The translations under genes and the position numbers were made by a program. From the IMG/VR virus record IMGVR_UViG_3300030376_004320, positions 1-40,563 of that record: DNA of 40,563 bases; one strand, written 5' to 3'. A model generated the notes under the pieces. That model made no database searches, was not told where the DNA came from, and saw only the letters and a list, made by a program, of their open reading frames with translations. Below are positions 1-40,563 of this stretch, piece after piece. Source of the stretch: a virus (Duplodnaviria; Caudoviricetes). The first letter of the stretch is position 1. Every line of letters starts with the position of its first letter.

Positions 1-1093
1 CATATAAAACCAATTTTGTCTTCTTATTATATAAATAGTCTTGAATTAATAAAATCTTCTTAATATTAGATTCAGTTTCATAAGCCTGAATTAAATAGTT
101 AAAAACTTTATTTCTATTTAAATCCTCGTAATTCTTAAATAATAGTTTCCGTCTATAAATATCAGTTGAAACTAAATTATGAGTGTTTATTTCATTCCAT
201 TTCTTATTTATATAAGTATGAACTTTATCAAAAAATGGAACTTTTTCTCGTGTTTCTTTATCAATTCCACCATATAATAATTTAAATGTTTTCTGTTTTG
301 ATTCTTCATATGAACATTCATAGTGTTTAGATAAATGTTCGTGAACTGATTCTTCACCAAAATCATAATTAACCAAGTCAGCAATCAATCTCAAGTGATA
401 AGCATCAAAGTCAAATTCAACTAAATAATCGTTTTCAGCTATGAATCCTTTCCTTTTCTCAGGTGGTAGAGCAGCAAAGTTAACACTTCCAAATGAATTA
501 CTTGGACGGCCTGTTGTTGTCCATAGATTGTAATTTGAATACAATTTACCATTCGATATATGTTTCTTTACTCTGATGTCAAATATATCACATATATCAT
601 CAGATACCTTGATACCATTCTTTTCAATAGATGTAAATGCTTTCACAACATCATTCATATAAGAATCATCTTTATCTACAAATATATTATCCATTGACTT
701 TAAAATATCATTACAATACTCATTGTGTTTCGATAATGGTATGATTTCGTTAAGTTTTTTAACATTGTAAAACTTATTACTCAAGAAATCTATTGCATTA
801 TTCGTTATATGTTTTTCAAATGGTTTTGATGTCTCTTCCCAATAAGAATGATTAATATCAACAACATTGTCAAATTGATAAAAATGATTTAATTTTTTTT
901 TATCTGGCGTGATAATTATGTGTTCATTCAACCATTTGAAATCTTCCAAAACCTTATCCGAATCAGGATGTTTTTGTATTATGAAGAATGATTTATCGTC
1001 TTTATGTTTAACCCATAGTGCTGATAATCCATTGTTTTCATGTAATGGATGTAAGAATGGTTCTTTAAATATAGGTATAACACAATAATACAT
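1..1093 (-). CDS. polA: Family A DNA polymerase, compact and atypical, 3' end runs off the window (not in ORF track)
   Basis: Hand translation from ATG 1093 stays open to base 1: MYYCVIPIFKEPFLHP...WTTTGRPSN...VEFDFDAYHLRLIA (motif A)...SKQKTFKLLYGG (motif B)...FNYLIQAYETE...KLVLY (approaching motif C). Confidence 0.85.
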   Translation of the reverse strand, partial: MYYCVIPIFKEPFLHPLHENNGLSALWVKHKDDKSFFIIQKHPDSDKVLEDFKWLNEHIIITPDKKKLNHFYQFDNVVDINHSYWEETSKPFEKHITNNAIDFLSNKFYNVKKLNEIIPLSKHNEYCNDILKSMDNIFVDKDDSYMNDVVKAFTSIEKNGIKVSDDICDIFDIRVKKHISNGKLYSNYNLWTTTGRPSNSFGSVNFAALPPEKRKGFIAENDYLVEFDFDAYHLRLIADLVNYDFGEESVHEHLSKHYECSYEESKQKTFKLLYGGIDKETREKVPFFDKVHTYINKKWNEINTHNLVSTDIYRRKLLFKNYEDLNRNKVFNYLIQAYETESNIKKILLIQDYLYNKKTKLVLY

Positions 1094-1098
1094 ACTAC

Positions 1099-1135
1099 AA
1101 TATATAACATATTTTTATAAAAAACAAGCTTTTTT
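1099..1135 (-). promoter_or_regulatory. Sigma70-like promoter, probably giving a leaderless polA mRNA
   Basis: Minus strand AAAAAGC-TTGTTT-17 nt-TATATT-5 nt-ATG; no SD; same AAAAAGCTTG element at 39205-39240. Confidence 0.55.
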
Positions 1136-4100
1136 TAATCATATAGGTCTGGAGTTCCTCCACCATCTGGACCTTCATCCTCCCACTCATAGTCACTCCA
1201 TCTTGGATCTAATGCTTGATAATTAATATCACTTAATTTAGTTTTAGATGCAGGATTAGTTGGAAACACACCCCACCATTTACTTGGAGCTCCTGAATTA
1301 ATTACAAGATAACATTTTTCATCAGGCCAATAAACACCACCAACATAAGTGGTTTTTCCACCATTTTGTCCCCAAGTAACCCTATAATTACCATATCCAT
1401 TGTATCTATTATTTTCATCAGACCAATAATACAATGGATTCGCTATATAAACGGGTAAATCAGAAACTATTCTAAAACTAAACAATCTATCAAAATATGT
1501 GTATTTTTTATCATCTTCTTGTTGTAAATCTGTCATAAAGAATCTTAAAGAGTTAAAATCTCTATTTGTAATAACATCACTGGTTTTACCACTAACTGAT
1601 GTACCATCACTATTCCATTTTAAAAGGTCAGCGCCTGTAATAGTTGGAGTTGTACCTGAACCCTTTACATAATCCCAATCCCAAGATCCACCACTATGTG
1701 GTTTGAGTGTTCCAGAGTCACTTCTTTGCCAATATGATTCACTCCTTTTTCCAAACAATGTTGAAAACGCAGTCGCTTCATTATCCCACATATACGCTCT
1801 TCTATCCTCTATATCCTCTGATAGTAATTCCCCACCTTTTAACATCATTGGGTCTAATACAACAGCAGGTGGGTCAGCTTTTTGCTTGTTTTCTGAAATT
1901 GATATTGATTTTACTAAAAAGTCAGCGTCATCACCACTTATGTTTGCTTCATTTAATAAATTTTTAAGATTTTCTTTTTCTTCATTATCTCCAGTAGCTG
2001 GAGCCTTAAACATATTTGAATCTTCATATCTATGTGGACTAACTCTAAATTGTGTCTCTAAAGTTGTATACCATCCACTAGAACCAACATCATGAGATAC
2101 ATTTATAACTTGAAAATAAACATACTCCATATATAATTCAGGTAAATAGTCAACTCTGAATGTATCACCTGGTTTTAATGAAGAAATCCCATAAATAGTT
2201 AATTCTAATTTCATTGGAAGAGGTATAGCTTTATAATGGTCTTCTGTTATGAACTCTCCAGTTATTTTATATTCATAATAATCATCAATATTTCCCGCTA
2301 CAGTTTTTCCAGCTTCTCTTTCCCTCTTTCTTGCCAATTCCATTCTAGCTTCTCCATTGAAGTCAATGTCATCATTAAACACTCCACTTTGTTTTTTTGA
2401 TTTTTCTTCAACGGATGGCGACCATTCTACATTTGGATTAACAACACCAATACCACTCCAATAAGATTGATTACCACTGTTTTTATCTTTAAATTGTGTT
2501 GTAATATCATTATAATATTTTAATTTTTGTTTTTGAGTAAATTGTTGAGATGCTTGATTTAAAGCATTGTAAGCTCCTAAATCAGGTAAATATCTAAATC
2601 CTACTTTTTTCAAATCAGCGTTATATTTATTACAAATTGTTTGTAAAGCTGAATGTGATTCTATAATTGATGATATTGGATCCATTTTAGCAGGTGTTCC
2701 AGTCATAGCTTGAATAGCATACATACTACCAATATCACCATCTGGCATTTCAAATGAAACACTATAATCAGTCACTATGGAATTTTTACTCATAACTTCA
2801 AATTTAAATATTTTATCAAATTCTTTTTTTCGTTCATCTTTAGTTCCGATAGCAACATTAGAAAAATTCATATCATTTATTTTTAAAATATTTTCTTCCC
2901 CTACTAATTTCCAATCCCATAATCCATAAGAATCTTCATTTACAGCATCTAATATTTCATTAACCACATCTCTAAAATTTTTGTTATTATCATTCGTGAA
3001 AGCATCCTTAACAATATCAACATTAATAAATATTTCTCTAATTGGAACTCTTTTTACCTCTTTATCATATTTAGTAACTAATCCATTCTGAGTAAAAACT
3101 CTTACTGGCCTTGTCTCTGTTGCTGCTGTATCCACATATACTTCTTTAACAAATTTATTAAAGCTTTCTTTGTTTTCATCTACTTTCTTTTTAAACTCAG
3201 CTTCATCACCATATTGTTTATAATTTTCTTTACCACCTAGTAAAAATTCTTGAACTCTCTCCGCATCTTTCATTCCAGATTTTTGTTTTCCACTAGCATC
3301 TCGTGGGTTACTATAACTTATATCCCAATTATATGGTATTAAAAAATTAGGAGCACTATCGGTTTGAGCTTGTTTGTATAAAAATCCCTTTTCAAATGCA
3401 GTAAAACCATCAGAGGAATCAAGTCTTACTGTGAATTTACCTTCTTTGTCTTCTGATACTGATTTCGCATCATCACCATGTCCAAAATATTTATTAAAAA
3501 TTCTATCTTCCAATAAACCCCACTGTATATATGAGTCTTCAGCATCTTCGTCACCAACAACAAACAATCCACTTATCTGAGCCATAGCCGTTGGAACAAA
3601 AGATTTTGAACCAAATGATTTAAACTTTACAGAAGTTAAAAAATTGTCAAATGATAACGAATCATCTACGCTGGTGCCTGCATTAGTGATTTTTTCCACT
3701 CCACTTTGTAACCTAGCTTGGTCTTCTGAACTACCTAACTTATAAGCCTGTTCATAAAATATTAAATTATCTAAATCAAATGCAAATTTTTGATTAGTAG
3801 CCTCTACATTTTCACCTGTGTGTTTAGGGTATTGTATTAGAGCTGAGTTCTTAGAAGTTATAGTGAGACTACATTCAACACTTCCATTTTGTTGTATTTT
3901 TGAATCATAATCAGTAACAATTCCTACCAATGTTTCAACATCACCATTACATCGAGTTACAAATCCATCCTCATCAATAGAGTCTCTTTCTATCTGTCCA
4001 TATAATTTATGTTCTACTTTTTCATCATTTGAATATTGATTATCTCTTGATTTTAAATTTAGTATTTCATGTGGATCATATAATTTTATTGGATTTCCAG

Positions 4101-4812
4101 ATGAATCTTTTAAAGCATCCCAACCAAAGTCAACAAATACTTGAGCACCTGGTCTTAGAAAAAATTTACTAAATATTTTATCATAGTCATGAAAATTATG
4201 AACAACAAAATCAACAGTGGTTTTTTTAATACTACCCATTATTCCCTCTGTTTCGGAACTTACTTTTGTTATACCAGCTGCAGGTTTCATAAACTTATTG
4301 TTGTCACCTTCTACTCGATGTTCTGGTGGAAATACAGCTGAATAATTTGGATTTTGTTGAGAGTTGTTTGGATTCATTGAATTATCAAGTGTTGATAAAT
4401 TATTTGTTCCAACTATGTAAATTGTTCTTTCTAATTCTTTGTATTTAATTTGTTGTATAAGAGAATTTAATCTTTCTAATTCATTATCTTCTTGTTTAGA
4501 TTTGATTATACTATCAGCAATTGAAGAATTTGTAGAATCTTCTGTTTCTTTTTTTTCAAAATCTCGTTCATTTACTAATGATATACCTGTCCACATTCTA
4601 GCAAATGGTGTTCTTGATGATAAGTCAGCCTCCATATTAAAATTACTAGCAAGTAATTCATCATATTTATACCTACTTGCTCTGTCATCCTTATAATTAG
4701 AATCTATTTCTTCAAATGGTTTTTTATCACCGATAGCTGCAAGTTGTCTAGCTTCTAACTTCTTCTGAACATTTATTGGTATTGGAGAACCGAATATTCT
4801 TTTATTTATCAT
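1135..4812 (-). CDS. Large baseplate hub protein (gp27/late control D-like)
   Basis: Follows tape measure, tube initiator and LysM genes; hub-type segment LELTIYGISSLKPGDTFRVDYLP...YFQVINVSHDVGSSGWYTTLE. Confidence 0.6.
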   Translation of the reverse strand: MINKRIFGSPIPINVQKKLEARQLAAIGDKKPFEEIDSNYKDDRASRYKYDELLASNFNMEADLSSRTPFARMWTGISLVNERDFEKKETEDSTNSSIADSIIKSKQEDNELERLNSLIQQIKYKELERTIYIVGTNNLSTLDNSMNPNNSQQNPNYSAVFPPEHRVEGDNNKFMKPAAGITKVSSETEGIMGSIKKTTVDFVVHNFHDYDKIFSKFFLRPGAQVFVDFGWDALKDSSGNPIKLYDPHEILNLKSRDNQYSNDEKVEHKLYGQIERDSIDEDGFVTRCNGDVETLVGIVTDYDSKIQQNGSVECSLTITSKNSALIQYPKHTGENVEATNQKFAFDLDNLIFYEQAYKLGSSEDQARLQSGVEKITNAGTSVDDSLSFDNFLTSVKFKSFGSKSFVPTAMAQISGLFVVGDEDAEDSYIQWGLLEDRIFNKYFGHGDDAKSVSEDKEGKFTVRLDSSDGFTAFEKGFLYKQAQTDSAPNFLIPYNWDISYSNPRDASGKQKSGMKDAERVQEFLLGGKENYKQYGDEAEFKKKVDENKESFNKFVKEVYVDTAATETRPVRVFTQNGLVTKYDKEVKRVPIREIFINVDIVKDAFTNDNNKNFRDVVNEILDAVNEDSYGLWDWKLVGEENILKINDMNFSNVAIGTKDERKKEFDKIFKFEVMSKNSIVTDYSVSFEMPDGDIGSMYAIQAMTGTPAKMDPISSIIESHSALQTICNKYNADLKKVGFRYLPDLGAYNALNQASQQFTQKQKLKYYNDITTQFKDKNSGNQSYWSGIGVVNPNVEWSPSVEEKSKKQSGVFNDDIDFNGEARMELARKREREAGKTVAGNIDDYYEYKITGEFITEDHYKAIPLPMKLELTIYGISSLKPGDTFRVDYLPELYMEYVYFQVINVSHDVGSSGWYTTLETQFRVSPHRYEDSNMFKAPATGDNEEKENLKNLLNEANISGDDADFLVKSISISENKQKADPPAVVLDPMMLKGGELLSEDIEDRRAYMWDNEATAFSTLFGKRSESYWQRSDSGTLKPHSGGSWDWDYVKGSGTTPTITGADLLKWNSDGTSVSGKTSDVITNRDFNSLRFFMTDLQQEDDKKYTYFDRLFSFRIVSDLPVYIANPLYYWSDENNRYNGYGNYRVTWGQNGGKTTYVGGVYWPDEKCYLVINSGAPSKWWGVFPTNPASKTKLSDINYQALDPRWSDYEWEDEGPDGGGTPDLYD

Positions 4813-4814
4813 TT

Positions 4815-5084
4815 TTATAACCCTTTAGCAAATTCTGTATCAATAGGTATCCTTAAAGATGTTCCAGCTGGAATGTTATTTGTTTTTAAATTATTCACTC
4901 TAGCTATAAACCACCACAAGTTTGAATTACCATAAAATTCAAAAGCTAAATTATCACACCTATCACCCTCTTGTGCAATAAAATATTGGTCAGTATTTTT
5001 TTCAGGAACTTTAGAATAAATAGTAGTATTATAATAATTTTTATTATTTTTTGATGATATTTTAGTCGAGTTGTATCTAGCCAT
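4815..5084 (-). CDS. LysM-domain baseplate wedge protein (gp53/P2 gpX-like)
   Basis: QEGDRCDNLAFEFYGNSNLWWFIARVNNL...IPAGTSLRIP LysM pattern; baseplate context. Confidence 0.8.
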   Translation of the reverse strand: MARYNSTKISSKNNKNYYNTTIYSKVPEKNTDQYFIAQEGDRCDNLAFEFYGNSNLWWFIARVNNLKTNNIPAGTSLRIPIDTEFAKGL

Positions 5085-5095
5085 AATTTATTCTC

Positions 5096-6910
5096 CTATC
5101 CGAGCGAATCAGTTATACCATAAAATGAATACTCATCACCCTTTTCATTGTATAATCCTGGAACTTCACCATGTATAACTTTATAAGTCATTGTTGCAAA
5201 AATATGTTTTGGAACTCTAGCACCTTTTTCAGTTTCCCAAGTTGAACCCTCAGGAACTGAATAACTAATTGTTTCAATAAAACCTAATAATTCATTGTTC
5301 GTTGTTCCAAACATTTCACCTAATCTGAATTTTGTCAATGGTGGTTTCATCCTTGTTTTACTTACAGACTTTGTAACATTTTGATTAGCATCTTTAGTTG
5401 ACAAATATCCTGATAATAAATTATCTTTTGCATATTCTGGATATGCAAGTGATGTTATTCTATTAAGTTTTTTCCATATTGCATCTAATTCTTTTCTTGT
5501 TTGAGCATAAAGTTTAAGTGTAAAGTTTATTGTTCTTGTTGCTTTTTCATATACATAGACACCCTCACTTCTTCCAAGATAATTTGTTTCACTCCAAGAT
5601 GGTGATATGTCTTCGGTGATTCCCTCTAAATACGCTCTAAAAAATATATAACTATTATCTCTTAAATCTTTAAAATAAACAGGCATTCCTTCCTTAGATG
5701 AATCTATATCTGATGAAAAAGTTTGTTTAACTCCATCAATAGAGTTTACTTTTGCTTCTTTAAATGCATCGGTTGTTCCACCTCCAGTATTTAACTTATC
5801 ACCTTTAATCATTGGCGCTAAAGTCATCTTATCACCAGTTGAAGTTGGTTCTACTTCTCCAGCATCTATACCTATTTTAGATGCGAAATTTTTAAGTTGG
5901 TCTCCTAAATTACCCGCACCAGCTGCACCATCAACATCATATGTAGCTCCTGTAAATGTGTTGTTTAATTTATCCTCTGATTTTGGAACATAACCTCGCA
6001 TCACAGCTGATGTAGCATCATCAACTAAACTGTCTATAAGGTTATTGGATGAGTTACCATATTCACCTGGAAAACCAGATTTTGATAAAATATTTGGTAA
6101 ACCTTGTCCAAGAACTCTACCTCCAACCGCGATAAGTGTTGATAAAGGATTGTAACCTTGATTAAATCTCTGTGGAACTCTAACTAACCCATCTCTATCT
6201 TTATTTATAACAACAGAAGTTGGAACTACTAATTGAGCATTTTTTGCTGCAATATTTAATAAACCTGAAGGGGATGTTAAATACTTTGCAACTCTTAATG
6301 TATCTGCTATTGGACGGGCTAATGGTATTAATCTACTTCCAGCATTTGTTAATCTTCCATTAACACCTAAATCATCTGTTCTTGGTAAGTTACTGACTAT
6401 GTATGGTTCTTTTCCCATATCCTCTAAGAAGTCACCAACTCCTCCAATTAAATTACTATCAAAAAAGTTTAAATTATTTATTAATTTACCAACTCCACTT
6501 ATTGCTGATGTTCTAAATGAACTTGAATCACTTTTTATATCTAAAGTTTGATTAACATTTGGATTTCCATAACTAAATGGTTGGAATGGATTTTGTCCTC
6601 TTGGTTTTGGTTTTGAAATATTTTTTGATTTATGATTTCTTTCATATAAATCAAACCAACCATGATTTATTAAAGAATCACCTAACCCCTTATTAAATTC
6701 ACCACTTATAATTTCATTTAATGGTGAGTAAGTCTGAGGAAATGCTGGTTGTGAGTTTGTTGTTGTAGTTATGTTAACAACATTAGTTCTTGTTAATGAA
6801 TCAAATATAGGAGACTGTGATGAAAAGTCTTGAGTTTCTTGAGTTAGAAACTCGTCAGCTCTATCAGCAACTTGGTCTTGAAATATACTTCTTAATTGTT
6901 CTAATCCCAA
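5096..6910 (-). CDS. Baseplate/tail-tube initiator-like protein (gp48/gp54-like C-terminal domain)
   Basis: FFRAYLEGITEDISPSWSETNYLGRSEGVYVYEKATRTINFTLKL...PPLTKFRLGEMF; position after tape measure. Confidence 0.6.
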   Translation of the reverse strand: MGLEQLRSIFQDQVADRADEFLTQETQDFSSQSPIFDSLTRTNVVNITTTTNSQPAFPQTYSPLNEIISGEFNKGLGDSLINHGWFDLYERNHKSKNISKPKPRGQNPFQPFSYGNPNVNQTLDIKSDSSSFRTSAISGVGKLINNLNFFDSNLIGGVGDFLEDMGKEPYIVSNLPRTDDLGVNGRLTNAGSRLIPLARPIADTLRVAKYLTSPSGLLNIAAKNAQLVVPTSVVINKDRDGLVRVPQRFNQGYNPLSTLIAVGGRVLGQGLPNILSKSGFPGEYGNSSNNLIDSLVDDATSAVMRGYVPKSEDKLNNTFTGATYDVDGAAGAGNLGDQLKNFASKIGIDAGEVEPTSTGDKMTLAPMIKGDKLNTGGGTTDAFKEAKVNSIDGVKQTFSSDIDSSKEGMPVYFKDLRDNSYIFFRAYLEGITEDISPSWSETNYLGRSEGVYVYEKATRTINFTLKLYAQTRKELDAIWKKLNRITSLAYPEYAKDNLLSGYLSTKDANQNVTKSVSKTRMKPPLTKFRLGEMFGTTNNELLGFIETISYSVPEGSTWETEKGARVPKHIFATMTYKVIHGEVPGLYNEKGDEYSFYGITDSLG

Positions 6911-6921
6911 TTCATTTCTCC

Positions 6922-8853
6922 TTACATCATCCCACCAAATGCTTTACCTGCAGCTTTACCTGTTTTCTTAGGTGCATCTATCATAGCTGTTATAAGTTGG
7001 TCTAATTTAGTGTTAGTAGCTGCTGATTGTTTTTCCAAACCAGAAGTATCTACTGTATTATTAACTACATTTGTTGCAGTATTTGTAGCTGCTTTAGCTC
7101 CTGCTATACCTGGTGCCATTAATATATCATCATCTTTTCTACCCACTAATGCATTTGGACTACCTGCAGGTGAAACCATTGGTCTATCAGTCACTCCAGC
7201 TGGAATTACTGCGTCTCCAACAAATGCCATAATTGTTCCAATAGCTGCTACCGCTGCACCAATACCAAGAGCTATACCAACAATTGGAATATCTTTAAAA
7301 CTTTTCATCGCTGTTGAAAATGTATTCGCTATAGCAACAGCTAATGATAGTATTTTAAGAGTAACCATAAATCCAATAATTGCTGGTAAAATAACTTTTG
7401 TTTCTAATAAAAATCCCACAACTGAACCAAATGCACTAACTATACCAATTATAGCAGGTCCAAGTGATTCTGCTAACTCCATACCTAACACTTGAAAGTC
7501 TGCTAATATCTGAGCAGTGGATGTTATAGCTTCTTCTGGTATCATATTTTGTGAAGCCTTAGCAAACTCACCTGCTACTGTTTTTGCTTCTTTCTCTTTA
7601 GAAACCATTTTACTTAATTGTTCGACACTCATACCTGTAGCACTAGCTAATGCTTTTTTCTGTAATACATTCATTTTATCAAATTCAGCTTGACTACCAA
7701 CTTGTTTTAAAATTTCTTGTTGGAATCCTTCAATATCATTATTTAATGCTAACTCTCTAGCTTTTTGTAAATTTACATTTCTACCCAACATAACTGAAGC
7801 TTCAACTTCAGCGTTTAATGACGATTGAAAATCTAACATTCCTTCCATTGAACTAGCAACATCTGATAACTCAATACCAAGTTTTCTAGCTTGAATTGCA
7901 GCTCTCATTAAACCCTTAGTTCCTGCTCCTGAAAACTTAGCAAATGTTTCAGTATTATCTGCTATATCTTTTAAAATAACATTTGGAGCAACACCATTAG
8001 CAACAGCTAAAGATTCAGCTGATTTTGACAGATTTAACGCTGCCTCTTCTGATAATCCACCAATCGTGGTTAATGCACCTAATAATTTTGTACTATCTGC
8101 AACTGCCAATCCAGTAGACACAGCTAAGTCACCAACCGAATCAGCTAAGTCTGTAGCAGCTTGGAAACTAATACCAAACTCCATACCTAATTGTTTTATT
8201 GTTGAAAGAGCTTCTTGACCCTCCATACCCAATTGAACAAATTCTTGTGACGCTCCAGCCAATTCATCTCTAAATTCAGTAACACCGATAGCTCCAAACT
8301 CACTAGCGATTGCTTCTTGTTGAGCGTTAAATTGTGTTAATAAAGCTACGGCTATTGTTAATGGATTAGTAACAAACCCACCAATCGCTGAACCTATATT
8401 ACCAAACACCCCATCTAATCCATCAAAAGAGTCTGATAATTGACCACCAATTTCACCTGCAGCATCTGCTAAATCGTTAGCAGCTGCTTTCATATTATTA
8501 AATTCTTGAGAAGATTCTTGTAAACCTTTTGTAAATTCATCTTCACCTTTTTGTCTTTGAATTTGAAAACTTCTGAAAATTTTCATAGTTTTGTTTTGTG
8601 TGGTTGCGTATTTAACACCAAGTTGTGCGGATTTTGATTGTTGTTTTGCTAATTTTACATTTTCTTTTGAGTATTTTTCACTATTAGCTAGTTCATTGGC
8701 CATATCCCTTGAAGATTTAGCAACTTGTGCCATTGGTCCTGATAATTTGGACATATCAATACCACCCATAATCTTACTGATTTGAGCTGCTACATTCTTT
8801 ACTTCTTTTGCACCAGCTACAGTATCTTGTCCGAATAATTTTTCTCTAGCCAT
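6922..8853 (-). CDS. Tail tape measure protein
   Basis: Ala/Gly/Leu-rich helical 643 aa, AIQARKLG...LDFQSSLNAEVEASVMLGRNVNLQKARELA segment, hydrophobic C-terminal stretch; lies between chaperone and baseplate genes. Confidence 0.85.
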   Translation of the reverse strand: MAREKLFGQDTVAGAKEVKNVAAQISKIMGGIDMSKLSGPMAQVAKSSRDMANELANSEKYSKENVKLAKQQSKSAQLGVKYATTQNKTMKIFRSFQIQRQKGEDEFTKGLQESSQEFNNMKAAANDLADAAGEIGGQLSDSFDGLDGVFGNIGSAIGGFVTNPLTIAVALLTQFNAQQEAIASEFGAIGVTEFRDELAGASQEFVQLGMEGQEALSTIKQLGMEFGISFQAATDLADSVGDLAVSTGLAVADSTKLLGALTTIGGLSEEAALNLSKSAESLAVANGVAPNVILKDIADNTETFAKFSGAGTKGLMRAAIQARKLGIELSDVASSMEGMLDFQSSLNAEVEASVMLGRNVNLQKARELALNNDIEGFQQEILKQVGSQAEFDKMNVLQKKALASATGMSVEQLSKMVSKEKEAKTVAGEFAKASQNMIPEEAITSTAQILADFQVLGMELAESLGPAIIGIVSAFGSVVGFLLETKVILPAIIGFMVTLKILSLAVAIANTFSTAMKSFKDIPIVGIALGIGAAVAAIGTIMAFVGDAVIPAGVTDRPMVSPAGSPNALVGRKDDDILMAPGIAGAKAATNTATNVVNNTVDTSGLEKQSAATNTKLDQLITAMIDAPKKTGKAAGKAFGGMM

Positions 8854-8864
8854 TTAACATCTCT

Positions 8865-9161
8865 TTAAAGTTTTCCTTTAGCGTAATCATCCATAACATT
8901 TTTTACAGTTAATTTCTTCATTCTTTTTTTAGGTGGTTTGCCCTCTGCTTTTCTAACTTTATTTATAGCAGAATGCATTTTACTAATACCATCGTTAAAT
9001 TTATCAACTGATTGTTGTAAGTCTTTTTCAAGTTTTTTTGCATCTTTTTTTGGTTTATCTTTTATACCAGTGATGCCTTTAAAAAGACCTTTTAAAAAGG
9101 ATGAAATAATATCCTCTGAAAGAATATTTTTTGTATTCATATATGATTTTTTCTTTGACAC
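8865..9161 (-). CDS. Small basic hypothetical protein with N-terminal ILSE motif
   Basis: ORF with AGGAG SD, preceded by the late motif at 9190. Confidence 0.6.
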   Translation of the reverse strand: MSKKKSYMNTKNILSEDIISSFLKGLFKGITGIKDKPKKDAKKLEKDLQQSVDKFNDGISKMHSAINKVRKAEGKPPKKRMKKLTVKNVMDDYAKGKL

Positions 9162-9189
9162 AATACTCTCCTATTTAGATGTATCTATT

Positions 9190-9202
9190 CATATATAAAT
9201 AT
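9190..9202 (-). promoter_or_regulatory. Putative late promoter ATATTTATATATG
   Basis: Recurrent intergenic motif upstream of structural genes. Confidence 0.65.
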
Positions 9203-9220
9203 CAAAGATGTGAAAAATTA

Positions 9221-9460
9221 CTATTTAAATCTTGGATTCTTGACATTTGGTGTCCGCGCACGACTTTTTTGTTGAGATTTTTTTATTTCGTCAGCTTCTT
9301 TTTTCTTAACCTCATTTAATTCTTTGTAATAGAAAAGTCTTAAATATGTGGGCATATTATATATGTCGTTGTGAGTAAAACCTTGTCCAAAGTATATAAG
9401 TTGAAATATTTGTTTATGTATTTCTGCTTTACTTTCCGGCTTTAGGCCAAAAAAACCCAA
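9221..9460 (-). CDS. Tail assembly chaperone C-terminal frame (gp51/lambda T-like), probably reached by frameshift
   Basis: Overlaps the end of the gp26-like ORF at GGGTTTTTTTGG; no SD or ATG at the ORF start; FTHNDIYNMPTYLRLFYY motif. Confidence 0.65.
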   Translation of the reverse strand: MGFFGLKPESKAEIHKQIFQLIYFGQGFTHNDIYNMPTYLRLFYYKELNEVKKKEADEIKKSQQKSRARTPNVKNPRFK

Positions 9461-10178
9461 CCGTCATTGGTATATCTACCGTGACGGTTTCTCCTCCTAT
9501 TTCTATTTCTTGAGATAATTCAATATCAGGAGAAACTTTTGTTAATTCTTCTCTTAAAAACATTGAATCTCTAGCTAAAATATTTAGAGCAGTTTGATTA
9601 ATTACAGCCGGTGAGTTATCACCATCAACCTCTTTGATAATATATCTCAATCTTGTGGTTAATTCGGGTGATATACCAGTTCCGATTTTTTGTGAAGCTT
9701 TTATGTCTTTAGCAATAAGAACTTCTTCTTTTCCTGTTAAAACACTAAACTTTATTTTTTGTTTAGAAATAGGTAATTCACATTCAAATAAGTTCTCATC
9801 TATACTATCATCCAATTCTTTAAAAGGACAATCAGCTAAATTAAAAGTTTGTTCAGATTTACCACCAGTAGCAGGATTATCAATTTCACACACATATTCA
9901 GGACCGTATGCGAGTATTCTAGCTGCAACCATCACAGCATTTTTATCACCTATAATTAAATCTTGACATTTAACTCCTGATGTAACAATTAATGAATCCA
10001 ATAATCTATCAATCACCACACCTTTTTTAATTAAATTAGCTGATGTGAGAATATCTTCCTCTTTAGCTGTCATATATTTAACTTCTACTTTACCCTCTCT
10101 TAAAGGGGAATCTTTCGGATACAATCTACCTTTACTTGGTAAATCAATTATTTCAGTTGGGAACTTCTGTTCTGCCAT
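9429..10178 (-). CDS. Baseplate hub assembly/tail chaperone (T4 gp26-like)
   Basis: IIDLPSKG...VKYMTAKEEDIL...IPMTVGFFWP pattern; upstream of tape measure. Confidence 0.75.
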   Translation of the reverse strand: MAEQKFPTEIIDLPSKGRLYPKDSPLREGKVEVKYMTAKEEDILTSANLIKKGVVIDRLLDSLIVTSGVKCQDLIIGDKNAVMVAARILAYGPEYVCEIDNPATGGKSEQTFNLADCPFKELDDSIDENLFECELPISKQKIKFSVLTGKEEVLIAKDIKASQKIGTGISPELTTRLRYIIKEVDGDNSPAVINQTALNILARDSMFLREELTKVSPDIELSQEIEIGGETVTVDIPMTVGFFWPKAGK

Positions 10179-10179
10179 T

Positions 10180-10659
10180 TTATACCTCCAATGCTCGTCT
10201 AAACCATCCCATCCAAAACTTCTCTTGGTTTGGTTTGTCGATAACTATGTTTGCGAATCTTAAAACTCTGTATGCTCTTACTCTATCTAATGAGATGTTT
10301 TGTATAGCATTTAATGTAGCTGGTCCTAAACCACCATCTACTTCAATCTTGTTTCTGTTTTTAGAATTAGCAGCTTCTTGTAAAACCTTTACAGCACCTC
10401 TTCTACCAAAATTAACACACATATCAAAGTATATATGTCTTAATTGAGAAGGAAGTTCATCACACTTACCTCGTCTCCAATAGTCTGTGTGATATATTTT
10501 TTTAGCTTGTTCTTTGGTAAGATTTTTAATGTCCACAGATGGATACCATCTTTTAGCGATACCATATTTGGTTTCACCACCAGCATCATCTGGATCATTT
10601 ACATAACCACCTTCGTGTTCTAAAACCACTTCAATTATTTCTTCAAATGTTGTTTTCAT
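10180..10659 (-). CDS. Glycoside hydrolase family 108 lysozyme (endolysin) with peptidoglycan-binding C-terminus
   Basis: HEGGYVNDPDDAGGETKYGI catalytic motif; FDMCVNFG; VDGGLGPATL; FWMGWFRR. Confidence 0.9.
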   Translation of the reverse strand: MKTTFEEIIEVVLEHEGGYVNDPDDAGGETKYGIAKRWYPSVDIKNLTKEQAKKIYHTDYWRRGKCDELPSQLRHIYFDMCVNFGRRGAVKVLQEAANSKNRNKIEVDGGLGPATLNAIQNISLDRVRAYRVLRFANIVIDKPNQEKFWMGWFRRALEV

Positions 10660-10670
10660 TTTAACATCTC

Positions 10671-10683
10671 CATATATAAATAT
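10671..10683 (-). promoter_or_regulatory. Putative late promoter ATATTTATATATG abutting a GGAG SD
   Basis: Recurrent motif. Confidence 0.65.
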
Positions 10684-10693
10684 ATATAAAATA

Positions 10694-10726
10694 AAAAAAC
10701 CCTCGATTTTTATTCAAGGGTTTTTT
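10694..10726 (-). terminator. Rho-independent terminator after tail tube gene
   Basis: aaaaaaccct...agggtttttt inverted repeat with T-tract. Confidence 0.75.
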
Positions 10727-10752
10727 CCATTATAATTTATGTTGTTACTTTA

Positions 10753-11247
10753 TTAGAATTTAAGAACAGCGTAATCATATCTTAATGTAAGAGTAATATC
10801 AACTGGTTCACTAGCAGTAAAGTCTAATTCACCAAAATTAGCAGTTGCAATATAAGCACCAACTAATTCCCATTCTTCAACTATATCACCTACAGGACCA
10901 ACTAAGTTGAATGTGATATTTTTCTTATAAAAGTCAGAATATCCATCTCTACCAGTTACTGATTCGTGGTGTAATCTAACCCACTCAATTACTTGTTGTG
11001 CTCCTGATGGAACGATTGGGTCGTATAGTGTAATGTCAATTGTAGACCACTTTGATTTTCCTTTAACATATCTTGTTACATTCATATGGTCTAATGCTAC
11101 TTCCTCAGACTCTAATGTTGGACGAGCCATTGTTTTAACTAAGTATGCATTTATTCCATCTATGTTCATTATAAACCTATTTTTCATTTTAGGTTCAAAA
11201 TTAGTGAACATAATATCTTGTGGTTCTAATAATTCTCCTACAGCCAT
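10753..11247 (-). CDS. gp19: Tail tube protein (gp19-like)
   Basis: FEPKMKNRF...KGKSKWSTIDITLYDP...VEEWELVGAY...ITLTLRYD; directly after sheath. Confidence 0.9.
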   Translation of the reverse strand: MAVGELLEPQDIMFTNFEPKMKNRFIMNIDGINAYLVKTMARPTLESEEVALDHMNVTRYVKGKSKWSTIDITLYDPIVPSGAQQVIEWVRLHHESVTGRDGYSDFYKKNITFNLVGPVGDIVEEWELVGAYIATANFGELDFTASEPVDITLTLRYDYAVLKF

Positions 11248-11287
11248 TTAATTTCTCCTAATATGTAAATTGTTACATTTAATTCTT

Positions 11288-11300
11288 CATATATAAATAT
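11288..11300 (-). promoter_or_regulatory. Putative late promoter ATATTTATATATG
   Basis: Recurrent motif just downstream of the terminator, upstream of tube gene. Confidence 0.65.
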
Positions 11301-11314
11301 CTAAATTTATAAAA

Positions 11315-11346
11315 AAAAGGGATTTATATTTAAATAAATCCCTTTT
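11315..11346 (-). terminator. Rho-independent terminator after sheath gene
   Basis: aaaagggatttat...ataaatccctttt inverted repeat with T-run on minus strand. Confidence 0.75.
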
Positions 11347-11368
11347 CTTTAGTTATTTTGACTAACTA

Positions 11369-13639
11369 TTACTCTGGAAAAGCAGCACCTGTAGGTTGAA
11401 CAACAAAGTCTAATACGATAAACTCAGCAGTTCTTGTTGGTTGTAAGAATAATTGTCCAACTAATTGATTTCTATCAATTGTATCTGGTGTATTATTCGT
11501 TCCGTCCATTATCACTCTAAATGCATTTAATCCACTTTGAGATTGTACTGTGTCTAAGAAAGGATTCACAATATTCAAGAATCTTTGTCTTGTAGCCGCT
11601 GTATTTTGTTCAAATACAAGGAATCTTGAAGAACTTGCGATAAACTTCTTAACTCTGATTAATAGTCGTCTTACATTGATTCTATCCAATGCTGATGATT
11701 TTTTCTGTAATGTTTTTTGTCCAAATACAGTCACCCCTTGTCCAGGGAATGTAGCAATTGGATTAACATTTGAATCATACAATGTATCTCTTTCACCTTG
11801 AGTCAGTTTTCTTTGAGCTTGTATTGCTGTTGTGATTCCACCACGATTCAATCCAGCAGGAGCGAACCACGGGTGAGCTACTTTATCATTGAATGCATAG
11901 ATTCCACCTAATACAACTGATGGTGGCACCCATCTTTGAGTTCCAGCAACTTGTGAATCAGGTACTTTAACCCACGGGTAATACATAGCTGCAAAGTTTG
12001 AATCAACTTTATCAGCCTCTGTTACAGCATCGCCTGGATTTTTAGCATAAGCTACAGGATCGATAATTGTAAAACAATCACCTCTATCTTCACAAACATC
12101 AATAGCTTTATTTGTAATAGCACTATGTAGATTATGAACCAAACCAGGTAACAAGATTAGATTAACATCAAATTCATCTTGATTAGCAAGTAAGTCAAGA
12201 GCTTCAGAATATCCTGCTCCACCATCTAATGCTGTCGTATCAGTTGGTTTAAACCCTTGAGTTTGTTCTGCTATATTTTCATAGAAATTAACAGACTCAG
12301 TCTTAATAGTTCCATTTTGATTACCTAAAGCATCAAATCCATTAAATCCATCTAAACCACTAGCAAATCCACCATTTGATGAACCACTACCAGCTTGTGG
12401 TAATGATGCGGATAATACATCACTTCTAATAGTTCCATTTTCATCTAAATAATCTACTGTATTATTAATAGATTCAACAGTTATGAATCTTGATTTGTTT
12501 GGATATGAACCACTTAATTCAAGATATTTTGTAGTTCCATCGTCTCTAACAGTTTGTCTTTGGTCACCAATTGCTTTAGCAACATAATTTGGTGAGTTAG
12601 GGTCGAGATTTACACCAGTATATGACTCAAGAATTTGTTTTCTTTTGTGATTATCATTACCAGCTCTAACTGATACAGTAAATGTTCCTTTTGTATTATT
12701 TACATTACTGATTTCATATCTAATGTTGTGTTTTGAACCACTAACTAATATATTGTTTTTTCTAGCAGTTGTGTCAGCATTATTCATTATTGTTCCATCA
12801 GCAATTGTTTTTAGTTTGAATGATGTAGCATTTGTAGTAGAATTTGTTCCACCAGTCATATTAAATCCTAATGCAAGATTTGCAGTAGTAAAATCTGCTT
12901 TTATTGGAGTTACATAATTAGGTGTTGTTGCAATATTATCTGCACCTGAACCAGTAGTTACTGTTAGATTTCCTGCAGTTCCTGCACTTGAAGCAGATAT
13001 TACCAATATAGCATTTTTAAATCCATCAGCTCCTCTAGTTCCTCTAGAAGCTGAAACTGCTAAATCACCAGCAATAGTAGCTGCATTAATACCTTCAACT
13101 AAATTAGCGATAGCTGATGCTGTATGGTGTCCTTCCACCTGTCCACTACCAAAATCAACAAATTTTTGTGTTGATGAATTGTCTAGTCCAGCAGATGATG
13201 ATACAAATACAAATGAAACACTACCAATTCTAAACTCATCTTGTCCACCAGCTGATAAAGAACCAGTAGGGTTTGCAGTGAATCTATAAGATTGTGATGC
13301 AAATGTTGCTCCAGTTGTGTCTCCCACACTAGCTACATCTGCTTCAGCTGGTCCAAATGTTCCATCCATAACCCTAACTACTGTTAAAGTATCTGAATTT
13401 TTTAAATATTCTTCAGCTGCATGTGATGTCAAAAACTGAAATGAATTTGAACCACTTTTTACAACATCTCCAAATTTTGCTTGAAAATCTGAATATGATG
13501 TTACAACGGTTGGGATTCCTGCAGGACCTTTAAGGGTTGGTCCAACGAGAGCAGCTCCTATATCAGCGACAGCAGAAGGTAAGAAAGTCTGGTCTATTTC
13601 ATTCGTAAATACACCGGGACTTATAATTTTTTCGGCCAT
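11369..13639 (-). CDS. gp18: Tail sheath protein (gp18-like)
   Basis: ISPGVFTNEID N-terminus; YYPW, WFAPAGLNRG, VFGQKT, RINVRRL, PTRTAEFI motifs. Confidence 0.95.
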   Translation of the reverse strand: MAEKIISPGVFTNEIDQTFLPSAVADIGAALVGPTLKGPAGIPTVVTSYSDFQAKFGDVVKSGSNSFQFLTSHAAEEYLKNSDTLTVVRVMDGTFGPAEADVASVGDTTGATFASQSYRFTANPTGSLSAGGQDEFRIGSVSFVFVSSSAGLDNSSTQKFVDFGSGQVEGHHTASAIANLVEGINAATIAGDLAVSASRGTRGADGFKNAILVISASSAGTAGNLTVTTGSGADNIATTPNYVTPIKADFTTANLALGFNMTGGTNSTTNATSFKLKTIADGTIMNNADTTARKNNILVSGSKHNIRYEISNVNNTKGTFTVSVRAGNDNHKRKQILESYTGVNLDPNSPNYVAKAIGDQRQTVRDDGTTKYLELSGSYPNKSRFITVESINNTVDYLDENGTIRSDVLSASLPQAGSGSSNGGFASGLDGFNGFDALGNQNGTIKTESVNFYENIAEQTQGFKPTDTTALDGGAGYSEALDLLANQDEFDVNLILLPGLVHNLHSAITNKAIDVCEDRGDCFTIIDPVAYAKNPGDAVTEADKVDSNFAAMYYPWVKVPDSQVAGTQRWVPPSVVLGGIYAFNDKVAHPWFAPAGLNRGGITTAIQAQRKLTQGERDTLYDSNVNPIATFPGQGVTVFGQKTLQKKSSALDRINVRRLLIRVKKFIASSSRFLVFEQNTAATRQRFLNIVNPFLDTVQSQSGLNAFRVIMDGTNNTPDTIDRNQLVGQLFLQPTRTAEFIVLDFVVQPTGAAFPE

Positions 13640-13706
13640 TGAATTTCTCCTAAGTTAACTTTTTAATTTTTGAGGTAAACATACTATTTTGCGCATTAGT
13701 ATTATT

Positions 13707-13719
13707 CATATATAAATAT
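13707..13719 (-). promoter_or_regulatory. Putative late promoter ATATTTATATATG
   Basis: Recurrent motif upstream of sheath. Confidence 0.65.
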
Positions 13720-13753
13720 ATGATTAAATTGTCAAACAATGATTTTTTTTCTA

Positions 13754-14026
13754 TTATTCTGATTTATTTGGTGTAAATACACCTGTTTCGGGATTTAAAG
13801 AACCTTGTCCATATTTTTTTGTAATTCCATCAAGAAATTTCTTTTCATCATCTTGAATTTGTTTCAAAGACTCTTCTAATTGAATTTCTTGTTCATCTAA
13901 TCTAATTTGACTCAGTTTTAATTGTCCGAATTGATTTTGAATATTTACATAAGTTTTTTGTATATCTTGAACATTTTTTAGTTCTTCTTCTGTGAATTTT
14001 ACTTCTTCTGGCATTATAACCTCCAT
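13754..14026 (-). CDS. Small coiled-coil hypothetical protein (start probably the second Met, MPEEVKF)
   Basis: Coiled-coil pattern ending KYGQGSLNPETGVFTP; GGAGG SD before the second ATG. Confidence 0.7.
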   Translation of the reverse strand: MEVIMPEEVKFTEEELKNVQDIQKTYVNIQNQFGQLKLSQIRLDEQEIQLEESLKQIQDDEKKFLDGITKKYGQGSLNPETGVFTPNKSE

Positions 14027-14045
14027 TTGTGAATTATTTACTATC

Positions 14046-14058
14046 TATATATAAGTAT
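14046..14058 (-). promoter_or_regulatory. Putative late promoter variant ATACTTATATATA
   Basis: Variant of the recurrent motif in an intergenic gap. Confidence 0.5.
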
Positions 14059-14082
14059 ATATAAATTCTTAAAACAAGTAAT

Positions 14083-14946
14083 TTATTTTCCTACTTGTTC
14101 GTCTGTTGCATCACCTTCCATACCAAAACTAACTTTTGACACTGTTGTGAATTTTTTCATATTGGATACTTTGTTTGTAATTACCGAATTTAAGTATTCT
14201 GGTAGTAAATAAGCTTTTGTGGTAACACTAAATGTAGATTTAATAAATCTTTCCCCATCTTGATTCATCTCTGAAGCATCTGAAATATTATCAATTGTGC
14301 ACATAAATTTATTATCTGTCCCATCACCCCAATATGTATGTGATTGGTCTACAAAAGACTCCACTAATGGATTCATTTGTTCAATAAAGTTTGTCCATAA
14401 TACAAATTCATATGTTACATCTGAATAGTTAGGCATTCCAGTTACAACATTTTCATATACAGGTTGAACTCCTCGTTGAACTGAAAATCTATCGTATTGA
14501 TTATCTTTACTCCATCTTGAGTTTCTAACCACATCAACATATTTTCGTTGAATATCATGTGGAAAGGATTGTCCTGAAAAATCATTTCTTGAAACCTCTG
14601 TTCTTCTTAACATAATTAATGGTAAAATTAATGAATTGTTTTTATCTCTTAAAACACCTCGACTTCTAACAGCCTTCCATCTTTCTTCATTACCATAATA
14701 AACAGGTATTTTAAAAGTTTCATTAGCTTCTCTAACTCTTGGTTTCATCACATTCTTGACATGATTCAAAACTGCAGTATCAACATCTTTTAAAGTGATG
14801 GAATAATTATCTGCAAAATTATTACCAGGTATAATAGTTGTTTCTCTATTACCACGAATTGTAGTTCCTTTAGTAGATACCTCATTAGCTCTATTAACTA
14901 ACTCTTTATTCACCACACCTTTGTTTGTAATCTTATTTACTGCCAT
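14083..14946 (-). CDS. Tail terminator/sheath stabiliser (gp15-like)
   Basis: KIPVYYGNEERW...LPLIMLRR...VTYEFVLWTNFIEQMNPLVE pattern; between neck and sheath genes. Confidence 0.7.
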   Translation of the reverse strand: MAVNKITNKGVVNKELVNRANEVSTKGTTIRGNRETTIIPGNNFADNYSITLKDVDTAVLNHVKNVMKPRVREANETFKIPVYYGNEERWKAVRSRGVLRDKNNSLILPLIMLRRTEVSRNDFSGQSFPHDIQRKYVDVVRNSRWSKDNQYDRFSVQRGVQPVYENVVTGMPNYSDVTYEFVLWTNFIEQMNPLVESFVDQSHTYWGDGTDNKFMCTIDNISDASEMNQDGERFIKSTFSVTTKAYLLPEYLNSVITNKVSNMKKFTTVSKVSFGMEGDATDEQVGK

Positions 14947-15319
14947 TTCGTCTTCTCAGTTTTTTAAGTTTATCAAGTTTATTGTTTACTTTGCCTTTTA
15001 CTTCTTCTGATTTAATACTACTCATATCAGCTTTACCAATTGCAATCTCTTTTTTAATATCTACTTCAATGGCTTTGACACCTGTTTGACTTGGTGTATC
15101 AAAGTTGTCCAATTTATTCATCAACTTACCCATCATTTGTTCCATTTGTAAATTACCATTTGGTTCAGGTGTATAGGTGTGTTTTCTTTCACCATATACA
15201 TCTTCATCATCTTGAACATTACCACTAACCTCTTTTTTTGGTTGAGGTTTTTCTTGGTAATTAGGATTAGAAGTATCAAACTTCGTAATTTTTTTTCCTA
15301 TGATTTGTTGAACAGCCAT
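14933..15319 (-). CDS. Hypothetical soluble protein; C-terminus paralogous to the actin-adjacent membrane protein (25006-25317)
   Basis: IEVDIK...KADMSSIK...VKGKVNNKLDKLKKLR matches IEVDIK...KSDESSVK...IKGKVKTQKDKLKKLR. Confidence 0.7.
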   Translation of the reverse strand: MAVQQIIGKKITKFDTSNPNYQEKPQPKKEVSGNVQDDEDVYGERKHTYTPEPNGNLQMEQMMGKLMNKLDNFDTPSQTGVKAIEVDIKKEIAIGKADMSSIKSEEVKGKVNNKLDKLKKLRRRNGSK

Positions 15320-15321
15320 TA

Positions 15322-16554
15322 TTAATATCCTTTAATTTCTTCCCAAGTTGGTAAAGCTACACCAGCGGGTGAATCTGTAGTTAATCTTCCATCATTACCA
15401 GTTCCTGATAAATCTTCAACCGTAGTTCCACTACCTTCATTCATTTTCCAATATCCTACAAGTCCACTTTTACCATTAGTTAAATGGTTATAATTAATTC
15501 CACCATTATATACTTCGTTGGCAAAAGTTCCAACTGAATCAATGCATGTATTGTAAATAGCCACTTCATCAAGAGCACATGCAAATCCACTACTATATCC
15601 TGAACCTTCAGTATTACGACCTCCAAAATATATTCCGTGAGTATAACTTTCAGTAGCTTCATCTTGATTGCCCCAAGAAGTGCTGTTGTTATTACTCATT
15701 CTTTCATCTGTATTTATCCACAATCTAAGTTTTCTTTCTCCAGCACCAAACTGAGTACCTGTATATGATATTACCCAATTATACCAGTTACCTACTTCCA
15801 TTGGATTGTTAATTCCAGTAACATCATTACCACCAATACCTACCCCAATATTATTAACACCTGTACCTGAGAATCCAAAATGAAATCTTGCAACTGGACT
15901 ACTAGCTCTCGTACCTAATATAACTGATTTTTGATTCATTTCTTCATCTGGTCTAACCCAAAATGAAATAGTAAATCCATTCCAAAGTGAATAAGTATCA
16001 GGATTAAAAGTAGTTGATACAAATGTTTTTGTAGCTCCACTTCTATCACCCGAAAATGATAATGCATAATTTTTAGCGGGTGCATCTCCACCTCTTCCTT
16101 TTCTGTATCTAAGTCTATCTATTAAAAGATTATTTTCTTGAAATACTTTTTTAGCTAAACTTTCATTTATTTGAAATAAATAATTACTCTCTGGTATTTC
16201 TAACCAACTCATCCAATCTAATTTTACATTACCTTGTTTCTGTTTTGATACCTCTACTAATGTAGGAATTAAGTTTGTGCTATCCACAATATCCATTTTT
16301 TTAATTTTATCTTCATATAATTTTTTTGTATTAAATGCAGTCTGATTTGTCAACCATTGTGAATTTAATTCTTGTTTCAAGTTTTCAATAATTTTGTCTT
16401 TTTCTGCCAACTCATCTTGGTATTGAGATTTAAAAGATTTTATATCTCCCACAGGTTTAGAAATAAACATTTCATTTAATTTTTGTTTATCTTTTTCTTT
16501 TTTATCTGTGGATTTACCACCACCAAATCTCTCTTTTAATAAATCTAAACTCAC
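15322..16554 (-). CDS. Coiled-coil plus LamG/concanavalin-like domain virion protein
   Basis: YALSFSG, FTISFWVRP, GNWYNW, LDEVAIYN, GLVGYWKMNEGSGTTVEDLSG LamG motifs. Confidence 0.8.
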   Translation of the reverse strand: MSLDLLKERFGGGKSTDKKEKDKQKLNEMFISKPVGDIKSFKSQYQDELAEKDKIIENLKQELNSQWLTNQTAFNTKKLYEDKIKKMDIVDSTNLIPTLVEVSKQKQGNVKLDWMSWLEIPESNYLFQINESLAKKVFQENNLLIDRLRYRKGRGGDAPAKNYALSFSGDRSGATKTFVSTTFNPDTYSLWNGFTISFWVRPDEEMNQKSVILGTRASSPVARFHFGFSGTGVNNIGVGIGGNDVTGINNPMEVGNWYNWVISYTGTQFGAGERKLRLWINTDERMSNNNSTSWGNQDEATESYTHGIYFGGRNTEGSGYSSGFACALDEVAIYNTCIDSVGTFANEVYNGGINYNHLTNGKSGLVGYWKMNEGSGTTVEDLSGTGNDGRLTTDSPAGVALPTWEEIKGY

Positions 16555-17027
16555 TATCTTGGCCTCTCTTCTATTTGTAATGATGATAATCTTGAACGAT
16601 GTGCTGTCGCTACAATGTTGTGTTTAAAATTTGGATGTCCTGCAAATAATTGTGGTTCTGTTGTTCCATTGATTTCCCAATAATAATCATTCCAATCCAC
16701 AATATCACCAATCTCAGGATAAAAATTCAATGAACCACTTGCTAAATTTTCTCTTTGGAAAAACATTTCAATATTAGAATTAACATCAGCACCAAACTCA
16801 TCTTGTATTACTTCAGGTTCATTATAATTTATCAAACAATTAACTCTGAATCCTATATCATAATATTTAGCAGTTGATTCACCATATACATTGTCCTCTG
16901 TTCTTTCGACATTGACTTTGTAAATATCAACTGATTGTCCGACAATTTCGTCAATCAACTCTTCATTCATTTGATTAATTAAATCAAATTCTTTTTGTGG
17001 TATAAAAAATGGTTTTGTTTGTGACAT
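16554..17027 (-). CDS. Neck/head-closure protein (gp14-like)
   Basis: DNVYGES...YPEIGDIVDWNDYYWEI pattern; follows gp13-like gene. Confidence 0.7.
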   Translation of the reverse strand: MSQTKPFFIPQKEFDLINQMNEELIDEIVGQSVDIYKVNVERTEDNVYGESTAKYYDIGFRVNCLINYNEPEVIQDEFGADVNSNIEMFFQRENLASGSLNFYPEIGDIVDWNDYYWEINGTTEPQLFAGHPNFKHNIVATAHRSRLSSLQIEERPR

Positions 17028-17031
17028 TTAA

Positions 17032-18213
17032 TTATCCTATGTATATTTTTAATGGAGCTTTATTCAATACCTCTTGTTGAGCATTTGCAACATCTTGTTC
17101 AGTAGTTGCTTGCTCCTTTTTACTAACAGCTTCAAAAAACTCTTTTAATTCTTCTAAAGCATTCGCCTTCTCTTCCCTACCTTCAGCTTTTAATGCTTCA
17201 CCATCCATCGACACTTCACCATTTGGTAAAGGTAATGAAGCGTATTTACTTCTAATTATTCCTAATAATTCTTTAGCTAATGCTAATGTGTATTTTCTAA
17301 TCCAATTTCTACCCATTGAATTTATTTCTGTATAGGTTAAAAATTTATATGGAATGTTTGATGGGTCGGATACTCTATTTAAAGTTTCATTTTGTGTAAC
17401 ATCTATCCTATCATTTCGTTTGTAATAATGAAAATGTATTTTATTACCAGCGTCAGCATCTTCAGGTCTTGGAAAAATTCTTATTTTGTTATTTATCAAT
17501 TCAAATGAATATGCAGACTTTCTAACCAAATCATTTGTCTCAATCGCATTTGCTCTAGCCAAATCATATGATACTGGTCTTAAAATATATGATACCGCAG
17601 GTGATACATTACCAAATCCAAACGCATCTAACATCTCTATATTATCATAAGTTCCAGCAAATGGGTCATAGAATTTAGATATAGCAGCTGGTCCGTGATT
17701 AAATACTCGTTGAACTTCTAACTTATCAACACTCGAAACACTTGACTCTAAACTTGACTCAGTCGGTAAATCATAAACTTGTTTAGAACCAGTCAAAGTA
17801 ATTGAACCTGTAAACATAGTAGCATTACCACCAACATTTGCAAATTGTCCATATTGTTCTGATAAAGTAAATGATAATCCACCAACTGATGTTTCTGCTT
17901 GATGTGAACCTGTTGAACTAAAATTTGAACCAGTAGAAGTGTTTCCATAATGTTCCCACATCCAATTCTTTGTATTGTAATGATTTATTTGTTGTGAGTA
18001 TTCCGATACTGCCTCTTCAAAACAAGCATACATTGAACCACTATTAAATTCAAGTTGCATAACAGGATGTCCAAGTTTTCTAGCTACATATTTACAAACC
18101 GTTAAACTATCGGTTTGAAATTCCGAATCTGTATCATAGATTCCATGTGGTGTTGAACCAGTGACTTGATTAGGATCTGTTGGATCTTGATATAAAAAAC
18201 TAAATTTTGACAT
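17032..18213 (-). CDS. Neck/head-tail adaptor protein (gp13-like)
   Basis: RKLGHPVMQLE N-terminal and WIRKYTLALAKELLGIIRSKY...LPNGEVSMDG C-terminal motifs. Confidence 0.85.
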   Translation of the reverse strand: MSKFSFLYQDPTDPNQVTGSTPHGIYDTDSEFQTDSLTVCKYVARKLGHPVMQLEFNSGSMYACFEEAVSEYSQQINHYNTKNWMWEHYGNTSTGSNFSSTGSHQAETSVGGLSFTLSEQYGQFANVGGNATMFTGSITLTGSKQVYDLPTESSLESSVSSVDKLEVQRVFNHGPAAISKFYDPFAGTYDNIEMLDAFGFGNVSPAVSYILRPVSYDLARANAIETNDLVRKSAYSFELINNKIRIFPRPEDADAGNKIHFHYYKRNDRIDVTQNETLNRVSDPSNIPYKFLTYTEINSMGRNWIRKYTLALAKELLGIIRSKYASLPLPNGEVSMDGEALKAEGREEKANALEELKEFFEAVSKKEQATTEQDVANAQQEVLNKAPLKIYIG

Positions 18214-18242
18214 TAATATTCTCCAAAATGGGTATTATTCTT

Positions 18243-18255
18243 CATATATAAATAT
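18243..18255 (-). promoter_or_regulatory. Putative late promoter ATATTTATATATG
   Basis: Recurrent motif upstream of neck operon. Confidence 0.65.
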
Positions 18256-18266
18256 CAAGAAAACAA

Positions 18267-18294
18267 AAAAGGGTGAGATATTTCCCACCCTTTT
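18267..18294 (-). terminator. Rho-independent terminator
   Basis: aaaagggtg...caccctttt inverted repeat. Confidence 0.7.
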
Positions 18295-18330
18295 AAGTTG
18301 TTTAATAACATTGTTTGATTTATTCTATTC

Positions 18331-18849
18331 TTATAAATCTCCAAATGCTACTGCAGTATCTGTTGACATAGCATATCCACTAACATGATAATTAGTTGTG
18401 GTTGTCGCTACAAATTTAAGACAGAAACTTTCAGGATTAACGATAGTTAATTTATCATCGTCTGAACCTGGAAAAGCGATTGTGTATCCTCCAGCACCTG
18501 TTTCATCAGTATCAAATTGTAAAACACCACCTGTAAATGTTAAACCATCTGCAGCTGGAGCTACAAAAAGTATATCATCAGCATCAGCCGCTCTACCACT
18601 CCAAGCTATTTCATATGTTTCACCCACAAATGATGCTACTGGTAATACATATTCATCATTTGATGTAGCTACTGAAGGTATTAAATTCAATCTACCTGAA
18701 TTTGCTGCTTTTGTTAATTCTACACTAGCTGCTGGTGTTAAAGTTACTGGAGGTATATTTATTCCACCACCTACTAAATCACCACCATCTATTAAAGAAA
18801 TTGCACTATCTCTTTTTGTTAATTTATATTTTCCTGCTCTTTTTGCCAT
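18331..18849 (-). CDS. Hypothetical virion protein (possible capsid decoration), monocistronic
   Basis: Beta-rich Ala/Gly/Thr composition; own late motif, AGGAG SD and terminator; directly after MCP. Confidence 0.55.
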   Translation of the reverse strand: MAKRAGKYKLTKRDSAISLIDGGDLVGGGINIPPVTLTPAASVELTKAANSGRLNLIPSVATSNDEYVLPVASFVGETYEIAWSGRAADADDILFVAPAADGLTFTGGVLQFDTDETGAGGYTIAFPGSDDDKLTIVNPESFCLKFVATTTTNYHVSGYAMSTDTAVAFGDL

Positions 18850-18952
18850 TTTTTATTCTCCTAATGTTGAGTCACTACTCTCAGGATTGTTAATTTTTTT
18901 ATACTGATTATGTTTAGTGACTACTTTAACCAGTAAATTATAAAATATAATT

Positions 18953-18965
18953 CATATATAAATAT
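18953..18965 (-). promoter_or_regulatory. Putative late promoter ATATTTATATATG
   Basis: Recurrent motif. Confidence 0.65.
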
Positions 18966-18975
18966 CATTCTAAAA

Positions 18976-19006
18976 GAAAAACCCCCTAAAAAATAGGGGG
19001 CTTTTC
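18976..19006 (-). terminator. Rho-independent terminator after major capsid gene
   Basis: gaaaaacccccta...tagggggcttttc hairpin with T-tract. Confidence 0.8.
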
Positions 19007-19029
19007 AACTAAGGTTATAAAGATTTAAC

Positions 19030-20778
19030 TTATACTAAGTTTAAGTCTTTACAATTAATTGTACCATAAAACTCAGGTCTAATCATTTTCTTAGCATATC
19101 GTGTCATCACACCTTTTCTTGGAGTGAAGTCACTTGGATCATATACTAATGGAGTCATAATTAGTGGCACATATGGTGAGTATACCGCACCAGTTTCTAA
19201 GAAATTACTTCCTCTGAAACCAACAAGTATTTTGTTCTCTTTCATATATGGGTTCTTGTAAACAGTAAATCTATTTTGTAGACTTCCTGCAACTTGAACA
19301 CCAGCCGCAAATTGTGATTTATTTCCATCTGTAGATACTGAGTATCCTGGTATTGATTCTAAGATTGTTGCAACAGTCGGAGAAACAACTACGAAGTTAG
19401 CACCACCTCTAAGAGTTAATCTTTGGATTTCGTTAGAAACCTTTTGGATTTTACCCAATAGAGTTTGATACCATTCGTATCTTGTTCCATAGAATGTTGT
19501 AATGCTCCAACCAGATTCACCAGTTCCTACACCATCATAATCCTCACCAGGAGTTGCAGACCAGAAATCTTCTGTTACTGCATCTGAGATTAACATATCT
19601 AAGATTTCTAAATCAATTTCCATAGAAATGTATTCAGATAACATAGATGTTAATTCAGCTTCAGCGTCAACAGAATGATAAGCATTTAAGTCTTGAGCTA
19701 ACTCAGGAGACCATACAGCTTTTAGTTTTCTTGTTTTCGCAACGATAGCTTGAGATTTAAGTTGTAAATCAACTTCAGGTATTGCTAATGTATCAGCAGT
19801 TGCATCACCTGTTGAATCTTCAAAGTCACCTCTGTCAGATTCTGTAGGTTGTTTTGTAAAGTTAATTGATGCAGATACAAAGTTAGTTGCACTACCAGCA
19901 GATGCTGCTGTATAAGTAACATCAGCAGAACAAGAAACAATAAATGAAATTGTTCCATCACCATTATCTTTAGAGAATTGTGGTAATAATTTTGCTTTTC
20001 CAGCAGTTAATTTTGTTCCCTCAGTAGCTGATTGTGTTAAGTTGAATGATCTAATTGCAAGAATATCAACACCTGATAAATCAGATTTTGTGAATGTTAA
20101 TTTATCAAAAGCACCTAAAGAAGCACTAAACTCTTGGTTAAAGTTTATATCTTTATATGTAGCAGCTGCTCTTGTAAAAGCACCTGCAGCATTTGCAGCT
20201 GCAAACTTAATCAAGCCTGAATTAACTTGGTTGATAGAATAATCATATCTACCTTCACCATATAAACCACCAACACCATATGGAGCAGATGAGCCAACAG
20301 GTGAGTTAGGACCAGTTTTACCACCAATAGATGTTACACCGCCACCATCAACGCCGATACCATCAGCAGTACTACCAGCACCATATCCTGATGGAGCACC
20401 TTGACCTGTTTTACCATATTTAAAGTCTAAGTAAAATACTAGACCAGATGGTAGGTTCATTGGTTGAACACTTACAAAGTCTTGAGCTGCAATTTCACCA
20501 AAGATTCTACGAACCAAAGGTAAAGCAACACCAGACCATTCTTCAGTAGAACTTGCTGCAGCAGCACCACCTGCTTGTCCACTTGTTCCACTGTTCTCAT
20601 TGATAAGTTGTTTTGCTTGGTTTTCAAGCATAACAGCCATACCACTTTTTTGAAAATCCTCATTTAAACCATCAAGAAGACCTGTTTTGTCCCATTTATT
20701 AACGAGAGCTTTAGCTTCATCTTGTTGTTTTTTATAAGGAGACGCGTCTAATAACGCATCATTTACATAGTTTGACAT
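19030..20778 (-). CDS. gp23: Major capsid protein (T4 gp23-like)
   Basis: LPLVRR, VSVQPMNLPSG, AKTRKLKAVWSPELAQDLNAYHSVDAEAEL, YSPYVPL, PRKGVMTRY. Confidence 0.97.
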   Translation of the reverse strand: MSNYVNDALLDASPYKKQQDEAKALVNKWDKTGLLDGLNEDFQKSGMAVMLENQAKQLINENSGTSGQAGGAAAASSTEEWSGVALPLVRRIFGEIAAQDFVSVQPMNLPSGLVFYLDFKYGKTGQGAPSGYGAGSTADGIGVDGGGVTSIGGKTGPNSPVGSSAPYGVGGLYGEGRYDYSINQVNSGLIKFAAANAAGAFTRAAATYKDINFNQEFSASLGAFDKLTFTKSDLSGVDILAIRSFNLTQSATEGTKLTAGKAKLLPQFSKDNGDGTISFIVSCSADVTYTAASAGSATNFVSASINFTKQPTESDRGDFEDSTGDATADTLAIPEVDLQLKSQAIVAKTRKLKAVWSPELAQDLNAYHSVDAEAELTSMLSEYISMEIDLEILDMLISDAVTEDFWSATPGEDYDGVGTGESGWSITTFYGTRYEWYQTLLGKIQKVSNEIQRLTLRGGANFVVVSPTVATILESIPGYSVSTDGNKSQFAAGVQVAGSLQNRFTVYKNPYMKENKILVGFRGSNFLETGAVYSPYVPLIMTPLVYDPSDFTPRKGVMTRYAKKMIRPEFYGTINCKDLNLV

Positions 20779-20799
20779 TTTTATTATCTCCTAATAATA

Positions 20800-21825
20800 T
20801 TATTTAATTAAACCAGCGAGTTTTCTAAATCTGTCAGCAACTTGAACTTCTTCAGAAATCACTTTTCTTGACTCTTCAGATGGTTTAGTTGACGCGACAG
20901 CAGAACTAGCTGATTCACTAATTGATTTTTTTGTTACGATTGAACCATTGTCAGAGAACTGTTCTGCAAGTGTAGAATAAACAAGTTTAATCTCTCTTGT
21001 AGTTTGTGCTCTATCAAAAGTTTCAACCACTTTAAGTTTCTGATTATTATCTAAACTATATTGTTTGAACAATTTATTTGTAAACAATAATTTAGCATTC
21101 AAGATGTTAACTTCGTGAAGTTTGTCTTTCAAGAAATGAACTGCTTCTTTGTATTCTTTCAATTCAGCTTCTAAAGAAGATTCTTTCATACCAGTTTTAC
21201 CTTTACCGATACCTGATGATACATCTGTATTGTCTTCTTTATTGTCACCTTTACCAATTCCAGATGATTTGTCAAGTTCTTCATCGACTTCGTCTTTGTC
21301 CTCGTCATCATCTTCTTCAGTAAGAGCAGCTTCATCTATTTCATACTCTTCTTCAACAGCTTCAGTAGATTCTTCAACTTCTTCACCTTCTTCAGCTTCA
21401 TCATCTTCACCTTCAGATAATTCTGCTTCAAGCTCTTTAATCACAGCTTCTAAGTCAAGGTCTTCTTCAACTTCATCATCGTCATCTTCTTCAACATCAT
21501 CTTCACCTTCTTCATGACGACCTTCTTCAGCTTCATCTTCATCATCCTCTTCTCTCATACCTTCTTCGTGTTCACCTTCTTCAGCTTCGTCATCGTCTTC
21601 ACGCATACCTTCTTCGTGTTCACCTTCTTCAGCTTCATCTTCGTGTTCGCCCTCTTCAGTATGTTCGCCTTCTTCAGTTTCGTCTTCTTCTTCTTTCAAC
21701 TTTGCAGAAAGCATAGATTTGATTTGAGGTGTGAATGCTTCTTCTAATGCCATCTTTGCATTTTCTAATGCAGTTTCTCTAACTGCTTTAGCGTCTGCGA
21801 TAGCTTCTTTTAAAATATCTCCCAT
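20800..21825 (-). CDS. Prohead core scaffold protein (gp22-like)
   Basis: Very acidic middle region, coiled-coil C-terminus, immediately upstream of MCP. Confidence 0.8.
   Translation of the reverse strand: MGDILKEAIADAKAVRETALENAKMALEEAFTPQIKSMLSAKLKEEEDETEEGEHTEEGEHEDEAEEGEHEEGMREDDDEAEEGEHEEGMREEDDEDEAEEGRHEEGEDDVEEDDDDEVEEDLDLEAVIKELEAELSEGEDDEAEEGEEVEESTEAVEEEYEIDEAALTEEDDDEDKDEVDEELDKSSGIGKGDNKEDNTDVSSGIGKGKTGMKESSLEAELKEYKEAVHFLKDKLHEVNILNAKLLFTNKLFKQYSLDNNQKLKVVETFDRAQTTREIKLVYSTLAEQFSDNGSIVTKKSISESASSAVASTKPSEESRKVISEEVQVADRFRKLAGLIK
21480..21695. repeat. Imperfect tandem repeat in scaffold gene encoding EAEEGEHEEG(MRE) units
   Basis: cataccttcttcgtgttcaccttcttcagcttc occurs twice, with several degenerate copies. 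Confidence 0.75.
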
Positions 21826-21856
21826 GATATTTTCTCCTCAATGTATTTTTTGGAAT

Positions 21857-21921
21857 AAGTTTATTAGGAAACTTAATATTTGTTAAGTTATATTTAGACA
21901 CCGTAAAAGGGTAGACGGTGT
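21857..21921 (-). promoter_or_regulatory. Structured 5' leader of scaffold-MCP mRNA
   Basis: Hairpin acaccgt/acggtgt (21898-21921) plus overlapping alternative hairpins 21870-21889 and 21857-21874. Confidence 0.45.
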
Positions 21922-21933
21922 ATTGGATTCTTA

Positions 21934-21946
21934 TGTATATAAATAT
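21934..21946 (-). promoter_or_regulatory. Putative late promoter variant ATATTTATATACA
   Basis: Recurrent motif upstream of scaffold/MCP. Confidence 0.6.
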
Positions 21947-21962
21947 TAATAATTAATAAAAA

Positions 21963-22451
21963 TCACAATAATTTTTTATGTTTTTTGATATTTAATCGTT
22001 TGAAATCTTCTGTCAATAAATTGTCATACCATTTGGTTTTTTTTAATTTATTACCAGCCTCACTCAAGTCTTTTCGTTTAGCTAAATTATACAATACACA
22101 AGGGGCTTTTTTTCTTGTATTCACACCACCAATGTTAAAATCCTCAAATGGTGAAAAGACCAATAACTTAATATGTTTCATATTGTGTTCTTTGATTTGT
22201 TCATTTAAGAACTTCTGATATGGTTTTCTTTTTGTTGTTTTCATATCATCACCAACATGTAAAATTAATCCAGTCTTGAAATCAGATTGTTCCCACTCTT
22301 GAATCATTTCAATCAATGATGTATCCATATCAGATGTATACACCATAAACTTTATATTACCAGTTTGTAAGTCACCAGCGATGAATGGACATATGGGCAT
22401 ATTATTAAATGTGGGATTTGGTGATTGTAAGAAATCCAAATATTCAAACAA
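21963..22451 (-). CDS. Hypothetical protein (DUF1415-like CPF motif); start uncertain
   Basis: PNPTFNNMPICPFIA; TTG start with no clear SD. Confidence 0.5.
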   Translation of the reverse strand: MFEYLDFLQSPNPTFNNMPICPFIAGDLQTGNIKFMVYTSDMDTSLIEMIQEWEQSDFKTGLILHVGDDMKTTKRKPYQKFLNEQIKEHNMKHIKLLVFSPFEDFNIGGVNTRKKAPCVLYNLAKRKDLSEAGNKLKKTKWYDNLLTEDFKRLNIKKHKKLL

Positions 22452-22476
22452 TTTATCGATTATTTCTTGGTGAGTA

Positions 22477-22731
22477 TTAATAGTTGTTTTTCGCTTTTTC
22501 TTTTTCGATATTGTATTTATTTCGTAGTTTAGCGAGATTTCTTTTGTGTCTTTTAATTTCTGATGGTTTTACATAATATTCTTTTTCTCTTAAATCTATG
22601 AATAAATTACTAGCTTTTATTTTTTTCTTTAAAACTTTTAAAGCCCCATCTACATTGTTGTTAAAAACCGTTACTGATAACCCTACTGCATTGTCTTTAG
22701 GTTTTTTCCTAAAGTTCCTTCTTTTTTTCAT
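22477..22731 (-). CDS. rpsU: Phage-encoded ribosomal protein bS21
   Basis: VTVFNNNVDGALKVLKKKI...LREKEYYVKPSEIKR matches the bS21 signature (AL+.FK+K...Y.KPS..R). Confidence 0.9.
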   Translation of the reverse strand: MKKRRNFRKKPKDNAVGLSVTVFNNNVDGALKVLKKKIKASNLFIDLREKEYYVKPSEIKRHKRNLAKLRNKYNIEKEKAKNNY

Positions 22732-22732
22732 A

Positions 22733-23989
22733 TTAACCTCTTGGATTTAGTTTGTTTTTCATAAAAAATTCTACTGCTTTATTATATTTTGCTTTTGGAA
22801 TACCACTCCATTCAAGTCCTTTACTACCTTTATCATTTAATGACCAATTTACAACTGATTCACCTGATGGATTGAATGGAAATTTTCCTTTATTCTTTTT
22901 TAAAAGTTTTTCTAATTTTGATTTATCTTTTTTATCAAAAAATATTGATTGAGACCTATAAGCTTCATTTACTTTTTCTTCTTTCATTTTTTTCAATTCT
23001 TTTTCTCTTATATCAATAATCTTTTGAAATGCTTTTTTCAAACCTGGTGATTTAGCTTTATTTCTTATTTCTTTCATTCCATTGTTTATGTGAGTAGCAA
23101 CTAATTTTCTTGTTACTTTAGTTCCTTTTCTAACTTCACCTACTTTATAATCTTTCATTATTTTATTTCTAACTAAAGATAAAGCACCTTGTGCTGTTTT
23201 ATCATTGTGTTTATCTAACATCTTTTCATAAGCACCACCTAAATTGATTTTTTCATCCATTTGTTCTTTGATGATTTCTCTAATGGTTTGTCTTAATTTT
23301 TGTTCAAATCTAAATCCACCTCTATCGTGTTCTTTAGCATTAACGATAGATAACATACCAACTTTTGATTTTGGAACTTTTAATTTAAGAATAGCTTTTT
23401 GTTTAGCATCATATAAACTCTTACCATCAATGGTATGTTTCTTTCTATTGTAGAAAGCATAAAATTTAGTTTCTGATAATTGTTCTGATTTAGATTTTAT
23501 AAACTCATTAGCCAAATATCTTTCTCTTCCGTATTGAGCCTTTGTCCATTTCTTACTCATTGATTTAGGCATTTCACTCAATTCAACACCTTCGTTATTC
23601 ACCATCCAAGCAACTCTACGAGCATCTGAATTATATACTTTCTTATAACGATTCTCTTCTAATTTTTTCATCCACATTCTAACTTCTTTTACCGTGTATC
23701 TTCTCATTTTGGATTCTTTAACTTTTTTCTTTGCTGCTTTTTCAGCTGCATCTAATTTAGCATTTTGAGCAGCTGCAAATTTGTCAGCTTTTTTCTTAGC
23801 GGACTTTGAAATCTTTTTCACATCTCTAACGGTAACGGTTTTACCATCAACTTTATGTTTACTACCAGGTTTCAGATTATGTTTCTTTCTATAAGCATCA
23901 TATTGTGCTTTAGAACCGAATGTTTTTTCAGTTAAATCAACTATAGTATGTCTTATAAGTTCTTTAAGCTGACTCTTCGTTACTTTCAC
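22733..23989 (-). CDS. Lys-rich modular putative internal head polyprotein
   Basis: MKVTKSQLKELI leader; modules separated by LTE, VKE, LSE, MDE, VNE. Confidence 0.6.
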   Translation of the reverse strand: MKVTKSQLKELIRHTIVDLTEKTFGSKAQYDAYRKKHNLKPGSKHKVDGKTVTVRDVKKISKSAKKKADKFAAAQNAKLDAAEKAAKKKVKESKMRRYTVKEVRMWMKKLEENRYKKVYNSDARRVAWMVNNEGVELSEMPKSMSKKWTKAQYGRERYLANEFIKSKSEQLSETKFYAFYNRKKHTIDGKSLYDAKQKAILKLKVPKSKVGMLSIVNAKEHDRGGFRFEQKLRQTIREIIKEQMDEKINLGGAYEKMLDKHNDKTAQGALSLVRNKIMKDYKVGEVRKGTKVTRKLVATHINNGMKEIRNKAKSPGLKKAFQKIIDIREKELKKMKEEKVNEAYRSQSIFFDKKDKSKLEKLLKKNKGKFPFNPSGESVVNWSLNDKGSKGLEWSGIPKAKYNKAVEFFMKNKLNPRG

Positions 23990-25004
23990 TATCTTCCTCC
24001 TCGATTAATTGTGCTTCACTTAAACAACCTCTTGCGACTGCTGTGTGAGCATCTTCCACTAATGTAAATTCTTTAACATCAATAGGAAATTCATCTTGAT
24101 TAAATTGTTCCCCTACTACTTCCATAAAACCCTTTACTAAACTTGTTCCACCACCAAATACGATTGGTATGGAATCAGGAAAGTTTGGAACACTTTCAGC
24201 ATTATTAAACTGATTTGTTAAGTTTGTTAATAAGTAATTCACCAATGCTCCGTAATAACTTCTGATAGCATTAATGATATTATACTCATCACTTCCCTCA
24301 TTATAAATATCATTTATCGCACTTTTTGTTAAATCCAACTTACTTGAGTTTTCTTTAACACTTATCACTTTTGCCTTTGTAACACCACAATCACTTGCGA
24401 CATTTTCATCAATCCAATCTCCACCTCTTGCTACAGAAAAGGAGAGTGCACTCATCCCTTGATACATCACACATACATTACACATTCCAGCACCCATAGA
24501 TATTGCAATCCCAGTTAAATCATTATCCACAAGTCCTTCGTAAGCGAGAGCAACACTCTCCTCTATAACTTTGACATTGTATCCATATGTTTCAATAATC
24601 TGTTTCAATACATCTTCGTGATAAGAAACTTCTCTTGTTTGGTCGATTGGTTTAGCTGGTATGCAATAAACACATACTTCATCTTTTTTAGCTTTTCCAA
24701 CCAACTCACCTATAATAGCATTCAATACAGGTAGTGCATCTTTTTCCTTCGGGTTCAATAACCCTTGAGACATTGGTCTCTTTAATTCTGTTGTGCTAAA
24801 TATTTGAGCATAATTAAAAGCGTGTTGTCCAACGATGTGAACCTTACCTGCTTTTTCAACAAATGGAATGTTTTGTCTTTTTAACATTCGTTTAACTTGA
24901 TTTGCATCTCCGTCAACGGTTAAGAATACATTTCTTTGTTTTTTCATACTTTTTTCTGTGGCTGTTATATAATAACTTGTTCCACAATCTAAGCCTTTAG
25001 CCAT
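23964..25004 (-). CDS. Actin-family ATPase (volactin/MreB/ParM superfamily)
   Basis: Phosphate-1 GLDCGT, RPMSQG, connect-1 EESVALAY, phosphate-2 ISMGAGMCNV, ARGGDWID, adenosine GGGTS, connect-2 TAVARG. Confidence 0.9.
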   Translation of the reverse strand: MAKGLDCGTSYYITATEKSMKKQRNVFLTVDGDANQVKRMLKRQNIPFVEKAGKVHIVGQHAFNYAQIFSTTELKRPMSQGLLNPKEKDALPVLNAIIGELVGKAKKDEVCVYCIPAKPIDQTREVSYHEDVLKQIIETYGYNVKVIEESVALAYEGLVDNDLTGIAISMGAGMCNVCVMYQGMSALSFSVARGGDWIDENVASDCGVTKAKVISVKENSSKLDLTKSAINDIYNEGSDEYNIINAIRSYYGALVNYLLTNLTNQFNNAESVPNFPDSIPIVFGGGTSLVKGFMEVVGEQFNQDEFPIDVKEFTLVEDAHTAVARGCLSEAQLIEEEDSESNEESA

Positions 25005-25005
25005 A

Positions 25006-25317
25006 TTAACCTCTTAGTTTTTTTAGTTTATCTTTTTGGGTTTTCACTTTACCCTTAATTTTTTCGTCTAATTTGACACTTGATTCGTCTGATTTTGTGT
25101 CCATTATCACATTACTCTTTATATCTACTTCTATTGGCCCCATATTCTTTTTAACTTTTGTTTCCTCTATCGTTGAAGTTTTTATTACTTCTCCGATGTT
25201 TAAGTTGGGAGACTTGTGAAACTTAAAGTTTTTTGAAACCCATATGAATAAAATCCATAGTCCGAAAAGAGACTGCCATATGAATAGACTGATAAATATG
25301 AAATCTAACAATTCCAC
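25006..25317 (-). CDS. Single-pass membrane protein, putative actin partner
   Basis: N-terminal hydrophobic helix FIFISLFIWQSLFGLWILFIWV; ends 1 nt before the actin start; C-terminal motif shared with 14933-15319. Confidence 0.7.
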   Translation of the reverse strand: MELLDFIFISLFIWQSLFGLWILFIWVSKNFKFHKSPNLNIGEVIKTSTIEETKVKKNMGPIEVDIKSNVIMDTKSDESSVKLDEKIKGKVKTQKDKLKKLRG

Positions 25318-25949
25318 TATTTATTCCTAATCATATCTCCAAGTGAAGGTATACCAACTACACCACCTATATCTTTTAAACTCTTACTTTCTTTCTTAAC
25401 TGCTTTAGTAACAGCTTGTCTTCTTTTATGTAAATACTCATCTGAATCATCCACATCACCATCATTGTCAATATCTTTATCTTCTCTATCTTTAAAGTCA
25501 TCTTCAGGTTCTACTTTTGATGGGTCAACTTTATCTAATTTTTCTTCAACTTCAGAATCCTCATCATCGTGTCCATAAACATGAGCTTCATCAATATCAT
25601 AGTAACGATTCAATACATGTCCGATGTCTTCATATAATGCAGTCATTCTTTGATTTAAAGCTTGTGCTTCTTTAGCAGTCTTTTGAAATTCAACCACACT
25701 ACCTTTTAATGTTTTCATATTTTTATTAACTGAAATCTTATCAAACCAATCATCTTGTTCACCTAAGATGTGATGATGTGCAGATTCTGCAATTTCAGCA
25801 AGTTGTTTAGCTGTTTCAACAATGTTATTGTTATTGTAAAGTTGTTTACCCACAATACCAAAGTTTTTAACACCTTCAACTACTTTGTATTTATCTACTT
25901 GTGGTGAGTCTTCAAACACCTCTTGTAGTATGTTTTTTAATTTAGCCAT
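25317..25949 (-). CDS. Putative prohead/internal head protein with EF-hand-like DIDNDGDVD motif
   Basis: MAKLKNILQE leader; DKDIDNDGDVDDSDEYLHKRR motif recalled from marine T4-like head proteins. Confidence 0.6.
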   Translation of the reverse strand: MAKLKNILQEVFEDSPQVDKYKVVEGVKNFGIVGKQLYNNNNIVETAKQLAEIAESAHHHILGEQDDWFDKISVNKNMKTLKGSVVEFQKTAKEAQALNQRMTALYEDIGHVLNRYYDIDEAHVYGHDDEDSEVEEKLDKVDPSKVEPEDDFKDREDKDIDNDGDVDDSDEYLHKRRQAVTKAVKKESKSLKDIGGVVGIPSLGDMIRNK

Positions 25950-25959
25950 TTTTGTCTCC

Positions 25960-26247
25960 CTATTCCCAAAATATTAGTTTAGCGATTACACCCAACACTA
26001 ATGAGTAAATACCCCATAATGCATGAGTTACATTTTGTTTAAAACTTTTTAATTCTTCTATTTCTTGTATATTGATTTGTTTTCTCCAATAAGTATTTTT
26101 GTTTACTCTCACAATAATACCATCTTCAGGATCTAACAACACTTCTTTAATTTCTTTGACGGTAGTATGAATCTCTTCCAATTCACCATTCATTAACTTC
26201 GTCTCAACACAATCTAATTTTTTTAATATGTCTTTATTTGTCGCCAT
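25960..26247 (-). CDS. Small protein with C-terminal transmembrane helix
   Basis: Coiled-coil followed by ALWGIYSLVLGVIAKLIFW. Confidence 0.6.
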   Translation of the reverse strand: MATNKDILKKLDCVETKLMNGELEEIHTTVKEIKEVLLDPEDGIIVRVNKNTYWRKQINIQEIEELKSFKQNVTHALWGIYSLVLGVIAKLIFWE

Positions 26248-26822
26248 TATCTTTTCTTTCCTTTTTTACCACCAAAGTATTTTCTAAATCTATCAATGAT
26301 TTTATCTTTGGTTAATACTTTATGTAAAAAATCTGTTTCATATGGATGAGCTCTTGTAATATCACCATATTGTAATCCTCTATAAATATCAAAAAAATCA
26401 ATAACTCCAGCTTTTGCCTTTGACATCCAATCCTTTACCACTTTATATTGAACCTTTCTTAATTCTTTTGCATATTGTCTAATAGCACCATCAACAATTT
26501 TTTGAGCTTCTTTTGATGAATATGATTGTGGTGAATCCCACGATTCTTTTAAATCACTATTCAGTAAATAATCTCTTGATTTGTTTAAATAATTAGAAGC
26601 CAATGTGATTTTATCTGTCCACCACGCTGGTAAAGAACTTTCTTTATCCATTGATTCTAATTTTTGTAATAATTCTTGTGAATCTTCAATTGATAACTTT
26701 AACTTTCTAATAGCAGATGGAACATCAGTATGTCCGTCTTCATTGACTTTAAAAGGTTTTCTGTCTTTATCAGTATAAACCTTACCTAATTCAATATCTT
26801 TTAATAAGTCTTGAAGTTTCAT
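26247..26822 (-). CDS. Putative modular internal head protein
   Basis: MKLQDLL leader; VNE and LKE junctions; LPAWWTDKITLASNYL module. Confidence 0.6.
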   Translation of the reverse strand: MKLQDLLKDIELGKVYTDKDRKPFKVNEDGHTDVPSAIRKLKLSIEDSQELLQKLESMDKESSLPAWWTDKITLASNYLNKSRDYLLNSDLKESWDSPQSYSSKEAQKIVDGAIRQYAKELRKVQYKVVKDWMSKAKAGVIDFFDIYRGLQYGDITRAHPYETDFLHKVLTKDKIIDRFRKYFGGKKGKKR

Positions 26823-27172
26823 ACCTTTAACTTCTTCCCATACTTACCCATCATTATCAACAATTTATTTCTTTCACTATTTAATTTTTTCTTAACCATA
26901 ATATCTTCTTTATAGAAATCAGCTATATTCTTTTTTATTACCTTTTCAGCTTTTGGCCATAATTTTATAGCTTTAGGGTCACCCACCATTACTGCTTGAA
27001 TTAATGCAGCAACATCACCATTATGTACTGTTTTAGAATAATATTTTTCTTGAAGTTCACCTTCTTCTCTTGGAAATATCATTGGTAAACCATTTTTCAA
27101 CAAATTTCTCATCTGTTGATATGATTCACTTGTTGAAGCTTCGTTTAATAATTTTTTTAATTTAATCATCAT
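26819..27172 (-). CDS. Putative internal head protein (start revised to MMIKLKKLLNE)
   Basis: ATG at 27172 follows the upstream stop at 27178 and restores the shared leader. Confidence 0.55.
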   Translation of the reverse strand: MMIKLKKLLNEASTSESYQQMRNLLKNGLPMIFPREEGELQEKYYSKTVHNGDVAALIQAVMVGDPKAIKLWPKAEKVIKKNIADFYKEDIMVKKKLNSERNKLLIMMGKYGKKLKV

Positions 27173-27177
27173 AGTCC

Positions 27178-28077
27178 CTAAGTTGGTAACTTTAACTTTA
27201 CTCTTGACCAAAGTTTACCCAATACCATAATTAATTTTTTCTCACTCATTTTGTTCATTTTTTCTTTGTCTTTATCTTTGACGGCATTGTATAACTTCAT
27301 TAATAGATTTGCTGATTGCATATCTACTGTTTGTCCTCCAACTTTTGCATGTTGTTTATCTTTTACAATTTTTGCAATTTTTGCCATACCACCTATTGGT
27401 TCTACTTCTTCTTTCATTTTTTTCTTAATCAAATGAGGACCTGCAGGTTCTTCACCTAATTCACCATTTTCACCATACCCACAAGTTCCTTCTGATACTT
27501 TACCTGCAGCTAATCCTTGTTTCATATACTTTTGAGTAGCTTTAAAAAATGTCATCATTTCAGTTCTGTCCAAGAACACAGGTTTTTTACCTGATTTTTG
27601 TAATGTGATTCCTTTAAATTCTATTTTAACCTTAACACCATTTGGTAATGTTACCATTTTGGCCTCATTCAGTTTTGCTTCGTGAGTTGTAAATGAACGA
27701 CCAAGTACACTTCTTACAGCTTTAGCCAAAGCACTAACACTTTTTCTATCTAAACCAAGTTTACCCTTTTTACCCACAAGTTGTAATCTATCCCTACCAG
27801 CAAAACTAACATCTTTCATTTTTGATATTCTGACTGTGGTTTCATTGATTTTATTCAATTCTTCACGAACCATTTTCTTAATCAAATTTCTAACTCTTTG
27901 TTCTCGTTTCACTTTTTCTGGTTTCCCTTTGTGTTTCGTTGAAGCAAAATCATCAACATCTTTTTTCTTCATTGACTTAGCAACTTTTCCAGCTTCACCC
28001 TTTTTAGGTTTATCACCTTTTTGCATTGCTTTCACAACACCAAAAAACCTTTGTTGAGCTTTTGATTGAGCTGGCAT
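27178..28077 (-). CDS. Modular putative internal head polyprotein with DUF3008-like N-terminus
   Basis: MPAQSKAQQRFFG...DFASTKHKG; INE, LNE, VSE junctions; two modules paralogous to 39243-39746. Confidence 0.65.
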   Translation of the reverse strand: MPAQSKAQQRFFGVVKAMQKGDKPKKGEAGKVAKSMKKKDVDDFASTKHKGKPEKVKREQRVRNLIKKMVREELNKINETTVRISKMKDVSFAGRDRLQLVGKKGKLGLDRKSVSALAKAVRSVLGRSFTTHEAKLNEAKMVTLPNGVKVKIEFKGITLQKSGKKPVFLDRTEMMTFFKATQKYMKQGLAAGKVSEGTCGYGENGELGEEPAGPHLIKKKMKEEVEPIGGMAKIAKIVKDKQHAKVGGQTVDMQSANLLMKLYNAVKDKDKEKMNKMSEKKLIMVLGKLWSRVKLKLPT

Positions 28078-28385
28078 TATAGTAATTTATTTACAATTTT
28101 ATCGTAGTTCTTTTTAAAACTAACTATATTTTTTTTATAAGTATCAAGTAAATCAGATGCTTCATCATTTAAACCTTTTTTTCTTAATTTATCATAAAGG
28201 TTCAATATAGATTTACCATATAACTTATATGATTTATCAATAGTTTTTATATCTTTTTTATATTCGTAGGCTGGACCCTCATTGATATTAAACTCATCTT
28301 TGATAGATTCCAATACTTTGTTTTTATTAGGTTTTGATTTTTTGGTTTTTTTATCACCATATCCCATTAAAGATTTGTAATCCAT
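28077..28385 (-). CDS. Small basic hypothetical protein (INE motif)
   Basis: ORF coupled to the protease gene, GGAG SD. Confidence 0.6.
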   Translation of the reverse strand: MDYKSLMGYGDKKTKKSKPNKNKVLESIKDEFNINEGPAYEYKKDIKTIDKSYKLYGKSILNLYDKLRKKGLNDEASDLLDTYKKNIVSFKKNYDKIVNKLL

Positions 28386-28386
28386 T

Positions 28387-29004
28387 CTACTCTCCTCTGA
28401 ATATATCGTTAATTATGTTTTCAATTTTACAATCGTGACAACACACACCATCTCTTGTCCCAACACCTTCATTCAATTTACCTTCATTTGTTGGTGATAA
28501 GAAAGCTCCGTGTGTAGATGGATTTGATACGAAATCAAAAGCAATTAGTTCAAAATCTGGTTGAACCTCTACTGAATCATCTTCATTCATTTCTTTTACT
28601 GAACCTAATCCTCTTGATGATATACCAAGTTTAATACCACTTTTAAATAATTCTTTTAAGATGTTACCAGCAGGTGTTCCCAATACTTCAACAGTTCCAA
28701 CTAAATCATTGTCTTTCCAATGCATTTCCAATACATTATGAGATACATTGTTTAAATTTACAACAGAAGAATCTGGATGGTCAAGTTCACCTAATGCCCT
28801 TCTTTCTTTGATTTGAACAGATGAGTATTTCTCAGCTTCTCTCATCAAAGTTTCTTTTGGATAAACTCTTCCGTTTTGATTCTTTGCTTCTGCTCTTTGC
28901 AATACACCTTTAACAACCAATCTACCTCCATTGTTTTTCATTGATTCATTGATTTGTTGTGGTGTTATTTCAAATGGAATGTAATCTACAATTATCTCTT
29001 TCAT
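28387..29004 (-). CDS. gp21: Prohead core protease (T4 gp21-like)
   Basis: NQNGRVYP, ALGELDHP, VSH, GISSRGLGS, FDFVSNPS. Confidence 0.95.
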   Translation of the reverse strand: MKEIIVDYIPFEITPQQINESMKNNGGRLVVKGVLQRAEAKNQNGRVYPKETLMREAEKYSSVQIKERRALGELDHPDSSVVNLNNVSHNVLEMHWKDNDLVGTVEVLGTPAGNILKELFKSGIKLGISSRGLGSVKEMNEDDSVEVQPDFELIAFDFVSNPSTHGAFLSPTNEGKLNEGVGTRDGVCCHDCKIENIINDIFRGE

Positions 29005-29360
29005 TATCTTACCCTCACATATACGAATGTTACATCACCAACAGCATCGGTATCATCAATTCTTCTCCAAGCAACAGGACTAATATCTAATTTAATTCCA
29101 CCAGCTGCATCTTCAACAACAGAACCAGTTACAAAATTACCAATTTGTCCTGCAACATTTCCACCAAAAGAAGATGTGGTTTCGTATAAAAAAGCATATT
29201 CTCCAGTTTTATTTATGTTTATATATGTTGGTCTTTTTGTTACAATCTCATTCGTAGGACAAGTAGCATTACTAAATTGACTACCTTTTATAGTAGATTC
29301 AACAATAGTCTGTTTACTTGAATCTGTAGGATTTACTCCATATGGTGTTTGTCTTGACAT
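29004..29360 (-). CDS. Hypothetical protein
   Basis: AGGAG SD; abuts neighbouring genes. Confidence 0.6.
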   Translation of the reverse strand: MSRQTPYGVNPTDSSKQTIVESTIKGSQFSNATCPTNEIVTKRPTYININKTGEYAFLYETTSSFGGNVAGQIGNFVTGSVVEDAAGGIKLDISPVAWRRIDDTDAVGDVTFVYVRVR

Positions 29361-29370
29361 TTATTATCTC

Positions 29371-29676
29371 CTATTTCCAAGAGTTTCGTTTTAACCATAT
29401 ATCTCTTAATATATCGCCAACTACATCTCGAATTAATTTACTAATTTGTTTTAAATCTTTATCATCAAGAGCTTCACTAACTACTGAATAACCAGTGCTT
29501 TTTGTTAATCTCTTTTTCTTCTTTTTTTCATCTTCTTTACTACTAAAAGCAAAAGGAGTAGAATATCCATCAACACCAGCAGTGGTTGTTATTTCCTCCA
29601 AAGATTCTTCATCTAAGAGTTCCATAGTTAGTTTTTTTACTAACTCTTTAAATAACTTTCTGTTTTTTATTTCCAC
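29371..29676 (-). CDS. Hypothetical head-associated protein
   Basis: LEEITTTAGVDGYSTPFAF motif; LEE and VSE junctions. Confidence 0.6.
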   Translation of the reverse strand: MEIKNRKLFKELVKKLTMELLDEESLEEITTTAGVDGYSTPFAFSSKEDEKKKKKRLTKSTGYSVVSEALDDKDLKQISKLIRDVVGDILRDIWLKRNSWK

Positions 29677-30523
29677 TTTTTTTCACTTCCTTTACAAGTT
29701 CTAAATATCTCATTGTCTGAATAACATATTCATCTTTAACAACTTCTGATTTATCATCAATTCCACAGAATTTGCCAATAGACTTTATGGCTTCTTGCAT
29801 TTTGATTTTTACAACTTTATCTTTAAGATTTTTAGAATGTGTTTGTAAATCTTCTTTTAAACCTTTTACAATCTCTCTCAAAGTATCTTTTAATGAATTT
29901 GTATTTGATACATTATTAATATACTCTCTAAGTAAATTCTTTTGGTCTTTACTTAATTTTGTATATTTTTGATTAAATTTTTCTAAAAGAGTTTTATAAG
30001 TAAGGATTCGTAAATCCTCATCATCTGGAAGTGTTCTTACAGTCTCAGATAATTTAATACTTTTTTCATCTGTTGTCACATGTTCGACTATATTAAAAAA
30101 GGACTCAGTTTTTTGGTCTGGTGACAAAGATTTATCATATTCAAATAATGTAAAAATAGATGCGTAAGTTTTATAATTTGGAACTTTGGAAGACATAAAT
30201 TTTTGAAGATTATAATTAGATTGAATCTCTTTAATTAAATTATACCTTTCTCTTCTTAGAACCGAATTGTTTAAATCATTTCTAGCTTTCATTACTTCAT
30301 TTATAAAGTAATCAGCCTTTGTATCTGATTTAAATTTCTTTGTGATTAAAATATTATACAGAGCGAGTTCTTTACCCAACTCCGTGTTTTCGTTAAATTT
30401 CTCTTTAACGATTTTTACCGCATGTCCATTGTCTTTATTTAGCACATCAGATGTAATCTGCCTCAGCAAAAATTCAAACAATAAACCCGTGTTGCGGATT
30501 TTGTTGTGTTTAACTTTACGCAT
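29648..30523 (-). CDS. Hypothetical protein following portal
   Basis: 291-aa ORF KHNKIRNTGLLFEFL..., preceded by the late motif. Confidence 0.7.
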   Translation of the reverse strand: MRKVKHNKIRNTGLLFEFLLRQITSDVLNKDNGHAVKIVKEKFNENTELGKELALYNILITKKFKSDTKADYFINEVMKARNDLNNSVLRRERYNLIKEIQSNYNLQKFMSSKVPNYKTYASIFTLFEYDKSLSPDQKTESFFNIVEHVTTDEKSIKLSETVRTLPDDEDLRILTYKTLLEKFNQKYTKLSKDQKNLLREYINNVSNTNSLKDTLREIVKGLKEDLQTHSKNLKDKVVKIKMQEAIKSIGKFCGIDDKSEVVKDEYVIQTMRYLELVKEVKKSGNKKQKVI

Positions 30524-30566
30524 GTTTGAGTCCCCATTTTAATTGGTCACTATTTATGTAATTATT

Positions 30567-30579
30567 CATATATAAATAT
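30567..30579 (-). promoter_or_regulatory. Putative late promoter ATATTTATATATG
   Basis: Recurrent motif. Confidence 0.65.
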
Positions 30580-30604
30580 AATGTTTTTTGTAAATAAGTC
30601 AATT

Positions 30605-32398
30605 TTATTCTTCTTCATCTAAAATTATTTCCTCATTTAACATTGATTTATCCAAGTTTTTACCAAACTTATCTTGTAGTTGATTTAGTAATCCTTCTCT
30701 TGCAACAATCGTTCCACCTTTACCGACAGCCAATGGTGATTTACCCTTGAACTCTCGTTTTCCATATCTTTCTTTCTCGTGTTTTGTTGCATCTTTTAAG
30801 TCTTTTGCTGAGTATTCATTCCCAAATTCTTTCTTACCAGTTCCACTTCTTCTATCACCACCATGTTGTCCGACTTGTTCTTCAAACTCATCATCACCAC
30901 TTGGTTCTTCACCACCACCTTCGGCTGGGTCTGTTCCCTCAGTTTCAATTTGTTCCATTCTAAATGCTTGTTTTCTATCTTCAATCACGCCATTGAATAC
31001 ATCCACTTTTTCTTGGTCGTTTAATTCAAAGATATTATCATATATCCATTGTCTTGAAAATAATTTGTTTTCAATCAAGTCATTAGCAATTTCTTTTTTC
31101 TGTGTTAATAATTCTAACTTTTCTTGTTGATGTATCATTGATGGATTTGTTAATTCTAATTCAAAATTAATCAATTCTGCATCATCAAACCCTTGTGTGT
31201 ATAAATGAACGATAGCAATCTTTTCAAGTTCCGCACATACAATTTTTTGTAGTCTTTCGATAGTTCTAGCAAATCTAACATCTTCAGCAGCCAATGTAGC
31301 TTTTGAACCTACATTCTCATCGTATCCCAAAAATGCTTTTGGTATTTTCAATGCTGCCATCATTTTGTTTCTCAAGTATTCCACATCTTCAATCGCACCA
31401 TCATTACCCAAACCTGGTAAAGTGTCAATTGATGTTCCACTATCTCCACCACGAACAGGTAAGTAATAGTCTTCTGTAATGGATTCCATATTGTATTTTA
31501 AATTATATTCACCATTTGCATTCATCACAGGTGTTTTTTTCATTTTACCAATGATTTGTTGCATAAAGTTATCCACTTCATTTGGTGGTATGTTTCCAAT
31601 ATCTACTTTGAATATTCTTTTCTCTGGTGCTCTCATCATTCTATGAATCAACATAGCATCTTCCATAAGAGTCAATTGTTTAAATACTCTTCTTGCACCC
31701 TCTAACATTGATTTACCATAAGGTAGATAATTAGTATCAGCAAGATTTCTAAAGTGAGCTACTTCATAATTTTCATGAACATCACTTGGTTTTGAACTTC
31801 TTCTTGTTTCTGAATATTGTTGTATTTCAAATTGGACTAATTTTGGATTACTTGGGTCATGTCCTTCTAATCTATTCACTTCATATACTGAAAGAGGTTT
31901 TACATTAACAACTCCATGTTTATCCAATATATCTAAATGTAAATAAAAGTCTCCATATTTAGTCATATTTCTTATATAACTCCATAGGTTAAATTCTATA
32001 TTCATTATATCATAAAACAAATTGTGTAAAATTTTATGGACTTTTGGATTGTCTGTTTTAATTTTCAAAACTCTGTTTTCAATATTATCAACTGTGGATT
32101 CATCACAATAAATGTCCAAAGCAGATGATATGATTGGGTCAGCATCCATTAATTCATAATCTCTAAATAATTCTTTACGAGCCACATCATATGCATTTGC
32201 ATTTTGTTTAGCTGCGTATGATGAAGCACCATATCCACTTGAATTAATTCTATTATATCTATCAATAAAGTTAGATGTTAGTGCAGTTTGAGAAAACTCT
32301 ACATCTTTGACTTTTACTTGTCCGTCATTTGTTTTTCTAACTACGATTTGATTTTGGAATAATTTCCCTAATCTCGTTAATATATTTTCGTCTGCCAT
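30605..32398 (-). CDS. gp20: Portal protein (T4 gp20-like)
   Basis: QLTLMEDAMLIHRMMRAPEKRIFKVDIGN, EDYYLPVRG, IDTLPG, LKIPKAFL. Confidence 0.95.
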   Translation of the reverse strand: MADENILTRLGKLFQNQIVVRKTNDGQVKVKDVEFSQTALTSNFIDRYNRINSSGYGASSYAAKQNANAYDVARKELFRDYELMDADPIISSALDIYCDESTVDNIENRVLKIKTDNPKVHKILHNLFYDIMNIEFNLWSYIRNMTKYGDFYLHLDILDKHGVVNVKPLSVYEVNRLEGHDPSNPKLVQFEIQQYSETRRSSKPSDVHENYEVAHFRNLADTNYLPYGKSMLEGARRVFKQLTLMEDAMLIHRMMRAPEKRIFKVDIGNIPPNEVDNFMQQIIGKMKKTPVMNANGEYNLKYNMESITEDYYLPVRGGDSGTSIDTLPGLGNDGAIEDVEYLRNKMMAALKIPKAFLGYDENVGSKATLAAEDVRFARTIERLQKIVCAELEKIAIVHLYTQGFDDAELINFELELTNPSMIHQQEKLELLTQKKEIANDLIENKLFSRQWIYDNIFELNDQEKVDVFNGVIEDRKQAFRMEQIETEGTDPAEGGGEEPSGDDEFEEQVGQHGGDRRSGTGKKEFGNEYSAKDLKDATKHEKERYGKREFKGKSPLAVGKGGTIVAREGLLNQLQDKFGKNLDKSMLNEEIILDEEE

Positions 32399-32408
32399 TT
32401 TTTACCTC

Positions 32409-34019
32409 TTATTTAATTAACCAAGTTAAATCTTCTTTTTCACCCATCCCATTATCCATTTCATATGGATTTTTTTGATTTCCAGTAGAACCTACTCCAA
32501 ACCCTGCCGCATGTTCAGATTTGTTTCCATTTGACTTCAACATTGTATTCATAGTTGCCCATTGTTGGTCATTTTTGTCTTTCTGTAATCTTAGAGCCGT
32601 ATCTCTAACCCAAAGGGCTATTGAATAAGACATAACTAAGTCGTCATTGTAACCTTGCATTGCTTCTGCTTTTGATTGTGAAACTCCACTCTTGTATATA
32701 AATACAAACAATTCATCAATTAATCTATTTGAATGAATCTTCACTAATTTTTCTCTTGTATATTCTTCCATTTTAGCTATTACTAATGGACGAGTTTTTG
32801 TGGTTGTTGAAAAACCTGGCACCATATTTCTATCTTGTGCTCTGTATTTGTTATTTATCTGATGTTCAACATCAACCACTTGTAAATCTTTTGATTGGTA
32901 AAATAAATTTTTATATCCTCTATCTATGATGGTTTGTATTGTAGCCCAACCAATGTTGTTGTTCTCAACTACTAATAAAGCATCATTGTATTTTGTTGCA
33001 ACTTCAATTAAGAAGTTTCCATAATCCGTTGTACTCAATTGTCCTTTATATTCTGCAACTTGTTCCATATCCTCAACTTCAAACACTTGACAAGCTGAGA
33101 AATCCGTTCCATCACCACGAGCCACATCAGCAACCACGATATATTCTTTTGTGTAATCAGCCTGTCTAAATACCCAAAGTCCTCTATCCATTCCTAATTC
33201 TTCAATTGGTGATTCAATCATTTCATCTTTATACCATTGTAGAATCGCAGGGTCTACTACTGATTGTCCACTTGATAAAAAGTCCGTATCACATTCTTGT
33301 GCAGCTTGTGAAGGACCTAAAATTTTATCTTGTTCTTTTCTCCATTCTTCAGTTCTTTCAGGATGGTCTGTCCAATGTAATCTAATTGTATTGAATTGAT
33401 TAGTGCCTTCCTCAGCACCCATCCATTGTTTATGAAACCAATTCCCTACACCATTAGGTGTTGATAAAGCAATACAACCACCACCAGTCGCTAATGTTTG
33501 TTGAGCAGCTGTCCATATAGTATCAATTCTATCAATAAATGCCGCCTCATCAATTATTAATAATGATAATGCTTCTGAACGACCGGCTGATTCATTTGAA
33601 GCGATTGCTTTAATTTGAGAACCATTTTTAAATCTTAATGATAATTTATTTATCTCTTCTGTCCCAGTCTTCAACCATTGAGGTAAATTCTCATACATTA
33701 CTCTTACTTTTGTTACAAGATTTTTAGCAGTTTCTTTGCCTGTAGCAATTACTAATACGTTTTTATCATTGTGAAACAACATCAACCATAAAGAGTATCC
33801 AGCTGATAACGTGGATATACCTAATTGACGAGCTTTAAGAATTATATTATATCTATTGTCCTTGAACTCTGTCAAACATCTTTCTTGATAAGGATATAAG
33901 TCAAACTTAACCTTACCTTTGGTAGGATGTTGAATAGTACAATACTTTCTCATAAAATGTACAGGGTCAGATGCACACTTTAAATATTCTCTTTGTATCG
34001 CTTGTTTTAAATCACTCAC
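32409..34019 (-). CDS. gp17: Terminase large subunit (T4 gp17-like); start revised to GTG 34019
   Basis: Walker A KARQLGIST, Walker B LLIIDEAAF, coupling STPNG, RNase H ADVARG and DDLVMS; GTG overlaps the upstream TGA. Confidence 0.95.
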   Translation of the reverse strand: MSDLKQAIQREYLKCASDPVHFMRKYCTIQHPTKGKVKFDLYPYQERCLTEFKDNRYNIILKARQLGISTLSAGYSLWLMLFHNDKNVLVIATGKETAKNLVTKVRVMYENLPQWLKTGTEEINKLSLRFKNGSQIKAIASNESAGRSEALSLLIIDEAAFIDRIDTIWTAAQQTLATGGGCIALSTPNGVGNWFHKQWMGAEEGTNQFNTIRLHWTDHPERTEEWRKEQDKILGPSQAAQECDTDFLSSGQSVVDPAILQWYKDEMIESPIEELGMDRGLWVFRQADYTKEYIVVADVARGDGTDFSACQVFEVEDMEQVAEYKGQLSTTDYGNFLIEVATKYNDALLVVENNNIGWATIQTIIDRGYKNLFYQSKDLQVVDVEHQINNKYRAQDRNMVPGFSTTTKTRPLVIAKMEEYTREKLVKIHSNRLIDELFVFIYKSGVSQSKAEAMQGYNDDLVMSYSIALWVRDTALRLQKDKNDQQWATMNTMLKSNGNKSEHAAGFGVGSTGNQKNPYEMDNGMGEKEDLTWLIK

Positions 34020-34375
34020 TTTATTTGTCCTGCTAAAAATACTGAACCACTTGTGAATATAACTCCACCAAAGAACCAAAGATATTTATTCTCATACCAT
34101 TTTGGTTTTATTGTTTTTATCATTTCATCTTTAATTTTAATTTGCTCTTCATAAAGTTGTGCTTGTTCATCACATTCATCTATATATTCATCACATTCTT
34201 CTAATTGACTTTCAAAATTCAAATAAGCACTCTCACATACTTCTCTTTTAAATTCAAGAGCTTTTATGTTATCATACATATTTTGAACTTCTTCCTCTGA
34301 AAAACAAGTTCCTTCACAAATGTCTTGCGTGAATGAAAAACTTAGTAATAATATCAATAGTAATTTAATAACCAC
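34016..34375 (-). CDS. Secreted/membrane coiled-coil protein (spanin-like); start revised to GTG 34375
   Basis: GGAGG SD; signal-like KLLLILLLSFSF; coiled coil; C-terminal TM YLWFFGGVIFTSGSVFL. Confidence 0.5.
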   Translation of the reverse strand: MVIKLLLILLLSFSFTQDICEGTCFSEEEVQNMYDNIKALEFKREVCESAYLNFESQLEECDEYIDECDEQAQLYEEQIKIKDEMIKTIKPKWYENKYLWFFGGVIFTSGSVFLAGQIK

Positions 34376-34991
34376 TTCTACCTCCTCCTGAAGTTCTTCC
34401 ACCACCCATACCACCAGTTGATGTTTGAGTTCTTCTTTGAGTTCTTTGAGTTGAAGTTCTTTGAGTCGTTGTTGTTCCTCTATTCATAGTTGTTTGAGTT
34501 CGTGTTGTTCTCGTTGGAGTTGTTGTTCCTCTATTTCTTGTTCTTCTTCCTCTTGTTTGACTTATACCATTTGTTCTACTTCTACTACCATTAGGAGGAA
34601 CAGTAGTTACAACAACTGAACCATCAGGTGTCCCAACACCCTCCATTGTGTGTTCTGTCATTATAGTTCCATCTTGATGTTGATGTAATTTTGCCCCTAT
34701 ACTGACTAAATTACCATTTGGTAAATAATATCTTGGTGTTGTTGGAGCTGTAAACAATCTCGTAACTGGATTTTCATCACTAACAGCGGTTTCTTGTTGA
34801 ATAGGTTCAATTATTGATTCCGAAGCTAACACCAACAATTGTCCTCCAATACTAAAACCATCATATCCTTCCATCGCACCGGTAGTTGTTGTAAAAAATT
34901 CACCCGATTGAGTTTTTAATACTGTCCCATTGTAAGGTTCACCAGTTGATTTTATAACATATTGTCCATTATGTCCTGGTTCGTGTGGCAT
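34365..34991 (-). CDS. Hypothetical protein with Arg/Thr-rich and Gly-rich disordered tail
   Basis: HQHQDGTIMTEH motif; tail TRGRRTRNRGTTTPTRTTRTQ...GGMGGGRTSGGGRSGY. Confidence 0.65.
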   Translation of the reverse strand: MPHEPGHNGQYVIKSTGEPYNGTVLKTQSGEFFTTTTGAMEGYDGFSIGGQLLVLASESIIEPIQQETAVSDENPVTRLFTAPTTPRYYLPNGNLVSIGAKLHQHQDGTIMTEHTMEGVGTPDGSVVVTTVPPNGSRSRTNGISQTRGRRTRNRGTTTPTRTTRTQTTMNRGTTTTQRTSTQRTQRRTQTSTGGMGGGRTSGGGRSGY

Positions 34992-35296
34992 TATTTTTTC
35001 TCCTTGCTAAAGTTTTTTAAGAAATCAGATGCTTCTTTTTTAGAAACTTTCTTTTTCTTATATTTTTTCTTTTTAATATCATTAAGAGCTTTTTTCTTAT
35101 TTTCTAAACTCTTTTTAATTGCTTTCTGTGATTTCTTTTTATCCTTTAATATATCAGAAACTTTTTTAGATTGTTTTTTCAATCCTTTAACTTTCTCATC
35201 TTTTCTACCTGCACTTTTACCAGATAGAAATGCAAAAAGGATTCCACCACACAAAACAAAAAATCCTATAACATATTTTTTTATTTTACTAAACAT
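34991..35296 (-). CDS. N-terminal TM plus Lys-rich coiled-coil protein (i-spanin-like); start revised to ATG 35296
   Basis: MFSKIKKYVIGFFVLCGGILFAFLSG then basic coiled coil. Confidence 0.55.
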   Translation of the reverse strand: MFSKIKKYVIGFFVLCGGILFAFLSGKSAGRKDEKVKGLKKQSKKVSDILKDKKKSQKAIKKSLENKKKALNDIKKKKYKKKKVSKKEASDFLKNFSKEKK

Positions 35297-35297
35297 A

Positions 35298-35447
35298 TTA
35301 TTTACCAAATGGTAGTTTTTCCCATACAGGTTTTAATACTACATCAAAAATAATATCATCTTTATCGGTTGGTGTTAGTTTTACGATTTTTTCTAATGTA
35401 TAAAATCCTAACATTATCCATTCCCAATTTGCTAATATCCATTCCAT
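35298..35447 (-). CDS. 49-aa small membrane protein, holin-like (not in ORF track)
   Basis: AGGAG SD; MEWILANWEWIMLGFYTLEKIVKLTPTDKDDIIFDVVLKPVWEKLPFGK; fills the gap between neighbours. Confidence 0.65.
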   Translation of the reverse strand: MEWILANWEWIMLGFYTLEKIVKLTPTDKDDIIFDVVLKPVWEKLPFGK

Positions 35448-35457
35448 TTTATTTCTC

Positions 35458-35982
35458 CTATGCTTTGTTTTTGTTTATTTGCATACTAACCTCACCATTT
35501 GCTAGAGCGTTAGCTACTGTTTCATCAAATGGATTTCGTTTTCTCTGTCTTGTTATATCTTCTACCCATTGTTCCATATCTTTTTCAATGGCTTCCATAT
35601 TTCTCAAATCTTTTAATCTTCTATAAGCAAACCACCTTATTTTTGAATCAAATTCTAAATCCATTTCGTAATTCATTTGACAATGATAACATCTTCCATC
35701 AGCTTTAAATACATCTCTATCCCACGGCTTTGCCATTTTTGGACTACAATTTTTTCCACAATCTTTACATTGGTGATTAAACATACCAACAGCAGGCATA
35801 CTACCACCTTTTTTTACTTGATACCCATCTTTCTGTTCCCATTCATACCCCTCAGAATCAGTCCAAGTATCACCAATTTTTCTTACCTCTTCAACATCTG
35901 AGTATCCAACCTGTGTTTTTCCACCATAAGTTCCATCTAACATAGATTGAACTTTTGCTAAATTTTTACTTTGTTTTCCCAT
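35458..35982 (-). CDS. Hypothetical Zn-finger protein
   Basis: CKDC...CYHC; RKIGDTWTDSEGYEWEQKDG. Confidence 0.65.
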   Translation of the reverse strand: MGKQSKNLAKVQSMLDGTYGGKTQVGYSDVEEVRKIGDTWTDSEGYEWEQKDGYQVKKGGSMPAVGMFNHQCKDCGKNCSPKMAKPWDRDVFKADGRCYHCQMNYEMDLEFDSKIRWFAYRRLKDLRNMEAIEKDMEQWVEDITRQRKRNPFDETVANALANGEVSMQINKNKA

Positions 35983-35999
35983 AATACCTCTTAATCTTG

Positions 36000-36012
36000 T
36001 ATATATAAATAT
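36000..36012 (-). promoter_or_regulatory. Putative late promoter ATATTTATATATA heading the terminase-portal operon
   Basis: Recurrent motif. Confidence 0.6.
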
Positions 36013-39000
36013 CTAAAAATAAATTAAACCTGTGATTTGATTGATTGGAGCAAATGCACCTGTGAATTTATAAGTTTTTCCTTTATACTTAAACACCAAT
36101 CCTTCACTTGGAACAATTGATTTAGTTCCACCAATAGCATTTAATTTATCTAATTGTTGTTTCAATACTTTTAATTTTTTTACATCACCACCACTTTTTA
36201 CAACATTAATAGCTTTATCTAATCTTTTAACAACACCTTGAACTGATTTCTTTGGATTAGCTGATATGAATCCTTTTACATTTTTTAATATCTCAGCTCC
36301 CACTTCAAAGAACAATTCTTCAAATGGTTTCATATTTTTTTTCACTTGTTGTTTATGATTCGTTTTATCAAAATCTAATATCTCTTGTGTAATATTTTTT
36401 TTCTTTGGATTCGCTTCTATAAATCTTTTCATATCTTTTTTTATATCAGCGACTGAATATGATTTATCAAAGAAAGCCCATCTTTTAACTAATCCTTGAA
36501 CAAGTTTCCCACTTAAATTTTTACTTCCAAATGTTTGGTATATTTTATGTTCCCACCACATTTGGTGATATAAACCCAACGTATCATTATCTTTTAAACC
36601 ATATTCAGCTTTTAATTTATTTAATCTTCCTAAAAATTTATCTTTCATTTTACCAAAATCTTGATGTTTTGGAACATCTAAAAACACAGGTTTACCAATG
36701 GAATATTTCTTTTGTATGTTTTGATTTCTTTGTTGAATCATACCTGCAAGTATTCTACCACTACCCGGCACCTCACCTTTTACATTACCTTTATCATCAT
36801 AAATCAATGCTCCGTGAAATATCAATTGTGTTACATCGTAATCAATTACATTCGCAGACGATGGATACATCACTTCTAAATTCATAAAGTTATATCCGTT
36901 GTTGAATATCTTATCTCTTTGTTTATCTGATAAAGACTTAATTGCTTTTTCTAAATCATTCATAGCAAATACAAAAGCATTTCTAATACTACCTCTACCT
37001 TTAAACTTACTTGCTATTCCTTTTTTATCCAATGCTGTTTTACCACCATTCTTAATATGTCCTTTGTTTCTAGCTGCAATAAGTTTTCCATCTTTGAAAC
37101 TAACCATAATGTTCTGTCCATCTAATTTCTCTGTAACATTATCTTCACGATTTAATTGTCCACCTAATCCTAATTCAATGATTTTTTTCAAGTCACCGAA
37201 TGTTAATTCTTTGTCGTCAAATGGATGAGCCATATGTCCATATGCTCCACCCTCTAATATCAAACCCTCTTTATACAATACTTTCAAATTACCTTTATCA
37301 ATCTGTTTGTCGGTATGTAATTTATCCATTTCTTTTTTAGTAATGGTAATTGTTGGTTTTGTATCTTTTTTAAATCCTTTTTTAGGAACTGCATAATAAG
37401 CTTTTCTTAATCCAAACTTTTTACCAACAACTTCACCTTGTCCAGCGTATTTTTGCTCTAAATCTTTTTGAGCCTTTGCTTTATCATATCTGATTACAAT
37501 ACCTCTTCTCATTAATTTTTGTTTGAATTTTTTTGTTTTAGCAGATACTTCATTTAAAACATCTCCCCACCATTGTTTTGTAAATACATTTTCTTCAACT
37601 TCTTCTTTTTCTTGTTGTTTAATTGTATCCACAGTATCTTTAGCAATTTGTTTTCTGGTATCTTTATCTTGTTTTGTAAACTTCATTAATTCCATACCAA
37701 CCTCTTCGGCTTTTGTCCTCATAGACCTAAACCATTTATCATATCCTTTTGTACCAGTTAAATTTTCTTGGTTGTTTGGTGTTTTTCCTGTCCCAATTCC
37801 AGCTGGTAAATAAGATACAGAATTATGAGGGCCAATTGGCCAACCATCTAATAACTCAGATTCATCTGGTGGTAAGTTATCTACATCACCTTGTAGAATA
37901 TAATTAATTACAGTCCAACCAAGTTTTTCTGCTTCTTCATTACCTCTACCTTTATAATGGTCTGAGTTTTTAAACATTAAACTTGGACCTGAATCCACAC
38001 CTTGAATACCACCAGCGTTTGTTGTATTTGAAACTTCAAATATTTTACCAATATCATTATGAATTAAAAACTCATCTATTTCTTTTGATTTAATAATTCT
38101 AAACTTTAAAGCTGGTCTTCCATTAATTATCAAATCACCTTTTTCATTAAAATCTATTGATTTAATAATTACTTTTTTGTTTTTAAATCTACCCATCATA
38201 ATCGTATCACCAACTTTGATTGGTAAGTCTAAATCAAACAATAAATCTCTTTTCTTTTTATCAAATAATTTTGGATTTTTAGGTTTTGGTTTTGTATTAT
38301 CCCAAGTAGTATGTATAACATCGTTTTCTCTTACAGGCTCATAACCTCTTTTTATTTTATCTTTTTTTCTTTTTTGAACACCTGCTTTAGAATCATTATT
38401 ATCATCAAAGTCATATGTTTCAGGTTCCGCTTCCAACCCATCAATATGTGGACCACTGTGATAACGGTGATGTTTAAGAAATTGTTTAAATTTTTTCTTT
38501 TCTGTTGGACTATTCATTTTCATTTTTTTATATTTATCTGTAACTTTTGTTGGTAATCCTTCATTTATTTCAAATAGTTTTTTAAATTTATTTGACATCA
38601 TAGTGAAAACACCTTTGTCATAATATCCAAACATCTTCTTGAACAACTTCACTCTTTGTTTATCATCAAACTTATCTGAACCAAGTAATTCTCTCATTGT
38701 AGTTCCACTAACTTCTTTTCCACCAACTGATATTGAAACATGTGGAGCAACTAAATAATACCCATTCTCACCATACCCTTTTAAATTCTTTTTGTTTTTT
38801 AAATAATCTTGAAAGTATTTTCCACCACCACCTAATCTACCTGCATCTTTAGCACCAAATACATAAACAAATGCTGTTGTGTTTTTATCGTATTTCTTTT
38901 CTAAGTTCTTTGCAACATAAGGTGATTTTTCTTCAATGATGTATTTTGATTTAACACCCATTTTAGTCATATGTCTGACTTTTTCTTTAAAATTCATTGG

Positions 39001-39189
39001 ATGTCTTGGAGGTTTTTTTATATTGGATGTTGTGATGTATGCTTCATCAACTTTGGATTGTAACCATTTATATGTTTTATAATGATGAGGCCCGAATGGT
39101 TGAAATCTACCACCATATATACCAATGACTTTTTTTATACCATTGGCTTCTAAAATTGGTTTAATTATTTCTTCTACAAGTTTGTTCAA
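36013..39189 (-). CDS. Multidomain protein: N-terminal HIGH-superfamily cytidylyltransferase-like domain plus C-terminal ATP-dependent ligase-fold domain
   Basis: IYGGRFQPFGPHH and VSGTTMR (HIGH/ISSTxxR-like); TEKLDGQN (KxDG motif I), NLEV, EGLVFK (motif IV), YKF. Confidence 0.75.
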   Translation of the reverse strand: MNKLVEEIIKPILEANGIKKVIGIYGGRFQPFGPHHYKTYKWLQSKVDEAYITTSNIKKPPRHPMNFKEKVRHMTKMGVKSKYIIEEKSPYVAKNLEKKYDKNTTAFVYVFGAKDAGRLGGGGKYFQDYLKNKKNLKGYGENGYYLVAPHVSISVGGKEVSGTTMRELLGSDKFDDKQRVKLFKKMFGYYDKGVFTMMSNKFKKLFEINEGLPTKVTDKYKKMKMNSPTEKKKFKQFLKHHRYHSGPHIDGLEAEPETYDFDDNNDSKAGVQKRKKDKIKRGYEPVRENDVIHTTWDNTKPKPKNPKLFDKKKRDLLFDLDLPIKVGDTIMMGRFKNKKVIIKSIDFNEKGDLIINGRPALKFRIIKSKEIDEFLIHNDIGKIFEVSNTTNAGGIQGVDSGPSLMFKNSDHYKGRGNEEAEKLGWTVINYILQGDVDNLPPDESELLDGWPIGPHNSVSYLPAGIGTGKTPNNQENLTGTKGYDKWFRSMRTKAEEVGMELMKFTKQDKDTRKQIAKDTVDTIKQQEKEEVEENVFTKQWWGDVLNEVSAKTKKFKQKLMRRGIVIRYDKAKAQKDLEQKYAGQGEVVGKKFGLRKAYYAVPKKGFKKDTKPTITITKKEMDKLHTDKQIDKGNLKVLYKEGLILEGGAYGHMAHPFDDKELTFGDLKKIIELGLGGQLNREDNVTEKLDGQNIMVSFKDGKLIAARNKGHIKNGGKTALDKKGIASKFKGRGSIRNAFVFAMNDLEKAIKSLSDKQRDKIFNNGYNFMNLEVMYPSSANVIDYDVTQLIFHGALIYDDKGNVKGEVPGSGRILAGMIQQRNQNIQKKYSIGKPVFLDVPKHQDFGKMKDKFLGRLNKLKAEYGLKDNDTLGLYHQMWWEHKIYQTFGSKNLSGKLVQGLVKRWAFFDKSYSVADIKKDMKRFIEANPKKKNITQEILDFDKTNHKQQVKKNMKPFEELFFEVGAEILKNVKGFISANPKKSVQGVVKRLDKAINVVKSGGDVKKLKVLKQQLDKLNAIGGTKSIVPSEGLVFKYKGKTYKFTGAFAPINQITGLIYF

Positions 39190-39204
39190 AATATACCTCT
39201 TAGT

Positions 39205-39240
39205 AATTTACGAATTATTTTTTAAATAACCAAGCTTTTT
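39205..39240 (-). promoter_or_regulatory. Sigma70-like promoter upstream of the 1058-aa gene
   Basis: AAAAAGC-TTGGTT-17 nt-TAAATT; same architecture as the polA promoter. Confidence 0.5.
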
Positions 39241-39242
39241 CT

Positions 39243-39746
39243 TTACATAACATTCTTATTAAACCAAGCTTTTAATTTAGTACTTAACTCATATGAATCA
39301 TCATCATTTAGTTTTCTTGATTCTTTTCTTAATAAACCAATGATTTTAGTAAAAGCTTTATCTGCTTTGCCCTCTGTAATGTTTTCTTCTTTTAAATATT
39401 TACGAGTTCCTTTAAAAAAATTTAACATTTCATCTCTATTTAAAAATACAGGTTTAGTTCCACCCATAAATGTTATACCTTTAAACTCTACTTTAACTTT
39501 AACACCATTTGGTAATTTAACTACTTTGGCCTCATTTAGTTTTTCTTCTGTTGTAAATGAATACCCCATACCAACTTCTTTTGAAGTTCTAACAATTTTA
39601 GCTAAAGTTTTTACACTTTTTTTATCAAGTGTTACTTTACCTTTTTTACCAATAATTTGAACAAATCTACCTGGTTCAAAATTAGCATCTTTCATTGTTG
39701 AAAGTCTAATGGTTTTTTCGTTTAATAATTCTTTTAATTTTACCAT
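39243..39746 (-). CDS. Modular putative internal head protein
   Basis: MVKLKELLNE leader; LNE, LNE, ITE junctions; two modules shared with 27178-28077. Confidence 0.65.
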   Translation of the reverse strand: MVKLKELLNEKTIRLSTMKDANFEPGRFVQIIGKKGKVTLDKKSVKTLAKIVRTSKEVGMGYSFTTEEKLNEAKVVKLPNGVKVKVEFKGITFMGGTKPVFLNRDEMLNFFKGTRKYLKEENITEGKADKAFTKIIGLLRKESRKLNDDDSYELSTKLKAWFNKNVM

Positions 39747-40162
39747 GTTCTACATGCCCAATATCTAGCTTTATATTTAGGACCTGGATTATCACAATTG
39801 TGTCTAGCTCTAAATGATTTTCTAGCTGCAGGATTTGACTTTCTGATTCTCATCGTTCCACCTTTAGCATCACCACCTTGTCCAAAATGAACAACCACAA
39901 CATTACCCTTATCATTCTTTACATAAACCTTAAACTTTTTCCTATCACCTTGCATGATTTTATTAAGTTTAACTTTTCTACCTTTGTATTCAGCCTCTTG
40001 TAGATTCTCACCATAAAATTCAAATGTGTACCCATATCCTTTACCATTTTCTTCATAGTAAATTTCCTTAACACAATTAGGCACCATTTTGTCACCTTTT
40101 TTCTTCATACCAACTTGTTTATATCCAACCCAACAAGTTCCTCTTTTTTCTGTGATTTTCAT
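39740..40162 (-). CDS. Modular basic protein of marine T4-like phages (DUF6321-like)
   Basis: CWVGYKQVGMKKKGDKMVPNCV and EAEYKGRKVKL...RKSFRARHNC...ARYWAC modules. Confidence 0.65.
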   Translation of the reverse strand: MKITEKRGTCWVGYKQVGMKKKGDKMVPNCVKEIYYEENGKGYGYTFEFYGENLQEAEYKGRKVKLNKIMQGDRKKFKVYVKNDKGNVVVVHFGQGGDAKGGTMRIRKSNPAARKSFRARHNCDNPGPKYKARYWACRTW

Positions 40163-40563
40163 TATTTACCCTTTTTCCAACCACCACCTGCTTTTTTATA
40201 CATCTTAGCAGCCCAAGCATTTGCATAAGCTGATGGATATACATCAAATTTTTTCTTTGCTTGTGATTTATAATAACTCCACTTTGATGCATCTGTTGGA
40301 ACATTTTTTTCTACAAGATAATTAAAGTATTCTTCTTCAATCATTTCTTTTAATTTAGACTTTGTAAGTTTCATTACATTCTCCGATTTTTTCTTTTTTC
40401 CTGCACAATGTGCTTTTTGGCTGAATCCTTTTGGATTACTACAATCTATTGACTTTTTATATTTTTGACTCCAACCTTCATTTTTCTTTTTAGTAATCTT
40501 TTTCATCTTATTTATATAAGCTCTATAAACACCAGCTTGAGATGTTTTACCCATCTCTTTTGC
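40162..40563 (-). CDS. Modular basic protein, probably 5'-truncated by the window edge
   Basis: EGWSQKYKKSIDCSNPKGFSQKAHC and KKFDVYPSAYAN modules; frame stays open beyond ATG 40554. Confidence 0.6.
   Translation of the reverse strand, partial: AKEMGKTSQAGVYRAYINKMKKITKKKNEGWSQKYKKSIDCSNPKGFSQKAHCAGKKKKSENVMKLTKSKLKEMIEEEYFNYLVEKNVPTDASKWSYYKSQAKKKFDVYPSAYANAWAAKMYKKAGGGWKKGK

Follow-up and report, generated by a model that had tools for sequence, protein, structure and literature searches.

Two small proteins encoded by a T4-like phage, ORF A among its neck genes and ORF B beside an actin of the volactin family, end in a common tail that, by structure prediction, likely binds this actin. 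Given this predicted docking, large uncultured marine phages of this kind likely use a filament of their own during virus-particle building. The sequence analyzed, here called the window, is 40,563 nucleotides long and represents a 40.6-kb piece, about 24% complete, of a large T4-like myophage. Every called gene lies on the minus strand, and the gene content includes terminase, portal, prohead protease, bS21, gp23 capsid, neck genes, sheath, tube, and baseplate (Table 1). Relatives of the phage are present in Tara and other marine data.

Table 1. Features of the window discussed in the text (nucleotide positions unless residues are given).
Feature	Position	Strand	Remarks
ORF A	14933..15319	minus	128-aa soluble putative adaptor, neck operon
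Layout of A	residues 1-14, 59-74, 83-123		N-terminal peptide, helix, and C-terminal tail, joined by variable linkers; from conservation and model
N-terminal peptide of A	15278..15319	minus	resembles N-terminus of gp15-like terminator
Actin-contacting part of A's tail	14945..15031	minus	about residues 97-125; prediction
gp15-like tail terminator	14083..14946	minus	synteny and weak profile match to T4 gp15
gp14-like gene	16554-17027	minus	heads A's operon with gp13-like gene; label from synteny alone
gp13-like head-tail adaptor	17032-18213	minus	heads A's operon; PHROG Ad2 match, E 2.5e-12
Volactin-family actin	23964..25004	minus	346 aa; nucleotide-site residues invariant
ORF B	25006..25317	minus	103 aa; one predicted membrane helix, linker, same tail as A
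Exact copies of 10-base motif	9193, 10674, 11291, 13710, 18246, 18956, 21937, 30570, 36003	minus	exact matches
Candidate late-promoter motif	18246..18255	minus	ahead of neck operon
Same 10-base motif	30570..30579	minus	ahead of run with prohead protease, B, actin, and bS21

The shared tail, the volactin, and their distribution

The first-pass annotation proposed that A and B carry the same C-terminal motif on unrelated N-termini, and both reading frames lie where it placed them. Their last 41 residues are 23/41 (56%) identical (BLASTP E 3e-8), with a Smith-Waterman score of 97 that none of 10,000 global (maximum 79) or 10,000 local shuffles (maximum 75) reaches, and the match is the second-best among the 946 pairs formed by 44 window ORFs. 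An alignment between profiles of the two families spans 48 columns (98.9% probability, E 3.8e-17). The N-termini are indeed unrelated, that of B being a hydrophobic helix and that of A soluble. The tail is lysine-rich, and its final codons also serve the following gene, as its ribosome site or its start; this overlap was rejected as the cause of the 41-residue match because it accounts for the last few codons only.

Searching 1.84 billion representatives with a tail profile gave 164 proteins. The 150 listed matches are all at most 158 residues long, and hydropathy sorts them into 48 membrane-type, 60 soluble, and 42 short sequences; by inspection, the intact ones among those listed are A-like or B-like, and several others look like assembly chimeras. 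The tail is present in exactly two copies in G001, a clade record that is 95% complete. Scans of A against Pfam, PHROG, and NCBIfam gave no match, and a PDB sequence search with the A profile returned 0 sequences at E up to 10. Family scans of B returned a weak DUF538 match only, and matches in the ESM Atlas were limited to unnamed viral clusters.

The actin is a volactin (Pfam Volactin PF25216, E 6.8e-76, 256 bits against a cut-off of 35) that falls below the cut-offs of the MamK, BeeR, MreB, and FtsA profiles. Its AlphaFold model has a pLDDT of 90 and finds its best folds in MamK and MreB (TM 0.63-0.68), and residues D6, T9, E149, S169, G171, G173, G285, and G286 are invariant in 54 grouped volactin sequences. 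ORF B adjoins the actin in the window, ending 1 nt before the actin start; among relatives it is directly next to the actin in 57/94 B-actin pairs and otherwise lies up to 3.4 kb upstream. Genes inserted between the two in relatives, like 22733-23989 in the window, encode many small basic proteins with a similar start, 'LKE.IREE', which at a guess are possibly internal head proteins cut by the prohead protease.

The distribution of the three genes among relatives agrees with a functional connection. ORF A is found in 41/41 loci with the actin and 0/30 without it (71 scorable loci, one clade), a test that is weak because it covers a single clade, part of the loci come from repeated contigs, and the clade has further small genes largely confined to it, such as 25960-26247 (14/29 clade loci vs 0/30 outside) and 22733-23989 (28/29 vs 2/30). 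A search among relatives for phages that commonly carry A and lack the actin came back empty, A and B both being absent from all 30 scorable actin-less loci and from complete outgroup genomes. Wherever a locus extends 2.5 kb or more upstream of the actin, ORF B is present (55/55), and in the 12 actin loci where it is missing the contigs end within 1.1 kb upstream of the actin. Similarly, A lies at most 2.5 kb from the terminator in 135/154 loci with at least 600 bases upstream; the other 19 comprise 17 outgroup loci, one with A 3.6 kb upstream, and one contig that is too short. Volactin and tail are both absent from three outgroup records (98-100% complete) and from the GenBank phages Immutovirus, Mel-JY01, and LR756508, and only 2/50,697 GenBank phage records carry a volactin. 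Complete relatives thus build virions without any of the three genes, which counts against the explanation we favor below. Pieces from relatives in four marine RNA libraries cover A, B, and the actin; these are contigs without a silent control and therefore do not demonstrate transcription or its level. A short contig filed under a Candidatus Pelagibacter MAG (L172) carries a clade volactin that is 72% identical, and is probably phage DNA binned into the MAG rather than host evidence.

Predicted docking of the tail and its likeness in other lineages

The binding of the tail to the actin was modeled with A's tail. Residues 76-128 of A together with the actin score 0.71, against 0.00 for the best of three controls; this mark is reached by 116/157 solved complexes and 2/215 mismatched pairs, numbers that apply only approximately with the alignments used here. 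The complex runs agree in at least 78% of contacts with a partner pLDDT of at least 58. In the model an extended strand of the tail follows actin residues 15-23, 47-61, and 96-101, and the tail's end helix (K114-L121) lies between actin helices 155-163 and 325-333, K114, L115, K117, L118, and L121 being the best-placed residues. If Q137 and Y143 of actin correspond, as we assume, to E149 and Y155 of the volactin, the predicted site is the hydrophobic cleft. That cleft is used by ParR, arcadin-2, and WH2 (PMC5173319; all PMC sources are cited for their accessible text). Short helices in actin clefts, as in ParM:ParR and crenactin:arcadin-2, are common in solved structures, and resemblance to these may have helped the model to pass.

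Residue 155 is aromatic in 46/47 volactins (11/11 of this clade, 25/25 jumbo, 7/8 planctomycete, and 3/3 haloarchaeal). Within a sister phage lineage it is aromatic in the three loci whose partner has the helix and lost in four without it, which form one branch and count as one event. The membrane partners in L173, L275, L278, and L281 stop before the terminal helix, and the volactins there lack the cleft aromatic; L173 is filed under a Bacteroidales MAG and looks like the same sister lineage as the other three.

Outside the clade, volactins fall into separate groups: those of jumbo phages, of planctomycetes, of haloarchaea, and of the sister phage lineage, where the partners are membrane proteins. 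In each group the gene upstream of volactin usually closes with an extended stretch and then a short, basic helix with leucine spacing. Jumbo volactins are 32-40% identical to those of this clade. A jumbo tail profile was built from 34 tails of volactin-adjacent genes in unrelated jumbo phages, chosen by hand out of 71 new loci. This profile puts A at the head of 289 window frames (E 0.023), and the 50 frames that it scores best among 13,912 from phage loci are all motif ORFs. Planctomycete partners make up 43 of its top 67 among 7,620 frames, and its profile-profile comparison with the clade motif gives P 1.7e-5. The tail of A is matched or beaten on this profile by 2/2,000 shuffles, while that of the window's B is no better than shuffles (1,549/2,000 score as high). 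A blind profile of four sequences, the set being defined by the N-terminal domain alone, also ranks A first, with 25/2,000 shuffles scoring as high as B's tail. Searching the whole genome of G001 with the jumbo profile found nothing.

Compared pair by pair, the clade tails resemble planctomycete and haloarchaeal tails weakly (P 0.002-0.03, probability 2-16%). A clade-only motif profile was not significant against haloarchaeal and huge-phage partner tails (17-622/1,000 shuffles as high), so intermediate lineages are needed to connect them. Three haloarchaeal volactin partners end in a faintly similar helix, and a profile of B matches these three only in that helix (best E 0.17). The partner in LR756511 (L165) was considered and has no tail of this kind. 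Taken with the prediction for A's tail, the remote likeness to volactin-adjacent tails in other phages, planctomycetes, and haloarchaea supports the earlier suggestion of an actin-binding peptide used twice.

The tail might instead pair A with B, or both might bind some other phage or host protein, so that necks would be tied straight to the membrane. The lysine-rich composition of the tail and the double use of its final codons suit this possibility, which we hold to be very improbable: the tail of A is predicted to bind the actin, related tails adjoin volactin in lineages with one copy only, and the cleft residue is altered where the partner's end helix is absent.

Several features of these lineages were noted in passing. 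Loci L174-L251, mostly Planctomycetota MAGs, have a chromosomal volactin with a soluble upstream partner, which ends in a conserved helix, a linker, and a basic helix and belongs to one family in 67/79 loci (L173-L251); no clear match to a known family was found for it. The IMG/VR jumbo records (L428-L497, up to 497 kb) and LR745208 (L166) encode a volactin whose partner is soluble, measures about 200-250 aa, and is composed of an unannotated N-terminal domain, a linker, and a tail of the same kind; it comes directly after a Neck1-like gene and before the sheath. In the sister lineage, L274 is a phage that apparently reads TGA as Trp and has a clear B homologue (E 5e-19); the membrane partners at L274:7700-8090 and L471:5657-6199 read through TGA where homologues or the domain suggest Trp. 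The membrane partner at L471:5657-6199 has a LysM-like domain before its membrane helix, as in P0393, and this LysM-membrane-tail variant fits a topology with the tail inside the cell.

ORF A in the neck operon

As first annotated, A sits among neck genes. It lies between the gp14-like and gp15-like genes and belongs to a tightly coupled run (gp13-like, gp14-like, 15322-16554, A, gp15-like) in which it starts 2 nt after 15322-16554 and overlaps the gp15-like start by 14 nt. The neck labels derive from synteny, the PHROG Ad2 match of the gp13-like protein, and a profile of the terminator family whose sole PDB matches, both weak, are to T4 gp15 (E 0.011 and 0.013). The placement of the terminator gene between neck and sheath genes fits gp15. 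The gene at 15322-16554 is a variable laminin-G-domain gene inserted in the operon and was not found in the 29 clade loci tested.

A 10-base AT-rich motif has nine exact copies in the window where 0.68 are expected, all intergenic and all on the coding strand. A related motif precedes the gp13-like gene in 95/100 clade loci, and we infer that the motif is a late promoter. A sigma-70 scan, also tried, gave no excess (89 vs 97 expected).

The protein itself is likely a mostly unfolded chain, as judged from its AlphaFold model (pTM 0.18), in which the N-terminal half is unfolded and helices form at 59-74 and 114-125. Mean pairwise identity across 58 homologues is 0.37 for residues 1-14, 0.30 for 56-73, and 0.53 for 83-123, against 0.12 and 0.10 for the linkers (15-55 and 74-82). 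Helix 59-74 probably serves to oligomerize A. The N-terminal peptide resembles the start of the terminator: a matrix of A residues 3-13 run over 859 distinct gene starts, 46 of them terminators, returned terminator starts as its top 25/25, and the two N-termini match by profile with P 5.8e-6. Outgroup terminators have different N-terminal starts. A may here mimic a binding arm, or the likeness may be left over from gene duplication; the conservation of the peptide favors a function.

A neck context is also seen in jumbo phages. Their partner has one strong copy in 20/21 matching records (26 searched) and directly follows a Neck1/HK97-gp10-like gene in 36/43 loci, and a sheath-like gene lies within 10 kb in 29/40 jumbo volactin loci. 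A tail-bearing soluble neck protein therefore recurs in a separate lineage, with an N-terminal domain unrelated to that of A (P 0.67). Operon position, the promoter-like motif shared with the run containing B and the actin, the neck context of the jumbo partners, and the terminator-like N-terminus together point to a role for A in handling virion cargo, for which we see the odds as evenly balanced.

Two alternatives read the same gene order differently. The main one, a serious rival that we nevertheless judge unlikely, is that A is a soluble regulator of the actin (a cap, monomer sequesterer, or depolymerizer resembling arcadin-2), one that contends with B for the cleft and frees or takes apart filaments, its place in the neck operon reflecting timing and not cargo. 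A and B are predicted to use the same site, A has no folded cargo domain in its model, and arcadin-2 depolymerizes crenactin through this very groove with a C-terminal helix on an unstructured linker (PMC5173319). However, regulation alone leaves the conserved terminator-like peptide unexplained, the candidate oligomerization helix would better suit a multivalent, ParR-like grip, and the neck context is found again in an independent lineage. Alternatively, the tail may bind an actin that, instead of being a transport filament, acts at the membrane in joining necks to tails, either as an assembly ATPase or as a short scaffold. The jumbo-phage actin itself lies between Neck1-like and sheath-like genes, and in a third lineage the actin stands just before a probable portal gene (labeled by inspection). 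We nonetheless find this improbable, since archaeal volactin makes long dynamic filaments (PMC10869688), the best folds of the phage actin are the MamK and MreB filaments, and its nucleotide-site residues are invariant.

Possible mechanism and known systems

The explanation we favor, at about even chances overall, is that A docks by its tail in the cleft of the phage volactin and binds a neck or tail intermediate by its N-terminal peptide. Late in infection, the actin would polymerize into filaments, and B would tie the filament tip to the inner membrane. A, probably oligomerized through helix 59-74, would grip the same kind of tip, and its N-terminal peptide would hold that tip to necks or tails, docking at the site also used by the terminator's N-terminal arm. 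Assembling particles may thereby be gathered or positioned. The tails of A and B would share one cleft and so would bind the same filament end; the tail of ParR binds its pocket only at the growing filament end (PMC5016525), and Haloferax volactin filaments meet membranes by their tips (PMC10869688). With one cleft for both tails, bridging from membrane to cargo would call for filaments in antiparallel pairs, the arrangement of ParMRC, or for a hand-off between the two proteins. The three-part system of filament, anchor, and cargo put forward in the first-pass annotation keeps its shared tail and predicted binding, and in a simple form with the anchor at one end and the cargo at the other it would need one of these two devices. 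More tentatively, and at somewhat less than even chances, several large and jumbo phage lineages may run an actin-based cytoskeleton for virion assembly, a counterpart of PhuZ, in which an ancient tail plugs volactin to a membrane anchor, to a neck adaptor, or, in this clade, to both, A bridging filament tips to necks by mimicry of the terminator's N-terminal arm.

Among the close known systems, volactin VolA (HVO_2015) of Haloferax volcanii belongs to the same actin family (PF25216), and its CdpA-like neighbor HVO_2016, encoded upstream, is a membrane protein whose tail is cytoplasmic (PMC12126565). The system described here differs in that the actin is phage-encoded and 31-37% identical, the membrane protein has one predicted helix instead of four, and a second, soluble copy of the tail lies in a neck operon. 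B resembles CdpA-like anchors in layout, with no profile match in the N-terminal membrane domain. The accessible text of PMC10869688 and PMC12126565 describes no binding peptide for volactin.

In ParMRC, the type II plasmid partition system of ParM, ParR, and parC, the unstructured conserved C-terminal tail of ParR sits in the hydrophobic pocket of the actin at the growing filament end (PMC5016525, PMC5173319), and A's tail is predicted to use what would be the equivalent cleft. Unlike ParR, A has no visible ribbon-helix-helix domain (none by Pfam, PHROG, NCBIfam, or PDB, and the N-terminal half is unfolded in the model), and the phage system has a different actin family, two adaptors, and a context of virion genes. 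Arcadin-2 is likewise soluble and binds the groove through a conserved helix at its C-terminus, carried on a flexible linker (PMC5173319), whereas A has no sequence match among solved structures and no folded core. Having neither a DNA-binding domain nor a sequence match, A is not a member of the ParR or arcadin-2 families. The WH2 motif places its helix first and the extended LKKT/V segment second; the predicted order in A is the reverse, with the extended segment first and the helix last, and A has no Pfam WH2 match.

Corynebacterium prophage CGP3 has AlpC, an actin-like protein, with a co-transcribed adaptor, AlpA, which binds DNA and acts early in replication (PMC4446434), whereas here two adaptors lie among virion genes. 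A system that positions phage DNA in the manner of AlpAC or ParMRC, with A as the DNA link, would accommodate ParR's use of the same groove (PMC5173319, PMC5016525) and the actin and adaptor that CGP3 employs for DNA (PMC4446434). We rate its probability as extremely small, given that A has no DNA-binding family match (Pfam, PHROG, NCBIfam, PDB) or folded domain and that its genes sit among virion genes while alpAC are early genes (PMC4446434).

If the cargo step holds, the functional analogue of the filament-cargo explanation is PhuZ, whose spindle in nucleus-forming jumbo phages is a phage cytoskeleton and carries capsids away from the membrane (PMC7950403); PhuZ is a tubulin, and the accessible text of that source makes no mention of a small adaptor pair. 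Movement of phage cargo on a phage's own cytoskeleton is known for tubulin, and in the single published phage actin that we found the role is to position DNA. If a widespread actin of phages is indeed wired to their neck genes, it would be a second route to organize virion assembly in the cell. The tail is also a testable candidate for whatever anchors the tips of volactin filaments in haloarchaea and, if it binds, would be a further short peptide that uses the actin cleft, as ParR, arcadin-2, and modulators in eukaryotes do. Each of the components is small, so that in vitro study is possible without a cultured host. A literature search of openly accessible main text found no paper on phage volactin or the tail peptide; the supplements of the volactin and CdpA papers could contain relevant phylogenies.

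Other features of the window are recorded here. The gene for bS21 (22477-22731) lies on the same strand as the structural genes; bS21 in such a neighborhood is known from freshwater phages, with late expression (PMC9723584). The word actin is absent from the main text of that paper, and the accessible text of PMC10914622 makes no mention of actin. Strong Shine-Dalgarno sites at many window genes fit a Bacteroidetes host poorly. Two lysine-rich proteins (27178-28077 and 39243-39746) have a common 115-residue domain with 59% identity, and 36013-39189 encodes a 1,058-aa protein with an N-terminal cytidylyltransferase-like domain followed by long unannotated regions.
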